From: a virus
Lineage: Duplodnaviria; Caudoviricetes
Strand: one strand, 5' to 3'
Virus record (IMG/VR): IMGVR_UViG_3300009873_000009
Coordinates: 1-64,000 of that record
DNA length: 64,000 nucleotides
Part shown: in pieces, positions 1 through 64,000 of the stretch
How positions within the stretch are numbered: position 1 is the first letter of the stretch
How the letters are laid out: each line of letters starts with the position of its first letter
Notes under the pieces: model-generated
Seen by the model: the letters and a program-made list of their open reading frames with translations, nothing else
Database searches by the model: none
Told to the model about the DNA's origin: nothing
Position numbers and translations under genes: made by a program

Positions 1-462
1 GACGACGAGGACGACTCCGACGAGGACGACTCCGACGAGGACGACTCCGACGAGGACGACTCCGACGAGGACGACTCCGACGAGGACGACTCCGACGAGG
101 ACGACTCCGACGAGGACGACTCCGACGAGGACGAGGAGGAGAAGCCGGCCAAGGCCAAGAAGGGCAAGGAGAAGCCGGCCAAGAAGAGCGGCGACAAGAA
201 GGGCAAGCGTCCCGAGAAGGCCGGCGGGGACGGCAAGCCGGGCGTCATCGGGTCGATCGTGGAGTTCCTGTCCGCCGCGTCTGAGGACAAGCCGCTGTCC
301 AAGGACAAGCTGGTGGACAAGCTGGCGAAGCGGTTCCCCGACCGCTCGCCGGACAGCATGAAGAACACCGTCAACATCCAGGTGCCGAATCGCCTGGAGA
401 AGGACAAGAAGCTCAAAGTCAAGAAGAACGACAAGGGCTATTGGATTTCGTCCAAGAAGTAG
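1..462 (+). CDS. 5'-truncated acidic/Lys-rich low-complexity protein with C-terminal winged-helix-like domain
   Basis: Frame 1 is open from base 1: (DEDDS)n, then a K-rich linker, then GVIGSIVEFL...KLVDKLAKRFPDRSPDSMKNTVNIQV. Stop TAG at 460-462 is followed by a terminator. Confidence 0.75.
   Translation, partial: DDEDDSDEDDSDEDDSDEDDSDEDDSDEDDSDEDDSDEDDSDEDEEEKPAKAKKGKEKPAKKSGDKKGKRPEKAGGDGKPGVIGSIVEFLSAASEDKPLSKDKLVDKLAKRFPDRSPDSMKNTVNIQVPNRLEKDKKLKVKKNDKGYWISSKK
4..123 (+). repeat. 15-bp tandem repeat GACGAGGACGACTCC x8 (encodes DEDDS)
   Basis: Eight perfect copies read directly, plus a partial ninth. Confidence 0.97.
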
Positions 463-495
463 ACCTGCGGTCGTACGCGGGATGTTTCCTGCCAG

Positions 496-535
496 GACGG
501 GGGAGGGGCCAGAACCCCTCCCCCGTCATTTTTTG
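496..535 (+). terminator. Intrinsic terminator
   Basis: 13-bp stem GACGGGGGAGGGG/CCCCTCCCCCGTC, 6-nt loop, followed by ATTTTTTG. Confidence 0.85.
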
Positions 536-567
536 TTTCCCATCCACACTCTGAAAGACTTGTTGAT

Positions 568-1056
568 ATGATTCTCACTGTCACTCGAAAACTAGAATTC
601 GACGCCGGCCATCGTATCCTACGGCACGAGTCCAAGTGCGCTCACTTGCACGGGCATCGGTACGTCGCCGAGCTCTGCTGCCAGGCTCCTCGGACGGACG
701 ACCTCGGGCGCGTGATTGATTTCGGAGTCCTCAAGACCGTCGTCGGGGGCTGGGTGGATGAGCATTGGGACCATAACATGCTCTTGCATCCCGACGACCC
801 GTTGCTATCCATGTGGAGGGACATCTATGGCCAATCCCAGGGTCAGCTTCAGACCCACGAGTGGCGAGAGCGGGTCTTCTCGGGCAAAGATCCGTTCATC
901 ATGCCCGCGGAGTATGGCAACCCGACGGCCGAGAACCTGGCGCGAGTGCTCTATTACAAGGCACTGGATTTGCTCCTGCCCTACAAACCTCTTCGCGTCC
1001 AATCCGTGAGGATGTGGGAGACCCCCAACTGTTATGCAGACTACGGGGAATCTTAA
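568..1056 (+). CDS. queD: 6-carboxytetrahydropterin synthase (QueD/PTPS family)
   Basis: FDAGHR...CAHLHGHRY, VIDFG, WDH, PTAENLA, VRMWETP motifs. Confidence 0.93.
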   Translation: MILTVTRKLEFDAGHRILRHESKCAHLHGHRYVAELCCQAPRTDDLGRVIDFGVLKTVVGGWVDEHWDHNMLLHPDDPLLSMWRDIYGQSQGQLQTHEWRERVFSGKDPFIMPAEYGNPTAENLARVLYYKALDLLLPYKPLRVQSVRMWETPNCYADYGES

Positions 1057-1148
1057 AGGAACCAAGGGGTAAACATTTATCCCGACTTAGTAGTAACGGG
1101 TTCTCGGCGAGGGGGTCTCGCCGATCGGTATAGGAAGCTCACAAGGTA

Positions 1149-1463
1149 GTGCTCATGAAAGGACCATCGCCTGGCAAGCATGTGCTTGCCAACGCTCGCA
1201 AGGTCGGCGAGTATGTCAACGAGGACGATCGGAACGTCCGCATCTATTTGTCCCCGGCGGGACTCCACGTGGGTTCTCATTCCACTGCGGTTCGCGATCC
1301 CGCTACTATCATCCCCCAATTGCCGAAGCCTGTCAGGCGCAAGGTTCGCCGTGCTCTGGACAAGGCTGGTCGTATGGACTTGGTCGCCCAATCGCTGCCG
1401 GGCGTCTACTTCCGTCGGTCCCCGGCTAAGCACAAGGAGGTGCGTGGTGGTGCCCACCAATAA
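1149..1463 (+). CDS. Hypothetical basic protein between queD and queE
   Basis: 104-aa ORF fills the gap; its 3' end carries the queE RBS. Confidence 0.5.
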   Translation: MLMKGPSPGKHVLANARKVGEYVNEDDRNVRIYLSPAGLHVGSHSTAVRDPATIIPQLPKPVRRKVRRALDKAGRMDLVAQSLPGVYFRRSPAKHKEVRGGAHQ

Positions 1464-2130
1464 ACAACCGAAGGAACGGGTCGAGCGGGGGCTCCTGGTA
1501 GACGTCGTCCACGCCTGGAAAACAATCCAGGGTGAAGGACCATTTGCCGGCTGTCCGGCGTTGTTCCTCCGCCTAGCAGGGTGCAACCTTCAATGCCCTG
1601 CCTGCGACACGGACTACACCAGCAACCGCGCCAAGATGGAACCCTACGAGGTTCTGCGGGTGCTGGAAGGTCTCGCTCCTCCCCGCCTGGTGGTAATCAC
1701 TGGCGGTGAACCGTTCCGTCAAGACCTCTCTCCCCTCATCACCATCCTGGTGCGGGCGGGCTTCAGAGTGCAGATCGAGACAAACGGCACACTCTTCCAG
1801 GAGTTGCCGTTCAAAGACGTCACGATCGTCTGCAGCCCCAAGACGGCCAGCATCAACCCCCACCTGTTCCCTCACATACATTCGCTGAAGTACGTGGTGG
1901 AGCATGGCAAGGTTGACCTCGTCGATGGTCTTCCCCTGCAAGTGCTGGGGAAACCGTGTCGGGTGGCGAGGCCGATGCATGGGATGGCTCTGGACAGGAT
2001 CTACGTCCAGCCTCTCGATGAGGGCGACGCCGAGCGCAACAAGCTCCACATGGCGCAAGCCTTGGACAGTTGCCAGCGGTTCGGATACCGTCTCTGCCTA
2101 CAGATCCACAAGATCGTAGGCGTCGAATAG
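1450..2130 (+). CDS. queE: 7-carboxy-7-deazaguanine synthase, radical SAM
   Basis: TIQGEG...FLRLAGCNLQCPACDT (CxxxCxxC), VVITGGEP, IETNG, LQIHK. The start is probably one of the GTGs at 1444-1450 after AAGGAGG. Confidence 0.93.
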   Translation: MPTNKQPKERVERGLLVDVVHAWKTIQGEGPFAGCPALFLRLAGCNLQCPACDTDYTSNRAKMEPYEVLRVLEGLAPPRLVVITGGEPFRQDLSPLITILVRAGFRVQIETNGTLFQELPFKDVTIVCSPKTASINPHLFPHIHSLKYVVEHGKVDLVDGLPLQVLGKPCRVARPMHGMALDRIYVQPLDEGDAERNKLHMAQALDSCQRFGYRLCLQIHKIVGVE

Positions 2131-2195
2131 CCGGGCGGTCTCTGGCTCCGGCGCAGCTGGCATGACTGCGTTCAGGACCGCCCGGCTTTCTCTTT
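2129..2195 (+). terminator. Long hairpin with U-rich tail between queE and queC
   Basis: AGCCGGGCGGTC/GACCGCCCGGCT 12-bp stem with inner CGCAG/CTGCG, then TTCTCTTT. Confidence 0.5.
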
Positions 2196-2224
2196 CACCT
2201 GTTCCCCCCTTTGGAGACCTTGCT

Positions 2225-2911
2225 ATGCGGACCAAGGCGTTGATTTGTTTATCAGGTGGAATGGACTCCGCCACCCTTGTCGCGGACACGCTTGCGAAGG
2301 AGCGCAACGTGGTCGAGCTCGTCTGGTTCCAGTACGGCTCGAAGCACAACCGCTATGAACTACAAGCCGCGGTTGCCCTGGCCGATTACTTCGGTATCCC
2401 ATTGCAACAGGTTGACCTCTCCAACGTCGGGGCGCTGTTCAAAAGCGATCTTCTGCAGAGCGGGGGAGCTGTGCCGGAAGGGCACTACGAAGAGGAGTCC
2501 ATGTCCCGCACGGTTGTTCCGGGCAGGAACATGATCTTCGCCTCCATCCTCGCCGGTCGAGCCTGGACGCTCGAAGCACAGGAAATCTATCTCGGCATCC
2601 ATGCGGGCGACCATGCTATCTATCCCGACTGCCGACCGGCGTTCGCCGAGGCCATGCGCGAAGCCATTCGTTACGGAACGGACGAGCGCATCCGGTTCGT
2701 GTTCCCATTCATCAACATCACCAAGGCTCAGATCCTCACTCGAGGTCTGGAGCTCGGCGTTCCCTACGAGAAGACCCGGACCTGCTACAAGGACCAGCTC
2801 ATCGCCTGCGGACGTTGCGGTGCATGCCAGGAGCGTCTCGAGGCCTTCCGGTTCAATGGCGCGGTAGACCCCCTGGCTTACGACACCAGGGCCGCGCTCC
2901 CGAAGCGGTAG
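2225..2911 (+). CDS. queC: 7-cyano-7-deazaguanine synthase
   Basis: LSGGMDS, FQYGSKH, VVPGRNMIF, YPDCRP, TCY...CGRCGACQER. GGAGA precedes ATG 2225. No glutamine amidotransferase domain is present. Confidence 0.95.
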   Translation: MRTKALICLSGGMDSATLVADTLAKERNVVELVWFQYGSKHNRYELQAAVALADYFGIPLQQVDLSNVGALFKSDLLQSGGAVPEGHYEEESMSRTVVPGRNMIFASILAGRAWTLEAQEIYLGIHAGDHAIYPDCRPAFAEAMREAIRYGTDERIRFVFPFINITKAQILTRGLELGVPYEKTRTCYKDQLIACGRCGACQERLEAFRFNGAVDPLAYDTRAALPKR

Positions 2912-2929
2912 TTCCCCCACAACCGCTGT

Positions 2930-2970
2930 CACCCCCTGTCCTTGGTTTCCTCACCAGGGGACAGGGGGTG
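2930..2970 (+). promoter_or_regulatory. Strong intergenic hairpin upstream of PRTase-folE
   Basis: CACCCCCTGTCC/GGACAGGGGGTG stem; there is no U-tract. Confidence 0.45.
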
Positions 2971-3011
2971 GGGCGGGTTTCCCTACGACAAACGAGGACA
3001 ACCCCCTTCCC

Positions 3012-3938
3012 ATGAGCCACGAAAAGCACCACCTAAGCTGGGACGTATGCCGTGCCAAGGCGGCCGAGCTTGCCAGCCGCATCCAACGAGAGCACAGCAG
3101 TCGGGAGCTCCGAGCCTATGCTGTCCCTCGCGGCGGTATCCCCGCCGCCCTCCTTATCGCCGCGCAATTGGCGCGACAAGGAATCACCCTGGAGCTGGTC
3201 GACAACGACCGCTGCGACTTCTTTATTGACGACCTGATCGACTCCGGTCGTACGATGGATGCCATGCTCTCCGGTCGCGACTTGACGGAAGGCGAGTTCT
3301 ACGTCCTTTTCGACAAGCGCGAGGAACGGAAGCGAACCGGCGACGCCCCGTGGTACGTCTTCCCCTGGGAGACCGGGCAAGACCTCGGGCCTCAGGAGAA
3401 CATCCGCCGCCTGCTCGAATACATCGGGGAAGACCCGAACCGTGAGGGGCTCAAGGAAACTCCCCACCGGGTCGTGCGGAGCTATGACGAGCTGTTCGGA
3501 GGCTACTCCGTAGATGAGGAGTTCGGTATTGCCGAGCTTCTCAAGACCTTCCCCGGCGAGGATTATGACGAGATGGTCCTCCTGAAGGACTGCGAGTTCT
3601 TCAGCACCTGCGAACACCACATGCTGACGTTCGCCGGCAAAGCTCACGTTGCCTACATCCCAAATGGCAAGATCGTAGGCATCTCCAAACTCGCTCGGCT
3701 GGTCGAAGTCTACAGCCGCCGGCTCCAGGTTCAAGAGCGTATCTGCAAGCAAGTTGTCAACGCCCTTATGATCCACCTGAAAGCCAAGGGAGCGGCCTGC
3801 ATCCTCGAAGCTCAACACGGCTGTATGACTTGCCGTGGTGTCGAGAAGCAGCACTCCATCATGGTGACGTCAGCGCTCGAAGGAGTGTTCCGAGACGGTA
3901 CGGTGCGGCAGGAGCTGTTCTCCCTCATCCGAGGCTGA
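3012..3938 (+). CDS. folE: Gpt/XGPRT-like phosphoribosyltransferase fused to GTP cyclohydrolase I
   Basis: N-terminus: LSWD, AVPRGG, FIDDLIDSGRT (PRPP loop), WYVFPWE. C-terminus: REGLKETPHRV, STCEHH, GISKLARLV, LQVQER, HGCMTCRG. Confidence 0.93.
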   Translation: MSHEKHHLSWDVCRAKAAELASRIQREHSSRELRAYAVPRGGIPAALLIAAQLARQGITLELVDNDRCDFFIDDLIDSGRTMDAMLSGRDLTEGEFYVLFDKREERKRTGDAPWYVFPWETGQDLGPQENIRRLLEYIGEDPNREGLKETPHRVVRSYDELFGGYSVDEEFGIAELLKTFPGEDYDEMVLLKDCEFFSTCEHHMLTFAGKAHVAYIPNGKIVGISKLARLVEVYSRRLQVQERICKQVVNALMIHLKAKGAACILEAQHGCMTCRGVEKQHSIMVTSALEGVFRDGTVRQELFSLIRG

Positions 3939-3939
3939 G

Positions 3940-4047
3940 ATGGAATTCGTCAAAATCCTGGCGGCGGCGCTCGTTCTGTTCTGGGTGATCTTCATTGCGC
4001 TGCTGCTCATCCTGAAACTAATCATGCCAAGGTGGCCGAGACAATGA
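3940..4047 (+). CDS. 35-aa single-TM membrane protein
   Basis: MEFVKILAAALVLFWVIFIALLLILKLIMPRWPRQ; ATGA overlap with dpdA. Confidence 0.55.
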   Translation: MEFVKILAAALVLFWVIFIALLLILKLIMPRWPRQ

Positions 4048-4976
4048 CCATTGACGAACTAGAAGCGCTTGAGGTGGGGTGTGTCAACTCCCACTTCCTC
4101 GACTCGGGCTCGTTCACCCTGTGGACCAAGGCCGCGAAGTGGGCCAAGGAGCACGGCAAGAGCCAATGGGACTTCTACGACACGAAGGAGTTCTGGAAGT
4201 ACGTTGACGATTACGCGGCATTCGTCAAGAAATACAGCTACGGGATTGACCTGTTTGCGAACATCGACGCCATCCCGAACCCGGACATCACCTGGCGGAA
4301 TCAGCAGTACCTCGAGGAGAAGCATGGTCTGCGGCCGGTGCCGGTAGTTCACTACAAGACGGACCTGAAGTGGCTCAAGCACTACATGGAGCGAGACTAT
4401 CCGGTCATCGCTCTCGGCGGCTTGGTCGGCAGTACGTCGCAGGATGCCTGCCAAGGATGGATTGACCGCGCCTTCTCCATCGTGTGCGACCAGCCCTCGC
4501 GCCTCCCTCTCGTCCGCATCCACGGGTTCGGGGTGACGAACTATGACCTGATGCTACGTTATCCCTGGTGGTCGGTGGACTCGACGTCCTGGACCAAGGT
4601 GGGGGCGTATGGCGGCATCATGGTCCCTCACCTGCGCCGGGGCAAGTGGGTGTTCATTACTCACGACCCACGTCTGATCCCCTACGTTGTCAAAGTCTCG
4701 AACGACTCCCCCGATAAAAAATTGAAGGGGAAGCACTACCTGAATATGTCCGAGACCGAGAAGGCTATCGTTCGCAAGTGGCTGGACGAGATTGAAATCC
4801 CCCTCGGCTCCTTCGAGGACGACGGCGAGACGATCAAGGAAATGGGAGTGGTGACTCGGCACACCGAGCGCCGAGCCGCCAACCTGCTATTCTTCGAGCG
4901 GTTGCGCATGGAGCTGCCGGAGTATCCCTGGCCGTTCCGCACCGCCAAGCGAAAAGGGTTCGGCGTAGCACAATGA
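4044..4976 (+). CDS. dpdA: DNA 7-deazaguanine transglycosylase DpdA (TGT fold), apparently lacking the usual N-terminal segment
   Basis: FLDSGSF, NIDAI, PVVH, ALGG, IHGFG, SVDSTSW motifs. It follows folE/queDEC. Confidence 0.85.
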   Translation: MTIDELEALEVGCVNSHFLDSGSFTLWTKAAKWAKEHGKSQWDFYDTKEFWKYVDDYAAFVKKYSYGIDLFANIDAIPNPDITWRNQQYLEEKHGLRPVPVVHYKTDLKWLKHYMERDYPVIALGGLVGSTSQDACQGWIDRAFSIVCDQPSRLPLVRIHGFGVTNYDLMLRYPWWSVDSTSWTKVGAYGGIMVPHLRRGKWVFITHDPRLIPYVVKVSNDSPDKKLKGKHYLNMSETEKAIVRKWLDEIEIPLGSFEDDGETIKEMGVVTRHTERRAANLLFFERLRMELPEYPWPFRTAKRKGFGVAQ

Positions 4977-5137
4977 TCATCTTCTACAGCGGAACGGAGG
5001 GGATCAACCGCAAGCGAATCCCCATCCTCAAGGAGCTGCGACTGATGTGGACGTTTGACATCTGCCGGCGGGAGCATGGGCTGGGAGCACAGCGGTACTT
5101 CCGGTCCCTGAAGCAGAGGAGGAAGAAACTCAAATGA
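4973..5137 (+). CDS. Short paralogue A (MIIFYSG family)
   Basis: MIIFYSGTEG...LMWTFD...RRKKLK, 54 aa. ATGA overlaps at both ends. It is absent from the ORF track because of size. Confidence 0.8.
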   Translation: MIIFYSGTEGINRKRIPILKELRLMWTFDICRREHGLGAQRYFRSLKQRRKKLK

Positions 5138-5334
5138 TCTTCTTCTACTCCGGCTACGGACGTCCGTACGCCGTTCCCGAGAGGATGTTCAAGAGTGAAT
5201 GCAACCTGATGTTCACCTTCAACGACTACAAGAAGACGCAGAAACCATGCTCGCGTTTTCGGAAGGTGATCAAGGCACGGAAGAAGGCCAAGGCGCGAGG
5301 ACCACGATCCCTGGAAGTGATAGACGGCCTATGA
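5134..5334 (+). CDS. Short paralogue B
   Basis: MIFFYSG...PE...NLMFTFND...RFRKVIKARKK; ATGA-coupled. Confidence 0.82.
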   Translation: MIFFYSGYGRPYAVPERMFKSECNLMFTFNDYKKTQKPCSRFRKVIKARKKAKARGPRSLEVIDGL

Positions 5335-5561
5335 TCTTCTACTACTCCGGACAGCCGAGCGAGTTACACGGCACGCCGGAGGGAGTGCTGCGAGACGACG
5401 CGAATGTCATGATGTCCTTCGGGGACGTTGTGCGGTACAAGATGACCGGCCCGGCCCGGTTGCGACGGCTAATGGAGGCGAGACGTGATCATGTATTACA
5501 GCAGCAACGTCTGCGGGGCAAAAGCCGGAACGCCCGAGACCGTGCTGAAGGACAAGGCTAA
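5331..5561 (+). CDS. Short paralogue C
   Basis: MIFYYSG...TPEGVL...NVMMSFGD...RLRRLMEARR. ATG 5331 overlaps the stop of B. Confidence 0.8.
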   Translation: MIFYYSGQPSELHGTPEGVLRDDANVMMSFGDVVRYKMTGPARLRRLMEARRDHVLQQQRLRGKSRNARDRAEGQG

Positions 5562-5667
5562 TCTGATGCTCTCCTACGCGGACCTAGTCCACCACGAGGG
5601 TATCACAGCACCGAACGTCAAGGCACTGCCGCGCTGGAAGAAGATACTCGCCAGGAGGAAGAAGTGA
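5485..5667 (+). CDS. Short paralogue D
   Basis: MIMYYSS...TPETVL...NLMLSYAD...RWKKILARRKK. Confidence 0.8.
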   Translation: MIMYYSSNVCGAKAGTPETVLKDKANLMLSYADLVHHEGITAPNVKALPRWKKILARRKK

Positions 5668-5855
5668 TCATTTTTCACTCCGGCGTGCACCGCAACTTAC
5701 AACCCGGGAGCGTGACGCGGACCGTCGCTCGCGGACCTGTGTTTAGTATCCTGTCCGCTTACGACTGGTTCCGAGAGAACGGTGGCCCCGACCGGGGATT
5801 TAAGATCATCTGCCGCTTCCGCAAACGAGCAAAAGCCAAGGAGTCCAAGCAATGA
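5664..5855 (+). CDS. Short paralogue E
   Basis: MIIFHSG...SILSAYD...RFRKRAK. GTGA and ATGA overlaps. Confidence 0.75.
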   Translation: MIIFHSGVHRNLQPGSVTRTVARGPVFSILSAYDWFRENGGPDRGFKIICRFRKRAKAKESKQ

Positions 5856-6910
5856 AGCGTTTGAACCGTGCCGAGTTTCTTCAGTCCCTGGAAGCAGTCC
5901 AACCGGGCTTGTCCAATCGGGAGATCATCGAGCAGTCGTCCTGCTTCGTCTTCCAAGGTAAGACGGTGACGACCTTCAACGACGAGGTCGCCTGTCGCCA
6001 GCCCGTCCCCATCAAACTCACTGGTGCGGTTCAGGCTGCGCCCCTCCTCTCGCTGCTCCGCAAGATGCTGGAAGACGAGATCGCCATCGACGAGAAGGAC
6101 GGGCACCTGGTGGTCTACGGCAAGAAGCGCGAGGGCGGCGTGCGCATGGAGAAGGAAATCCTCCTGCCGGTTGACAAGGTGGATACGCCGAAAACCTGGC
6201 AACCAATCCATCCCGATTTCCTGGACGCCGTCAACTTGGTTCAGCAGTGCGCGAGCAGGGACGAATCCCAGTTCCATCTCACCTGCCTCCACATCAGCCC
6301 GAAGTGGATCGAAGCGTGCGACAACTACCAAGCCGTGCGCTATAAGGTCAAGACAAAGGTCAAGGAGCCAACGCTCGTCCGGCATTGGGCCATCGCCGGT
6401 ATCTGCTCCGTGGGGATGACGGAGTTCGCCGAGACGGAGTCCTGGCTTCACTTCCGCAACCCATCAACCAATCTGGTCTACTCCTGCCGGCGGTTCCTCC
6501 ACGAGTACCCTGTGGATATCAGCGGCATGCTGGAGACAACCGGCTCGAAGACGGTCCTGCCGAAGGGTCTTGCGGAGGCAGCAGACCGCGCCATGATCTT
6601 CTCTGCCGAGGACAAGGACAATAACGTGGTCCTTGTCTCCCTCAAGCCTGGACGCCTCCGTATCCGAGGCCAGAGCGTGTCGGGTTACTATCACGAGTCT
6701 CGAAAGATCGCCTATGACGGCGAGGCGATGGAATTCGTGATCTCTCCCGAATTGCTCATCGAGCTGACCAAGCGTCACAACGACTGCGAGATCGGTCCGG
6801 GGGCGCTCATCGTTGACGGTGGAAAGTATCGTTACATCTCCTGCTTGGAGAACCCGAACGACGCCGAGGAACCAGAAGCGGAGGAGGCCGATGAGGATCA
6901 GGACGCGTGA
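5852..6910 (+). CDS. DNA polymerase III beta-like sliding clamp
   Basis: DnaN-like N-terminus (FLQSLEAVQP...LLSLLRKM...I.I...DGHL), 352 aa, acidic tail. A clamp loader lies nearby. Confidence 0.75.
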   Translation: MKRLNRAEFLQSLEAVQPGLSNREIIEQSSCFVFQGKTVTTFNDEVACRQPVPIKLTGAVQAAPLLSLLRKMLEDEIAIDEKDGHLVVYGKKREGGVRMEKEILLPVDKVDTPKTWQPIHPDFLDAVNLVQQCASRDESQFHLTCLHISPKWIEACDNYQAVRYKVKTKVKEPTLVRHWAIAGICSVGMTEFAETESWLHFRNPSTNLVYSCRRFLHEYPVDISGMLETTGSKTVLPKGLAEAADRAMIFSAEDKDNNVVLVSLKPGRLRIRGQSVSGYYHESRKIAYDGEAMEFVISPELLIELTKRHNDCEIGPGALIVDGGKYRYISCLENPNDAEEPEAEEADEDQDA

Positions 6911-7017
6911 GGTCCGGGTCTACATATCTAGAGAAGATCCGGAGAACAACGGGCATCCGTTCGTCACCGGCTTTGTTGCTGGTTACGATTTAGTTTCATG
7001 TCACAAGGAGCCTTACG

Positions 7018-7881
7018 ATGAAGAAGACCAAGAAGATCAGCGATCTGGAAGCCTTCGACATGCTGGTGGATTACGAAGTGGAGAAGATGTCCAAGAAGCA
7101 GATCAAAGAGAAGTATCGTCCGGGGGAGCAGGGGACCAAGATTGACCGCATCCTGTTCCCGGAAGGAACGCCTCCTCTGGCCAAGGGCGGTGTCCACAAG
7201 AAGCATGTTCGCAAGCGATTCTACGAAGCCAAGAAGAAAGGAGGGAATGCCTTACGGGATTTGCGTCAAAAGCTCGTGCAGGAGGAGAAGAAAAGGGAGG
7301 CCAAGTCTTTCACCCTCCCCGAGCGCCTGGCCAGCTCCGAGGGGGCGCGGGGGGAGTGGAACCATGCCATTCCGCTCGTTGCGCAGTCGTATGGTCTCCG
7401 CAAGAATGGGAGCTGCGGGAGCGGGTGCTACGTCCCTCCTCCGCGGCAGGAGTACTTCGACCTAATGATCGGTGTCCTGGATCGCTGCCTGTCCGAGATG
7501 CTGATGTATTCGAAGTGCGACGGTCTGTCCGAGATCAACAAGAAGACCCTGAAGCACCACGCCGAGGACATGAAAGGGGCCGCGGAGAAGATTTTGGAAC
7601 GGCTCAACCCACCGCCAGACATCCGGTCGTATGTAAGCCCGGACGAGCTGTCCGCACGGGAAGACGCGGACATGATTCGCAAGATCGACGACGCGATCAC
7701 TCAAGGAGGGTTCAGGAGTCTCGGAGACTACCTAGACCATCTGGAACGCTGTGAGCGTAAGGACTTGCACCGCACCGAGGCGGAGCGCGAGTTCGGGCGC
7801 AGCGTTCTGCTCAAGACCCGACCGGGTCGCCTGGGTGAGCTCGACACGGCTCGCGCCAAGAAGCACGGGAGGAAGCACTAA
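7018..7881 (+). CDS. Hypothetical protein
   Basis: 287-aa ORF with GGAG RBS; 1-nt overlap with the next gene. Confidence 0.75.
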   Translation: MKKTKKISDLEAFDMLVDYEVEKMSKKQIKEKYRPGEQGTKIDRILFPEGTPPLAKGGVHKKHVRKRFYEAKKKGGNALRDLRQKLVQEEKKREAKSFTLPERLASSEGARGEWNHAIPLVAQSYGLRKNGSCGSGCYVPPPRQEYFDLMIGVLDRCLSEMLMYSKCDGLSEINKKTLKHHAEDMKGAAEKILERLNPPPDIRSYVSPDELSAREDADMIRKIDDAITQGGFRSLGDYLDHLERCERKDLHRTEAEREFGRSVLLKTRPGRLGELDTARAKKHGRKH

Positions 7882-9104
7882 TGCCGCGGGGCTTCTTTCC
7901 ACTCTCGAAGTTGCTTAGCAAAGCACCAACGCCCCTCCTGCCGCAGTGCGGGGCGTGCGGGCTCTACAAGCTTTGCAAGACACCCAAGATGCCTGTCAGC
8001 GGTGAGGGCCGCCGGCGCATCTTGGTGGTGGCGGAGGCCCCTGGCAAAGACGAAGACGACCAAGGCATCCAGTTGGTGGGGAAGTCCGGCACACTGTTGA
8101 AGGACAAGCTCCGCCAGCTGGGGGTGGATATGCGGCGAGACTGCTGGCTTACCAATGCCGTTATCTGCCGTCCCCCGAACAATGAGACGCCGGACAACAA
8201 TAAGATCGACTATTGTCGTCCCAATCTCATCAAGACATTAAACGAACTAAAGCCGGAGATCATCATCCCGATTGGTAAGTCCGCAGTACGCTCTTTGATC
8301 GGGCACGTCTGGAAGGACTCCGACCTGGGTGAGATGTCCCGCTGGGCCGGCTGGAACATTCCTTGCCAGAAACCGAACGCTTGGATTTGCCCGACGTACC
8401 ACCCCGCCTACCTGCTGCGAATGAACGACCCGCTTCTGGACAAGCTGTTCAGCGAGCACCTGGAGGCGGCGATCGAGCATGAGGGACGACCTTGGAAGGA
8501 GATACCGGACTACAAAGCACAGGTCGAGTGTGTCCAAGACGTGAACAAGGCGGCCAGGATCATACGTGAGTTCATTCAGCGAGGAGGCGTGAGCGCCTTT
8601 GATTACGAAACGACCAGCATCAAACCGGAGCACGAGCAAGCAGACATCCTCGCCGCGTCTATCTGCTGGCGGGGAAAGCGGACCATAGCTTTCCCGATGT
8701 ACGGCGAGGCGCGGCAAGCTATGCGCGAGTTCCTGGAATCAGATGTCCCCAAGATCGGGGCGAACATGAAATTCGAGGACAGGTGGAGTCGGCGGGTGCT
8801 TGGCGTGCATGTCCGCAAGTGGTATTGGGATACAGTGCTGGGCGCTCACACAGAGGACCAGCGTGAAGGGACCACAAGCGTCAAGTTTCAAGCGTTTGTT
8901 CGGCTCGGTGTGATGAGCTACGACGACCATATCAAACCCCTCCTCAAAGCCAAGAAAGGAACCAAGGTCAACCAAGCACGGCGCGAGATTGATCTATCTG
9001 ACCTACTTCTTTACAACGGATTGGATTCACTTCTGGAGTACCTCATCGCAATGGAGCAGATGCGGTCCCTGAAGTACCCCTTACCTCAAGGAGCTGGAAA
9101 ATGA
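7881..9104 (+). CDS. Family-4 uracil-DNA glycosylase fused to PolA-type 3'-5' exonuclease
   Basis: CGAC, VAEAPG, NAVICRP, TYHPAYLLR (UDG4); then AFDYETT, NMKFE, WDT, YNGLDS (exonuclease). Confidence 0.88.
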   Translation: MPRGFFPLSKLLSKAPTPLLPQCGACGLYKLCKTPKMPVSGEGRRRILVVAEAPGKDEDDQGIQLVGKSGTLLKDKLRQLGVDMRRDCWLTNAVICRPPNNETPDNNKIDYCRPNLIKTLNELKPEIIIPIGKSAVRSLIGHVWKDSDLGEMSRWAGWNIPCQKPNAWICPTYHPAYLLRMNDPLLDKLFSEHLEAAIEHEGRPWKEIPDYKAQVECVQDVNKAARIIREFIQRGGVSAFDYETTSIKPEHEQADILAASICWRGKRTIAFPMYGEARQAMREFLESDVPKIGANMKFEDRWSRRVLGVHVRKWYWDTVLGAHTEDQREGTTSVKFQAFVRLGVMSYDDHIKPLLKAKKGTKVNQARREIDLSDLLLYNGLDSLLEYLIAMEQMRSLKYPLPQGAGK

Positions 9105-10315
9105 GTCAACTGGTGTTCTCTCGGAAGGAAAACGAGAAGGTCGTCATCGGCCAAGAACTGGTCGTCATCCAAGTCGAGGACATCCGCGACAAGCGGGTCC
9201 ACCTGCGGATCACTGCGGGTGAGGAGCTGCGGATCGACCGTAGCGAGATCTACACTGAGATACGTGAGCGGGTTTCCAAGGACGCGGCTTCTCTCCTGGA
9301 CTATCCTGCGGACGAACAGATGCTTGCCGGCATCCAAGGGGACGTCAGAGCATGGTCGTCAGGTAACTTCGGAGAGCAGGCGTCCAAGAGCCAGCCAGGT
9401 CTCGTGCTCGGCTCGCTCGCGCCAAGCGAGGGACTGACTGAGGAGATCGGAGAGCTGTGCGCCGCCAAGGATACGGCCGAGTTCAAAGACGCACTCGGCG
9501 ACATCCTCATCTACCTCTGCGACTTTTGCTGGCGTTGGTGGGACGGGGACTCGATTGCTCACTACGTCGGGTTCTTTGACGTCGGGGCTTCCGAGGGGGT
9601 CGCCTTGTGTCTTGCGGAACAACCGGACCCGCTCGTCCTCGCGCGTCTCCATCTCCAGGTCGTCTCTGCGCGGGGAAGCCTCGCACACGCGACCCTAAAG
9701 CACCACCAGGGTATTCGCAAGTTTGCCAGTGAACCCTACTACCGCCAGATGGCTCAGGAGGCCATAGGCAAGCTCATCACCGCTGTCTCACGCCTTTGTG
9801 TCTACGCTCTGCGCCGGCGGGCGGAGGCGGTGCTTCTCGAGGTCTGGACCAAGATCGTCTCCAAACGCAACTGGAAGGTAAATCAGGCGGAGGGGAAGGT
9901 CGGTCGGGCTATCGTCCGCATTCCCTCCCACACTCCTTCCGAGGCCGAGGCGTACCAGAAGGGACAGGAGGCGTGGTGGCGCTTCGTAGATGTCGGGGTC
10001 TCAGCCGCCATCGTCAATCCATACCCTCCGCACTCTTACCTCGCCATCGCTTTTGATGCGGGAGTTGCCTTGCAACGCCAGGCGGATGAGTCCGTGAGCA
10101 AAACACTCGGCGAGATCGTTCACGCCGAGTCTTGTCCCAATGACACAAACGGCGACGGGGATTGCCATAAGTGCGCCCCTGGCCCTTGCCGCGAGGCCCC
10201 TCCCTCGTCGTGGGCGGAACAGGTGATGGACGAGACCGGCCAGAGCCCAATCTACAGCAACCCTTCCGAGGCCCCGCTCGCCGAGGAAGAATTCACCGTG
10301 GACCTGGAGAGCTAG
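9101..10315 (+). CDS. CsrA-like domain + MazG-like NTP pyrophosphohydrolase + Rmf-like motif fusion
   Basis: LVFSRKENEKVVIG...VHLRITAGEELRIDRSEIY (CsrA pattern); GLTEEIGEL...KDALGDILIYL (MazG); AYQKGQEA...NPY...AFDAG. Confidence 0.72.
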   Translation: MSQLVFSRKENEKVVIGQELVVIQVEDIRDKRVHLRITAGEELRIDRSEIYTEIRERVSKDAASLLDYPADEQMLAGIQGDVRAWSSGNFGEQASKSQPGLVLGSLAPSEGLTEEIGELCAAKDTAEFKDALGDILIYLCDFCWRWWDGDSIAHYVGFFDVGASEGVALCLAEQPDPLVLARLHLQVVSARGSLAHATLKHHQGIRKFASEPYYRQMAQEAIGKLITAVSRLCVYALRRRAEAVLLEVWTKIVSKRNWKVNQAEGKVGRAIVRIPSHTPSEAEAYQKGQEAWWRFVDVGVSAAIVNPYPPHSYLAIAFDAGVALQRQADESVSKTLGEIVHAESCPNDTNGDGDCHKCAPGPCREAPPSSWAEQVMDETGQSPIYSNPSEAPLAEEEFTVDLES

Positions 10316-10316
10316 G

Positions 10317-11744
10317 ATGCGAACAATACCCGCCACGCCGGAAGCGTATGACCTGCTGCACAAGGGCAGTCTCGTCCTGTCGCGTATCGAACACAACGGT
10401 ATGCGAGTAGACATGCCCCGTCTAAGGAAAACCCTGGACGAGATGCAGCGGGACATCGCCATTCTGGAAGAAGAGTTCATGGATACGGACCTCTACAAGG
10501 AATGGAAGCGGGCTTGCGGACGCAAGTTCAACTTCAACAGCCGGCAGCAACTGGCGCATGTGTTGTTCAACGTCCTCGGCTATCAAGGCGAGGAGACCGA
10601 GAAGTCCAAGGAGACGGACGACCCGAAGAAGAAGCGCTTCAAGGCGGACGAGAGCGCCCTGGAGCGCGTGGACCATCCAGCAATCAAAACCTACATCCGC
10701 AGGTCCAAGCTCACCCACCTGCGGTCCCATCACTTCAACCCTATCCTCCGGGAGGCAACGGCGGAGGGGTTCGTACATGCGAGTTTCAACCTCAACCTGG
10801 CCGCGTCGTACCGCAGCCAGTGCGAAGACCCGAACCTTCAGAACATCCCCATCCGCGACCCTGTGCTGGCGCAACTGATCCGCGGATGCTACATCGCCCG
10901 GAGTCCTAAGCACCAGATTGTTGAAGTGGACTTTAGCGGTATCGAGGTCCGAGTGGCGGCGTGCTACCACAAAGACCCGACGATGATCACCTACATCAAG
11001 GACAAGACGAAGGACATGCATCGCGACATGGCTGCGCAGTGCTACATGCTCAAGCCCGAGCAGGTAGACAAGGCCATGCGTTACTGCGGCAAGAATATGT
11101 TTGTATTCCCGCAGTTCTACGGCGACTTCTACCTGCACTGCGCCAAGTCGCTGTGGGAAGCGATCGAGATGTTCGGTGGCAAGGGACTGTCCCTGGACGG
11201 GAAGTCCCTTTACCGTCACCTTCGTAAGAAGGGCATCACCGAGCTCGGCCCACTCGAGGTGGAGGAGAAACCGCCGGTCGGGACGTTCATGAGGCATATC
11301 AAAGAAGTCGAGCAGGACTTCTGGCAGAGAAGGTTCCGAGTCTACGGCGCATGGAAGAAGTCCTGGTTCAAGAAGTATCAGCAAACCGGGTCACTCCGTA
11401 TGCTGTCCGGGTTCAACGTACACGGGCACCTGACTCGGAACGAAGTCATCAACTATCCCGTCCAAGGTGCGGCGTTCCATTGCCTGTTGTGGTGTCTCAT
11501 TCGGATTGACCGCTGGCTGCGGAAGAACCGAATGAAGACAAGACTCACCAACGAGATCCATGACAGCGTGATTGGGGATGTCTACAAGCCCGAGCTGGAG
11601 GACTACCTCGGCAAGCTCAAGGAGATTATGACGGTAGACCTGCCCCGCGCCTGGGACTGGCTCATCGTTCCACTGGAGGTCGAGGCCGAGGTCGCCCCGC
11701 TCGGTGGTTCGTGGGCGGACAAGAAAGGAGTGGAGATTCCTTGA
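10317..11744 (+). CDS. Family A DNA polymerase, polymerase domain only
   Basis: FNSRQQL, PNLQNIP, VDFSGIEVR (motif A), RYCGKNMFVFPQFYG (motif B), NYPVQG, IHDS (motif C). Confidence 0.92.
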   Translation: MRTIPATPEAYDLLHKGSLVLSRIEHNGMRVDMPRLRKTLDEMQRDIAILEEEFMDTDLYKEWKRACGRKFNFNSRQQLAHVLFNVLGYQGEETEKSKETDDPKKKRFKADESALERVDHPAIKTYIRRSKLTHLRSHHFNPILREATAEGFVHASFNLNLAASYRSQCEDPNLQNIPIRDPVLAQLIRGCYIARSPKHQIVEVDFSGIEVRVAACYHKDPTMITYIKDKTKDMHRDMAAQCYMLKPEQVDKAMRYCGKNMFVFPQFYGDFYLHCAKSLWEAIEMFGGKGLSLDGKSLYRHLRKKGITELGPLEVEEKPPVGTFMRHIKEVEQDFWQRRFRVYGAWKKSWFKKYQQTGSLRMLSGFNVHGHLTRNEVINYPVQGAAFHCLLWCLIRIDRWLRKNRMKTRLTNEIHDSVIGDVYKPELEDYLGKLKEIMTVDLPRAWDWLIVPLEVEAEVAPLGGSWADKKGVEIP

Positions 11745-11941
11745 CAATTCAACTGATCGGCGGTCCCTGTGATGGGGAGATTCGGGAGGTTCCGGAGCAT
11801 GTCAGCACTTACCAGAAGCTCGCTTGCACAGCAGACCCTCTTGATCCAAGCTCCTATACGCTTCACAGCTGGGTCAAACGTCCCGGCTTCCACGTACCAC
11901 CAATTCCGTTCGACCACACAACCGCAGAAAGGATGCTATGA
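11741..11941 (+). CDS. Small GGPxDG-motif protein
   Basis: TTG start overlapping the polymerase stop, LIGGPCDG; ATGA overlap with the next gene. Confidence 0.6.
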   Translation: MTIQLIGGPCDGEIREVPEHVSTYQKLACTADPLDPSSYTLHSWVKRPGFHVPPIPFDHTTAERML

Positions 11942-12858
11942 CGGAACTATACAAGACATATCGCCCGCGGAAGCTCAGCCAGGTCTACGGCCAGAAGGAT
12001 GCCGTTGCCATCCTCACCAAGAAGATCGAGCGCAAGGAGCTTCCTCACGCGCTTATCCTTTGTGGGCCGTCCGGTTGCGGGAAGACGACCATTGCCCGCA
12101 TCCTCCGCCGACCACTCGAGTGTGACAAGGCCGAGTTCAGGGAACTGAACTGCGCCGACACGCGGGGACTGGACACGATCCGAGAGATTCGGTCCCGTAT
12201 GAACCTGGCACCACTTCGGGGCAAGTCCAAGATCTATCTCTTGGACGAGGTTCACATGCTCACCAAGGAGTCTCAGAACGCACTTCTGAAGATGCTCGAA
12301 GATACTCCCAAGCACGTCTACTTTCAGTTGTGCACGACGGAGCCTCAGAAGCTCATCAAGACCATCCACACACGATCCACCATCGTGCAGGTCAAGTCCC
12401 TGTCCGATGGGGAGTTGGAGAAGCTTCTGGACTACGTGTGCACCCAAGAGAAGATCCACATTAGTGAGGAGGTTCTCGCCCGCATCGTCCAATTCAGCGA
12501 CGGGTCGGCTCGGCAGGCGCTGGTCCTCCTGGACCAAGTCTACCGCCTGGACGGCGAGGAGGCACAGCTGAGCGCCGTCGAGTCTACGACCACCGAGCGC
12601 GAGGGCAAGGAGCTTGTGAAAGCACTCATTGACCCGAAGGTTCGCTGGCCCGAAATTGCCAACATCCTGAAGAAGACCACCGAGGAACCGGAGAAAGTAC
12701 GCCGCGCGGTCCTGGGGTACGCCACTGCCGTTATGCTCAACGGAGGCAAGCTGGCAGCGCGTTGTGTCCTCATCCTCGCGACGTTCAGGGACCACTTTTA
12801 CGACTGTGGGAAGGCCGGGTTGGTGTTGGCTTGCCACGAGGTCGTCTCGCAACGCTAG
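11938..12858 (+). CDS. DnaX (gamma/tau)-like clamp loader AAA+
   Basis: YRPRKLSQVYGQ, GPSGCGKTT, LLDEVHML, QNALLKMLED. Confidence 0.9.
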   Translation: MTELYKTYRPRKLSQVYGQKDAVAILTKKIERKELPHALILCGPSGCGKTTIARILRRPLECDKAEFRELNCADTRGLDTIREIRSRMNLAPLRGKSKIYLLDEVHMLTKESQNALLKMLEDTPKHVYFQLCTTEPQKLIKTIHTRSTIVQVKSLSDGELEKLLDYVCTQEKIHISEEVLARIVQFSDGSARQALVLLDQVYRLDGEEAQLSAVESTTTEREGKELVKALIDPKVRWPEIANILKKTTEEPEKVRRAVLGYATAVMLNGGKLAARCVLILATFRDHFYDCGKAGLVLACHEVVSQR

Positions 12859-12868
12859 GACCAAAGCC

Positions 12869-13372
12869 ATGGCTCACAAGGACGAGGAAGAACAGGGGTT
12901 GTTTGATATTGACATCTACAACCTCGAGGAGGAATGGATGCGTCAGCCGAAGATGTTCGGGGACTATTCCGAGCAGCTGGCGGACGCTCGCAAGGAGATG
13001 AACGAAGCCAAGGCGGAGCTGGAGTTGACGCAGGCTACCCTGTCAAACCGCATCCGCAAGAACCCGGTCAAATACAAGATTGAAGGTCGGGTGACGGAGG
13101 GGGGTATCAGCGAAGCGGTGCTTTGCCATCCTCGCTACCGTGACGCCCTGGCGTCGTTCAACGAAGCCCGCCACAAGGTTGATCTTCTGGAAGGGGTCGT
13201 CAAGACCCTGGACCAGCGCAAGCGCGCCTTGGAGAACCTGGTGGACTTGCACGGGCAGCAATACTTTTCAGTCCCCGCCACCAAGAACAAGGAGCTCAAG
13301 GAGGCTGTTGACAGGCAGTCCAAGTCGCGGTCGTACCGCAGGGCCAAGTTCACCGGAGAGGAGGATGAGTAA
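12869..13372 (+). CDS. UvsY-like recombination mediator
   Basis: DIDIYNLEEEWMRQPKMF plus coiled coil; lies next to the SSB and RecA genes. Confidence 0.6.
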   Translation: MAHKDEEEQGLFDIDIYNLEEEWMRQPKMFGDYSEQLADARKEMNEAKAELELTQATLSNRIRKNPVKYKIEGRVTEGGISEAVLCHPRYRDALASFNEARHKVDLLEGVVKTLDQRKRALENLVDLHGQQYFSVPATKNKELKEAVDRQSKSRSYRRAKFTGEEDE

Positions 13373-13509
13373 TGGACTTGAATTCTTTCTGGTTCCCGCT
13401 TGGGATCATCTTGGTCCCGGTTGCTGTTTTCTATTCCGTTAAGCTCGGCACGTATGCTTACCTGGAAGCGTGCCGGCGTTTCCGCCAGGACTATCCTCAG
13501 GAGAAGTAA
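13372..13509 (+). CDS. 45-aa membrane protein
   Basis: MDLNSFWFPLGIILVPVAVFYSVKLG...; TAATG overlap. Confidence 0.55.
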   Translation: MDLNSFWFPLGIILVPVAVFYSVKLGTYAYLEACRRFRQDYPQEK

Positions 13510-13512
13510 GAG

Positions 13513-14850
13513 ATGTCTACGAAGACAAGGAAGAAGCGTGAGGAACGGACGGTCTCCGCCAAGCGCTACGCGAAGGAGCACAGCAGTGGCTTTTCGAGGA
13601 CGACCATCACCATCCCCGAGAATATGTCCCTGTTCCAGCTCAAGAAGGCGGGGACGTACCGCCTGGAGATCATTCCGTTCACGGCTGGGGAGGGCAACCC
13701 GTTCGCGGACCCTGGCTCGCCTCACTTCGAGCGGACGTTCTGGATTCACCGGGATGTCGGCCCGAACAACGACGCTTATGTCTGCCCGAAGAAAACCTTC
13801 GGCAAGAAGTGCCCGATCTGCGAACACCGGGCCAAGCTCGGCAACGACCCGGACGTGGACGACGAGCTCGTGAAGGCGCTGGTCCCCAAGGAGCGTCAGC
13901 TCTTCTTGGTCCTCGACCACGCCGACCGGGAGAAGGGAGTGCAGCTGTGGGACATCTCCTTCCACCTGTTCGGCAAGCTGCTCAAGACCAAGCTCGACAA
14001 CGCCGATGAGGAGGATGGCTACGAATACTTCGCCGATCTCAAGAAGGGTTTGACCCTCAAGCTCGGCGTGGAGGAGAAGTCGTTCGGCGGCAACACCTTC
14101 TACGAGGTCAAGGACATCGAGTTCAAGAAGCGCAAGGAGGAGCTCGACTTGGACATGGATGACCAGCCCTGTCTCGACGACCTGCTGAAGGAGATGGAGT
14201 ACGACGAGCTTCGCAAGATCTTCCTCCAGACCGACGACGAAGATGATGAGGACGAGGAGGAGGATGACGACGACAAGCCGAAGAAGTCCTCGAAGAAGGA
14301 CAAGAAGAAGTCCAAGCCGGCAGACGACGATGAGGATGAGGAGGAGGAGGACGACGATGAGGATGAGGAGGAGGACGATGAGGATGAGGACGATGATGAG
14401 CCCAAGAAGGGTAAGAAGAAGTCCTCCCCACCGGTGGCCAAGTCCAAGGGCATCAAGGTTGGCACGATGGTCGAGCACGAGGACCACGGCCTCTGCAAAG
14501 TCGTCCATATCAGCGGGGACGGCACGTCCCTCAAGCTGGAGGATGAGGATGGAGACGTCCACAAGGCAATCGGTGTAGCCGAGGTGGAGGTCGCCGAGGA
14601 CGAAGACGAGGATGAACCCAAGAAGGGCAAGTCTTCAAGCAAGGGGAAGAAGTCGTCCAAGAAGTCCTCAGACGATGATGAGGACGAGGAGGATGACGAC
14701 GACATCCCTTTTGACGATGACGAGGACGATGACGAGGACGATGACGAGGACGATGACGACGACGAGCCCAAGAAGAAGAAGGGAAAGGGCAAGAAGTCCA
14801 AGCCGGCGGATGAGGAGGATGAGGATGAGGATGACGAGGATGATGACTAA
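13513..14850 (+). CDS. gp32-like ssDNA-binding protein with long D/E-K tail and embedded SH3/KOW-like domain
   Basis: FERTFWIH, CPKKTFGKKCPICE, VQLWD; alternating acidic and basic blocks; GIKVGTMVEHEDHGLCKV. Confidence 0.8.
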   Translation: MSTKTRKKREERTVSAKRYAKEHSSGFSRTTITIPENMSLFQLKKAGTYRLEIIPFTAGEGNPFADPGSPHFERTFWIHRDVGPNNDAYVCPKKTFGKKCPICEHRAKLGNDPDVDDELVKALVPKERQLFLVLDHADREKGVQLWDISFHLFGKLLKTKLDNADEEDGYEYFADLKKGLTLKLGVEEKSFGGNTFYEVKDIEFKKRKEELDLDMDDQPCLDDLLKEMEYDELRKIFLQTDDEDDEDEEEDDDDKPKKSSKKDKKKSKPADDDEDEEEEDDDEDEEEDDEDEDDDEPKKGKKKSSPPVAKSKGIKVGTMVEHEDHGLCKVVHISGDGTSLKLEDEDGDVHKAIGVAEVEVAEDEDEDEPKKGKSSSKGKKSSKKSSDDDEDEEDDDDIPFDDDEDDDEDDDEDDDDDEPKKKKGKGKKSKPADEEDEDEDDEDDD

Positions 14851-14898
14851 TCGTCCTGGCGACCGGTGGTGAAGTCCCATAACTAAACTATCACCTGA

Positions 14899-14965
14899 AC
14901 AGCGGTGGAACTAGGGGTGGCATCCCTGTTCTGGTACGCTTCGGGTTCAAATCCCAGCCGCTGTC
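14899..14965 (+). ncRNA. tRNA-like element with only one internal arm
   Basis: Acceptor ACAGCGG/CCGCTGT, T-arm TCGGG-TTCAAAT-CCCAG abutting it, and a single hairpin GAAC..GTTC. No encoded CCA. Confidence 0.55.
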
Positions 14966-14984
14966 CTTCCCCCGGAGAACAATC

Positions 14985-16100
14985 ATGAGCACTGCCAAGA
15001 AACTGAAGTCCCTCCTTAGCAAGAAGTCCGCCAAGGAGAGCAAGACAATCCCAAGCTCGGACTTCGTGAGCACTGGTAGCACCTGCCTGAACCTGGCCAT
15101 CTCAGACCGTCCTCGGTGCGGGTTCGCCAAGGGTAAATACTACCTGCTGGTAGGAGACAGCAGCTCCGGCAAGACGTTTCTCACCCTGACGTGCGTGGCT
15201 GAGGCCGCCATCAACAAGCACTTCGAAGAGTACGACTTCGTGTATGACGACGTCGAGGGCGGGGCGCTCATGAACCTGGATAAGTTCTTCGGCCCTGCCG
15301 TAGTCGAGCGGTTGCAGTCTCCGGCAATGGATGGGGACATGCCAGTCCATTCCTCCACCGTCGAGGAATTCTTCTACCACGTTGACGATCGGATCAAGTC
15401 CGGTCGGCCGTTTATCTACATCCTGGACAGCTCAGATGCTCTGACCAGCGACCAGGAGGAAGCCAAGTTCGAGGAGCAGAAGAAGGCCCACCGCAAGGGC
15501 AAGGAAACCACCGGCGTAATGACCGACGGTAAGGCCAAGCTCTACTCCTCGAAACTCCGCAAGATCATCAAGGGGCTACGCAAGACCGGGTCCATCCTCA
15601 TCATCATCTGCCAGACTCGCGACAGTATGGGTGGCGGGTTCTCCGAGAAGACTCGCGCCGGCGGTCGAGCGTTAAAGTTCTACGCCGCGACGGAGATCTG
15701 GTCCTCCGTCAAGACCAAGCACAAGCGCGAAGTGCGGGGGAAGAAACGGACCATCGGGATTCAGTGCCTGTTGCAAATCAAGAAGAACCGCCACAGCGGT
15801 AAGGAGGGAACAACGGTGGAAGTTCCCATCTACTGGTCAACAGGCATTGACGACATCGGCGCGTGCGTTGACTACCTGATTGAAGAGAAGCACCTGAAGA
15901 AGTCCCAAGGCATTATCAACGCTAAGAAGGACTTCGGGTTCTCCGGAACCCGCGAGGATCTCATTAAGCATATCGAGGAGGAAGACCTCTACCGCGAGCT
16001 GCAAGGGGTCTGCGGGCAAGTCTGGAAGGAGGTCTTGTCCGAGTGCGTTGTCGACCGGCGCTCGCGGTTCCACAAGCACTCCGAGGAGAAAGATGAATAA
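14985..16100 (+). CDS. RecA/UvsX-like recombinase
   Basis: VSTGS, GDSSSGKT (Walker A), ILDSSDAL, GGRALKFYA. Confidence 0.9.
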   Translation: MSTAKKLKSLLSKKSAKESKTIPSSDFVSTGSTCLNLAISDRPRCGFAKGKYYLLVGDSSSGKTFLTLTCVAEAAINKHFEEYDFVYDDVEGGALMNLDKFFGPAVVERLQSPAMDGDMPVHSSTVEEFFYHVDDRIKSGRPFIYILDSSDALTSDQEEAKFEEQKKAHRKGKETTGVMTDGKAKLYSSKLRKIIKGLRKTGSILIIICQTRDSMGGGFSEKTRAGGRALKFYAATEIWSSVKTKHKREVRGKKRTIGIQCLLQIKKNRHSGKEGTTVEVPIYWSTGIDDIGACVDYLIEEKHLKKSQGIINAKKDFGFSGTREDLIKHIEEEDLYRELQGVCGQVWKEVLSECVVDRRSRFHKHSEEKDE

Positions 16101-16272
16101 CGACATACGGCTGCTGCTAGAAAGCATGGCCAGAAGCCTGGGTGGGGAGTCAGGGGGGTTGAAGCACTTCGGACTAGATACAAATGCCTGGCACAATCTC
16201 CTGTTCTTCCACGCGGAGAAAGCCATTTCACGGGAACAACGCAATGAAACGCTGGCTAATCCTGGACTGTAA
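16093..16272 (+). CDS. Hypothetical protein
   Basis: 59-aa ORF bridging recA and the exonuclease, overlapping both. Confidence 0.45.
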   Translation: MNNDIRLLLESMARSLGGESGGLKHFGLDTNAWHNLLFFHAEKAISREQRNETLANPGL

Positions 16273-17104
16273 CTATCTGTGCCACCGCGCGTTCCATGCG
16301 ATGGGGGCATTGGAATTCAACGACGCTCCGACCGGCGTGATCTACGGGTTCCTCCGCGACCTGGCGGTCCTCCAAGACGAGCTCGACTCCACCGATCTGG
16401 TCTTCTGCTTCGACTACGGCCGCAGCCTTCGCTATGTAGACCTGCCCAGCTATAAGGCAAGCAGGAACCAGCGAGCCAAGGAAGCTCCTCGGGAGGAACA
16501 GATCACCCGCAAGCGATTCCGCCAGCAGGTGGACCTGTTGCGGGATCACCTGCTGCGGGGGATTGGGTTCCGAAACATCTTCTTGCAGGAGGGATACGAA
16601 GCGGACGACATCATTGCTTCTGTTGTCCGCAATACCATACCGAAGGAGGACATGGCCGTCGTTGTATCCGCGGACAAGGATTTATATCAAGTCTTGCGAG
16701 AGAAGAAGCCAGTTGCTTCGCTTTACAATCCGGCCACGAAGCGGTGGTTCACGATTGGGATGTTCCACCAGACCTACGGTATCGAGCCTGGGATGTGGTG
16801 CGACGTCAAGGCTAGATCCGGTTGTAAGACAGACGACATTCCGGGTATCCCAGGCATCGGAGACATCACCGCCGCCGCGTACATCCGAGGAGCGTTAAAG
16901 CCAGGTAAGAAGTTCGACGCGATTGTGTGGGGAACCAAGATCTACAAGAAGAACCTACACCTCGTCACCCTGCCATATCCGGGAGTACGAACAGACTTCG
17001 AACTGCGGGAGGACAGGGTCACAATCAAGAAGTGGAAGGCCGTTTGTGCCGAGTTCGGTCTCCGCTCCATCCGCCACCAGGCACCAATCAGGAGGAAGCC
17101 GTGA
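16244..17104 (+). CDS. 5'-3' exonuclease/flap endonuclease (PolA N-terminal / T4 RNase H-like)
   Basis: LILDCNYLCHRAFH, EADDII, SADKDLYQ, DDIPGIPGIG. Confidence 0.9.
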   Translation: MKRWLILDCNYLCHRAFHAMGALEFNDAPTGVIYGFLRDLAVLQDELDSTDLVFCFDYGRSLRYVDLPSYKASRNQRAKEAPREEQITRKRFRQQVDLLRDHLLRGIGFRNIFLQEGYEADDIIASVVRNTIPKEDMAVVVSADKDLYQVLREKKPVASLYNPATKRWFTIGMFHQTYGIEPGMWCDVKARSGCKTDDIPGIPGIGDITAAAYIRGALKPGKKFDAIVWGTKIYKKNLHLVTLPYPGVRTDFELREDRVTIKKWKAVCAEFGLRSIRHQAPIRRKP

Positions 17105-17676
17105 GCAAGGCCAAGAAGGGGTCCAAGTTTGAACGCGATACGTGCCGCACCCTGTCTCTCTGGTGGACCGGAGGGGAGCGGGACGACGTCTTCTGGCGCA
17201 CTGGTGGGTCGGGAGGGCGCGCCAAGCTTCGAGGACGCCGCGGCGTAAGTACCTACGGGCAACATGGCGACATAGCTGCCACGGACCCAATCGGCGACCC
17301 GCTGATTGACGTCTTTACCATCGAGCTCAAGCGGGGATATAGCAAGCACACCATCCAAGACCTACTTGATAAGCCTCGGAAGGGCGCGAGGCCGAAAGTC
17401 CAGGAATGGATTGACCAGGCCATCGAGAGCTGGGAGCAGGCAGGGTCATTCACCTGGCTGCTCATCTTCCGCCGCGACAAGCGGGAAGCGCTTGTCATTT
17501 TCCCCACCAGCATCACCCGCCGGTTCTGGAGCGAAGGAACCTACGTTCCAGGATCGGCGACGCTGCGCTTAGACGCGAACAACCGACATCACGATCGCTT
17601 GACCGTGATGTCCCTTGCTGACTTCTTGGCGCTCGTCAAGCCAAGAATTGTGATTGCTCGTTCCCTGGATTCTTGA
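17101..17676 (+). CDS. Hjc-like PD-(D/E)xK Holliday junction resolvase
   Basis: KGSKFER, GDI, IELKRGY. GTGA overlap. Confidence 0.75.
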   Translation: MSKAKKGSKFERDTCRTLSLWWTGGERDDVFWRTGGSGGRAKLRGRRGVSTYGQHGDIAATDPIGDPLIDVFTIELKRGYSKHTIQDLLDKPRKGARPKVQEWIDQAIESWEQAGSFTWLLIFRRDKREALVIFPTSITRRFWSEGTYVPGSATLRLDANNRHHDRLTVMSLADFLALVKPRIVIARSLDS

Positions 17677-17688
17677 AAAGGAGAAACC

Positions 17689-18018
17689 ATGCCCACGACC
17701 ATGCGTCCCGTTAGTTCCTTCGAGGAGCTGGAGGACATGAAGAACAAGGCGGAGCTGCCCTGGTGGATTGTCGTCTCGGCCCCGGTTGGGATGCGAATTC
17801 ATCTCGCTCCGGGCTCCGCACTATGTGAGCTCTTTGAAGGAACCAAGGCCAAGGAACGGGCCAACGCCCGCGCGCTGGAGCTGGCCAATCAAGACAGAGA
17901 GGTCAGACTTCTCAACGCCAAGGGGTTTGCATCCTGGGGTGAGGACTCCGGAGGGGTCTTCAACCAAGACGGCAAGGGCAAGGACGCTTACGACAAAGGC
18001 GTCAAGACCGTAGTTTGA
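17689..18018 (+). CDS. Hypothetical protein
   Basis: 109 aa, AGGAGA RBS. Confidence 0.7.
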   Translation: MPTTMRPVSSFEELEDMKNKAELPWWIVVSAPVGMRIHLAPGSALCELFEGTKAKERANARALELANQDREVRLLNAKGFASWGEDSGGVFNQDGKGKDAYDKGVKTVV

Positions 18019-18051
18019 CATGGGGAGCAGAAGCAAATACCCGCATAAGGC

Positions 18052-18450
18052 TTGGCCGGGCAGTATGCGGGAATGCCGCGAAAGCAACCCACCGATCCGA
18101 TATCCTCACCCGACGTCACCTGTGGTGGGACAGCACCGAATCGGCAAGCGGCGGAAGTACCGACGGCTAAGAAGGAGAAAGCGATGATGGAGGATGACTT
18201 AACACCAGACCGCCCGCGACAAGACATCCCCGAGGAGGAGATCGAGCTTCGCCGACAGGAGGTCTTAGCCAAGGTGAGTCCGTCCAAGCTGTTCGGACGG
18301 TCCCGAGCAATGGCAGGGGGCAAACCCCCCTCCGTTCTCGTCCGGTTCCACTCCTTAGAAGACCGTGAGGCCGTCAAGGAGGCCGCCCACAAGGCGGGGA
18401 TGTCCCTCAACGCCTATTGCCTGAAGATGCTCAAGAAGGGAGTGGTGTGA
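18052..18450 (+). CDS. Protein with C-terminal ribbon-helix-helix (HicB/Arc-like) DNA-binding motif
   Basis: VLVRF...REAVKEAAHKAGMSLNAYCLKML. The start is uncertain. Confidence 0.6.
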   Translation: MAGQYAGMPRKQPTDPISSPDVTCGGTAPNRQAAEVPTAKKEKAMMEDDLTPDRPRQDIPEEEIELRRQEVLAKVSPSKLFGRSRAMAGGKPPSVLVRFHSLEDREAVKEAAHKAGMSLNAYCLKMLKKGVV

Positions 18451-19370
18451 TGCTAGAACGACTCACCGTCCGCAACTTCCAAGCTCTGCGTTCCTTGTCC
18501 ATCGAATTCGACAAGGAGGTTACAGTCATTGTCGGTCCTAACGACCTTGGCAAGACTGCTGTCCTGCGAGCTTTGGAGTGGATTTGCACGAACCAGCCGG
18601 GCGGCGAGGAGTTCAAGACAACCGGCAAGAAGAAGGTCTCGGCGCGACTGGATGTTGACGGGCGGAGGGTGACGCGCCGCCGAGCGCCTGGACGTAATCA
18701 GTACCTGCTGGACGGGAAAGACTTCCGCTCGTTCGGGGCGCGAGTTCCTGACGAGATCGCCAAGGTGCTAAACGTCTCAGACATCAACTTCCAGTCGCAG
18801 CACGAGACGGCCTTCTGGCTCTCATCCTCCGCTGGGGACGTGAGCAAACGTCTGAACGCGATCATCAACCTCGGAGCCATAGACGAGTCCCTGGCCCGCG
18901 CTGCTGCCGAGGCCAGGACGGCAAAGACGAAGCTCGAGGTGTCCCACCAGCGCCTTCAAACTGCCAAGCGGGAACGGAAGGCACTGCTGTGGGCTGAGGA
19001 GTTTAAGAAGGACGCGGACCACCTCGAGGAGCTGCAACGGAGAGCACAGGACAAGCGCGAGGAATGCGAGCGTCTTGCGTTTCTCCTCAAGGAGGCGGGC
19101 AAAGCGGCCAAGAAGGCCAGGACGCGAGGACAACTAGCGCAAGAAGGTTCAGCGCTCCTGGCCTCCGTGGGTGAGGCGTTGAAGGTCCGGCGGCGAGTCG
19201 CCGACCTGGAGATCGTTCTACAAACCATCCAAGAAGCACAGGAGGAGTTATGCGAAGCGCAAAACAACGTGACCGAATTAAGCGCAAGACTGCGGAAGTC
19301 CCTGAATGGACGTTGCCCGATGTGCGGCCAGAAGACGTCCTCGCTGTGCTGTGTTCCGACCTCCACCTAG
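18450..19370 (+). CDS. SbcC/Rad50-like ATPase, N-terminal half (Walker A to zinc hook)
   Basis: LTVRNFQ, GPNDLGKT, QSQHE (Q-loop), coiled coil, CPMCG. Confidence 0.85.
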   Translation: MLERLTVRNFQALRSLSIEFDKEVTVIVGPNDLGKTAVLRALEWICTNQPGGEEFKTTGKKKVSARLDVDGRRVTRRRAPGRNQYLLDGKDFRSFGARVPDEIAKVLNVSDINFQSQHETAFWLSSSAGDVSKRLNAIINLGAIDESLARAAAEARTAKTKLEVSHQRLQTAKRERKALLWAEEFKKDADHLEELQRRAQDKREECERLAFLLKEAGKAAKKARTRGQLAQEGSALLASVGEALKVRRRVADLEIVLQTIQEAQEELCEAQNNVTELSARLRKSLNGRCPMCGQKTSSLCCVPTST

Positions 19371-20287
19371 ACCATACTCCACCCTTGCTCCGGACCGCGG
19401 AGAAAGAGTGGTACGACGTGATGCGACGGCAGTTGCGGGAGCTTAAAGCAGTCGCTCAGCTGTGCGGCGACGCGCCCATCGTTTGCGCAGGGGACATTGT
19501 CCATCGCTGGCAACAACCGCCGGAGCTCATCAACTTCATGCTCCAGGAGTTGCCGGATATGTACGCGGTCCGAGGACAACACGATCTGCCGTACCACAGC
19601 CACGACCTGATTGAGCGCTCTGCTTATTGGTCCATGGTCCTGGCCAGGCGCATCACAGACATCTCAGACAAGGGGGTCTACTTGCCTAATGGAGGCTCCC
19701 CTATACTGATTATGGGTTGTGCCTATCCTGGTGAGTTCGGAGACGCTTCGTTCTCGGTGAAACAACACCCAGCGGAGGCCGTGAAACTCGCCGTCGTCCA
19801 CCGCTACTGCTGGATGACTGGCAACTCCCACGTGAAAGCGCTTCCGCGAGACAACGCTGGTCGTCAGATCGAACTCCTCAAGAAGTGCGGCTTCACCGCC
19901 GCGGTATTCGGCGACAATCACAAAGGTTTTCTCAAGGTCCAGAAAGGGTTCCATCTCTTCAATTCCGGGACGTTCATCGTCCGCAACTCTGACGAGGTCG
20001 GTTACACTCCGCAGATCGGTCTGCTCCTGAAGGATGGGTCCATCGTCCCTTGGATGCTTGACGTCAGCCAGGACCAGTATCTAGAAGGGTTGGAAGATTT
20101 TGACTACATCGAGGCTGAGCAAGTAGGCAGCAAGGAACTTGCCGAGCTCATTGACCAGTGCGAGTCCAAGGCGGATGGACGGTGGGACTTCCGCGAAGCG
20201 GTGCTTACAGCCCTCAAGAAAACCACCAAGATCTCCCTGCCTGTGAAGGCTTTCATTCTCCGAGCTCTGGAAGACGTCTCGCGATAG
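19250..20287 (+). CDS. SbcD/Mre11-like metallophosphoesterase nuclease
   Basis: SDLH, AGDIVH, GQHD, GDNH motifs. The real start may be about 19313-19322. Confidence 0.85.
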   Translation: MRSAKQRDRIKRKTAEVPEWTLPDVRPEDVLAVLCSDLHLDHTPPLLRTAEKEWYDVMRRQLRELKAVAQLCGDAPIVCAGDIVHRWQQPPELINFMLQELPDMYAVRGQHDLPYHSHDLIERSAYWSMVLARRITDISDKGVYLPNGGSPILIMGCAYPGEFGDASFSVKQHPAEAVKLAVVHRYCWMTGNSHVKALPRDNAGRQIELLKKCGFTAAVFGDNHKGFLKVQKGFHLFNSGTFIVRNSDEVGYTPQIGLLLKDGSIVPWMLDVSQDQYLEGLEDFDYIEAEQVGSKELAELIDQCESKADGRWDFREAVLTALKKTTKISLPVKAFILRALEDVSR

Positions 20288-20297
20288 GACTGCAAGG

Positions 20298-20585
20298 ATG
20301 GCGCGGACCGAAGAACAATTTTTTGACGAGCGCCCGGAGTGGTATGCGACGACTCGGCGGGAGTACGTGTCGGACAATGAGTCCGACCACCACAACTACG
20401 TCCCTCAGCCGAGCGAGCTATACCGCCGGGCGCAGGCGTTGCAATGGCTCAAAACACAGGGCTTCACCGCCCGTGTGACGGGTCTCATTCTCCAGGCAGA
20501 GTGTCTCGAGGTTGCTCGGCGGTTGCTCCACCGGGTCGGGGTCAAGGAGGCAAACAAGCGCCTGCGGGCGTTCCTAATCATATGA
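20298..20585 (+). CDS. Hypothetical protein
   Basis: 95 aa, coupled to the next ORF. Confidence 0.65.
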   Translation: MARTEEQFFDERPEWYATTRREYVSDNESDHHNYVPQPSELYRRAQALQWLKTQGFTARVTGLILQAECLEVARRLLHRVGVKEANKRLRAFLII

Positions 20586-20830
20586 TGACCGTCAAAGACT
20601 TCCAACGACTGACTGCCGAGATCGAGGACGCCAAGAAGCAGGCGGCCCGGGCCGAGGGTGTAGTCAGTGCCAAGATGGCCGAGCTTCGGAGTGAGTTCGG
20701 CTGCAAGACCGTCAAGGAGGGGAAACGGAAGTTCGAGAAGTTGCTCGCCGAGGCCCAAGAAAGCAACGACGCGGCTGTCGAAGCTCTTGCCAAGTTCCAG
20801 GAGAAGTGGCGGGAGGTTCTCAATGACTAA
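20582..20830 (+). CDS. Small coiled-coil protein
   Basis: MMTVKDFQRLTAEIEDAKKQAARAEG...; located within the SbcCD cluster. Confidence 0.7.
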   Translation: MMTVKDFQRLTAEIEDAKKQAARAEGVVSAKMAELRSEFGCKTVKEGKRKFEKLLAEAQESNDAAVEALAKFQEKWREVLND

Positions 20831-21515
20831 CTACCGGAAACTCGCCGACCGGAAAATGGAGGAGCTCCGCTCCGCGAGGCGGGCGGTCAAAGCAGAGAAG
20901 GCCGTCCTGTCCCAGGCGCAGCGCGACGTCGAGGACGCCGCCGAGGCACAGGTCTTTCTACAGCGAGTGGCGCAAGAGGTTCAGCGCTCCGCCCACAAAC
21001 AAATCTCCGCCGTTGTCACCCGCTGCCTGCGAGCAGTCGGATACGACTACAAGTTTCGCATCGTCTTCGAACGCAAGCGCGGCAAAACAGACGCCCGCCT
21101 GGTGTTCGTTAAAGACGGGCTTCAGCACTCCCCTTTGAAGTCCAGCGGCGGAGGCGCAGTAGACGTCGGCGCGTTCGCACTGCGGTTGGCGTGTCTTCTC
21201 TTCTCGCGCCCGCGGTTGCGACGCCTAATGGTCTTGGACGAACCCTTCAAGCACGTAGACGCAGGAAGGCGGGTCCGGTTGCGCGTGCTCCTCGAGACTC
21301 TGGCCAAGGAGCTGGGAGTGCAGTTCATTATGGTGACTCACGATCCGGAACTAGAAACCGGAACGATCATCCGACTCGCCAAGAAGCCGGGCGGCGCAGG
21401 CATCCTTGGAAGGAGACTAGCGCCTGCGGAGGGAAGCGCTACCAAGAAACTGAATTCCCCCGGAGACCAATCGCGAGGGGAACCAGCGCCCGCGCCGCCC
21501 GGTCTTCCTAACTAA
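20823..21515 (+). CDS. SbcC/Rad50-like ATPase, C-terminal half
   Basis: Coiled coil, SSGGG signature, MVLDEPFKHVD (Walker B), VTHD (H-loop). Confidence 0.85.
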   Translation: MTNYRKLADRKMEELRSARRAVKAEKAVLSQAQRDVEDAAEAQVFLQRVAQEVQRSAHKQISAVVTRCLRAVGYDYKFRIVFERKRGKTDARLVFVKDGLQHSPLKSSGGGAVDVGAFALRLACLLFSRPRLRRLMVLDEPFKHVDAGRRVRLRVLLETLAKELGVQFIMVTHDPELETGTIIRLAKKPGGAGILGRRLAPAEGSATKKLNSPGDQSRGEPAPAPPGLPN

Positions 21516-22287
21516 TCGAGAAGTGTTGTCCCTTGGCAAACCCAGCCAGGAGTGCCGGATAGTCGTACTTCCACTGTGGCTTCAAGTAGAAGTTCCCCAT
21601 CTTGATCGGCTCGTTCCCTCGCTGGTCCCAATGACACTGATGAGGGTTATCTGCGTTGCTGTCTCGGACTCCGCTCAGATGAGACGGCGCGACTCCCCAG
21701 CGGTAGAAGTAGTAGATGTGTGACGTCGGAACGCGCTCCATTCGCCCGATGTTTCGCATCACTAGCATTTGGTTGAACCGCTGGTCCTCACATCCACTCA
21801 GCCCGGAGGGATAGCCGCCGATGGACTCCAGAACCTCCTTGTGCCAAAGCGACATGACGTGAGTGTTGCCTGGCGTCTGGACCTCCTGCGCTCGTCCTCC
21901 ATTCGGGCAGTAGAGGTAGTTCGCTGCCCGCCACTCGCTCAACGCCTCGCGCCGATTGAGAGCTGTCAACCGACCCATGCTATAGCTCAGCCGATGAGGC
22001 AGATTAATGTCGTCATCATCCCATCGGCACATGCAGTCCCCGGTCGCATGCCCGATCATGTCCTGAAGCTTGGCGGACAGGGAAGCGAAGCGATTCGGAT
22101 AGTTGATCACCCTCACATCCATCCGAGGGACGTCCAGGTAGATGTTTTGACCCGGCGTGTCGTTGCCGATAATCAGTTCCTTATGTGGCCAGTCCTGACG
22201 AATGAAACACTCCACCGCCTCCTCCAGAAGATGGAGATGGTTCGGGGCGCGGTTAAACGTCGGCATTAGGCAAGTAACTTTCGTCAT
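21508..22287 (-). CDS. GT2/GT-A glycosyltransferase
   Basis: CLMPTFNR, ELIIGND, RWDDDD, IGGYP...EDQ. Confidence 0.85.
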   Translation of the reverse strand: MTKVTCLMPTFNRAPNHLHLLEEAVECFIRQDWPHKELIIGNDTPGQNIYLDVPRMDVRVINYPNRFASLSAKLQDMIGHATGDCMCRWDDDDINLPHRLSYSMGRLTALNRREALSEWRAANYLYCPNGGRAQEVQTPGNTHVMSLWHKEVLESIGGYPSGLSGCEDQRFNQMLVMRNIGRMERVPTSHIYYFYRWGVAPSHLSGVRDSNADNPHQCHWDQRGNEPIKMGNFYLKPQWKYDYPALLAGFAKGQHFSIS

Positions 22288-22299
22288 GGCTTGGTCTCC

Positions 22300-22647
22300 T
22301 TAGTACCTGGCAACCACCGCCATCCCGGCGGCTACCATCTGGTCATTGACACACTCCTTATCCCCTAGCTCCGGGTGCACCGGATGGGTGCGCAACACCT
22401 TCGCCAGCCATCTTCCATACTTCTCTTTCTTGTCCTTGATTGTTTGAACGCAGATGGTCCATCCCATCAGCTGCTCCTTGAGCCAGTCCCGGGCGACCGG
22501 ACCCTGCGGAGTCTTAAGCTCCGGCGCATTGATCCCGTACAGCCTTACGGTCTGGTTCCTCATCCAGATCCCGAAGCCGAGGTCGATGTCGATAAGGAGA
22601 GTATCCCCATCAATCACCCGCAGCAGGGTTGCACGGTATTCGTACAC
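22300..22647 (-). CDS. Thermonuclease (SNase-like)
   Basis: RVIDGDT, VRLYGINAPE, EKYGRWLA. GTG start after GGAG. Confidence 0.88.
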   Translation of the reverse strand: MYEYRATLLRVIDGDTLLIDIDLGFGIWMRNQTVRLYGINAPELKTPQGPVARDWLKEQLMGWTICVQTIKDKKEKYGRWLAKVLRTHPVHPELGDKECVNDQMVAAGMAVVARY

Positions 22648-22649
22648 GG

Positions 22650-24533
22650 CTACTCCTTCCATAGGCCTAAGGGACACTCGGAAACTCGCATCGCCGCCTT
22701 GGCATCCAAGAAGCATCCGCAAACACTGCAACGGTCATCCAACCGGTGAGGACAGGTGGAGCACGTCTCCAGTCTCCCCCGCAGCACCGATTCGTCTACG
22801 TGCCGGAACCCGTCGGCGGCGTGCTTCGCCATCGTGCTTGCGAAGTTGCCAGCCATCGTTAAGACATCCGGTAGCTGAGGCTTGTCCTCCGCGAGGCGAC
22901 CGAGAACCGTCAGTCCGTACTGTTCATTGGAGTGGTAAACAACGGACCACTCCGGATTGCTTTTCATGAACTCCCGCAGCGCGGTGAGAAGACCAGGCTT
23001 GGAACCGTCCTCCCCCTGCTCCGCGTTGGCCTTGGTGCCGCGGCAGACGATGTAACGCCGGACGTTCGGAGCGAACTTGTTCAATTCCTCCGCCAGCATC
23101 TTGTAAGAATGCTTTGAATCGATAAACAGCATGTCCGTGTCAACAATGCCCTGGACCTCCGTAGACCAGGCATGGGTGAGGGTGAGACGGGCCGCCGCCC
23201 CTTCCATATCAGGGGCCCACTCCTTGAGCTGTTCCAACGTGTGATCCCGCTCGGCGTTGTACGACACCAGCCACGCCTTGCCGCCCTTGGCAACGGCGTC
23301 CGTCAAACCTACATAAAGCGCGACGGTGCTCTCGCGGCGCTTGGAGAATTCCGTGACGTGACGGCATTGACCGGCCAGCTCCCGCAGCTTCGGCAAATGC
23401 TGATTGAGGTCTCGGACGATGCTTTTCATTCCAAGGTAAAGCTCATCCGGACTGCGAGCTACGGACAGTTTCTCCTCCTGATCCGTCTTGTGACCGCATG
23501 AGCCACAAGAAGCTCCCGCCGGCTCCTGGATATGGGCTATCGGGTTCTTGACCAGATGGTCCCATTGCTTTTGATCCATCAGACCAGAAGCTACAAAGTG
23601 GTCGTGAACTGGTTTCAGGTCAAGCCCGAGCTCCTGGAATTCGAGCACATAGTTGCGGACCTTCAGATATCGGGAGAGTGGATAGCGAACACCAGCCGGC
23701 CGTCCAAAGCGGTGCAGCCACTTGAGGAACGGCAGGCACATCGCCTTGCCTCCTTGCCTGCGAAACTTCTCGTGAATGTAAAGCTCCTCCCCTCCGAACC
23801 CGCGGGCGTGGGGATTGAAGCCGGGCCAGGCGTCCTTAGTGCAGGAGAACAGCCCAAGGCCTTGTCCTGGGATTTCAAAGGGCGGGTCTGTATCCGCCGC
23901 ACCGAGACGGACGAACCCCCGCTTCAAAAGCTCCTGCTCGTGCCCCGGCCATGGAATGGTGAGGACATCCACCACCTGCCCTCCCATCTTGAGGTCTCGA
24001 AGAGCAACACAGCCTCCCTGTTCGAAAGTCGAGACGTGACGCCCCTTCGGAGCCTTCCAAGCCTGTCCCCACGTTCCCCACATTTCCGCCCGCCACTCGT
24101 CATTGAAGTGGGTGGTGATGTTGTGCAGTGTATCAAACACCAGCGGGCCGTGGTAGATGTTCTTGTCTTGATACTCCTCATTGACATAGAAATCGATGAG
24201 GGTTTTCAAAGCCCCGTACTGCAGGAGAACATGGCAGTCCATCACGAGCACAGCATCAGCATTCGCATGCCTAAAGATCAAGTCTCGGGATGGGGAGGTG
24301 CCGAGATTCCCAGGCAGCGGGACGTACTTCGCGCCGGCGGTTCCGTCTTTCATCCAAGACTTGGCGTGCTCGGCGATGAGTTTGCCGGCCGGACTCTCCG
24401 GCGAGTTATCCACAATCACGAACTCCACCAGCGGCATCACTTCGCTGTGGAACATCCGCAACGCCTGAACAGTAAAGTAGACGCCGTCATAGTCCTCGTG
24501 GTGGGCCATGCCCACCGTCAAAGCCGGTTTCAT
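22650..24533 (-). CDS. GT2 glycosyltransferase + class I methyltransferase-like + Cys-rich C-terminal domain
   Basis: FVIVDNSP, VMDCHVL, GFGGEE; MLFIDSKHSY...EL; CSTC...CSVCGC...CPLGLW. Confidence 0.75.
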   Translation of the reverse strand: MKPALTVGMAHHEDYDGVYFTVQALRMFHSEVMPLVEFVIVDNSPESPAGKLIAEHAKSWMKDGTAGAKYVPLPGNLGTSPSRDLIFRHANADAVLVMDCHVLLQYGALKTLIDFYVNEEYQDKNIYHGPLVFDTLHNITTHFNDEWRAEMWGTWGQAWKAPKGRHVSTFEQGGCVALRDLKMGGQVVDVLTIPWPGHEQELLKRGFVRLGAADTDPPFEIPGQGLGLFSCTKDAWPGFNPHARGFGGEELYIHEKFRRQGGKAMCLPFLKWLHRFGRPAGVRYPLSRYLKVRNYVLEFQELGLDLKPVHDHFVASGLMDQKQWDHLVKNPIAHIQEPAGASCGSCGHKTDQEEKLSVARSPDELYLGMKSIVRDLNQHLPKLRELAGQCRHVTEFSKRRESTVALYVGLTDAVAKGGKAWLVSYNAERDHTLEQLKEWAPDMEGAAARLTLTHAWSTEVQGIVDTDMLFIDSKHSYKMLAEELNKFAPNVRRYIVCRGTKANAEQGEDGSKPGLLTALREFMKSNPEWSVVYHSNEQYGLTVLGRLAEDKPQLPDVLTMAGNFASTMAKHAADGFRHVDESVLRGRLETCSTCPHRLDDRCSVCGCFLDAKAAMRVSECPLGLWKE

Positions 24534-24544
24534 CCTTGGTCTCC

Positions 24545-26461
24545 TTAGGAATTAGCACAGGGCATTATCGTTGTCCCGGGAACGGGCCCAGGATCAGGAG
24601 GGAAGACGCAATTGCACGGCGGTCCAACAGGCGTGCAATTGTAGCTGGTGTTGATCCACGCCCCTCCCAGCCACTGGTACTCGCAGTCCCCTCCGCAGGG
24701 AGCTGGAGTAGTGGTGGTGGTGGTCGTTGGACAAACCGTCGTAGTGGTCGTCGGGGCTACCGTCGTAGGAGCCGAGGTAGTCGTAGTGGTCGGGCAAACA
24801 GTAGTAGTGGTGGTGGTCGTTCCTGTTCCGGCGCACTTCGTATGGGCTATTTCTCCTGGCCAAGGATAGTTCGGGAGGGTGGCGGCGCAGGGGCAGTCCT
24901 CCGTGCAAGGGTCTCGCGTTTTCACCCAATCATTGCAAGCTCCGCTGAAAACCCAAGTGCACTGATCATCGCAGGGTGACAGTGTAGTGGTCGTTGTGGT
25001 GACAGCAGCGGTAGTAGTGGTATTGGCCGAGCACGGAACCTCAAAAATCGTTCCATCCGGATAGTCCCCATAGTGACCGGACGGACGCTCACAATGGCAG
25101 TCCCCGGAGCACGTGTCTTCTTGCAGCACAATGTCATCGCACGCGCTACTTACCTGATACTTACACACCTCGCAAGGAGCCGCGCACGGCGCGCAGGTAG
25201 TAGGCTGGGAAGTGGTGCTGTAGCAGCGAGCGCAGGGACCAGCTGTGGTAGTGGTCCCTCCCGTAGCCACAGTGCAGGGAACGGAGACAGGAACGCACTC
25301 GGAACCAGTCTGAGACGGCTGCTCACAGCGGCAATCGCCTCCGCCCGAGCAGGAATCCGAGGTCTTAATCCAGTTTCCGTCTACATACCAGAAAGAGCAG
25401 TCTCCCTGGCACTGTCCAGGTGGAGCGGTGGTCGAAGCGGTGCAATCCGTGCCGACTTCTTCGCAAGCGTGGGAAGCGTCGCAGGGGGAGCTTGGAGGAC
25501 CGCAGGCGCACTCCCCATAACCACCAGGGCAGGGCTCAGTCCCCGTCCAGAACTTAACCCAACTGAAGCTGCCGCCCGCCCCTGGCAAGCACCGCCAATC
25601 ACAACCGTCGCAGTTCTCGATACCGCCAGTCGGGTCTGCAGTAGTGGTGGTGTTGCAGTCACAGGTGGTGGTCGTTGTTCCAGGATCAGGGGTCGTACTG
25701 GTTGTGGTCGTCGGGCAGTTAGATGGTGGCAGGTTTATCGTCTGCGAGCATCCTGTCACCGTAATCTCGTTCTGCGTCCGTCCGCAGAAGGTCGGGTAAA
25801 GACACAGGCACGGCGCAGGGGTTGTGGTGGTCGTTGTGGTCCCCGGCCCAGCGGTTGTCGTGCTCGACGTCGTCGTCGGGCAAGGACACTCGGTGGTCGT
25901 TGTTGTGGTCGTTGGCTCGGCAGTCGTTGTCGTAGTGGTGTTGGCGCACGTGCTGGCGTACAGCGACCACTGCTCTTCGTACTCCTGCCAGGTCCAGGTG
26001 CAGAAGCCGGCGCAAGGATTCGGCGGCGCGGGCGGAAGAGTCGTTGTAGTGGTATAGCCTGCGTGGGGACGCTCACAAATCCACCGGCCGTACTTCTCAC
26101 GCTCAACTCGGAACCAACCTTGTGTGTAATACAACGGCTGGTCATAGATGTTATAGATCTCACGGCGCAGGTAAGACCCGTCGTCCGTGCGCATGGGACG
26201 AACAACGTAGTCCTGCTCGTCGTCATCCCATGCGATAATGGAGATGCAGCACTCCCGAGACCCTGGAATGTTGCCAACCCGTGCAGGGATATGCTCACCG
26301 ATTGGCAGGTGGGCGACGTAGACTTCGGGCGCCATCTCAGGAGTCCGCTTTCCGGACTCCCGGCCTTGGCTGGGAGCTGCTCGGCGCTCCCGCTGCATGA
26401 GGTCTTTGATGGCTTGAAGGGCTTCCTCAGTGAGGACGTAGCCCTCTTTCGAAGTGGCCAT
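24545..26461 (-). CDS. Cys-rich/Thr-rich mucin-like putative tail fibre or adhesin
   Basis: Poly-Thr tracts alternate with C-x-G-x-C-x-W...W...C modules; it lies downstream of the tail genes. Confidence 0.75.
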   Translation of the reverse strand: MATSKEGYVLTEEALQAIKDLMQRERRAAPSQGRESGKRTPEMAPEVYVAHLPIGEHIPARVGNIPGSRECCISIIAWDDDEQDYVVRPMRTDDGSYLRREIYNIYDQPLYYTQGWFRVEREKYGRWICERPHAGYTTTTTLPPAPPNPCAGFCTWTWQEYEEQWSLYASTCANTTTTTTAEPTTTTTTTECPCPTTTSSTTTAGPGTTTTTTTPAPCLCLYPTFCGRTQNEITVTGCSQTINLPPSNCPTTTTSTTPDPGTTTTTCDCNTTTTADPTGGIENCDGCDWRCLPGAGGSFSWVKFWTGTEPCPGGYGECACGPPSSPCDASHACEEVGTDCTASTTAPPGQCQGDCSFWYVDGNWIKTSDSCSGGGDCRCEQPSQTGSECVPVSVPCTVATGGTTTTAGPCARCYSTTSQPTTCAPCAAPCEVCKYQVSSACDDIVLQEDTCSGDCHCERPSGHYGDYPDGTIFEVPCSANTTTTAAVTTTTTTLSPCDDQCTWVFSGACNDWVKTRDPCTEDCPCAATLPNYPWPGEIAHTKCAGTGTTTTTTTVCPTTTTTSAPTTVAPTTTTTVCPTTTTTTTPAPCGGDCEYQWLGGAWINTSYNCTPVGPPCNCVFPPDPGPVPGTTIMPCANS

Positions 26462-26464
26462 AGG

Positions 26465-26971
26465 CTACCGCGGCGAGACGAACAGGGAAATCCGAGTGGG
26501 ACGCTCCATCGCTTTGAGATAGACGTTGACTCCGGGACGGAGCTCGACAGCCATGAACCGGCCCGGACGCACCACCAGTGGGACGTCGTCGGCCGCCTCC
26601 TCCGTGCCGAAGCCAACCAAAATGACCTGCTTGGTCAGGCGCTCACGCTCCTCGGCCGAGGGGTTGACCGCCATGCCAAGCCCCGCCCGGTTCTCGATGG
26701 CGATGAAGCCCGGGTTCGTCACCCACTGCATATCCAACCGCTGCCACTCCGTAGGGATCAGCAGCTTGCGGATGTACGGTTCTCCTCCCTCCTCGAGGAG
26801 AGCGCTGAACTGGTGAGCAGCTGATGTCGGTTGCTCGCCATACAGCTCGTGATTGACCGTCACCGTGGCGGTGAGTCTGTCCTTGCGGACTTGGTCTTGT
26901 CTGATCTCGACCGGGCGCGCAAGTGCCCGCAACGCCTCCTCGGTCTCCGTCAGTGTTGGCTGCCTTCCCAT
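26465..26971 (-). CDS. Hypothetical tail-region protein
   Basis: 168 aa, tightly packed in the late operon. Confidence 0.75.
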   Translation of the reverse strand: MGRQPTLTETEEALRALARPVEIRQDQVRKDRLTATVTVNHELYGEQPTSAAHQFSALLEEGGEPYIRKLLIPTEWQRLDMQWVTNPGFIAIENRAGLGMAVNPSAEERERLTKQVILVGFGTEEAADDVPLVVRPGRFMAVELRPGVNVYLKAMERPTRISLFVSPR

Positions 26972-26981
26972 GATTGGTCTC

Positions 26982-27920
26982 CTAGGTCAGGGTCGCCGGG
27001 ATTCCCAGCAACAGGAAATTGGACTCCGCATACCTCTCCAACGTGATCACGGCAGGGTCCGCTCCTCCCTGCACTGGACGGCCTTGTCCGTCCAAGAACA
27101 CGCGAGTGTTCTCACCATTGATGTCTTTATATTGCTCGAAGTTCTTCGGATCGGTCAGGTCCGCTATTCCGGGATCTAGTTTGTTGTCCTTCAACGCGCT
27201 GCCAGGCGCCCAGCCAAGCAAGCACATCGTTCCCTCATCCAGCACTCGCCGATCCCAGGTGTTGCCGTTGGCCTCGAATTCATACACCACGGTGAAGTAG
27301 AACGAGCAAGTGCCGTACAGCTGGCGTTGCCAGGTTGCCGAGGAGAGCTTGATCATCCGCGAACCAAGCCCCCACAGCGAACTGTCGTTGACAGTATTGG
27401 CCATCGCGGCGATGACACCAAGGGGCAGAGTCCCAATATTCATCTCGACCCGGACGGAGGGGCGGGTCTCATCAAACTCCACCATCTTGCCGCGAATCTG
27501 TTCCAAGGCGCTGTTGCGGAACGGATTCCCGAAGCGGTCCTCGTGGCACTCCACGGACTCGGCAGCAAACGAACCGCTGATCTTGGGAGGCTCGGCGAGG
27601 GGGCTTTCAATGGACGAGTCCTGGCAGCGCTTCAATGGCTTGGTGCTGAAAAGCTGCTCGACCGTCCAGAGCGTCGACTTCTCCTGTCCCTGCATGTGCT
27701 GCTGAACCGTCCAGTTGGGCCAGCAGTAGGCCCACGGATCGTGATCAGCGAAGAAGGACCACGACGATCCCACCGAGGGGAGTCCGGGACAGTTGAAGAC
27801 AGCCGCCGGCCCGAGCTCGACGTCTCGAGTGTCTATCAGCCATTTCATTCGGTACTCGCGGTGCCCGTCCTTGTCGCGGCTACCGCTCCACCCAATCTCT
27901 CCCAAAACAATGGCAGACAT
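26982..27920 (-). CDS. Putative tail tip/distal tail protein
   Basis: 312 aa, directly after the tape measure gene. Confidence 0.65.
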   Translation of the reverse strand: MSAIVLGEIGWSGSRDKDGHREYRMKWLIDTRDVELGPAAVFNCPGLPSVGSSWSFFADHDPWAYCWPNWTVQQHMQGQEKSTLWTVEQLFSTKPLKRCQDSSIESPLAEPPKISGSFAAESVECHEDRFGNPFRNSALEQIRGKMVEFDETRPSVRVEMNIGTLPLGVIAAMANTVNDSSLWGLGSRMIKLSSATWQRQLYGTCSFYFTVVYEFEANGNTWDRRVLDEGTMCLLGWAPGSALKDNKLDPGIADLTDPKNFEQYKDINGENTRVFLDGQGRPVQGGADPAVITLERYAESNFLLLGIPATLT

Positions 27921-27923
27921 GAT

Positions 27924-30900
27924 CTACAGCTCCGCGAGTTTGATTGTCATGATCTCGCCAGGTTCCTTGCGAGTGTTGTCGGCAATGATCTCCAGATGCC
28001 GAGCCATCTCCGCCTCCTTGGCGTTCTGGATTTTGTCGGGCACCGCAAACTGGAAGCGGTCCACTCGCGCGGCGTCCGGTCCGAGGCGACGAGGAGCAAC
28101 AGGCTCAACAGCCGCCACCCCTTCCCCCTTCAACGCCCGCTCCGTCATGTCGCGATGCTTGCGGAAAGCGTCCAGCCGCGCCATCGCCTCCGCACTGCCC
28201 GCCTCCACCGCGTCAATGCCTGTCACCTTGAAGTCTACCTTCAAGTCCTTGGCCATCTGCTTTCGTGCTTCGGCCATTTCATAGTTGAAGGCTTGAAGAC
28301 TGATTCGGTTCTTGTCCAGCAGTCCCTTCAACTCCTCCTCGGTCTTCTTGAAGCGCTCCATCGGAGAAGCGTATTTCTGCATGATCTTCTCCGCTTTCTC
28401 CATGGCCTTCTTCTCATCCTCCAAAGCACGTAGCTTCTTGGACAAAGCTCGAACGCCATCCAGTTGAGCGTCTGTAGCTCCTCGCTGGGCGAGCTCCCAC
28501 TGCTTGATTTCGTCTGAGTGCATGCCGAAAGTAGCGATCTGCTTCTTGATCTCATCCTCAAGCTCGCCAATCTCGCCAGACAGCTCGGAGGTCATCGCCT
28601 CCGCCCCTCCATCCAACATCGGGGCGTGTTCCACCATTGCTGTGTTCACCGCAGCATAATAGTCTTGGACCACCTTATCCGCGTAGACATCCATCTGCTG
28701 CGGGATGTCGTATTTGAATTCCGGCGCACTCTTCAGCGAGGAGACGAATCCTTCCAAGGGCAGCTTGAGGTTCTTGCCCTCCTCAGCCATAACCCGATTC
28801 ATCTCCCCAATGAGATCCGTGTTGTGCATCCCCGCCTGGAAGTCTCCACCCATCTTGGCGAAGAAGTCCGAGAAGGAAACCTCCCGGCCCATCAGGCTGT
28901 TCTTGATAACCTCCCACAGCTTCTTGCCGAACTCGATCAGGTATCCGGAGGCGACTTTCAGTCCGTTCCAGATCGCTTCGTTGAACTCCCCTTGGAACAA
29001 CCGGGTGAACATACCGGAGAGCCAACCCTGCCAGACTGTCCAGAGTCGGAAGACAGTCTTCAACGCCACCATGGTGTTATGCTCCATGTTGGAGTGGTAG
29101 GTGGCCAACAGCCCCGCCATGTCCGTCAGCACTCCCCGCCAGTTGTCCGGAATCCATTTCATGAACGCTTGGAAGTTGTGCTGGATGTTATACAAGAACC
29201 CGCGGGCCTTCGTCACAAAGTTCTCGAGCCAGATGACGCTTTGCTCCCACGCGTACTGCATTCCCTCCGGTCCCACAATAGCGTAAGTGATTCCTCCCAC
29301 CGCTGCGGCAATAGCAGCGACCGCCGCAACGTAGGGAGCCACGGCAAGACCGGCCGAAATAACACCGGCGAGCGAGCCAACAGCAGTCACCACCAAGCCC
29401 AAGGCGGTCACAGCGGAACCAAGCATCACAAGGAGAGGACCGACAGAAGCAGCCACCGCCGCTATAATGAAAGCAGCTTGCTTCATTTCCGGGCTCAACG
29501 CCCTCCACCATTCAATGCCCTGGCGGACATATTCGTTGAGCTGGAGAATGTAAGGAGCCAGAGCTTGTCCGATCTCGATCGCCACCAGCGTCAACTGATT
29601 CTGGAGGATTTTCATCTGGCTGGCGAAGCTTGCCATCTGCTTATCCGCCACGTCCTTCGTCACCCCTCCCGCCTCACGCAGTCCCTTTTCATACGCTTCG
29701 ATCTTGTCTGAAGTGCCGAGCAAGGCCTTGATTGCGGCAACAGACCTGTCCTGAAAACCAAGCATGGCGAAAGTCGCCGACTTCTGTTGGTCGGACATAC
29801 TGCCTAGCTTGTCCTCCAGCTGGCGGATGATCTGGACCATCGGGAGCATCTTGCCAGAACCATCGTACACCGAAACACCCAGGCGTTTCCAGTCGTCGGC
29901 TTGCTTCCGGCTCGAGGTCTGTAAATCCCGCAGCACGATATCCAGCTTCTCGCCAGCCATCTCAGCCTTGACGCCTTGGTCCGCATAAGCCGCCAAGACC
30001 GCAACTCCTTCCTCAACGTCCTTGTTTAGGAGACGCAAAGCCGTGCCGGACTTGGTTGTGAGCGCGACGGAGAATTGCTCCACCGAAGCATTGGCCAAAA
30101 TGTTGGCCTTGGTCAACACGTCGGAGAGACGCGTCATGTTCTCCATGTGGACTGCCGAGTCCTTGGAGCTCAACCCTAGAGCGGACTGCGCATCAGTCAG
30201 CAAATCAGTAGCTCGTGCCATGTCAAAAGCGCCAGCCGTGGCAAACTTCTCGACAACAGGCAACGAAGCCATAGACTGCTCGGCATTCAAACCAGCCGAA
30301 GCAAGGAAGAAGTAAGACTCCGCCAGCTTGTCCGGACCGATAACACCACTGGCCGCCAAGTCCTTGGCCACGTCCGCCATCTGGCGACGGGTTCCATCAC
30401 TAAGATCCCCCATGATGGATAGGGACTTGGTCATGGCGTCGTCAAACTTGCTAAACTCATTCACCGCCACAGCGGCGAACGCCACGATCGGTCCTGTGAC
30501 CGCAAGAGACATCTGCTGCCCAAATCCGGAAATACGATCCCCCACCATCCCAATGCTTTGACCAAGATTGGTCAACCGTTCAGATAGAGGAGGGACTTTC
30601 TCCCCAGCCTCCCCCAGCTCCTTCTCCAGCTGGTTCGTAGCGCGATTGTAGTTCTCGAGTGGAAGCAGGCCGGCGTTATAAAGCATCGTTAGTTCGGCGA
30701 GCTTCTTGGCGTGGCGCTCCTCGGGAGTCAGAGTCCCTTCAATGACAGACTTGGCACGAGCGACTGCGTTGTTGTACGCCTCCTGCGAGCCGGTCAGAGT
30801 CGGCAGCTTGGAATTGGTTTGAGCTAGTGCCCGGTTGTACGTCTCCTGGGTGATGTGACCACCGGCAAGGAGCATACCAAGCTCCTCAACGCTCTGTGCG

Positions 30901-31136
30901 TACTGCTCCATCGGAGTGGCCGTTGCCGCAGTGATCTCCGCCGCACGGCGCATAGCCTCGGCTTGAGCGTCCAAGGCGTCCTTGGAAGCCTGCTCGATGT
31001 TCTTGACGGCGTCGGCGGTCAATTCCTCCGCCATCACAAGGACGTCGGTGTAACTATCCCCGTCCGCAAGGAGGGTGAAGACGAGACTTTCAACGTCCCC
31101 TCCTCCCCCTCCGCCGCTATTTCGTTCTCGGGCCAT
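27924..31136 (-). CDS. Tail tape measure protein (TP901-like core)
   Basis: 1070 aa, helical; FDDAM...LLTDAQSALGL, AEMAGEKL repeats; central hydrophobic segment. Confidence 0.92.
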   Translation of the reverse strand: MARERNSGGGGGGDVESLVFTLLADGDSYTDVLVMAEELTADAVKNIEQASKDALDAQAEAMRRAAEITAATATPMEQYAQSVEELGMLLAGGHITQETYNRALAQTNSKLPTLTGSQEAYNNAVARAKSVIEGTLTPEERHAKKLAELTMLYNAGLLPLENYNRATNQLEKELGEAGEKVPPLSERLTNLGQSIGMVGDRISGFGQQMSLAVTGPIVAFAAVAVNEFSKFDDAMTKSLSIMGDLSDGTRRQMADVAKDLAASGVIGPDKLAESYFFLASAGLNAEQSMASLPVVEKFATAGAFDMARATDLLTDAQSALGLSSKDSAVHMENMTRLSDVLTKANILANASVEQFSVALTTKSGTALRLLNKDVEEGVAVLAAYADQGVKAEMAGEKLDIVLRDLQTSSRKQADDWKRLGVSVYDGSGKMLPMVQIIRQLEDKLGSMSDQQKSATFAMLGFQDRSVAAIKALLGTSDKIEAYEKGLREAGGVTKDVADKQMASFASQMKILQNQLTLVAIEIGQALAPYILQLNEYVRQGIEWWRALSPEMKQAAFIIAAVAASVGPLLVMLGSAVTALGLVVTAVGSLAGVISAGLAVAPYVAAVAAIAAAVGGITYAIVGPEGMQYAWEQSVIWLENFVTKARGFLYNIQHNFQAFMKWIPDNWRGVLTDMAGLLATYHSNMEHNTMVALKTVFRLWTVWQGWLSGMFTRLFQGEFNEAIWNGLKVASGYLIEFGKKLWEVIKNSLMGREVSFSDFFAKMGGDFQAGMHNTDLIGEMNRVMAEEGKNLKLPLEGFVSSLKSAPEFKYDIPQQMDVYADKVVQDYYAAVNTAMVEHAPMLDGGAEAMTSELSGEIGELEDEIKKQIATFGMHSDEIKQWELAQRGATDAQLDGVRALSKKLRALEDEKKAMEKAEKIMQKYASPMERFKKTEEELKGLLDKNRISLQAFNYEMAEARKQMAKDLKVDFKVTGIDAVEAGSAEAMARLDAFRKHRDMTERALKGEGVAAVEPVAPRRLGPDAARVDRFQFAVPDKIQNAKEAEMARHLEIIADNTRKEPGEIMTIKLAEL

Positions 31137-31446
31137 TCTTGTTTCCCTTCTTTGGAGGAGCCTTGGCTGTCCCTGTCAACGCTCCCCAAAAGGCCTTGGA
31201 CCTGGCGGCTCTGGTTTCCTTCGTCACGCTCCTGTCCGGTTGAACCCGCTTAGGTTTGAACCGGATCAAGAACGGGTCGAGCTTAATCCTGCCAGGGTTC
31301 TTCTTGTTGACCCGCCGAATCTCCTGAGCAATCTGCGCAAGATAGTAATCCTGCTTCTCAACGACATTGCACAGGTTGTCAAGATACTCCTGCCACTTCA
31401 GGAACTCGGTGGACGTGGTGAGCCGGCGGCACAACTGAACCGGCAT
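31117..31446 (-). CDS. Tail assembly chaperone, gpT-like frame (reached by -1 frameshift)
   Basis: Open in the -1 frame back to the slippery site: GKRLEGEDEAWFRLASHLHMPVQ... Confidence 0.75.
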   Translation of the reverse strand: MPVQLCRRLTTSTEFLKWQEYLDNLCNVVEKQDYYLAQIAQEIRRVNKKNPGRIKLDPFLIRFKPKRVQPDRSVTKETRAARSKAFWGALTGTAKAPPKKGNKNGPRTK

Positions 31447-31490
31447 GTGAAGGTGAGAAGCGAGGCGGAACCAAGCCTCATCCTCACCTT

Positions 31491-31871
31491 CTAGTCGTTT
31501 CCCTCCTCGCCCTCATCCTCCTCCTGGGTCTTGCCCTTGACGCTCATGCCGGAGAGCTTCAGAGCCTCCTCGGCCAGACGTTCCAGAACGCTAGCGGGCC
31601 ATCCCTTCATGGTAGCCTCCTTGACCGGGCTCTCCGACCCCTCCTTGTAAAGGCAGAGTGCCAAGATGGACGTGTGGATGCCCTCGAAGGATTTGATCCC
31701 GATGGTCTTGCCCGTCTTCAGATCCTTCTCCGAGCGGGCTTTCATCTGGTTCATATACTGCTCGCGCTGCGTTCCGTTGAGCTCCTTGATGACGTAGTTG
31801 TCGGAGCCGAGCTTGACCGGCAAGGTCTTGAGGTCCAGGTCGAACGCGAGCACGCAGTCTGTGGTAGCCAT
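31491..31871 (-). CDS. Tail assembly chaperone gpG-like
   Basis: MATTDCVL... after GGAG; lies between the tail tube and tape measure genes. Confidence 0.8.
   Translation of the reverse strand: MATTDCVLAFDLDLKTLPVKLGSDNYVIKELNGTQREQYMNQMKARSEKDLKTGKTIGIKSFEGIHTSILALCLYKEGSESPVKEATMKGWPASVLERLAEEALKLSGMSVKGKTQEEDEGEEGND
31497..31503 (-). other. -1 programmed ribosomal frameshift site G GGA AAC
   Basis: XXXYYYZ heptamer two codons before the gpG stop; the -1 frame joins ORF 31117-31446. Confidence 0.85.
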
Positions 31872-31893
31872 CGTCTTGGTCTCCTGCGGACAT

Positions 31894-31935
31894 AAAGCAA
31901 AAGCCTGGGGAGGTTGTCCGAGACCCTCCCCAGGC
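31894..31935 (-). terminator. Intrinsic terminator after tail tube gene
   Basis: GCCTGGGGAGG/CCTCCCCAGGC stem followed by TTTTGCTTT on the minus strand. Confidence 0.75.
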
Positions 31936-31974
31936 CACAAGAAACGAAGAAGCTCATCCCCTCCAGGAGGAGCT

Positions 31975-32400
31975 TTAGGCCGAGCGAACCGGAGCGATCT
32001 CGTCGCCGTTGTCGTCCTGATTGCTCGGGATGATCTGCACCTCAGCTTCGGGCTGCTCGCCTTCCACCGTTTCATTCGGTTGGAAGGAGTTGATCCAGCC
32101 CCAGAAGACCAGCGTGTCCCCGTCCTCAAAGGTGACAGTGATCTCCTGATTGACGTTGATCATCAGCATGATCTGGTCGTAGACCGCGGGATCGTAGGCG
32201 CACGTCAGGCTGGACTCGGTGAGAGTCTTCAGCTTCTTCGGGGCCTTGGTGCGCCAAGCCGAGTTGCGCATGGTGGTGGTATCGTTCTCACCACCGCCGT
32301 CAATGCCCGGAGGCGTGACCGTCTTCTCCCACAACTTCACCGCGCCGTTCTCGGCGAAAGCGATTGTCGTCGGATGTCCATCGTCCAAGCGTCGCGACAT
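31975..32400 (-). CDS. Major tail (tube) protein
   Basis: VTPPGIDGG...DTTT...LTCAYDP...FEDGDTLVFWGWI; synteny. Confidence 0.75.
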   Translation of the reverse strand: MSRRLDDGHPTTIAFAENGAVKLWEKTVTPPGIDGGGENDTTTMRNSAWRTKAPKKLKTLTESSLTCAYDPAVYDQIMLMINVNQEITVTFEDGDTLVFWGWINSFQPNETVEGEQPEAEVQIIPSNQDDNGDEIAPVRSA

Positions 32401-32450
32401 AGCAGAATCTCCTTAACCGTGGAGGGGTTGAAACAAGGAAAAATGCGGAG

Positions 32451-33050
32451 CTAGTTGACGAGCGCCGCGATGCGCAGGTTGGCAGTGCCGGCCGAGTCCC
32501 CGTTGGAGAAGAAGGCCTTGGTGATATCGTCTCCGACCACCGGGTTCGCCGACCCGTCGCCGGTATCCCAGCGGAACATCTGGTCCTCATCCAGATCAAT
32601 GGCGAGCTCGACCCCGCCAGCATCCTCCAGGACGATGAGACCCTTGCGGGTTCCAGACGCCACAAGGAGCTGAAGGTCGTCGCCATCAAAGAGGAAATTC
32701 TCCTCGATGGGAACGAACGCTGTGATCTCGGACTCGTCCGCGGGCAGGTTGTCTCCCGCTCCACCGTCGATGGGGACGGCATTGCCGGCGACGGTGCCGA
32801 CCGTCATGCCATAGCGACGGCCCCCGTCCCAATACACATCGAGCCGCTGGCCGGTGGTGATGGAATGGCCGGCGTCCATCGTCAACTCACCGGTATCGTC
32901 ATCCGTGCGGGTTGTGAGATTGCCGGTCTTCGCGGCGGCGAGGGCAGTCTTCTCCTTGGTATTCAGGCCTTCGCCTTCCACAGTGCGCTGCTCACCGTAT
33001 CCCTTCCCGGCGAGCGACACCTGATTGTTGACGGTAGCGCGATACGACAT
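32451..33050 (-). CDS. Putative virion structural protein
   Basis: 199 aa, acidic and Gly-rich, in the neck/tail block. Confidence 0.6.
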   Translation of the reverse strand: MSYRATVNNQVSLAGKGYGEQRTVEGEGLNTKEKTALAAAKTGNLTTRTDDDTGELTMDAGHSITTGQRLDVYWDGGRRYGMTVGTVAGNAVPIDGGAGDNLPADESEITAFVPIEENFLFDGDDLQLLVASGTRKGLIVLEDAGGVELAIDLDEDQMFRWDTGDGSANPVVGDDITKAFFSNGDSAGTANLRIAALVN

Positions 33051-33053
33051 GGT

Positions 33054-33503
33054 CTAGTCCTCCAAGAAAGTGAGTGTGATAACGCCGTTGAACGTATAGG
33101 TCGTGCGACGCTTCTCGTCCTGTCCCAATCCCAGGAGGGTTCCGGTCCGACTGATGTTATCCACCCGCCAGACCTCTCCGTCGACAGTGACGTTTTGCCG
33201 TACCACTCCGTCCAACGCCAAGGCGATGGATTGCGCCCTACCATAGCTTATCGAATCGCTGCTAGCACGAACCCGAATCTGGAAACCTGGGTGTTCTATC
33301 CTCTTGCCATCACCCATCAGTCTTCCGTCCGGGAAACCAGACGTGTTGTAGACAGCGATGGCGTTGTCGTGGGTGTTGCCTCCGTCCGGCATGTGAGCAA
33401 CGTAGGCAATCCACTCCTTCTTCGGCAGGGCGGGAGTTTCAGCAGCCTCAGCTACACCAAGGTCGACTAGCAGCTTACACAAGACCTGCGCTGGGGACTT
33501 CAT
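33054..33503 (-). CDS. Tail terminator / minor capsid-3-like protein
   Basis: PGFQIRVRA, LGQDEKRR...TFN; synteny. Confidence 0.65.
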   Translation of the reverse strand: MKSPAQVLCKLLVDLGVAEAAETPALPKKEWIAYVAHMPDGGNTHDNAIAVYNTSGFPDGRLMGDGKRIEHPGFQIRVRASSDSISYGRAQSIALALDGVVRQNVTVDGEVWRVDNISRTGTLLGLGQDEKRRTTYTFNGVITLTFLED

Positions 33504-33862
33504 TTGTCAATCTCCTTCCTGACGATCTCTCGCATCTCAGCCCGCTTCTCTCGCGCGGGCTGCTCCAGGTACTTTGCCTGCTTACCTGGTGCGTGCGCGG
33601 CTTGTAAGTCCTCATGAACGTAGATGGCGTAGTCCATGCCATACGTGACATAGACCACCGTCGAGAGTCCTTCCCCCTCAGCCCGGGTGTTGGCGCTGTT
33701 GCGAAGAGCTCCCGTATCGATGGGAACTATCTTCTGGCTCTCGCGCTGCAAGAAGAGACCGGCCTTCTTCAGACCGACCTGCATACCCTTAGCGTGCTCC
33801 TTGCGTTTGCGGCGCAGAGCTTTGATGATCGCTTCAACTCCCTTGGCCTTGACGCTGGGCAC
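33500..33862 (-). CDS. HK97 gp10-like neck protein
   Basis: VPIDTGALRNS, YAIYVHE, QAKYLEQP. Confidence 0.8.
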   Translation of the reverse strand: MPSVKAKGVEAIIKALRRKRKEHAKGMQVGLKKAGLFLQRESQKIVPIDTGALRNSANTRAEGEGLSTVVYVTYGMDYAIYVHEDLQAAHAPGKQAKYLEQPAREKRAEMREIVRKEIDK

Positions 33863-34206
33863 TACAGATACGCCGTTAGAAGCGTCTCCTTGAGGTTCAG
33901 TTTCGGGATCTTGGAGAACTGGCGGATCTCGAACACGCCGGTGTTGTTGCGAGGGGTGACAACGTCGAGCACACTGTCCAACGTCCCCAGCATCAACAGC
34001 CCGCCAATCGGAGTATCACGATCCACGTACACTACCGATTGGCTCACCTGCTTCGTTCCCTCGCGGTCAAGAAACTCGACCGCCATGTCCTCCCAACGGC
34101 AGTCGATCTCCTGCGGGCCTTCGTACAACGGCGACCCTTCCGCGTCCGCGCCAAGCAAAGGCCAATAAACAGCCTTCTGCTTACGCATCCTCGTGATCAG
34201 GCTCAT
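33862..34206 (-). CDS. Head closure protein
   Basis: 114 aa; canonical position in the head-neck block. Confidence 0.6.
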   Translation of the reverse strand: MSLITRMRKQKAVYWPLLGADAEGSPLYEGPQEIDCRWEDMAVEFLDREGTKQVSQSVVYVDRDTPIGGLLMLGTLDSVLDVVTPRNNTGVFEIRQFSKIPKLNLKETLLTAYL

Positions 34207-34613
34207 CCGGCGTCCTCCAGAGTGGGTTCAGTTCCGGCCCAGTGGACGGAGGGCGGTCGTCGCTTATAGCCGTCCTCCATGGACTTGTTCAGCGCGGCCA
34301 ATCCTCCCTCGGTGTCGAGGAGCATGGCTTGCTGCCCATACATGGTGGATTGGAGGTTCAGGCCAAGCTTGTATTGCTTGGCCTCGCTCACCGGTCCGAC
34401 GCCTTCACTCGCAACTCGCAAGTCCCTCACCGCATAGAAGTGAGCAGCCAGCCAAGTCTCGATGAGCGTCAACGTCTCCTCATCATAGCCGTAGTCCTCG
34501 ATGGCGCACACGCGCGTCACAATGCTGTTCGCCGCGGCAATGAACGGCGTCAAGGTGATGGTGTCGTCCGTCTCAATGATCGCCTGGACTTCAGGTGCGG
34601 TTGTTCGGGGCAT
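34203..34613 (-). CDS. Head-tail adaptor (DUF4054-like)
   Basis: IETWLAAHF, SEGVGPVS, STMYGQQ. Confidence 0.7.
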   Translation of the reverse strand: MPRTTAPEVQAIIETDDTITLTPFIAAANSIVTRVCAIEDYGYDEETLTLIETWLAAHFYAVRDLRVASEGVGPVSEAKQYKLGLNLQSTMYGQQAMLLDTEGGLAALNKSMEDGYKRRPPSVHWAGTEPTLEDAG

Positions 34614-35561
34614 TTAGACTTCTCCCACCATGGAGGGCAGTTCGTAAGTCGCGCCGGCGTCTGCCGGGATGGTCACGATAAAGTTCTTGGCGCTGGTCCC
34701 GCGGGAGAAGCTGTACGTCACCCCTTTGAACAGATCGGTGAATTCCACCAATCCGTTCTCATCGCTCATCGCTGTCCGCGGCGTGCTGTCATACGAAATG
34801 CCGAGGCCGTTCAGCGGAGCTTGACGGATGAGGAACGTGAACTCGACTCCCTGTTCCGGATCGCCAACTTCGTCGTACGCTACCACGAAGCCGGTTGTCA
34901 TCTCCGGATCAGCAGATGGCGTGACGGCAACCTGGGTGAGCTCGATCTCGGCGGTCTCGTCCCCGTTCACTTCCAAGACTTCCGGGGTGTAGCTGTAACC
35001 CGACTTGGATGCGGCGATGTCCCAGTCCCCGTCGTTCAGCAAGAACGTGATCTCCCCATCCACGTTGGACTGACCGACGTAGGACTCCACCCCCTGCGTC
35101 ATTCGTACGGTGACAGCGGAAAGCGGGTCAACTCCGTCCGTCGTTGTGATGGTGACTGTCCTCGCGCCGCCGCCGAGCTGGTCGGTAGTGACCTGCTTAG
35201 CGCTGTTCGCCTTGGGAGTGTGATTAGCCTTCAGCATCCGCATCAGTGGGACGTGAAGGTCGCCAGACTCTTTGATGTATTCCAGGAACAGAACACCAAC
35301 GTCAAACGGGCTGGCTGCCGCACCAAGAGGGTCACGAGTCCAATGACCGTCGTCTTGATGAGTCATGGCGTTGGCTTGGGCTGTCGCCTGCCAGGTGCCA
35401 TCCGAGCACCGCCACCACTTGCCGGCATTAGCTCCCGACAACGCCTTCAAGTACCAATTGACGGTCCCGGAGACAATGGGATCGCCGTTGGCTCGCGCGA
35501 GGAGCGTGAACCCGCGGAGACCTGTTTCTCCGGCTTCAATGGTCTGATAGTCGGCGGCCAT
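34614..35561 (-). CDS. Structural protein with beta-sandwich (carboxypeptidase-regulatory-like) modules
   Basis: GQSNVDGEITFLLNDGDWDIAASKSGY, SDENGLVEFTDL. Confidence 0.6.
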   Translation of the reverse strand: MAADYQTIEAGETGLRGFTLLARANGDPIVSGTVNWYLKALSGANAGKWWRCSDGTWQATAQANAMTHQDDGHWTRDPLGAAASPFDVGVLFLEYIKESGDLHVPLMRMLKANHTPKANSAKQVTTDQLGGGARTVTITTTDGVDPLSAVTVRMTQGVESYVGQSNVDGEITFLLNDGDWDIAASKSGYSYTPEVLEVNGDETAEIELTQVAVTPSADPEMTTGFVVAYDEVGDPEQGVEFTFLIRQAPLNGLGISYDSTPRTAMSDENGLVEFTDLFKGVTYSFSRGTSAKNFIVTIPADAGATYELPSMVGEV

Positions 35562-37960
35562 TAGTAAAATCCTCCTTGAACGTACTGGAGGAGGATAACG
35601 TAAAGAGCGACCCGACCGCCAGACACATCTACGAAACTTTCTAAAGTAGCAGCGCCCGCCAATAAAGAAGCGGCCGCGGTGTAGGTCGGGGTCTCGTGCT
35701 GGGCAAACGCAGACAACGTCGCACCGCTCACTGTCAACGAGGCCAAGGCCGTATAGGTGGGAAGACTGAACCCCACCGAGGCCGTGAGGACAGCACCCGC
35801 CACCAAAAGGGAGGAGGCGGCTGTGTAAGTTGGGGGGTCATGGTCTGCGAGCGCGCTCAAGACAGCAGGAGCGGTAGTCAATCCAGCCGAAGCGGTGTAG
35901 ACAGGAGGGTCGTGCTCCACCGACGCCGACAACTCTGCGGGAGCTGCCAGCAGCGCAACCGAAGCGGTGTAGACAGGAGGGTCGTGCTCCGCGCTCACGC
36001 TCAAAATAGCGGGTGCTGCAACCGCCACAACCGTCGCGGTATAGGTTGGATCACTGTAACTCGCAGCCGCCACAATCACAGCAGGAGCTGCCCCAAGATC
36101 AACAACAGCCGTGTAGACAGGAGGGTCATGCTCCGCAGAAGCGGCAAGAACAGCAGCTGCGGTTTCCATGGAAACCGCAGCTGTCTTCGTTCCCGCTTCA
36201 AACGTCACTGACGCAGCAAGGGTGGCGGCGGTGGCCATCAACGCAGCCGAGGCGGTGTAGACAGGAGGGTCATGGTCTGCCGAAGCCGCAAGAACAGTGG
36301 GTGTGACAATCAACGCAGCCGAAGCGGAGTAGACAGGAGGGTCGTGCTCCGCCGACGCTGCTAGTGTTGCAGCCGCGGCAACCAATGCGGCAGACGCAGT
36401 ATAAGTAGAAGGTCCGCCAGAAAAGGAAGCCGAAGCCGCAAGAGTAGCGGCCCCCACAGTAAGACCCGCCACCGCAGTAAACGGACCTGAGGAGTAGCCC
36501 ACCGCATAGGCGATGGAGCTGGCGTTCTCAAACTTAACCTGCAACAAACCATCCGAGTCAGTGTAGCAGGCGAACGCGGCAGTGCTCCGAAAGTCACTAT
36601 AGAGGTCGTCGCTGCTTCCCTTCGTTCGCACCGCCCAGCTGACGGCAGCATTGGTAGTGAGACGAGCAGCGAGTCCGAATATACAGATCTCTGACTCCAC
36701 GGCATCGACATACAAACGAGGAGCGTCTTGCGGGGACGAGTTCTCGGACATGCGGAAATTGAAGTCCCGCGTGGCTGTGGCGCTTCCCTGGATGATGACA
36801 CTCACAGCGTTATTGTTACTCCAGCCGGGCCTAGCCAGCACCTCGTGCACGGGACCGCTTATGTCGATGAGAATCCACTTAGCGGCAACCACGCCCAAGT
36901 CGGCCACGCTGAACGTGACCGACGCAGTAGTGCGAGTGCGTCCACTGATGTCACTCGCTGCCGTTGTGAACGTAGCTGAGTCATCTACGTCCTCACACCA
37001 AATCGTAATATCGGGTTCGTCAGTTCCGGAGCCTCCGACCCTCACGGCCAAGTAGACCTTCGGGGTGGAGCCGTTACTCTCGTCAAAGTTATCAAACCGT
37101 AAGCCGACCCAATCCGTCGTAGCGTCTAGGTCGTTTGTGCTGGTCACACCCGTGAGCGTGACAGTCGTACCAATCTGGTGCGCATCGTCACTGCCGGCCG
37201 CGATCAAGTATTCTCGACGCCGAACGGGGAAACAGTCCGAGTAGCTGCCAGCCGCTCCGTTGTGGTGAATCGGCTGCGAATTCACGAATCCGACGAAGCC
37301 GGAATGCAGCCAGCCCGAAAGCTGAAACTCTGCCGAGCTGGTGGAGGTGTTGTAAGCTTCGTATATCTCATTGGCGTCGAGAACCACCCACGCGCCAGTA
37401 CCGCTAGGAGGGGACGCCCCGCCGGAGGTCGGATAGAAAGTGTCCTCGTCGTCCGTACTGCCGTTGCAGCGGACTCCCGCCCGCGTGGCACCGGGTGTCA
37501 TTCCATTGTCTCGTGAGATCACCAAGAAGGCGAGCTTAGCTATTTCACTTCCCGTGTCGCCGCTGATGTCTACGTCGCCCCAGGCGTCCGAGCCGCCGGA
37601 ATCTATGACGCGATTGGTCAGTCCTGTTCCTTCCGAGAGGAGCACCTCCTTGTGCAGCCAGAGGTGGATGCCGGTTCCAGAGCTAAGCGCCTGGACTTTC
37701 GCCTCCAGTATGTCCCCACTGTCCACCTTCACGAAGATGTCCGTCTGAGCGTTAGGCGGAATCAGAAGGTAGTGGTCGTCCGTGCTCCCGTTGCAACGGA
37801 GGCCCACGGAACGAGTATTGCTGATATTCGTGTTCTGAACTCGGATGATAACGCCGGCTAGATTGCCGGCGTTCTGGACGAGGGATGACACGTCCACGTC
37901 ATAGTAGTTTGTGCCGTCCCGCGTAGGGGTCACGTCCACGGGTGCTATGTCAAGAGGCAT
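35561..37960 (-). CDS. Large virion surface protein with 24-aa Ala-rich repeats
   Basis: 799 aa; C-terminal (A/S)xS(A/V)EHDPPVYTASAAL repeats. Confidence 0.75.
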   Translation of the reverse strand: MPLDIAPVDVTPTRDGTNYYDVDVSSLVQNAGNLAGVIIRVQNTNISNTRSVGLRCNGSTDDHYLLIPPNAQTDIFVKVDSGDILEAKVQALSSGTGIHLWLHKEVLLSEGTGLTNRVIDSGGSDAWGDVDISGDTGSEIAKLAFLVISRDNGMTPGATRAGVRCNGSTDDEDTFYPTSGGASPPSGTGAWVVLDANEIYEAYNTSTSSAEFQLSGWLHSGFVGFVNSQPIHHNGAAGSYSDCFPVRRREYLIAAGSDDAHQIGTTVTLTGVTSTNDLDATTDWVGLRFDNFDESNGSTPKVYLAVRVGGSGTDEPDITIWCEDVDDSATFTTAASDISGRTRTTASVTFSVADLGVVAAKWILIDISGPVHEVLARPGWSNNNAVSVIIQGSATATRDFNFRMSENSSPQDAPRLYVDAVESEICIFGLAARLTTNAAVSWAVRTKGSSDDLYSDFRSTAAFACYTDSDGLLQVKFENASSIAYAVGYSSGPFTAVAGLTVGAATLAASASFSGGPSTYTASAALVAAAATLAASAEHDPPVYSASAALIVTPTVLAASADHDPPVYTASAALMATAATLAASVTFEAGTKTAAVSMETAAAVLAASAEHDPPVYTAVVDLGAAPAVIVAAASYSDPTYTATVVAVAAPAILSVSAEHDPPVYTASVALLAAPAELSASVEHDPPVYTASAGLTTAPAVLSALADHDPPTYTAASSLLVAGAVLTASVGFSLPTYTALASLTVSGATLSAFAQHETPTYTAAASLLAGAATLESFVDVSGGRVALYVILLQYVQGGFY
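35640..36500 (-). repeat. 72-bp degenerate coding tandem repeat (about 11-12 units)
   Basis: GTGTAGACAGGAGGGTC recurs at 72-bp spacing (e.g. 35895 and 35967). Confidence 0.85.
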
Positions 37961-37961
37961 G

Positions 37962-38570
37962 TTAGCGGACTACCTCCACTTCTATGCCCGCAGCTTTAAG
38001 AGCTTCCAGTCTAACCGCCGACGCCGCCCGCTTGCTTACAGTGCGAGGCTGTCCATTCACGTCTGTGCTTTCGCGGTCCAGGTCTGCATACCGCTCCTGC
38101 ACTGGCAGAGTGTCGTGATATGCCGCCCTCGCCTGTGTAAGCTGCTCGTCAAGGGCCGATTGCAGCCGCTCGAATAGCTGCTTGGCCGTCATGGCAAGAA
38201 GTGTCACGCGGCCTTGGAGATCAATACTGCGCGTGCGGCTGGGATCGCCGGGCACAACGTCGTAGACGATGCCGTCCTTGCCGGGGAAGGGATGCGAGAC
38301 GCCCGATTGCCAGCCGTTGGCCCAATAGTGCTTGCCAGTCGTGCCGAACGAGCGAAGGTGTGTGTTGGCGGGCTGCTGCTCTTGCCGCGTGATCGCAGAG
38401 ACGATCTCCTTTCCGTCGGCATCCAGAATGGCGGGCCGTACAATGACCGTGGCCCACTCCCATCTCCGGTCCCCGTAATAGCAACGATTCAGTCTCTCGC
38501 GAGCGGCCTCGAATGGCGGGTCGGTGACGCGGCGAACCCGCTCGAATTTGATGCGACTGTAATTGGACAT
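37962..38570 (-). CDS. Hypothetical protein
   Basis: 202 aa, coupled in the operon. Confidence 0.7.
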   Translation of the reverse strand: MSNYSRIKFERVRRVTDPPFEAARERLNRCYYGDRRWEWATVIVRPAILDADGKEIVSAITRQEQQPANTHLRSFGTTGKHYWANGWQSGVSHPFPGKDGIVYDVVPGDPSRTRSIDLQGRVTLLAMTAKQLFERLQSALDEQLTQARAAYHDTLPVQERYADLDRESTDVNGQPRTVSKRAASAVRLEALKAAGIEVEVVR

Positions 38571-38965
38571 TACGGTTCAACGTAGAGGTAGATATCCCCT
38601 TCTTTCTCCGCGCCCGCGCCCGCGATCACAAGGTTCAATTCGTCCGCGAGAGCAACAGGAGCTGCGGAGCTCACCGCGTCCACAATCGTCTCCACTCCGG
38701 GAGCGATGGTCTCAGCTTCCGTTGCCGAGCGGTCAGCCCCCTGTCCGTTCAGTACGTCATAGCCCGCACTGTCCAGGAGGGTGACGTCATAGTCCGCGTC
38801 CGGAGCCGGGTCGCCTGGCGCGAACGACACCCGCCGGAGGATACCGGAGATGTAGCTGGTGGTGACATCCACCGCCCCGCTGCCATCGCTCACCCAATGA
38901 AGGTGATACTTCAGCAGCCGGTTAAGAGGATTGCCGACGAGGACTTCTTCCATGGAGCCGGCCAT
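38570..38965 (-). CDS. Hypothetical virion protein
   Basis: Acidic beta-rich ORF; start MAGS after GGAG. Confidence 0.7.
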   Translation of the reverse strand: MAGSMEEVLVGNPLNRLLKYHLHWVSDGSGAVDVTTSYISGILRRVSFAPGDPAPDADYDVTLLDSAGYDVLNGQGADRSATEAETIAPGVETIVDAVSSAAPVALADELNLVIAGAGAEKEGDIYLYVEP

Positions 38966-39002
38966 AGCTAACACTCCGGAGGGGGTCGAGAATCAAAACG
39001 GA

Positions 39003-39710
39003 CTACAGCTTATCGTTCGTCAGGGGCTCACGATCGAGCTCCAGCTCGGTGGCGTGCCACAGCAGATGGAACAGCATGTCCCGAAGCTCGGTGCTTTCCA
39101 GAGCGGGCTTCGGGACTCGAGGAGTGCCACGAATCTCATCCTCGAAGGTCTTCTGGACGAGAGCCGAGCACTCGACCCACTCGTCGTAGGAGCCGGTCGA
39201 GAACGCTTCAAACACAGCCCGCAGTGCCATGTCGTACGTCTTGTCATCCACCCGCTGCAAAGCAGCCAAGACTTCCCGATACTGCGCCCCCGCGGGCGAA
39301 GCCGCGAAGTCCTTGGCCCATTGCGGCATCACCGAATCGTAGATCGCGCCGCGGAGGGACAGCCGCCACGCTTCCAGCTTGTCCCCATTGCGTCGTGCCT
39401 CCTCGACCTGGACACCGTCAAAGACGGCCTGCATCATCTTCAGCTCATCCTTCCACGGGATGGCGTCAAAGAGACGCTTGGCGATCTCCGAATCCAGATC
39501 AATAATGATCCCCCGCCCGCTCGGATGGGGACGTCCCTCGCCGGTGGACTCCGGTTCCTCCCACCAGGCTTTGACGCAAGCGAGGAGATACCTGGCCCAA
39601 TCCCCGACCTGGGACTTGGGATCGAGGCCGTCCACGAGCTGGGTATAGTGCGCCAGGATGGCGTCTGTAAGCGGCGGAGCGAAGCTCCCGCCGAATCGTT
39701 GCTTGGCCAT
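39003..39710 (-). CDS. Hypothetical protein
   Basis: 235 aa, coupled. Confidence 0.7.
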   Translation of the reverse strand: MAKQRFGGSFAPPLTDAILAHYTQLVDGLDPKSQVGDWARYLLACVKAWWEEPESTGEGRPHPSGRGIIIDLDSEIAKRLFDAIPWKDELKMMQAVFDGVQVEEARRNGDKLEAWRLSLRGAIYDSVMPQWAKDFAASPAGAQYREVLAALQRVDDKTYDMALRAVFEAFSTGSYDEWVECSALVQKTFEDEIRGTPRVPKPALESTELRDMLFHLLWHATELELDREPLTNDKL

Positions 39711-39711
39711 G

Positions 39712-40116
39712 TTAGCTGATGGGCTGGGTGAGGGTCATGCTGCTGATGGCAATCGTGCCACCAGCCACGATGACGTTGTTGTCGAAGTCATAATCACCAC
39801 TGCCCTGGCCGCACGTGGCGTCGGCCAGGACGTTGAGGTCGCTATCCGTGATGGTGGCGGTAAGCGCGGTTCCGCTGTTGTCCGCACTGGTATCGCTGGA
39901 GATGGCACTCGCTGTAGCAACGCCCGTTGAGGCGTTACCGAAGGCGGGATCGCTGAAGGTAAGCGTTCCCAAGATCGTGCCATACGTCCCACCGACTGAG
40001 CCGGGCTGCGTGCCGGTGTAGATCTTGGTCGTGCCAGCGCCCGACCCTTGGTCGATGGTATCCACGATGCCGTTGCAACCGTTGTTGCGCATCGTGGTTC
40101 CGAGTCGAAGTGCCAT
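39712..40116 (-). CDS. Putative head decoration/structural protein
   Basis: 134 aa, Gly/Thr/Ser-rich; KIYTGTQP, LTFSDPAF. Confidence 0.65.
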   Translation of the reverse strand: MALRLGTTMRNNGCNGIVDTIDQGSGAGTTKIYTGTQPGSVGGTYGTILGTLTFSDPAFGNASTGVATASAISSDTSADNSGTALTATITDSDLNVLADATCGQGSGDYDFDNNVIVAGGTIAISSMTLTQPIS

Positions 40117-40163
40117 AAGGATAACTCCTGACCAGCGGTTTCAGTGGTGGACGTTCTCGTCGG

Positions 40164-40640
40164 CTAATCCGACAAGGCCAAGATCAGCTTCTTCACCGCC
40201 TTGGCGTCGATGCCGTTGCCCTTCTTGAGCGGCTTGTCGGGACGGTCGTTGTCCGTGACGAAGTGGACGTCGCCCTTCAGGAAAACGTGGAGGCCCGCCT
40301 TCTCCGCTCCCGGGAACAGGTCGGTGACGTCGTCTCCGAGAGCGCTAGACGTCACCGCGGGAGCGGTCTTGTCCTTCGCGTCCTTCTCGGGAGCCGGGCT
40401 CGGCGAGGGGGCGGAGGCGGCCGCAACGGTGGCGCGCGGCTCCGTGACCTCGTCGGGAGCGGTCACTTCGGGAACACCCGCTGCGAACCGCTCGAATTTT
40501 TCCTTGCCGAAAATCTTGTCCAGAGGGAGCGGGCTGTCAAACACCACGTCCGGCCCCTTGGGAAGTTTCTTGTACGACACCGTCTGACCATTCGGCAGGG
40601 TCTCGGTGTGTCCTCCGACGAGCAACTTGAAGCGCGGCAT
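40164..40640 (-). CDS. Hypothetical protein after major capsid gene
   Basis: MPRFKLLVGGHTE..., GGAG RBS, Ala/Pro linker. Confidence 0.7.
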   Translation of the reverse strand: MPRFKLLVGGHTETLPNGQTVSYKKLPKGPDVVFDSPLPLDKIFGKEKFERFAAGVPEVTAPDEVTEPRATVAAASAPSPSPAPEKDAKDKTAPAVTSSALGDDVTDLFPGAEKAGLHVFLKGDVHFVTDNDRPDKPLKKGNGIDAKAVKKLILALSD

Positions 40641-40670
40641 CTTCTTGGTCTCCTGATGCGCTGTTATTAG

Positions 40671-40706
40671 GAAAAGACCGGCGGGGTATGTATACCCCGC
40701 CGGTCT
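40671..40706 (-). terminator. Intrinsic terminator after major capsid gene
   Basis: AGACCGGCGGGGTAT/ATACCCCGCCGGTCT perfect stem, followed by TTTT on the minus strand. Confidence 0.8.
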
Positions 40707-40738
40707 CGGGAAGCCTATCAATCAACCGCCCTCAGATG

Positions 40739-41797
40739 CTAGGCGGTCGCGCCATGCACGATCCCGCAGTTGCCGTTGTAGTCGGCCCGAACCTGCGGAA
40801 CCCAGATGCACATGACCTTATAGTGCAGCTGAAGTCCGCCCTTGGACTCCCACTGCACCGTGGTCATTTCCATCCCGCTCACCGCGCGGACGACGTCGTT
40901 CGTCATCTGCACGAGGAGCAGGTCGTAGTTCTCGAGGTAGTCGAGAGTGCGGCAATCCTGAATGCCGTCGATCTTCTTCAGCCGCTCGCGGAGCGTGAGG
41001 TCGCCCTTCGCGGCCGAATAGTCGTCATCCATGTATGCATCCCAGCTGGGGGAGCAATACAGCATCCAGGGACCGTAGTGGAAGTCGGCTTGGCTCTTCG
41101 CCTTCATGGCAAGCACCTGGCCGACGAGAGTGGCCGGCGTCCAACCGCCGGACGTCGGAGACGTCAGCGTATGGGTGTTCCGGCTGGGGAAGTTCTTGAG
41201 GCCGTAGATCGTACCGCCGCCATAGGCGTACGTGTCGGCGACACCGATCGTCAGCTTCTCCACTTCCTCCGCCACTCGACGAGCCGCGAGCTCAGCGCTC
41301 GTGGTGTCGAGGGGGCTTCCGCCACTCCGGCTCGCCGCGATCTGGCGGGCGGTGAAGCTGAAGTCCTTGTGGATGATCGGCAGCGGCAGGTTCGTGAGAT
41401 CGAACAGCGGCCGATCGTTGTCACCTTCGCGGACGCCGTCCATCGAGATGATGGCCGGACCGATGTCGGACTGGCGTTCGGTCTCCAGGACCGTCTTGCC
41501 CATGCCGTTCGGAATGCTGAAGCTGAGACCCGCGCCCCGGATGTCGGCCCAGGCGCGGAGGCGGGGCTTGGCCGCCTTCACGATGGCCTCGTCCAGAATC
41601 TTCCAATCGTCCTTGCGCAGGGTGGCGGGAGTGTTCGTGACGATCACTTCCACCTTCCCATTGCGCACGACGTTGCGGTACATCCGACCGTCGTCGCCCA
41701 TCCACGGACGGAGGACGTTGTGGTCAAAGCCCGCATTCATCAAGATCGTGGCTACGTCGCCATGACCCTGACCATTCATGACAAAATCGAGGTTCAC
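40739..41797 (-). CDS. Major capsid protein (HK97 fold, encapsulin/Linocin-M18-like)
   Basis: LPLPIIHKDFSFTARQIAASR...PLDT..AE.AARRVAEEVE; follows the protease and decoration genes. Confidence 0.85.
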   Translation of the reverse strand: MNLDFVMNGQGHGDVATILMNAGFDHNVLRPWMGDDGRMYRNVVRNGKVEVIVTNTPATLRKDDWKILDEAIVKAAKPRLRAWADIRGAGLSFSIPNGMGKTVLETERQSDIGPAIISMDGVREGDNDRPLFDLTNLPLPIIHKDFSFTARQIAASRSGGSPLDTTSAELAARRVAEEVEKLTIGVADTYAYGGGTIYGLKNFPSRNTHTLTSPTSGGWTPATLVGQVLAMKAKSQADFHYGPWMLYCSPSWDAYMDDDYSAAKGDLTLRERLKKIDGIQDCRTLDYLENYDLLLVQMTNDVVRAVSGMEMTTVQWESKGGLQLHYKVMCIWVPQVRADYNGNCGIVHGATA

Positions 41798-41870
41798 AGT
41801 GCTGTCCTTTCAGTAAGGGCTATGGCAACCAATCCACCACGACGAGTGAGGGACGGGACTGCTCTATTTG

Positions 41871-42782
41871 CTAGGCCGCGCGGGCCTTGATGAACGCCTC
41901 GGAACTGCCGGCGCTGTTGTCGACCGCCTCCACCGCGACCGCCACAAGCTGCGTCGCCGAGCGCGAACGCTCGACCACGAGCTGGGTAAGCTCGGCTTCG
42001 TTGTCAGCGTGAGCCGCCGACCAGTCGGCATTGATGGCGATCTCGATGCCGGCCGTGGTATCGGTCGTCGTCTCCTCCTTGAAGAACGGCTTGGCCGTGA
42101 CGGTCCCGGGAACACCGAGAGCCTGCACGCCCTGCGCCGTATACTTGCCGGAGGCGCCCACCGCTCGAAAGACGAGGATGGCTTCGAAGTAGCCGACGTC
42201 CCCGTCCGCCACGTCCACCGCGCCGGTGGTGGCGATGGTGACGTTGCCAACCTGAAGCAGCAGCGTCAGAGTGTCGGTGCTGTTGTTGTCGTTCACCGTC
42301 ACCTGACCGCGAATCTTGATGATGTCGCCGGCCTGGAGGGTGTTCGCCGGGATGGTGTAGGACTTGTCAAAGTCCGCCGCATCCGTGGTGTTCTCATGCT
42401 CGGCGCTATCCGCCGTGTTGGCGTACAGAACCGTGTCCGCGATCTGAGCGGACTTGACCAAGCAGCCATCACCGTTGGAGACCAGCGGGTCTCCAATCAC
42501 CACCGCGGCCGCATTGGCAGGGAGACGCGCCTGGACAACGTCACCCGGCTTGCATACGGCCACGGGGACAATGTCGTCCTCGGCGTACGCATCCGTGATG
42601 GTCTTGCCCTGGAGTGCGTCCTCCTTGGCGAACAGGCGCTCGGCCCATCCGCCGGGCATGGCGTGCTTCTTCACCTTGCCGGTGGAGAGAAGCGTGAGCA
42701 GGTGGCCGGGCTTCAGCGCGGCGGATGCGGGATACTCCTCATGCGCCGGGCAGCCCTTGACCTCAATACGATTCAGGGACAT
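41871..42782 (-). CDS. Capsid decoration/cement protein with internal insertion
   Basis: EEYPASAALKPGHLL, EDALQGKTITDAYA, L.SNGDGCL, C-terminal AVAVEAVD..FIKAR. Confidence 0.65.
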   Translation of the reverse strand: MSLNRIEVKGCPAHEEYPASAALKPGHLLTLLSTGKVKKHAMPGGWAERLFAKEDALQGKTITDAYAEDDIVPVAVCKPGDVVQARLPANAAAVVIGDPLVSNGDGCLVKSAQIADTVLYANTADSAEHENTTDAADFDKSYTIPANTLQAGDIIKIRGQVTVNDNNSTDTLTLLLQVGNVTIATTGAVDVADGDVGYFEAILVFRAVGASGKYTAQGVQALGVPGTVTAKPFFKEETTTDTTAGIEIAINADWSAAHADNEAELTQLVVERSRSATQLVAVAVEAVDNSAGSSEAFIKARAA

Positions 42783-42849
42783 AGATCAATCTCCGAAGGG
42801 GTTTCCAAAACGAATCACAACGGGGCTAGCCAGGGGCTAGAGAGGTTGT

Positions 42850-44307
42850 CTACTTCTTCTCGAAGTTGAAGACGGGGCCGGGCAGCGGCTCCTCCTTCAC
42901 CGGGGCCGCATTGGTCTGCGGGGCACCCGCGGCTCCGAGGAACGACGGCGTGTACGCCGGCGCGGCACTGCCGTTCGCAGCGGGGGCCGTCGGGGTTGCG
43001 AGCTCGGCCAGCGCCTGAAGCTCACCGAGCTCCTTGGTGGTAAGCTGCTCCTTGGTGAAGCGGTTCTTGCTGTTGGCCGTGATGACGGCGATCAGACGGT
43101 CCCGCTCGGCGTTGTACGCCACGAGCCCATTCTGGAGCATGCCACGCATCTCCGGCGGAGCCTGGGCGATGAACTGTTCCGGCGTCTGCTTCGCGTTCGC
43201 GGCGGGGGCCGCAGGCGCAGGCGTGGTTGCCGGCGGGAGGGTGGTGGTCGTTTCCGGGACCGGATCTTCGGCGTTCTTCACGACCTTGTCGAAAAGGCCG
43301 TCGGGCATCTCCATCAGAGACTTCCGATCGGACTCATCGAACTTCTTGTTGACGATGAGCTGGTTGACACGCTGCTCGCGGTTCATAGAACTGCTCTCCT
43401 GGTGAGGGGGTTGAGCCGCATTCCGAGCAACGCCGTCAGCGGCTTTCCAATCTGTTACGCGACGAACCTCTGTGGGCAAGCCAGTCAGAGACGCTTTGCC
43501 GTCCTTGATGGTGTAACCCTGGCGGAAGAACGTGCCGTCTTTGGAGTAGACGAAGTCGCTATCGAAGACATCTTCCACCCACACCGGCATCGGCTTGTCA
43601 TTCAAACCGAACTTGTCCACCAGCATTTGATAAAGCAGCTGCGTAATTTCCTGGAAGCTCATCTCGTGCAGGATGAGACCCGACCGATGCGCCATGCGGG
43701 AAACGGCTTGCGCCATCGCCCGCTGCACCGCCGGGTCTTTCAACTGCGCTTCGTTGAGCCGCAGGAAACCAGCACCGTCCGCGATCGAGCACGCCCCGAT
43801 CTTGTCCGGCAGGAGCGCGAGATGGTCGGGCTTGTAGTTGCGAGCGATGGCCCGATAGGCCTCCCCGCGCCACTCCCCCTCCTTGTCCTCGTTCTCCGTG
43901 AACAACCCGGTCGAGAGCTCCATCACTTCGTTGCGCTCGATGGCTTCGAGAACCCGCAGGTCCACTTCCTTCGCGCGCTGCTCGTCAATCCAGGCTTCCG
44001 CCGTCAGCTTGCCGTTCTTGTAGGCGGTGTTCATCACCACCCCGACCTTGCGGGTCGTGAGAATGACAGGGTCGCAAGCGGAAACGCCGCGGCCGTCCTT
44101 CTCAGGATGGTAGACCACCACCGGCTTGTGGTTCCAGACTTCCGGAAACTTCGCAAGCTCGTCGCTAGGGTACAGCAGGGGTCCATTGCTTCCAGCGTGC
44201 ACACCCTCCGTCATCATGACCATCGGGACGACGAGATAGTCTCGCCCTTCCATCTTGTCGTGGCGGACAAGGCCGGTCAAGTTCGTGACGATGCGTTGCA
44301 GAATCAT
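42850..44307 (-). CDS. DUF2213-like prohead protease fused to scaffold
   Basis: PVVVYHP, ELSTG, PDHLALL, GACS..DGAG; low-complexity scaffold tail. Confidence 0.8.
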   Translation of the reverse strand: MILQRIVTNLTGLVRHDKMEGRDYLVVPMVMMTEGVHAGSNGPLLYPSDELAKFPEVWNHKPVVVYHPEKDGRGVSACDPVILTTRKVGVVMNTAYKNGKLTAEAWIDEQRAKEVDLRVLEAIERNEVMELSTGLFTENEDKEGEWRGEAYRAIARNYKPDHLALLPDKIGACSIADGAGFLRLNEAQLKDPAVQRAMAQAVSRMAHRSGLILHEMSFQEITQLLYQMLVDKFGLNDKPMPVWVEDVFDSDFVYSKDGTFFRQGYTIKDGKASLTGLPTEVRRVTDWKAADGVARNAAQPPHQESSSMNREQRVNQLIVNKKFDESDRKSLMEMPDGLFDKVVKNAEDPVPETTTTLPPATTPAPAAPAANAKQTPEQFIAQAPPEMRGMLQNGLVAYNAERDRLIAVITANSKNRFTKEQLTTKELGELQALAELATPTAPAANGSAAPAYTPSFLGAAGAPQTNAAPVKEEPLPGPVFNFEKK

Positions 44308-44361
44308 AAAACCACTGCTCCCGAAGAAGGCCTGAATATCCCCTAGCACTTCGGATGATGT

Positions 44362-44934
44362 CTAGGGACTGGCGATTATTGGTGGACTAACCGCTGGTGG
44401 GATTGTCGTGCTCGTGCTTGTGGTAGTCGGTTCCGGTGTTGTGGTGGTGGCTACCACCGAATTGGTTTCCACCTTGGTTGATACCGTGGTGTGACCATCC
44501 TGTTGCCGGACCTTCACTTGCACCGACTCCTCCTTGCCCTTCTGATCCGTCAGCAACCCATCCAAGCTCCGACTGAGAATGGGAGGGATAGGCACTCCTG
44601 CCTTCCGGGCGTTCTCCAGCACGCTCAGCCCTTCGTTGATGACGAAGAAGCCGGCGGTGAGCTTAGACAGGGGAAGGTCGGGTTGCATGGATTCGAGCGC
44701 GGCCGCCGCTCCAATGATAAGCAGGATCGAGCACTTACGCATCATCCCCACGAAACTGACCTTGCTGGAAAGCTCTCCTTGTACGACCGCCGCACACATC
44801 CCGGACGCCACGTCCAGGACCATCATGACCAGCAGCAGCCCAATCATTGGATATTGGGCGTATTGATGTAACGCCCATTCCGTCCATGCGTCCATGGGAA
44901 CTGTAGCAAGTAGGGGTGTCATAGGGAATAGCAC
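44362..44934 (-). CDS. Holin (phage holin family 4-like) with Thr/Pro tail
   Basis: TM helices, LDVASG, GMMRK, NEGLSVLEN...GVPIP. Confidence 0.75.
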   Translation of the reverse strand: MLFPMTPLLATVPMDAWTEWALHQYAQYPMIGLLLVMMVLDVASGMCAAVVQGELSSKVSFVGMMRKCSILLIIGAAAALESMQPDLPLSKLTAGFFVINEGLSVLENARKAGVPIPPILSRSLDGLLTDQKGKEESVQVKVRQQDGHTTVSTKVETNSVVATTTTPEPTTTSTSTTIPPAVSPPIIASP

Positions 44935-44993
44935 CAGGCTGGCGGGTCGCTACTCCCGCCAGCCAACTAAGAAACTATGACCCGCAGCGAGGA

Positions 44994-45380
44994 TCAGGCT
45001 CGACCGAACAGTCGAGCAAACAGGTTGCGGATGGCGCCGAAGCCTCGACGAACCGGCTGGCGATTGGCGAAGAACGTCCTCACCGGACGCGCCGCAACAA
45101 TGGTTCTGATCGGACCTCCCGAGGCCGAGCACGAACCTCCGTGACAGGACACGAACTCCTCGACTCCGGGGGCCTGTGAGACTGGTGCAGGATCGGGGAG
45201 ACCGTCCCACGCCTTGGCGACCGGCTCGCTGATCACAGACAGGAACACGGTATGATCCACCGTCTCGAAGGACGCCGCCGCCTGCGGCTCGCTCGCCGTA
45301 TCGAACAAGCTCGCATCCGCTGCCTTCGCCGTTCCGGCCCACGCCATACACGCCAGCACACACGCGATCAAATCTCGCAT
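44994..45380 (-). CDS. Secreted protein with Arg-rich C-terminus
   Basis: Signal peptide MRDLIACVLACMAWAGTAKA; C..GSC...RPVRTFFANRQPVRR. Confidence 0.7.
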   Translation of the reverse strand: MRDLIACVLACMAWAGTAKAADASLFDTASEPQAAASFETVDHTVFLSVISEPVAKAWDGLPDPAPVSQAPGVEEFVSCHGGSCSASGGPIRTIVAARPVRTFFANRQPVRRGFGAIRNLFARLFGRA

Positions 45381-45394
45381 AGCAAAATCTCCTG

Positions 45395-45544
45395 TTAAGG
45401 GGAACAGAAAAGCCAGACTCCAAGCTGCCAGATCGCCGCCAGGATCACAAACGCAAACAGCACGAGGACAGGAAAGCCGCAACCGCCCGAGGAGGCAGCG
45501 CCGCTCCAATCGTAACCGCCGAAGCGTTCGTCTGATGGGATCAT
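45395..45544 (-). CDS. 49-aa membrane protein
   Basis: MIPSDERF...PVLVLFAFVILAAIWQLGVWLFCSP. Confidence 0.5.
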   Translation of the reverse strand: MIPSDERFGGYDWSGAASSGGCGFPVLVLFAFVILAAIWQLGVWLFCSP

Positions 45545-45553
45545 GGGTTTGAG

Positions 45554-46774
45554 CTACACAGCCAAGAAACTCTCGCCAGCGAGGACGCGCTGCGTAGCCT
45601 CGGCGGCCTTTTCCTGACGGGTCTTGTAGTAGTCCTGGGTGGTGGAATTACGGAGGTGGTCCAACAGGTCAGTGACGTTAAACGCCTCCCAGCCAGTGCG
45701 GTCCCAGCCCCACACTCCGCAGACCGCGAACGAGTCGCTGCCACGAAGCATGCCGGCAATGCTGTTCGCCTTGACGTAGAACTGGCCGACCGCCATCGGA
45801 GGAGCACCTTCCGGACGTCCATTCTGGCGATTCCACCTCCCCCACGACTGCTGGATATTCCCAATCATGTCGCCATACTTGCTGCGCGCCCAATCGGTAT
45901 CCACGTAACCGACATGCGCCATAGCATGGGACCAGCTACCTCGCTGGGAAGCGACACCGTACTCGTCCGTCTCGGACGAGAACCCGTAGCCCGAGCACAC
46001 GTTAACGCCGAAGCCGAGGTAGATGGCGTCACGGTACTCCTCGAGACTCTGGATGGGGATGATCCACTTCGCCTTGTTCTTGCGGCTCTCCTCTTCGAGC
46101 CAGGCAGGGACGCCTCGCGAACCCTGACCAGCCCAATTCTCGGTGGACGAGGAGAAGCGGGTGAAATCCACCGACTCCTTACCATCCGGACTGGTGTAGA
46201 GCTTGCGGAACAGAAGACCGCCTTTACCCTCCGGACCGATGTAGCGGCAGGGGGCCGAGCAGGACCAGCCATCGCCGTTGTAGCCGCGGCTGCGATAGAT
46301 GTTCTCTTTGACAAGACGGCCCTTGTATTCCGTCTCGCCGAACAGCGCATCGTTCGCATGATCCATCTCAGCGGCGTTGCCCGTTCCGTGAACCGTGCAA
46401 CTCCCGCGGGTCTGCGCCTCATCTCCTCCCCAAGAGGGAGAGAAGTGCAACGCCGCCACATACGGAGCCGCGACCTTCCCTGTCCCAATGCCCTTGGCCC
46501 AAGGGAAAACGTCGTACAACCGCGGCATCGCGGTCATAAAGCGGTCGCAGGCGTCCCGCTCCTCCTTGGCGACCAGGCTGGGATTGATCCCAAGGAAGCC
46601 CCGACTATAGATCTCGTGGAGCTCAGCCGGAGTGGGACCGGTGTTAAATTCGTCCGCACTTGGCAATCCGGGCGCGCCGAAAAGCGGGTTCGCTCCCGCC
46701 CGCTGAACGCTCTCGCCCCGAACAACCTGCCAAGCATCTTCGAATGACTTGTTCGTGAATTCTTTGATCGCCAT
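45554..46774 (-). CDS. Papain-like (C1-type) cysteine peptidase
   Basis: QTRGSCTVHG (Cys), WSHAM (His), QQSWG in place of NSWG. Confidence 0.65.
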   Translation of the reverse strand: MAIKEFTNKSFEDAWQVVRGESVQRAGANPLFGAPGLPSADEFNTGPTPAELHEIYSRGFLGINPSLVAKEERDACDRFMTAMPRLYDVFPWAKGIGTGKVAAPYVAALHFSPSWGGDEAQTRGSCTVHGTGNAAEMDHANDALFGETEYKGRLVKENIYRSRGYNGDGWSCSAPCRYIGPEGKGGLLFRKLYTSPDGKESVDFTRFSSSTENWAGQGSRGVPAWLEEESRKNKAKWIIPIQSLEEYRDAIYLGFGVNVCSGYGFSSETDEYGVASQRGSWSHAMAHVGYVDTDWARSKYGDMIGNIQQSWGRWNRQNGRPEGAPPMAVGQFYVKANSIAGMLRGSDSFAVCGVWGWDRTGWEAFNVTDLLDHLRNSTTQDYYKTRQEKAAEATQRVLAGESFLAV

Positions 46775-46786
46775 CTGGTCTCTCCT

Positions 46787-47167
46787 TCAGAAGATTGGAG
46801 CTTGGGGGACTTCCCCTCGCCTGTGATGGATGGTGTGACCTCCTAACGCATCCCACTGAACCTCAAACACGAGCTCCGTCACGCGCACCCCTCGCACCAT
46901 CTTCGTCCAATGGCGCACGTAGTGACATACCCGATAGCCGTCGTGGTAGACGCGCACCGGAACCAGCCGTTGATTGACCCTCACAATCGGATAGCCGCCT
47001 CGATGGACCTCTATCTCCCAGCGCTCCCCATTTAGCATCTGGAAAGTTTCATAGAAGCGGTTCCGGTCCAAGCTGTATCCCTCCGCCGGACCGCCCCACC
47101 ACCAAGCGCCGTTCCACCAGAAGAGCGGAGCAACAAGCAGCAGCAGAGCGGCCGGCTTCATTGTCAA
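46787..47167 (-). CDS. Secreted/membrane hypothetical protein
   Basis: Hydrophobic N-terminus, 126 aa. Confidence 0.6.
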   Translation of the reverse strand: MTMKPAALLLLVAPLFWWNGAWWWGGPAEGYSLDRNRFYETFQMLNGERWEIEVHRGGYPIVRVNQRLVPVRVYHDGYRVCHYVRHWTKMVRGVRVTELVFEVQWDALGGHTIHHRRGEVPQAPIF

Positions 47168-47173
47168 ACCCTC

Positions 47174-47989
47174 CTACGGCAGGGATTCCGCAGCAGTGCG
47201 AATGGCCTCGCCGGTCTCCGTCCAGAGCGCGGCGATGCCCTTGACGTCATTCACCGTTAGCTTTCTATCTGCGAACATAGCAGCCTGCTTGTCCGCGAGC
47301 GGGCGGAAGAACGGAACGGCCCAGGCAGCAATGGTGGTTGTGTCCAAAGCCTGATTATTCAAGTCCTTGGTCTTGCTCCGGAACGTCTCGAGGTTCCATC
47401 CTCCATTCCGAGCAGGGTCGCCGCCCTGACTACCGACACTCAGATAGTTCTCGGCTACGGCCAACGCGCGCGCCTTGGTCATGGCCGGCTTCGGCACCGC
47501 GTCAAGCCACTTGCGAACCTCCCCTGCGAAGCCGGTCGGTGAGGGTCCGGGAGTCGGGCCAGGCGTTGGACCTGGCGTGGGACCGGGGACAGGGACGTTG
47601 CCATCCACTCGAAACTCCTTCGAGTACCGTTGAACATCGAACGAGACCGGAACCTTGAGCTTCTCCAGCTTGGCCTTGCTGATGTCGGTTGGATTGGCGG
47701 GGTCCGGAATCCAGACGGTGATCTCACGGAACGTCTGCGTCAGGACGGTCGCTTCAGCCCAGTGCGCTCCCGGAGGCGCCCACACGTGCAGTTTCTTCCC
47801 GCCCTCCAGCTCGAAGTATTTGCTCGCCGGATCGACCCGCCAGGAGATGGTGATCATTCCGTCCGCGGGGACAACACAGTTGCAGCCCACCACAATCGGG
47901 TCGTAAGGGGCGATCACGTCGGGAACCACCACCTGCGCCTGGCACAGCGCGGCAGTCGTGAGCAGAATCAGCAGAGAAACGAATCGCAT
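47174..47989 (-). CDS. Secreted protein with (PGPT)n linker
   Basis: Signal peptide MRFVSLLILLTTAALCQA; PGPTPGPTPGPTPGP. Confidence 0.75.
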   Translation of the reverse strand: MRFVSLLILLTTAALCQAQVVVPDVIAPYDPIVVGCNCVVPADGMITISWRVDPASKYFELEGGKKLHVWAPPGAHWAEATVLTQTFREITVWIPDPANPTDISKAKLEKLKVPVSFDVQRYSKEFRVDGNVPVPGPTPGPTPGPTPGPSPTGFAGEVRKWLDAVPKPAMTKARALAVAENYLSVGSQGGDPARNGGWNLETFRSKTKDLNNQALDTTTIAAWAVPFFRPLADKQAAMFADRKLTVNDVKGIAALWTETGEAIRTAAESLP

Positions 47990-48013
47990 CTTCAGGTCTC
48001 CTAGAGAAAAGGT

Positions 48014-48061
48014 GAAAGAAACGAGGACGGGAGCCAGCGGGCAAGGCAACTCCCGTCCTCG
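48014..48061 (-). terminator. Intrinsic terminator
   Basis: CGAGGACGGGAG/CTCCCGTCCTCG stem, then TTTCTTTC on the minus strand. Confidence 0.7.
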
Positions 48062-48083
48062 GCTCGGCCCATCCCGCCGAGGC

Positions 48084-48455
48084 TTAATGAGTGTCGAAGG
48101 GGTTCTGCGTGGTGGGGGTGACGGGCTGCGGCTTCGTGCTGTCCTTCACCTTCTGCCGTAGCCAGGTGAGCGCCGGGCGGACCATCGGGATCGTATAGGG
48201 GTCGATGAACCACCCCTCCACGAAGTCGTTGATCGGCAGGTCCACGTCCACCACGTACTTCTTGACGAGCGCTTCCACGTCCGTCACGAGCTCGTTGAAC
48301 GCGGCGTCGTCGTCACCGATGCCGACCATGATGAGCTGAAGCGCCACCATGACATCGTTGCCGATTTCCATCCCCTCCGCGATGGTGATTCGACCATCCG
48401 CGAGAGCGTCTTTCAGATTTGCCACCACCTTCTCCAACGCCGCTTGAAATCGCAT
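48084..48455 (-). CDS. Hypothetical protein
   Basis: 123 aa, GGAGA RBS. Confidence 0.7.
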   Translation of the reverse strand: MRFQAALEKVVANLKDALADGRITIAEGMEIGNDVMVALQLIMVGIGDDDAAFNELVTDVEALVKKYVVDVDLPINDFVEGWFIDPYTIPMVRPALTWLRQKVKDSTKPQPVTPTTQNPFDTH

Positions 48456-48526
48456 GGTCTGTCTCCTTGAACCAGGAACTAGAAACGCAAGTAAGGCGTT
48501 GTATAGAACGGCACGTCCTCTGTGGT

Positions 48527-48805
48527 CTACGGGATCGCGCCCTCCGGTATCTCCGGCAAGGGTGGGACTTCCCCCTCAACGATCTCCAGGTCTTCCAGGA
48601 CTCGATTTGCCAGCATGTAGAACGGCCAAGGCTCCTCGAGGAGCTGCTTCCCCTCCCACGGTTCCATGCCTGGCGCATGGAGACTTCCCACCAGGGACGC
48701 CTCGGCCTCGATCAGCAGAATAGCGGGCTGGTCCCCGGCCACTTCCCCCTTGTCCCAGGAGACCTCGAGTGGGACGCCCGCTCGTGTGCCACGTAGCCTG
48801 AACAT
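48527..48805 (-). CDS. Small acidic protein coupled to MuF (candidate immunity/partner)
   Basis: TAATG overlap with the MuF stop; 92 aa. Confidence 0.65.
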   Translation of the reverse strand: MFRLRGTRAGVPLEVSWDKGEVAGDQPAILLIEAEASLVGSLHAPGMEPWEGKQLLEEPWPFYMLANRVLEDLEIVEGEVPPLPEIPEGAIP

Positions 48806-51800
48806 TAGAGATCAAACCCTACAAGAATGCCAAGGGTGAAAGCAGCCTGTTCCTCATCAACCGCTTCGTCTAGTCCATAGGCTCCTTCCGCTCCCATGGA
48901 CAAGATCTCGAAGTGGTCATCTCGACCGTAGACGCGACCGGAGTAGTGGTTGAAGAACTCATCCTTGTAGCCAACCTCGGAGCTTCTGCCGTTGATGGCT
49001 GTTACCGTTTCACCTGGCTTGCGACGCTTCTGCAAGTAAGCAGACTCCACATGACCCAGCTGGGTTTTGGACTTGCGGCGATTGCGGCGGACGGACGTGT
49101 TCTCCACTACGTGCATGAGCTCATGAACCGCGGTGCCTGTCGTCCCTCGTTCCGAGCCCCCACTGATCCCAACTTCAATCAGGTGCGAGAAGACATCACC
49201 CTTCTGATAACCACGAGCCACTCCCTTCACTGTGATGCTTTTCTCGCTCGCGATCACCTTCAACCAATCCTTCGGCAGAAACTCCTTGCCCCGCTGCATT
49301 GCCTCGAAAGCCTTCTTATGTCCCTCGGAACCTTTAGCAGCTCGCATGTCAAGAGTCACACCACCGAAGTCTCGAACCTCCTTCAGCAGTCCTAGTACCT
49401 GCTCCGGCTTGGGCTTGTGGCGTTCCCGCAGCTTCCGAATCTCCTCTGCCGTAGCATTGTGCCGTTCACTAACCTCCTTGTATTTCCCCTCCCCATACTT
49501 CCGGTCCATCCAGTCCGCAAAGCCGAACGCCTTGTCCTTCGGCGCGGACTTGCGGTCTTCTGTCCACTCCCTAATGAACCTGTCCATCTCCGCTTGATTC
49601 GAGTCAGCTTCCCCTTGCAAAGCAGACAGCCGACGTTCCTTATCTGGATTGAAACCCTGACGATTCTTCAGCTCCTCTTGCACTACCCTGCCGACGCGAA
49701 CAGCGTCCTCCCACTTGGTTACACCCTTATCCCCAATCTCAGCCCACACCCGCTTCGAGAATTCCGTAGCCTCGCCAGTATGGGTGAGCCAGTCCGGCTT
49801 GCCTTCCACTCGAGGAGCGGGCGTCGTTGTCGTGATCGTAATGATGGGTCGCGGCGTTGTGGTAGGACGCGGGGCGATGAGCGGCTTGGGAGTGGTCGTT
49901 GTTCCTCCCGCAACCGGCCGTCCCGTGGTGGTCGTTGCGCCCTTGCTCGCTGTCAGGAACGCAGCCTGCTCCGGCGTCAGCTCGGCAGGAGCGCCACGCT
50001 TCTCCCATCCGCCTAGCTGTGCTCGGATAGTGGCATCGGAAGCTTTGAGGCCAGCAGCATCGAGCGCCGCCTTCGCCTCGCGGAAGGAGAACCCCTCCTT
50101 GCCCATCCAACGCACTACGGCTGTAGCGGCATGGTCGCTGAATTCCGGAGCAATAGGCTTCGGGTCTACCGGCGGAGCTGTAGTAAGTGGCCGCGGCGGA
50201 AGCGTCGTTGTCACGTACACAGGAACAAGCGCCGGAACCCGCTTCACGCCAGCAAGCTTGCGAGCTGCGTGACGGTGATTGCCGTCCAGAATACGCCCGT
50301 CCTTGTCCAAGCCGATAGGAGCATAGTCTCCTAACCGGCCCGAGCTGCCGAAGCTCTGGATATGCTTGGACAAGAAGCGGCTGGAATCGTTGATGTAGTC
50401 ATCGCCGAACTGTATCGGCTTGGCCTCCTCCAGGTCCACCATCCGCAACTCAAAGCCATCTGGAATCTGCTGTCCCGCTCGCGTGTAGAACGTAAGCAGA
50501 CCTTGGATTTCGTAATCAGCTAACGCAGCTACCTCAATGGAGACATCCTCCCCAATTTTTAGCAGCTTAGCATTGACCAGCTTGGGATTAACCCGAACTG
50601 CCCCTTCATGCTCCTTGAGCTTAGCCTGTAACTCGGCAAGCTCCTCCTTGCTCCAATTGTCCCTGTCCCGGATGTCCTCACGCGAGGGAAGGGTGAGGCG
50701 GCTTGGTGGCGGCTTGGGTGTGGGGGTTGTGGTGGTCGTTGTGGTCGTAAGCTGAGGGTCGACCGGGGGCTTCGGTGGGGGCTTGGGGGGAAGTACGTTG
50801 CCGGCCCTCACGCCTCGCAGATACTCCGCCTGTTCCAAGGTGAAGTCAGCCGGCGTTCCCCGTTTCTCCCATCCGCCTAGCTGCGCTCGGATGGTGGCGT
50901 CCGAGACGTCAACACCCAGGTCGGCGAGGACTCGCTTCGCATCCTTGAAGCTCCACCCCTCCTTGCCCATCCAGCGGATGGCCTCCGTCGGCTGCTTGTT
51001 GAACAAGCTCGGTGCGGGAGCGCCTACCGTAATCACATCTTGAGCAAAGGAGCGTTGCTGCGGTACGTCTAAGTCCGCGCCGGCCCACGCACTCTCCTCG
51101 TGCGGGTCTTCTGCTTTCGGTTTCTCGGCTCGCACGGAGGCAGACACAGCCTTGCCGATTTTAGCCTTGGTCCGCTTCTGGCCCTTTTCCTTGCGGTCGG
51201 CATCAGCAGGCACCCAAGCGCAACGGCAATTGGGATGGCGGGGGATGAGGCCTCGCGCCTCCTTCACCTTTAACACCACCCCTTCCATCGGTCCGCAGAG
51301 CGAGCAAACCTTGTCATCCCCTGCTGTAGACCACTCCGCCATCACGCCCACTTCCTCGACGCCAAGACGATCAAAAGCGTCTAGCTGTCCCTCCGCGTGA
51401 GCGTGAATCATCTCCGTTCGGGCGATGGTCATGGCCCGTTGCTTGGAGATGCCTATGGACTTGTGAATCTCCCCCGCCAGCTTCTTCGGATTCTGGCCGT
51501 GCGCAAGACCATCGGAGAGGATCTGGCTGAGGCGGGACGACATGCTAGCCGTCACCCCCTTCAGTCCCTCGAAGCTGCGAGTAGACAGCGCCTCGATACG
51601 CTTCGTGCCAGTCGGTGAGTCAAAAGCCTCGGTGAGAAACTGCTGCCGAGTCCCCGCATGGAAGTCGAGCTTCTCTGCCATAGCCTCCGGTCGAGCTTGG
51701 GCGAACGATCGCACGGTGCCATGCTTGTAGCTAGACCGAATATGCTCCGCGAGCCATGGCTCCTGCTTCTGGCCTGGTTTGACCTGGAGGATGCCGGCAT

Positions 51801-52038
51801 CCACCTGCTTCTTCAGCCACTCGCGATACTGGTCAATCTTCTTGTCGTCGGACAGAAACTTCCAACGCACGTTCAGCGCGAGGGGGTTCGCAGGCGCAAG
51901 ACCGAAGCAGTCCTCCTTATAGATCAGATCCCACGAGGCGTTCTCCAGAGCAGTCCAACGCCGCAGCATGTCGGCGAGGAACCGCTTCCGGATTGCGCCG
52001 GTTCTGGTGGGATCGGTCCTTAGGGGGTTCGCGGCCAA
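48805..52038 (-). CDS. MuF-family head morphogenesis protein with 2 HTH-like repeats, ParB-like domain and C-terminal HExxH zincin
   Basis: IARTE, EWSTAGDDKVCSLC, HPNCRC; DGRILDGNHR; AVHELMHVVE...EILSMG. TTG start after GAGGAG. Confidence 0.85.
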   Translation of the reverse strand: MAANPLRTDPTRTGAIRKRFLADMLRRWTALENASWDLIYKEDCFGLAPANPLALNVRWKFLSDDKKIDQYREWLKKQVDAGILQVKPGQKQEPWLAEHIRSSYKHGTVRSFAQARPEAMAEKLDFHAGTRQQFLTEAFDSPTGTKRIEALSTRSFEGLKGVTASMSSRLSQILSDGLAHGQNPKKLAGEIHKSIGISKQRAMTIARTEMIHAHAEGQLDAFDRLGVEEVGVMAEWSTAGDDKVCSLCGPMEGVVLKVKEARGLIPRHPNCRCAWVPADADRKEKGQKRTKAKIGKAVSASVRAEKPKAEDPHEESAWAGADLDVPQQRSFAQDVITVGAPAPSLFNKQPTEAIRWMGKEGWSFKDAKRVLADLGVDVSDATIRAQLGGWEKRGTPADFTLEQAEYLRGVRAGNVLPPKPPPKPPVDPQLTTTTTTTTPTPKPPPSRLTLPSREDIRDRDNWSKEELAELQAKLKEHEGAVRVNPKLVNAKLLKIGEDVSIEVAALADYEIQGLLTFYTRAGQQIPDGFELRMVDLEEAKPIQFGDDYINDSSRFLSKHIQSFGSSGRLGDYAPIGLDKDGRILDGNHRHAARKLAGVKRVPALVPVYVTTTLPPRPLTTAPPVDPKPIAPEFSDHAATAVVRWMGKEGFSFREAKAALDAAGLKASDATIRAQLGGWEKRGAPAELTPEQAAFLTASKGATTTTGRPVAGGTTTTPKPLIAPRPTTTPRPIITITTTTPAPRVEGKPDWLTHTGEATEFSKRVWAEIGDKGVTKWEDAVRVGRVVQEELKNRQGFNPDKERRLSALQGEADSNQAEMDRFIREWTEDRKSAPKDKAFGFADWMDRKYGEGKYKEVSERHNATAEEIRKLRERHKPKPEQVLGLLKEVRDFGGVTLDMRAAKGSEGHKKAFEAMQRGKEFLPKDWLKVIASEKSITVKGVARGYQKGDVFSHLIEVGISGGSERGTTGTAVHELMHVVENTSVRRNRRKSKTQLGHVESAYLQKRRKPGETVTAINGRSSEVGYKDEFFNHYSGRVYGRDDHFEILSMGAEGAYGLDEAVDEEQAAFTLGILVGFDL

Positions 52039-52053
52039 GCGGTCTCCTCAAGT

Positions 52054-52098
52054 AAAAGAAAACCGCCGCCAGGGGAAGATGCGAGCCCCGGCGGCGGT
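52054..52098 (-). terminator. Intrinsic terminator upstream of MuF
   Basis: ACCGCCGCC/GGCGGCGGT stem, then TTTTCTTTT on the minus strand. Confidence 0.7.
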
Positions 52099-52132
52099 GA
52101 GCTCAAGCGCCGAGCGTGCGGACGCGAGCTAC

Positions 52133-52531
52133 TTAGAAGGTGATGGCGCCGCTGATGACAAGCGAGCCATCGGGGAGGACAATCACCAGATACCACGTGT
52201 CCGACCCATTCTCGCCGATGGCGACATCGATGTCCCCGTCGGCCTCGGACACGAGAAGCCCCGCCTTGTTCGCGACGTTCTCGATCATGAGACCATCGGT
52301 TCCGGCGGCGACCGTGTCAGGGGCCGTCCCAGCCAGCGAGCTGCCGTCGGCATCATCCGAGAGATAGAACTGCACGGCACCTGGCGTGTCCAAGTCGTTG
52401 CCGTTCGCGTCCTGGAGCTGGACGCTCACCGTAATGGAATCATTGTCCTCCGCACCAACGCTGATGCTGGCGCGTCCGACGTGATTCGCGGCCTTGAAAG
52501 GCGAGGCCGCCGCGGGAAGTTTGCCGCTCAT
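52133..52531 (-). CDS. Hypothetical beta-rich protein
   Basis: 132 aa, ATGA overlap. Confidence 0.7.
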   Translation of the reverse strand: MSGKLPAAASPFKAANHVGRASISVGAEDNDSITVSVQLQDANGNDLDTPGAVQFYLSDDADGSSLAGTAPDTVAAGTDGLMIENVANKAGLLVSEADGDIDVAIGENGSDTWYLVIVLPDGSLVISGAITF

Positions 52532-52722
52532 GACTCATCTCCTGTGTGATGGACTTTGAAGATCTCTTCCAAGGCCTCAGCCATGGTCAGCACTGCCAGA
52601 AACGGCGCATTCTTAGCACAATGCTCGACGTAGCCACGTAGCCAAGCCTGTGCTGTCTGGTCGTTCCGGAGTGACCGTTGAATGGCGCATTGTAACGTGG
52701 CAAGCTCTTGATCGGGACTCAT
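52528..52722 (-). CDS. Hypothetical protein
   Basis: MSPDQELATL..., coupled at both ends. Confidence 0.55.
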   Translation of the reverse strand: MSPDQELATLQCAIQRSLRNDQTAQAWLRGYVEHCAKNAPFLAVLTMAEALEEIFKVHHTGDES

Positions 52723-52958
52723 TGCAGCTTCTCTCCCTTTCTCAAGATCTGCACGAACTCCATGCGCAAGGGCGGGCCGCCTCCGTCCTCCAAGAATCGG
52801 CACGCCTGATAGACGTAGGTAAGCGGGTACTTCCGCGTGCCTCCGGAGTGCGTATAGATGGGAAGCTTCCCAGGGCAGTCGATCAGTTTGACATGCCGGC
52901 GATCTCCATCCAACGGACCGCCGGCAAACTCACACTCAGCCCGCAGGTAGTCAGCCAT
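52719..52958 (-). CDS. Small GGPxDG-motif protein
   Basis: MADYLRAECEFAGGPLDG... Confidence 0.6.
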   Translation of the reverse strand: MADYLRAECEFAGGPLDGDRRHVKLIDCPGKLPIYTHSGGTRKYPLTYVYQACRFLEDGGGPPLRMEFVQILRKGEKLQ

Positions 52959-53077
52959 CTTCGTCCTCCTCCCCATCCTCGGAAGGAACCACCCCTTCGT
53001 GACCGCACAGGTGGCAGTAGTAAACGAGCCCGCCATCCACCTCGCTACGTTCGAAGTCGTCCACTTCTCGCGAACAG

Positions 53078-54754
53078 CTATCGCATCGGATTGGGTGGTC
53101 CATTCGTCGGTCCTCCTTGGCCAGGCGGTCCCTTCTGAGGTGGTCCGTTCGGAGGTCCGTTGGGAGGCGGCGGGGGAGGGATCGGTTTCCCGTCGGGCGT
53201 CATGCCGAGCTCAGCCATCGCAGCACGTTCCTCCTCCTGCTTGGCTTCGAGCTCGACCTGATGCTCCATCGCCGCTTCCATAATGGCCTCAGCCTCGTCC
53301 TCCTCGAGACCTAGGATGATGGTGAGATACTCCTTCGGCGGGATGAGCGTCTCGACATCCCCGCCCACGTACTTCGCAAGCGCCTCCGTCTTCTTGGCCG
53401 CAATGTCCACCTTGTCCTTCGGAGCTGGTGCGTTGAGGTCAGGCCAATGGACGTCGTACTGCTCCGGCTCCGGCAGCACTCCCGCGGCAATGAGGCGGTC
53501 CACGAACTCCCGAATGATCATCGGCGTCACGTAGCGCTGCTGACGGCGAATGATGCGGTTGTTCCACGTCTCCTGGTCTTGCGTGGACGCCAGATGAGCC
53601 GCCTCGCTCCCGAGGAAGATGCGATAGGGCGCTCCGATGGTGATGGCAATTGCCATGAGCTGGGCCTTGATCTGCGGCTCCGGGCTCACCACTTGCGGCG
53701 CGAGGGACTTGGCCTCGACTCCTTCAAGCGTCAGGTAGCGTTGCAGTCCCTCCGCCCACTTCTCGATCTCGCCTTTCAGCTCATCGCGGTCAATGGCGAT
53801 AGTGTTCTCCGGGTCGCCCTCGAAGCTGAAGCCAGGCAGAGCGCCACGCCAATACATCTCCGCCGAGCCGCCGAGCACCTTCTGCAAGTCGAGGAGGCGG
53901 TTCCAGACAGGGCGCTGCCGCGGAGTGCCGAACGTCTCACTCCCCTTGCGGTTGTCCGCGACATGGATGACGTGAGTCCAATGCACCTTAGTGGACTTGC
54001 TATCCGGCAGCGTCTGCGCCGAGGCCATCTCCGTGGGAGTGAACAGCGTGATATTGTAATACTTCGGCAGGCCATAGCGAGGATTCGTCACGTCCTGTTC
54101 GTACTCTGCGATCTTAGCCGCCTCCTCATCAAACGGCCGCAGATACAGCAGCTGCTTGGAAACTCCCTCCACCGAAGGCGCAACATCCAGCACGCCCTCC
54201 GGAGGGATTGTGGTCGTTGTAGGCGCTCCTGTGGTCGTAGTCCCAGGCGGTTCGGCGTTCTCGACCGGCTCTTTCTCTGGCTTCGGTGCCTTGCGCTTGA
54301 CGTTGGACGTCTTCGGGGGCTTGGTCTTCTGAGACAGACGTGCCTTGACCGCCTCCTCAACGCCGGGGACAGGCTCCTCAAGTGACGTGCCGAAGCCGAG
54401 CAGGAGCACGCCATAGTGACCAATGCCGGAGAGCTCGTCAATCCGTTGTAGATAGTGGAAGACGTTGTGGAGCTTCGCCAGGTCTTCCCAAGCCTGCTCG
54501 AATTCGGTCAGCTCCGGTTCTTCCTGCTCGAAGATTTCCGGTTCAACCACCCAGGTCTCCGTCGGGTAGATAGAGACAACACGCTCCGCAACGTCGCCAC
54601 GATCGTAGGACTTGCGATACTCCGCCGGTGTTATGGAATCGGGATAGTTACACTCGTCCCAGAGGTCACGGCCGGTCTCTCCCGTGATGCGTCTAAGCCA
54701 TGCGAGGCGTTGCGACGCAATGTTATTGAGGACCATTTCCAAAGTCTTGCTCAT
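53078..54754 (-). CDS. Portal protein (DUF1073-like)
   Basis: ELSGIGHYGVLLL, NPRYGLPKYY, VHWTHVIH, PYRIFLG; lies after terL. It has a Thr/Pro insertion and a Pro-rich tail. Confidence 0.85.
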   Translation of the reverse strand: MSKTLEMVLNNIASQRLAWLRRITGETGRDLWDECNYPDSITPAEYRKSYDRGDVAERVVSIYPTETWVVEPEIFEQEEPELTEFEQAWEDLAKLHNVFHYLQRIDELSGIGHYGVLLLGFGTSLEEPVPGVEEAVKARLSQKTKPPKTSNVKRKAPKPEKEPVENAEPPGTTTTGAPTTTTIPPEGVLDVAPSVEGVSKQLLYLRPFDEEAAKIAEYEQDVTNPRYGLPKYYNITLFTPTEMASAQTLPDSKSTKVHWTHVIHVADNRKGSETFGTPRQRPVWNRLLDLQKVLGGSAEMYWRGALPGFSFEGDPENTIAIDRDELKGEIEKWAEGLQRYLTLEGVEAKSLAPQVVSPEPQIKAQLMAIAITIGAPYRIFLGSEAAHLASTQDQETWNNRIIRRQQRYVTPMIIREFVDRLIAAGVLPEPEQYDVHWPDLNAPAPKDKVDIAAKKTEALAKYVGGDVETLIPPKEYLTIILGLEEDEAEAIMEAAMEHQVELEAKQEEERAAMAELGMTPDGKPIPPPPPPNGPPNGPPQKGPPGQGGPTNGPPNPMR

Positions 54755-54821
54755 TTGTCAGCTCCTCGAGGAGTACGAAGGGTCGCCGATCAATCCAAGG
54801 ACGTCAAACGACTGGTCCCAC

Positions 54822-55049
54822 TTACGCAGGCGAATTGGAGCGTTTTGCTAGAGCCTTGGCACGGCGGCTCAGCCCAGGCAGGCGGCTCGCGGCGGCTCGC
54901 GCCTTCTCCTGCGCTTGGACCTGTTTCTCGACAACGATCTGAGCCACAACCTCCTCACTGAACGTCGGAGGGGTCCGCCCCTCGAAGTCCGCCAGCTGGG
55001 ATTGGAGCTCGTCCTTGGACAGACGCCGACTGCGATCAATGGTCTCCAT
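54822..55049 (-). CDS. Hypothetical protein
   Basis: 75 aa with RBS, between terL and portal. Confidence 0.55.
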   Translation of the reverse strand: METIDRSRRLSKDELQSQLADFEGRTPPTFSEEVVAQIVVEKQVQAQEKARAAASRLPGLSRRAKALAKRSNSPA

Positions 55050-55061
55050 CCTTTTCTTCTC

Positions 55062-56516
55062 CTATGGTAGTAATTTCCCGGCTCGGCCCTTACCTGCGAT
55101 GACATTAAACGCTCCCGAGCTAGCGTCCACTTGGTCCTTGTATTTGCCGCGGTCGAAGTACCGGAGCTCGTCTATGTAAGCCTGGTTCCAATCAGCTTCG
55201 ACCAGGATCACATTCTCGCCATTGACTTGGGAGGCGAACGGTTCAGCACGGAGGCGCTTGTCGCCGTCCCCCTTCCCCACTTTATGGATGAGCACTCGGA
55301 AGCCGGCTAGGCGCTTCACCGTGTCACGTGCCGAGTCCTTACCGCCCGAACCACCCTCCTGTTCAACGGCAATAATGACCTTCTTCCCATCTGCCCTAGC
55401 AGTGCGGAGAATAACCTGCTCCCGTTCATACGACTCCCATTGCCCCCGTTCTACATGGAGAACCCAATACGTGGGGAGCTTGTTTCTTATCTGGACTCCA
55501 ATCTTCACCCCTACCGTATAGGCTCCCCCATCCAATGTCCCAGCCTTATCCCAATACCGGATGATCCGTGCGAATGAACTATCCGGTGGACGGTCCTTCT
55601 CTATTCTGAGGCGTTGCACTTTGAACATGCCTCCGCCTAGCGGCACAGGCGACTGCCCGAACTGTCCCGCATAGCTATATTCCCCGTCCGCCTTATGATT
55701 CTTGAGCACCTCTCTCGGGAGTCGTATCGGGTCTAGGAGTCCGTTCTGGTACTTCTTGGCAAGACCAGCAGGACGCACCTCGTATCCCTCATCACAGGTA
55801 GCAGGCAGGCAAATATGGCGAACCGGCATTCCCTTCTTCTTGGCGAGAAGGCGGCCGGCGGGATCATCCTCGTGGAGTCTCTGCATCACCATCGCCATTG
55901 CCGTGATGCGCTTATCGACCTTGCGAGTAGGCCAGACCTCCGACATCCAGCTATTGGCGGCTTTAAGGTCGGCCTCGGATAGAGCCTGCTGCGGATCGAG
56001 CGGGTCGTCTGTGATCAGAAAATGCCCATGATGCCCCGTCGGGCTTTTACCCCCTACGGTCGCGACCAGTCTCATCCCTCCTGCCGTGTTCTGGAAATGC
56101 CCCTTCGTGTCCTGGTCGTCCCGGAGCTCTACCTCGGGGAAACAGGCTCGATATTTTTCCGAGCGAATGACGTCACGAGACTTGCGGGACAGGTCGAGCC
56201 CGAGAGTGCCCGTGTGACTTGCGTTGAGGAGGCGGGCAGTCGGCATCCTGGTCCAGACCCACGGGCAGAACATCACCGACGCAACAGTGGACTTGGTGGT
56301 GCCTGGCGGGATGTTGACGAGGAGCTCGTGCTCGGCAGGTTTGTTGCGGAAGACCAACTCCGCCTGATACTGGAGCTCGTCGCACATGAGCTCGATGTGG
56401 AAGTTGAAGATGGGAGTCTCGGGAATAATGACATCCCAGAATTCCCGTATGAATTCGTAGAAGCTCTCGCGCGTAATAGACGCGACGAGGTCGTGCTCGG
56501 CGAACCCTCGCTTCAT
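55062..56516 (-). CDS. terL: Terminase large subunit
   Basis: NIPPGTTKST (Walker A), ITDDPLD (Walker B), YWDKA, EQEGG, DQVDA. Confidence 0.93.
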   Translation of the reverse strand: MKRGFAEHDLVASITRESFYEFIREFWDVIIPETPIFNFHIELMCDELQYQAELVFRNKPAEHELLVNIPPGTTKSTVASVMFCPWVWTRMPTARLLNASHTGTLGLDLSRKSRDVIRSEKYRACFPEVELRDDQDTKGHFQNTAGGMRLVATVGGKSPTGHHGHFLITDDPLDPQQALSEADLKAANSWMSEVWPTRKVDKRITAMAMVMQRLHEDDPAGRLLAKKKGMPVRHICLPATCDEGYEVRPAGLAKKYQNGLLDPIRLPREVLKNHKADGEYSYAGQFGQSPVPLGGGMFKVQRLRIEKDRPPDSSFARIIRYWDKAGTLDGGAYTVGVKIGVQIRNKLPTYWVLHVERGQWESYEREQVILRTARADGKKVIIAVEQEGGSGGKDSARDTVKRLAGFRVLIHKVGKGDGDKRLRAEPFASQVNGENVILVEADWNQAYIDELRYFDRGKYKDQVDASSGAFNVIAGKGRAGKLLP

Positions 56517-57256
56517 TGGGCGGCCTCCACCGTGAGCGCCCGGCGTTCGTTACGGAGCGCGTCCAGGATTTGCTTCCGCACCTCGAGCGGTAACTGTAGG
56601 TCGTCAACCGCCACGACAGACAGGTTGTGTTGGACAGCTCCAGTGTGCTCGTGCTCGATCTTCTCGCCGTAGCCCCGGTCGCGGTTCAGGGTCTTATTGG
56701 CGAAGATCGTTGCCGGGGAGTCCCCGCGGGCGACCAGTCCCACCAAGGCGCTTTCAAAGAAGTCCTTCTTGGCTTGGTGAAGCTCGTCAATGAGGGCGGC
56801 GAAGTCCGGATCAAACTTGGTCCAGTAGCGTACGATGTCGCGGCTCAGATTGAGGGCGCGACGAGCCGCCGACTGCGAGAAGTTGTAGTGGCTGAGCGCG
56901 TACAGAAACAGGTGCTGCCGAGTGTTCTTGCCTTCGTTGGCCAGCAGCGCCTCGATTCTCTGGACGGCGTTCGGTTCCTCCTCGCACTCCTGGAGCAAAT
57001 CCCACAGCGCCTGAAGGCGGGGCGGCAGGCGGTTGTAGACGTACTCCCGAAAGTCCTCGGTGTGCACGCACTTGGACGCGCCCTTGCGAGCCTGCTTCAG
57101 CGCATAGCGGAACCCTGGCCGCTTCCGTTTCCAGAGCTGGATCGTGGCCGGACTCACGCCGAGCGCAGCGGCGATCTTCTCGTCACTCAATCCCTCGCGC
57201 GCCAGTTCGTAGGCATCGATGGCAAACTCCGGTTTCCAGAACGTCTTCTTCTTCAT
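56513..57256 (-). CDS. terS: Terminase small subunit with N-terminal HTH
   Basis: GLSDEKIAAALGVSPATIQLWKR; ATIFANK...RGY; ATGA overlap with terL. Confidence 0.8.
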   Translation of the reverse strand: MKKKTFWKPEFAIDAYELAREGLSDEKIAAALGVSPATIQLWKRKRPGFRYALKQARKGASKCVHTEDFREYVYNRLPPRLQALWDLLQECEEEPNAVQRIEALLANEGKNTRQHLFLYALSHYNFSQSAARRALNLSRDIVRYWTKFDPDFAALIDELHQAKKDFFESALVGLVARGDSPATIFANKTLNRDRGYGEKIEHEHTGAVQHNLSVVAVDDLQLPLEVRKQILDALRNERRALTVEAAQ

Positions 57257-57615
57257 TGGTCCCCCGCCTGGGATGAGGCGTCAGGGGCGTACGATACTCG
57301 TGAAAAGTTCTGATAACACGCCTACAAAGCTAACATCGGTCCCACTACTGCGCTCGGATAAGTCGCCGTTGATGGGTTGCCCTGGCCTCGCCTGCGCTCC
57401 CTGGCGGGGCGGTTGGAACAGGGCGGGGGACAGGGGGTCGGGGCGGCCGAGCGCGCGCTAGGCGAGCGCCTACGCGCTCCAGGAGGGGGTTTCCGAGGGG
57501 GCCGGCGGGCCGGATATAGGGAGAGGGGAGAGGGGGCGGCGGGGGGGTTGATGGACAGCTGTTATACCCCCATTGTGGGAAATCCGGCAGAAAATCAAAA
57601 TATTTTTCCCGCACC

Positions 57616-57744
57616 TAACCTGATACCGGATAAGGGTTTCCGGCTCGTCCCCCACCGGGGGGCACGAATCATTATCCGGTTAATAGCGTATCCGGAAAAC
57701 CGCCCGGAAAGGCGCTGTAACCTGATACCGGATAAGGGTTTCCG
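57616..57744. repeat. 27-bp direct repeat pair with inverted core between them
   Basis: TAACCTGATACCGGATAAGGGTTTCCG at 57616-57642 and 57718-57744; inverted TTATCCGGT at 57672-57680. Confidence 0.92.
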
Positions 57745-58005
57745 TCAAAAACCCCCCTTCTGGACCGACTCCGTATAGGGTATACGGCGTCAACAAACAC
57801 CTGCGAGGGCAAACGAGTAGGGCAAACCGGGGCCGAGTAAGGGCAACCCCTAGTCGCCACCAGATCTTTTACAACCTAGAGAGTCCACGGGCAAGGCGCT
57901 GCGGCGCGTTGCAGACCAGAACACTGCCTGGCCGTTTCCGCGACGACCCTTCGGTCGCCACCCCCACAACAATCCAATGAGCAGGGGGACGCGAACGCAT
58001 ACAAC

Positions 58006-58061
58006 AACGCGAAACGCCGGTTCGCCGGCGTCTACGGGTTTGACCCGTACTGATGAGCGTT
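58006..58061 (+). ncRNA. Type II hammerhead ribozyme HH1
   Basis: AACGC-GAAAC-GCCGG ttcg CCGGC-GTC(cut after 58032)-TACGGG tttga CCCGTA-CTGATGA-GCGTT. Confidence 0.92.
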
Positions 58062-58089
58062 CAACCAAGGAGCGTGCCGAGCCCGCTAA

Positions 58090-58177
58090 GGACGAAACGC
58101 TCGGATCAACATACCGCGGCACCAGCCCGGGAGTTACGTTCCGAGCGTCCAGGGGTTACGCCCCTGCTGATGAGTCC
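58090..58177 (+). ncRNA. Type II hammerhead ribozyme HH2 (34-nt stem III loop)
   Basis: GGAC-GAAAC-GCTCGGA...TCCGAGC-GTC(58149)-CAGGGG ttacg CCCCTG-CTGATGA-GTCC. Confidence 0.9.
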
Positions 58178-58198
58178 ATCCAACTAAAGGAGTTTCCC

Positions 58199-58417
58199 AT
58201 GAACCAGAAAATGAAACGCTACGCCATCACCTACCGCATCCCCACCAAAAGCACGCTTGGCAAACGCAAGTTTGTCGAGAAGCAGGGGTTCAGTGAGGAA
58301 CACGTCAAGATTGAGTTCCTCGCGCTGCACCCGAACGCCATAGTGGAGTGCGTTCTTCCCATCCCAGGTCAAGAGCAGCCGGCCGAGGATTGCGGTAGAG
58401 GTCGTCCCCGCCAATGA
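58199..58417 (+). CDS. Early hypothetical protein
   Basis: AAGGAG RBS directly after HH2; MNQKMKRY... Confidence 0.75.
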   Translation: MNQKMKRYAITYRIPTKSTLGKRKFVEKQGFSEEHVKIEFLALHPNAIVECVLPIPGQEQPAEDCGRGRPRQ

Positions 58418-58425
58418 GATGCTAA

Positions 58426-58477
58426 GGACGAAACGCCCTCGCGGGCGTCCGGTTGTAACGCAACCGCTGATGAGTCC
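58426..58477 (+). ncRNA. Type II hammerhead ribozyme HH3
   Basis: GGAC-GAAAC-GCCC tcgc GGGC-GTC(58449)-CGGTTG taacg CAACCG-CTGATGA-GTCC. Confidence 0.95.
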
Positions 58478-58500
58478 ATCCCAACCTTACGAGGTTCCAA

Positions 58501-58974
58501 ATGCTTACACTTTACAAAGGCCGTCTGTCCTGGAACGGATACCGCAACGCATGCCCGCCGGACATCTACGACCTGGCGCTGCGTCCCACCCCGAACAACC
58601 TGCGAAGGCTGTATTCCCTCGGCTATCTGCCGCAGGGAGAGTTGGAGACCTGTCTTACCATTCTCGGTTCTGTTACCCCTAGCGAAGAAGGAGATGAGAC
58701 CATGTCGAAGTCCTCCACGAAGAAGGCCGCCAAGTCCGAGTCCACCCCCCGCGTTACGCTCTTCGAGCAGAGCGTCACCGCAGTCCTCCGGTTCATGGGG
58801 CTGAACGACTGGGTGTTCGATGACGCCCGCCTCGCGCTCAATACGCTGGGCGCGAGCGAGATCAGCGACACGACCATCCGCATTCAACTGCGGGCGGGCA
58901 AGAAGGGCGAGCGCGGCGAGCCGGCCAAGTTGACCAAGTCGCAGATCGCGTCACTCAAGAAGGCCGCGAAGTAG
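58501..58974 (+). CDS. Early protein; C-terminal 90 aa is an HTH-like domain homologous to the MuF repeats
   Basis: GAGG RBS; an internal GAAGGAG precedes in-frame ATG 58702; AVLRFMG...ISDTTIRIQL. Confidence 0.78.
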   Translation: MLTLYKGRLSWNGYRNACPPDIYDLALRPTPNNLRRLYSLGYLPQGELETCLTILGSVTPSEEGDETMSKSSTKKAAKSESTPRVTLFEQSVTAVLRFMGLNDWVFDDARLALNTLGASEISDTTIRIQLRAGKKGERGEPAKLTKSQIASLKKAAK

Positions 58975-59029
58975 GACGAAACGCCAGGGTGCCCTGGCGT
59001 CGGACGGTTGTGCCGTCCCTGATGAGTCC
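58974..59029 (+). ncRNA. Type II hammerhead ribozyme HH4
   Basis: GGAC-GAAAC-GCCAGGG tg CCCTGGC-GTC(59001)-GGACGG ttgtg CCGTCC-CTGATGA-GTCC. Confidence 0.95.
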
Positions 59030-59050
59030 CAAGTCACAAGGAGCAAACCC

Positions 59051-59500
59051 ATGCCTGCCAAACGCCGTCACCTTCTCTGCATCCGGGAGAACCTCCGTCC
59101 ATTCTTCGAACGCCGTCTGAACGTCCTCGGAATCGACCACTCGTTCGACAACGACCACAGCCGCGAGAACGGGATCTACACCGTTCGGTGCTCGGCCTCC
59201 GACGCGCAGTACGTCACCGCCTGGCTGGAAGGGGTGAGCGCCGCGACCTCCTGGGAGGTTCCCTTCAAGACCCGCTTCACCCTCCCTCGCGTGATCGAGT
59301 GCACCTTCGCCCACGTTTGCGACAACGAACTGATCGAGGACGAAGAGAATCTTGAGGACTTCGAGAAGGTTCTCCGGACCGCCAAGTCGATCAGCGAGAT
59401 TGTAGACCAGCTGTACGCCTACACCGGCATCGAACACGGTGACGGGTGGCAGTTCGTCCTCGACGCGCTCGCGGAGGGGGTCGGTGAGACAATCCACTAG
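59051..59500 (+). CDS. Early hypothetical protein
   Basis: AAGGAG RBS after HH4; 149 aa. Confidence 0.8.
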   Translation: MPAKRRHLLCIRENLRPFFERRLNVLGIDHSFDNDHSRENGIYTVRCSASDAQYVTAWLEGVSAATSWEVPFKTRFTLPRVIECTFAHVCDNELIEDEENLEDFEKVLRTAKSISEIVDQLYAYTGIEHGDGWQFVLDALAEGVGETIH

Positions 59501-59551
59501 GACGAAACGCCCGCGAGGGCGTAGTGCCGTTTTGCGGCACCTGATGAGTCC
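59500..59551 (+). ncRNA. Type II hammerhead ribozyme HH5 (GUA cleavage triplet)
   Basis: GGAC-GAAAC-GCCC gcga GGGC-GTA(59523)-GTGCCG ttttg CGGCAC-CTGATGA-GTCC. Confidence 0.93.
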
Positions 59552-59570
59552 CTTTTTCGGAGTTTCCAAA

Positions 59571-59792
59571 ATGTACGTCATCGTCACCAGCGTCGGTCTC
59601 CAACTGTTCCTTAGCAAGCGTGAGGACGGAGGACGCGAAGAACTGGCCGGCTTGGTGCCTCGCATCGAGCAGGCATGGCACTTCCGGACCTACCTAGACG
59701 CGAGCGAGATGATCCGAAAGCGCTACGCCGCGTACCGCGAGCACGGCAAGGCGTGCACCCCCTTAGAGGTGCGCGAGGTCGTCGGCGAGTAA
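59571..59792 (+). CDS. Early hypothetical protein
   Basis: GGAG RBS after HH5; MYVIVTSVG... Confidence 0.7.
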   Translation: MYVIVTSVGLQLFLSKREDGGREELAGLVPRIEQAWHFRTYLDASEMIRKRYAAYREHGKACTPLEVREVVGE

Positions 59793-59823
59793 AACCCGTA
59801 AAACAAGGGGTTTTTAACCCCGC

Positions 59824-59853
59824 TTGTGCTACAAATGTAGGATTCGTTAGACT
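59824..59853 (+). promoter_or_regulatory. Putative sigma70-like promoter TTGTGC-N18-TAGACT
   Basis: Near-identical copy at 63620; preceded by a GGGG..CCCC hairpin. Confidence 0.6.
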
Positions 59854-59878
59854 GGCAACCCCTCACCGAGAGCACCCA

Positions 59879-61078
59879 ATGAAAACCACGAAGCAAGAAT
59901 TCCTCGACGCGCTCAAGGAGCACACCGGCTATTGGGTCGGCACGACCAAGCTGCTCGACGCGCTCGACCTACCGAACAGCGCCCGGCCGCAAACGCTCAT
60001 GATCCTCCACTCGCTCACCGAGCAGGGAGTTCTGGAACGGCATGGCAAGGCGAAGTTCGCATGGCGGTGGGTTCCCAACACCAAGACCGCCGCGGACATC
60101 AACTGGAAGCACAACCCCGCCAGCGTCAAGACCGGCGGAGGCGAGGGGAGCGGGACCACCACGGTCAACAATGAGCGGGTCGACCAGCTGAACGACCTCG
60201 TCGCCAACCTCGAGACGACCGTCGAGTCGCTGACCAAGCGGCTCGAAGAGGTCGCCGCGACGAGCGTCCGCGAGATCATCCTGAAGAACTACGAAGGGCA
60301 GCGCACGACACGGCTCAAGGACGTCACCCTCCCCAAGCAGTTCGACCAGACGCTGTCCCTGGCCAACTGCCGGCGCAACATCCTCCTCGTGGGTCCGGCC
60401 GGTTGCGGCAAGACCTACCTGGCGCGCCTCATCGCCAAGTCCCTGAAGTTCTCCTTCGCGTCCCTGTCCTGCACGGCAGGCATGAGCGAGTCCCACCTGC
60501 TGGGCCGCGCGACGCCGGACATCCAGAAGGGAACCACGGTGTATCAACGGTCCGCGTTCCTGGAATGCTTCGAGGAGGGAGGGGTCTTCCTGCTCGATGA
60601 GTTGGACGCCGCGGACTCCAATACCCTCCTGGTGATCAACGACGCTTTGTCCTCCGGTCGCTGCTCCGTTCCCAATCGTCCGGACAACCCGGTCGCCGTC
60701 CGGCATGAGGATTTCGTTCTCATCGCAACGGCCAACACGTTCGGGCGCGGCGCGAGCCGGGTCTACGTCGGTCGTAACCAGTTAGACGAAGCGACGCTCG
60801 ATCGGTTCCGCATCGGGACCATCGAATGCGACTACGACCGCGCCGTCGAAGCGAGCGTTTGCCCGGACGAGACCATCCGGGTGCGGTTGCAGACCATCCG
60901 GCGGAGTATTGAGGACGCGTCCCTCCGACGCATCCTGTCAACCCGGTTCCTCGCGGACGCCTACGTCATGCATAAGTCCGCGGGCTGGACCATCGAGACC
61001 ATCCTCAATACCTACTTCCAAGGCTGGTCTCCCGAGGAGCGTGCCAAGGTTGACATCCCCTACGCCAATTCCCACTAA
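59879..61078 (+). CDS. MoxR/CbbQ-like AAA+ ATPase with N-terminal winged-helix-like and coiled-coil segments
   Basis: GPAGCGKT, FLLDELDAA, ATANTFG, GRNQLDEATLDRF. Confidence 0.88.
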   Translation: MKTTKQEFLDALKEHTGYWVGTTKLLDALDLPNSARPQTLMILHSLTEQGVLERHGKAKFAWRWVPNTKTAADINWKHNPASVKTGGGEGSGTTTVNNERVDQLNDLVANLETTVESLTKRLEEVAATSVREIILKNYEGQRTTRLKDVTLPKQFDQTLSLANCRRNILLVGPAGCGKTYLARLIAKSLKFSFASLSCTAGMSESHLLGRATPDIQKGTTVYQRSAFLECFEEGGVFLLDELDAADSNTLLVINDALSSGRCSVPNRPDNPVAVRHEDFVLIATANTFGRGASRVYVGRNQLDEATLDRFRIGTIECDYDRAVEASVCPDETIRVRLQTIRRSIEDASLRRILSTRFLADAYVMHKSAGWTIETILNTYFQGWSPEERAKVDIPYANSH

Positions 61079-61082
61079 AGCC

Positions 61083-61925
61083 ATGAAAATCATCAAAGAC
61101 ACCAAGCTGCGAGGCCATGCCATGATCTTCGACGGCATCCTCGACCTGGCGAACAGCACTCACGACGCGATCAAGCAGGGCGCGTCCCTGCCCGACTACC
61201 AATCCCTTGCCTACCGCAGTAACTGGCTAGGACGCACCTTCTCCTCCTGGGAACAGGTGGTGGAGGCCTGCCGTTCTCACTGGCCCAAGGGCATGGACAT
61301 CGTCAAGGCGATGATTGAGGAACTGAAGAAGCAGCCCCTCCCCCAGCCCAAGTCCCGCAAGCGCAAGGCGCGGTGGAGCGAGGACGACGGGGAGGTTGAG
61401 GTAGGCAGGTTCCTCGCCGGCGAGTCGGCGTTCTACCGCGACGTCCGTCGGGACAACGTGCACGGTCCCGAGACCCTCACCCTCCTCTGCAACCTGGACG
61501 CGAGCGGGGGGATTGATCACAACGAAATCTTCTGGCGGGGCGCGGCCGCGGTTGCGATCTGCGACCTGCTCGAAGACGCCGGCTATTCCTGCGAAGTCTG
61601 GATGTGGGGAGTCGGAGATGGGACATGGAACAACGACCTGCCTACCGTGTTCACTGCTGTCCCGCTTAAGAAGGCCGGCGCTCCCTTGGACCTCAACTGC
61701 CTGGTGGCGGGGTTGTCAGCTTGGTTCCTCCGGTCCCTGGTGTTCCATAGCTACCTCATCGCAGACCGCCACGTGATGCGAGGCTGGGGACAGCCGAACT
61801 ACAATATCGGCAAGTGGGTCAATTACATCCCGGCAAACCAAGATGATATTCGTCACGTTCCTATGGCCGAGACGGCACTGGAAGCAGTGCACTCGGCCTA
61901 CAAAATCCTGAAGGAGTTGCAATGA
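61083..61925 (+). CDS. VWA-like (CobT-type) partner of MoxR ATPase
   Basis: TLLCNLDASGG...GAAAVAICDLLEDAGYSCEV; adjacent to the AAA+ gene. Confidence 0.7.
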   Translation: MKIIKDTKLRGHAMIFDGILDLANSTHDAIKQGASLPDYQSLAYRSNWLGRTFSSWEQVVEACRSHWPKGMDIVKAMIEELKKQPLPQPKSRKRKARWSEDDGEVEVGRFLAGESAFYRDVRRDNVHGPETLTLLCNLDASGGIDHNEIFWRGAAAVAICDLLEDAGYSCEVWMWGVGDGTWNNDLPTVFTAVPLKKAGAPLDLNCLVAGLSAWFLRSLVFHSYLIADRHVMRGWGQPNYNIGKWVNYIPANQDDIRHVPMAETALEAVHSAYKILKELQ

Positions 61926-62065
61926 CACTGCAAGAGACGATCAACCTGTTCCAGTCCGAGACCGGCAAGACTGTCTCGGACTCGTTCCAAGACTTCTGGT
62001 TCTGGCTTGACAGCCACCTGGAGAACGGCACTGGACCATTCGCATCCTCAGGAGACAAACAATGA
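61922..62065 (+). CDS. 47-aa hypothetical protein
   Basis: ATGA overlaps at both ends. Confidence 0.6.
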   Translation: MTLQETINLFQSETGKTVSDSFQDFWFWLDSHLENGTGPFASSGDKQ

Positions 62066-62391
62066 ACAGATTCTATGTCATCCTCGATCTCCTCCCCCGG
62101 TTGAAAGACCTGGCGGAGGAGTACCGCAACGAAGCCGAGCATCAGGATGGGGCCGAGTATTGGGACCAGTTCCCCGACATAGACGCCGTCCTCGCCGACC
62201 TCGGGCTGTACCTCACGGCTCGAACCGACGTCGAGGACAAGCGCTGGCGCGTCCTCTGCTCCGGTCCCTACACCCCGACCGACCAGCCGAGCGAAGAGAT
62301 TTTCGTCACCGCTAAGACCGCCGCGGCGGCCAAGCGGGCCTTCCGTCGCGACCATCCCCATCACGCCGTCATCCTGGTGGAACGCTCATGA
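62062..62391 (+). CDS. Hypothetical protein
   Basis: 109 aa, AGGAGA RBS. Confidence 0.7.
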   Translation: MNRFYVILDLLPRLKDLAEEYRNEAEHQDGAEYWDQFPDIDAVLADLGLYLTARTDVEDKRWRVLCSGPYTPTDQPSEEIFVTAKTAAAAKRAFRRDHPHHAVILVERS

Positions 62392-62636
62392 TCTACAGTC
62401 TCGATCAATTCACTCGGCATGGCGACTCGCTCGTTGCCGAGGCCAGCGACCTCAACGCGAGAGGGAGGGACGAGCATGTCCTAATCCGTAGTCACTTCAC
62501 CGGCCGAGTCGTTCGGTTCATCTTCTCGAGAACCGAAATGACTCCGGACGGTGAGGATATTGCGGGCTGGCATTACACTGCCGACCCGCGTGGTCCCGTT
62601 GTCAAGACTCCCCGTGTCCTCATCATCAACGACTAG
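62388..62636 (+). CDS. Hypothetical protein
   Basis: 82 aa, ATGA overlap. Confidence 0.7.
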   Translation: MIYSLDQFTRHGDSLVAEASDLNARGRDEHVLIRSHFTGRVVRFIFSRTEMTPDGEDIAGWHYTADPRGPVVKTPRVLIIND

Positions 62637-62640
62637 CCCA

Positions 62641-63078
62641 ATGAAACCGTTCAAGCCTCACGACCTGGCGTTCATGACCGTCCCTACCTCTACTCGCCGG
62701 CGCGTTGTAGAGGTGCTGTCCTTCCCTGTCCCCGGCGGGACCATAATGGTGCGCATGGTCCCAGGAGACTGCGAGACATTGCGGGAGGTTCCCCTGTCCC
62801 TCCTCGCGCCATGCAACAAGACCCGTTACATCCACTTCGCCGAGGTTGAGGGACGGTTCATGTTCCCGGAGGACATGCTGCGCTACGACGGCGCGGCGCT
62901 CTGCGACCCGGATCAACCGGAGGACGAGTATCGTCCCACCGGTCCGGTCCTCATCTACAAGATCAGCGACCGGGCACGTCCGCCGTGGACGGACGCCCGT
63001 TGGCTCTCGTTCGGCTGCAAGGTTCGTCACATTCTCACCCACGACTTCCGGAAGTCCCCCACAGGAATCGGCCAATGA
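62641..63078 (+). CDS. Hypothetical protein
   Basis: MKPFKPHD..., coupled to the next ORF. Confidence 0.65.
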   Translation: MKPFKPHDLAFMTVPTSTRRRVVEVLSFPVPGGTIMVRMVPGDCETLREVPLSLLAPCNKTRYIHFAEVEGRFMFPEDMLRYDGAALCDPDQPEDEYRPTGPVLIYKISDRARPPWTDARWLSFGCKVRHILTHDFRKSPTGIGQ

Positions 63079-63602
63079 CAGGACGTATCATTTCCCATGA
63101 CGAGACTCTGCACGGCCTCCGCGCCGAGTCCATCACCAAGATCGACCAGCGGACGGGCAAACGCACCGTGCGCCTCCTCCAGTACCGCGGCGACCGGCGA
63201 GCTGGAGAAGAAGTAGAGGTCCGTACGGAGCAATTCCTTTCCGACGTCCAAGTCGTCTCCTCGATCTGCAAGAAGCGAGGCTTCGAGAAGGTCAAGGATC
63301 GCCGTTACAAGGACTGCTGCAAGGCATGCGGGCGTGGTCAGTCCGTTCTGTACGCCAATGCCCCGCCCGGCAGCTCCGGGCGCGAACAGCTTTGTCCCTC
63401 CTGCCTGCTCCAGCTGTACGGCAACGAGATTGACGCCGTCTTCGAGGGAGGGAACGACGTCACCCGCTCGCCGGCGGGAGTCGAGTTCGTCAAGCTGGGG
63501 CTGAGCGCCGACGGCAAGTTCATGCGGGTCCGTCATTTCAAGGAGGGGTGGGAATGGGAAGTCCCCCTCGCGCACTGGCGCTCCCGCTGGACGACGGGAT
63601 GA
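63075..63602 (+). CDS. Hypothetical protein with CxxC..CxxC zinc finger
   Basis: CKACG...CPSC; ATGA overlap. Confidence 0.65.
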   Translation: MTGRIISHDETLHGLRAESITKIDQRTGKRTVRLLQYRGDRRAGEEVEVRTEQFLSDVQVVSSICKKRGFEKVKDRRYKDCCKACGRGQSVLYANAPPGSSGREQLCPSCLLQLYGNEIDAVFEGGNDVTRSPAGVEFVKLGLSADGKFMRVRHFKEGWEWEVPLAHWRSRWTTG

Positions 63603-63619
63603 GGGGGGTTAAAGCCCCC

Positions 63620-63649
63620 TTGTGCTACAAATGTTAGATTTGTTAGACT
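63620..63649 (+). promoter_or_regulatory. Putative sigma70-like promoter TTGTGC-N18-TAGACT (copy 2)
   Basis: Shares TTGTGCTACAAATGT..GATT.GTTAGACT with 59824. Confidence 0.6.
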
Positions 63650-63693
63650 CGGGCTCCGAGTTGTTCCATAACTTCATGCCAAGGAGTTTCGTC

Positions 63694-64000
63694 ATGCCTA
63701 CGCTGGAAGCCGACGTGGCCACGCTCACCGCCGAGCGGGACCAGTTTCTCGACATGCTGAACGCAATGGCTGTAACACTGGCCGGCATGAAGCTGCCGCT
63801 GAGCGGGACGTTCTCATTCCGGCGCGAGGATGCGGCAGCGACATTGCGTGACATTGTGCGGCATCTGGAAGGCGAGTGGCAGAAGATCACCGCCGAGCGG
63901 GACGCGGCTGTAGCCGAAGTGGAGGAGGCGTGCCGCCTTAATTGTGAGATGAAAGAGCTATTCGACCAAGTGTGCGACGAGCGGGACGCCTCGCGTGCGG
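63694..64000 (+). CDS. 3'-truncated coiled-coil protein
   Basis: AAGGAG RBS; MPTLEADVATLTAERD...ITAERD..., open to the window end. Confidence 0.7.
   Translation, partial: MPTLEADVATLTAERDQFLDMLNAMAVTLAGMKLPLSGTFSFRREDAAATLRDIVRHLEGEWQKITAERDAAVAEVEEACRLNCEMKELFDQVCDERDASRA

What the first reader, a model, noticed from the sequence alone, without database searches (positions are those of the whole stretch)
58006..59551. Early operon punctuated by five type II hammerhead ribozymes
Seen: five intergenic elements have the full hammerhead core in type II order: stem II strand, GAAAC, stem III, GUC or GUA, stem I, CUGAUGA, stem II strand. Stem sequences differ but pair perfectly (covariation). All have a 6-bp stem I with U as the first loop base and an A just 5' of stem II, which fits the known minimal A-U tertiary contact. 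HH2-HH5 each sit 20-25 nt upstream of a start codon, and two overlap the previous stop codon. Known: phage hammerheads have been reported, and cleavage leaves 5'-OH and 2',3'-cyclic phosphate ends. Inference: the early transcript cuts itself into monocistronic, 5'-OH, hairpin-capped mRNAs independent of host RNases, acting as a natural insulator array.
Basis: partly seen in the sequence, partly recalled or inferred. Interest (0 to 1): 0.88.

Follow-up and report, generated by a model that had tools for sequence, protein, structure and literature searches.

The report
Five hammerhead ribozymes between phage genes
Five intact self-cutting RNA motifs (type II hammerhead ribozymes) sit between four small unknown genes of an uncultured sludge phage and probably cut one long transcript into single-gene messages; this layout has been known in phages since 2011, so it is real but ordinary.

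Summary
Five complete type II hammerheads lie on the + strand at 58006-58061, 58090-58177, 58426-58477, 58974-59029 and 59500-59551. There are no others in the 72.7-kb phage genome, and 200 dinucleotide shuffles gave none. A covariance model built only from hammerheads of other phage contigs finds all five at 54-69 bits; the next hit scores 10 bits. Rfam RF02276 stays below its gathering score (best 36.4 against 37).

Four of the five sit 19-23 nt before a start codon, and two share bases with the preceding stop codon. The four flanked genes have no known family.

Perreault et al. 2011 described clustered hammerheads flanking single phage genes and proposed the same processing. This scan has already noted such arrays in at least 114 other genomes, and I found arrays of up to 12 in other IMG/VR contigs.

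Cleavage, operon structure and "early" timing are all inferred. The proposed U-A tertiary contact fits class-wide conservation; the usual type II pseudoknot is not supported.

Verdict: new member of a known kind.

The parts
57257..58005 (.). Divergent intergenic region between the small terminase gene (- strand) and the hammerhead array. It is the presumed promoter and leader region and contains repeats.
   Evidence: ORF list and PHROG/Pfam hits. Perfect 27-nt direct repeat at 57616 and 57718, and three AGGGCAAAC copies at 57806-57849. No sigma-70-like site was found.
58006..58061 (+). HH1, a type II hammerhead with stem II ACGC/GCGU (plus an A-U pair). Cleavage is after C58032. No gene follows it before HH2.
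   Evidence: Rfam 36.4 bits. R1 53.9 bits.
58033..58149 (+). 117-nt unit that double cleavage by HH1 and HH2 would release. It holds an AAGGAG motif but no usable ORF.
   Evidence: None of 66 adjacent hammerhead pairs in other phage loci is closer than 239 nt.
58090..58177 (+). HH2, a type II hammerhead with a large insertion of about 38-39 nt in stem III. Cleavage is after C58149.
   Evidence: R1 62.7 bits.
58199..58417 (+). ORF1, 72 aa, with AAGGAG 6 nt upstream. Function unknown.
58426..58477 (+). HH3, a type II hammerhead. Cleavage is after C58449.
   Evidence: R1 69.2 bits.
58501..58974 (+). ORF2, 157 aa. Its C-terminal domain (residues 83-153) resembles two repeats in the MuF-like head protein. 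An in-frame internal ATG at 58702 follows GAAGGAG.
58974..59029 (+). HH4, a type II hammerhead. Its first G is the last base of ORF2's TAG stop codon. Cleavage is after C59001.
   Evidence: R1 63.1 bits.
59051..59500 (+). ORF3, 149 aa, acidic, with no relative found.
59500..59551 (+). HH5, a type II hammerhead with a GUA cleavage triplet. Its first G is the last base of ORF3's TAG stop codon. Cleavage is after A59523.
   Evidence: R1 57.5 bits. A at H17 occurs in 10 of 165 related hammerheads.
59571..59792 (+). ORF4, 73 aa, function unknown. It is the last gene of the punctuated block.
59807..59821 (.). GC hairpin (GGGGTT..AACCCC) after ORF4, a possible end of the transcription unit. The scan called it a terminator only on the - strand.

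Best explanation
These are five functional type II hammerhead ribozymes embedded in the transcript of a four-gene block. The block lies at the head of the phage's replication and DNA-modification gene strand.

As RNA polymerase passes each motif, it folds and cuts itself after H17. The weak 4-bp stem II then lets the two halves separate.

In the type II layout both new ends are hairpins:
- The upstream message ends just past its stop codon in the stem III hairpin, followed by one base carrying a 2',3'-cyclic phosphate.
- The downstream message starts with a 5'-OH directly on the stem I hairpin, about 35-40 nt before its ribosome-binding site.

The result would be single-gene mRNAs whose translation and decay do not depend on their neighbours. 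HH1 and HH2 together would also remove the primary 5' leader.

Shown here: the motifs, their intact cores, their placement relative to stop and start codons, and that they belong to a widespread phage class.
Inferred: transcription as one unit, cleavage in the cell, the effect on stability, and early timing.
For: Motifs:
- All invariant core positions are intact in all five.
- The five hits compare with 0 in 200 shuffled genomes.
- Each element's own minimum-energy fold is the hammerhead junction.
- The independent model R1 scores them at 54-69 bits.
- Across 87 class members, 14 of 16 pairs change on both sides, but pairing was partly imposed by how I selected the sequences.

Placement:
- All five are on the coding strand and in intergenic gaps.
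- They lie 19-23 nt before an SD-preceded ATG, and two share the stop codon.
- The same rule holds across 165 hammerheads from other phage contigs. An SD plus start codon lies within 60 nt in 145 of them, and a stop codon begins 2 or 3 nt before stem II, abutting or overlapping it, at 88 counted positions.

Precedent:
- Clustered prophage hammerheads cleave in vitro, and one triple arrangement cleaves in vivo in E. coli; processing into single-gene mRNAs was proposed (PMC3088659).
- Three type II hammerheads near phage-like genes cleave in vivo in Desulfovibrio vulgaris (PMC8782182).

Context:
- The packaging and head genes are on the - strand.
- DNA polymerase A, RecA-like, UDG-like and radical-SAM genes are on the + strand that the array heads.
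Against: - No cleavage data exist for this phage.
- Rfam's own threshold is not reached.
- With 40 nt of native flank on each side, the minimum-energy fold keeps stems I and III but replaces the 4-bp stem II with other pairings in all five. In HH3, UCGUCC at 58402-58407 pairs with GGACGA. In HH1, an upstream GAACGC at 57993-57998 captures the 3' strand of stem II.
- No promoter was predicted, and no + strand terminator, so the transcription unit is assumed.
- The host is unknown; the nearest cultured terminase is 38% identical. Whether a 5'-OH stabilises or destabilises an mRNA depends on the host's RNases, so the direction of any stability effect is open.
Confidence: 0.72

Rival explanations
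1. Gene-cassette boundary. Each hammerhead travels with the gene behind it as a portable unit (ribozyme, ribosome-binding site, small accessory gene). The ribozyme's main value would be to make a newly acquired gene's expression independent of where it lands. This is compatible with the best explanation, but it puts the selective reason in gene mobility rather than operon design.
For: - The flanked genes are small and unrelated, with no known family here.
- Eight of 10 genes sampled from other arrays also have no Pfam family.
- The median downstream ORF is 100 aa.
- Relatives of ORF2's C-terminal domain, of the neighbouring ATPase and of the terminase occur in other phages without any hammerhead.
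- The tight hammerhead-SD-start spacing is class-wide.
- The literature notes that these ribozymes flank small non-conserved ORFs (PMC6155905).
Against: I found no case of the same gene with and without its hammerhead in close relatives, and no repeats or recombination scars at unit borders. HH1 has no gene behind it.
Confidence: 0.2
2. Expression limiter or timer. Cleavage mainly shortens the life of these messages, or is regulated through competing folds or by ribosomes terminating on the 5' strand of stem II. The genes would then be expressed briefly or conditionally.
For: - Alternative pairings out-compete stem II in native context.
- The stop codons of ORF2 and ORF3 overlap the ribozyme's 5' strand, so a terminating ribosome would hinder folding.
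- Perreault et al. raise regulated cleavage for phage hammerheads.
Against: Both new ends are closed by stable hairpins, which is what one expects of protected rather than exposed ends (inference). There is no ligand-binding or sensor domain, and the competing pairings are not shown to be conserved.
Confidence: 0.12
3. Circular or spliced RNAs. The units between cleavage sites (117, 300, 552 and 522 nt, all multiples of three) would be ligated into circles.
For: All four intervals are multiples of 3; by chance this has probability 1 in 81. Hammerhead products carry the ends that an RtcB-type ligase joins (established knowledge).
Against: - In 66 adjacent hammerhead pairs from other phage arrays the intervals fall 19/22/25 over the three residues modulo 3, so there is no enrichment.
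- Every unit's ORF ends in a stop codon.
- The phage genome has no RtcB match.
- Perreault et al. looked for circular or spliced products and found none.
Confidence: 0.03
4. Inactive relics or DNA-level palindromes. The motifs would no longer cut and would persist as hairpins or protein-binding sites.
For: Rfam scores are sub-threshold, and stem II is only 4 bp.
Against: All invariant core bases are intact in all five copies while the stems differ freely. That is the pattern of selection on the RNA fold, not on a DNA sequence. The independent model gives very strong matches.
Confidence: 0.04

Closest known systems
Clustered hammerhead ribozymes flanking single genes in prophages (Perreault et al. 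2011, PLoS Comput Biol, PMC3088659)
   Same: Several hammerheads lie close together on the coding strand of phage DNA. They flank single small genes of varying identity, and the proposed role is processing of long transcripts into single-gene mRNAs. Tested examples cleave in vitro and in E. coli.
   Different: There are five here in 1.55 kb, against the two or three per cluster that were tested. All five are type II and of one sub-architecture. Two are fused to stop codons, and there is a gene-less HH1-HH2 doublet at the head of the array.
Type II hammerhead ribozyme family, Rfam RF02276
   Same: Same core and topology, and the same conserved A 5' of stem II; the Rfam consensus begins A-gG-CGAAAC.
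   Different: Scores fall below the gathering cut-off. Stem II is 4 bp. The loop I / 3'-tail pseudoknot typical of most type II members is not supported: complementarity averages 3.49 against 3.47 in shuffled pairings.
Minimal hammerheads with a single A-U trans-Hoogsteen tertiary contact (O'Rourke, Estell & Scott 2015, as described in PMC9217987)
   Same: U lies 7 nt after the cleavage site, and A sits next to the 5' strand of a 4-bp stem II. These are the two positions of the published contact.
   Different: In that work the A is the last base of a closed GUGA loop; here stem II is open and the A is a flanking base. The original paper was not available to me, and the contact cannot be tested by covariation because both bases are nearly invariant.
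Type II hammerheads near phage-like genes in Desulfovibrio vulgaris, shown active by cyPhyRNA-seq (PMC8782182)
   Same: Type II motifs beside hypothetical and phage genes, two of them about 310 nt apart. Cleavage was shown both in vivo and in vitro.
   Different: Those are single motifs or a pair in a bacterial chromosome, not a five-member array in a phage genome.
Ribozyme insulators of synthetic biology (RiboJ-type parts; from my own knowledge, not checked here)
   Same: A self-cleaving ribozyme placed before an RBS removes the upstream RNA context.
   Different: Those are engineered, single and derived from a type III ribozyme. The elements here are natural, type II and arrayed.

Membership tests
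Hammerhead ribozyme, type II (Rfam RF02276, clan CL00010) | Invariant core: C3 U4 G5 A6 N7 G8 A9 and G12 A13 A14 | tested here: met
   CUGAUGA and GAAA are present in all five and invariant in the alignment.
Hammerhead ribozyme, type II (Rfam RF02276, clan CL00010) | A15.1-U16.1 pair followed by a non-G cleavage nucleotide (H17) | tested here: met
   GUC in HH1-HH4 and GUA in HH5. H17 is at 58032, 58149, 58449, 59001 and 59523.
Hammerhead ribozyme, type II (Rfam RF02276, clan CL00010) | Three helices meeting at the core, with standard pairs next to it | tested here: met
   Stem I is 6-7 bp, stem II 4-5 bp and stem III 6-9 bp with no mismatches. The minimum-energy fold of each element alone is this junction. 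Across 87 class members, 14 of 16 pairs change on both sides.
Hammerhead ribozyme, type II (Rfam RF02276, clan CL00010) | Type II permutation: stems I and III closed by loops, with the RNA entering and leaving through stem II | tested here: met
   The order is stem II 5' strand, GAAA, stem III hairpin, H17, stem I hairpin, CUGAUGA, stem II 3' strand.
Hammerhead ribozyme, type II (Rfam RF02276, clan CL00010) | Score at or above Rfam's gathering cut-off (37 bits) | tested here: not met
   There are 0 hits at gathering score. The best score is 36.4 bits and HH4 is unlisted. This is a curatorial threshold of one model, not a structural feature. A class-specific model gives 54-69 bits.
Hammerhead ribozyme, type II (Rfam RF02276, clan CL00010) | Loop I / 3'-tail pseudoknot (typical of most type II members, not obligatory) | tested here: not met
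   The window has best runs of 3-5 bp, but in 144 class members the complementarity equals that of shuffled loop-tail pairings.
Hammerhead ribozyme, type II (Rfam RF02276, clan CL00010) | Site-specific self-cleavage giving 5'-OH and 2',3'-cyclic phosphate ends | not testable with these tools
   This needs a transcription and cleavage assay or end-specific RNA-seq.
Clustered phage hammerheads (Perreault et al. 2011) | Several hammerheads close together, on the gene strand, flanking single genes or short gene blocks in phage DNA | tested here: met
   There are five within 1,546 nt on the + strand, with one gene between successive members from HH2 onwards. The phage identity comes from terminase, portal and MuF hits.
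Minimal A-U tertiary contact hammerheads (O'Rourke et al. 2015) | U 7 nt 3' of the cleavage site, and A adjoining the 5' strand of a 4-bp stem II | tested here: met
   Both bases are present in 5 of 5 here. In the class, U is present in 107 of 108 and A in 155 of 165. The positions are as quoted in PMC9217987.
Minimal A-U tertiary contact hammerheads (O'Rourke et al. 2015) | The two bases actually form a trans-Hoogsteen pair that speeds cleavage | not testable with these tools
   Both columns are nearly invariant, so covariation cannot speak. This needs mutagenesis or a solved structure.

The most novel reading that the evidence does not exclude
These elements belong to a distinct, pseudoknot-free sub-class of type II hammerheads. 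Its features are a 4-bp stem II, a 6-bp stem I with a 5-nt U-first loop, a flanking A, and fusion to the upstream stop codon and the downstream ribosome-binding site. On this reading the sub-class is a dedicated phage system for punctuating accessory-gene operons. The type II layout would be selected because it alone leaves a hairpin on both new RNA ends. The gene-less HH1-HH2 doublet would release a 117-nt RNA with its own role.
Probability: 0.25. Interest if true: 0.5.

Novelty: new member of a known kind. Interest (0 to 1): 0.3.

Why it matters
The biological purpose of bacterial and phage hammerheads is still an open question (PMC6765202). A compact array with five intact ribozymes, defined stop and start junctions and four short genes is a convenient test case for asking whether self-cleavage changes the stability or translation of each message. 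By itself this locus adds no new principle. It adds one more instance, and a sketch of a recurrent sub-architecture, to a phenomenon described in 2011 and seen many times in this scan.

Tried and rejected
- RNA evidence. One sample-matched run labelled metatranscriptomic (X2, "RNA?" by guess, kept only as contigs, depth 2-7) covers 57791-58011, 58219-58500 and 58609-58825. No listed holder is on record as RNA. One contig runs across the HH3 cleavage site, but the run may contain DNA and contigs cannot show RNA ends. I draw no conclusion about expression or cleavage from it.
- Pseudoknot. HH4 (UUGUG/CACAA) and HH5 (UUUUG/CAAAA) each show 5-bp loop I/tail matches, but the class control shows no enrichment, so I dropped the idea.
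- Conservation of the array in relatives:
  - A 43%-identical ATPase locus has no hammerhead.
  - Two loci with ORF2's C-terminal domain have none.
  - ORF3 has no relative at all.
  - Rhizobium phage RHph_Y52 (terminase 37% identical) has no match to model R1.
  No close relative of this phage was available.
- Function of the flanked genes. Pfam, PHROGs and the protein atlas gave nothing usable.
- RtcB ligase is not found in the phage genome. There are no tRNAs in the window.
- Promoter scan: no sigma-70-like site in 57000-60200.
- The O'Rourke 2015 paper could not be read; I used a secondary description.
Full report
WHAT IS THERE. The window is bases 1-64000 of a 72,732-nt IMG/VR virus record that is estimated to be 94% complete. 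The source is an activated-sludge sample. It is a tailed phage. The small terminase (56513-57256), large terminase (55062-56516), portal (53078-54754) and a MuF-like head protein (48805-52038) lie on the - strand. DNA polymerase A, a RecA-like protein, a UDG-family protein and a radical-SAM enzyme lie on the + strand. The finding sits where the two blocks diverge, just after a 750-nt intergenic region (57257-58005).

THE FIVE ELEMENTS. Reading the sequence and running my own descriptor search give five complete type II hammerheads on the + strand:
- HH1 at 58006-58061
- HH2 at 58090-58177
- HH3 at 58426-58477
- HH4 at 58974-59029
- HH5 at 59500-59551

Each has, in order, the 5' strand of stem II, GAAA, a closed stem III, U16.1 and H17 (C in four, A in HH5), a closed stem I, CUGAUGA, and the 3' strand of stem II.

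The whole genome holds no other copy, even with relaxed rules, and 200 dinucleotide-preserving shuffles gave none under the strict rules. Each element alone folds into the three-way junction as its minimum-energy structure, with z-scores of -2.2 to -4.3.

Rfam's Hammerhead_II model does not reach its gathering score. At relaxed thresholds it finds four of the five, at 36.4, 27.9, 20.8 and 19.6 bits against a cut-off of 37, and it misses HH4. The shortfall comes from the model, which expects a 2-bp stem II and a conserved 3' tail. To get an independent test I built model R1 from 79 hammerheads of other phage contigs only. It recovers all five at 54-69 bits (E 1e-13 to 5e-18), and the next best hit in the window scores 10 bits.

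The stems differ between copies while pairing perfectly. In an 87-member alignment, 14 of 16 pairs show changes on both sides. My descriptor required pairing, so that percentage is partly imposed. The less circular control is that 116 of the 120 loci fetched by a core-only pattern contain at least one complete fold.

PLACEMENT.
- HH2-HH5 end 21, 23, 21 and 19 nt before ATG codons that are preceded by AAGGAG-like sites.
- The stop codons of ORF2 (TAG 58972-58974) and ORF3 (TAG 59498-59500) share their last base with stem II. Their A is the conserved base 5' of stem II.
- The four genes (72, 157, 149 and 73 aa) have no Pfam or PHROG family.
- ORF3 has no relative among 5.8 billion proteins by the word-based search.
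- HH1 is followed by only 28 nt and then HH2, so there is no gene between them.

IT IS ONE OF A COMMON CLASS. Many of these carry arrays. With relaxed rules I counted 12 hammerheads in 5.6 kb (L117), 8 in L113, and 7 in each of L093, L100 and L125.

Across 165 distinct hammerheads from these loci:
- The stem I hairpin is 17 nt long in 108.
- The first loop base is U in 107 of those 108.
- The base 5' of stem II is A in 155 of 165.
- H17 is C in 155 and A in 10.
- An SD-preceded start codon lies within 60 nt downstream in 145, mostly 18-30 nt away.
- A stop codon begins 2 or 3 nt before stem II, so that it abuts or overlaps the ribozyme, at 88 counted positions.
- The downstream ORFs have a median length of 100 aa.
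- Eight of 10 sampled ORFs have no Pfam family.

The window's array is therefore a typical member of this class.

TERTIARY CONTACT. Most type II hammerheads are said to use a pseudoknot between loop I and the 3' tail (PMC3088659). HH4 and HH5 do have 5-bp matches of this kind. In 144 class members, however, loop-tail complementarity is no higher than in shuffled pairings (3.49 against 3.47), so I rejected the pseudoknot.

The nearly invariant U is the seventh base after the cleavage site, and the nearly invariant A adjoins the 5' strand of a 4-bp stem II. These are the positions of the trans-Hoogsteen pair of O'Rourke et al. 2015, as described in PMC9217987. The A also heads the Rfam consensus. 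This is conservation, not proof. The two columns do not vary, so covariation cannot test them.

HOW IT PROBABLY WORKS. Cleavage after H17 would leave the upstream message ending, about 27-55 nt past its stop codon, in the stem III hairpin plus one base with a 2',3'-cyclic phosphate. The downstream message would begin with a 5'-OH on the first base of the stem I hairpin. Only the 4-bp stem II would hold the halves together.

Of the three hammerhead permutations, only type II leaves a closed hairpin on both new ends. That may be why it is the form found in these arrays; this is my inference. Every upstream ORF keeps its stop codon, so cleavage creates no non-stop messages. These points follow from the sequence. 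That the hairpins and the 5'-OH protect against host nucleases is inference from general knowledge of bacterial mRNA decay, and it depends on the unknown host; the nearest cultured terminase is 38% identical.

CAVEATS.
- With 40 nt of native flank on each side, predicted minimum-energy folds keep stems I and III but lose the proper stem II in all five. In HH3, UCGUCC at 58402-58407 pairs with GGACGA. In HH1, an upstream GAACGC at 57993-57998 captures the 3' strand.
- No promoter, and no + strand terminator, was predicted.
- "Early" rests only on gene order.
- The one possibly-RNA data set is uninformative.

WHAT IS KNOWN.
- Perreault et al. [quoted passage not shown] They proposed that long phage transcripts are processed into single-gene mRNAs. 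They showed cleavage of three tandem arrangements in vitro and of one in E. coli, and they looked for circular or spliced products without finding any.
- De la Pena et al. 2017 note that such motifs flank small non-conserved ORFs and are persistently linked to phages.
- Weinberg et al. 2019 state that the purpose remains undefined.
- Type II hammerheads near phage-like genes cleave in vivo in D. vulgaris.
- This scan has 130 earlier notes of such arrays in at least 114 genomes, and follow-ups reached the same verdict.

RIVALS.
- The circular-RNA idea was raised in another note on this same stretch. Its arithmetic holds: the intervals are 117, 300, 552 and 522 nt. But 66 intervals in other arrays show no preference for multiples of three (19/22/25), each unit carries a stop codon, and the phage has no RtcB.
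- A cassette-boundary role is compatible with the main reading and has some support. Relatives of the flanking genes occur without hammerheads.
- A limiter or regulated-cleavage role cannot be excluded.
- Inactive relics are unlikely, because the cores are intact while the stems are free to vary.

VERDICT. This is a new member of a known kind. The only local oddity is the gene-less HH1-HH2 doublet: none of 66 adjacent pairs in other phage loci is closer than 239 nt.

Noticed in passing
window 58006-58177: HH1 and HH2 form a back-to-back doublet with a 28-nt spacer, cleavage sites 117 nt apart, and no gene between them. In 66 adjacent hammerhead pairs from other phage loci the closest are 239 nt apart. 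It may be a remnant of a lost gene, a double cut to remove the leader, or a released small RNA.
   Followed up: partly
window 57616-57642 and 57718-57744; 57806-57849: A perfect 27-nt direct repeat occurs twice, 102 nt apart, with an inverted partial copy at 57667-57680. Three AGGGCAAAC repeats lie closer to HH1. All are in the divergent intergenic region upstream of HH1. They are unique in the window and are candidate operator or promoter elements.
   Followed up: partly
window 58501-58974 and 48805-52038 (-): Residues 83-153 of ORF2 are 41-44% identical to two repeats (residues 341-408 and 635-695) of the MuF-like head protein (E 2e-11 and 8e-10). Relatives in two other viral contigs match only this half. 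An in-frame ATG at 58702 follows a strong GAAGGAG, so a shorter product is possible.
   Followed up: partly
loci L007-L126 (other IMG/VR contigs): In 27 of 165 hammerheads from other phages the tail right after stem II reads AUCAG (within the first 9 nt in 32). This is complementary to CUGAU of the catalytic core, so after cleavage the core could refold into a hairpin (visible). None of the five in the window has it.
   Followed up: no
L117:1651-7239; L113:3035-6289: Much larger arrays of the same hammerhead sub-type occur in other viral contigs: 12 copies in 5.6 kb in L117 and 8 in 3.3 kb in L113. Published clusters that I could find have two or three.
   Followed up: partly
window 58033-59523: The four intervals between cleavage sites (117, 300, 552 and 522 nt) are all multiples of three. 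Other arrays show no such bias, so this is probably chance (1 in 81).
   Followed up: yes
window 58402-58407 and 57993-57998: Sequences just upstream of HH3 (UCGUCC, inside ORF1) and of HH1 (GAACGC) can pair with a stem II strand of the ribozyme and win in minimum-energy folds with native flanks. These could be competing folds that link cleavage to upstream translation, or they could be chance.
   Followed up: no
window 57525-57547: The DNA-run contigs of the source sample break at a G-rich run (57538-57550) inside the intergenic region, with loose ends of poly-G. This is probably an assembly or sequencing difficulty rather than a genome end.
   Followed up: no
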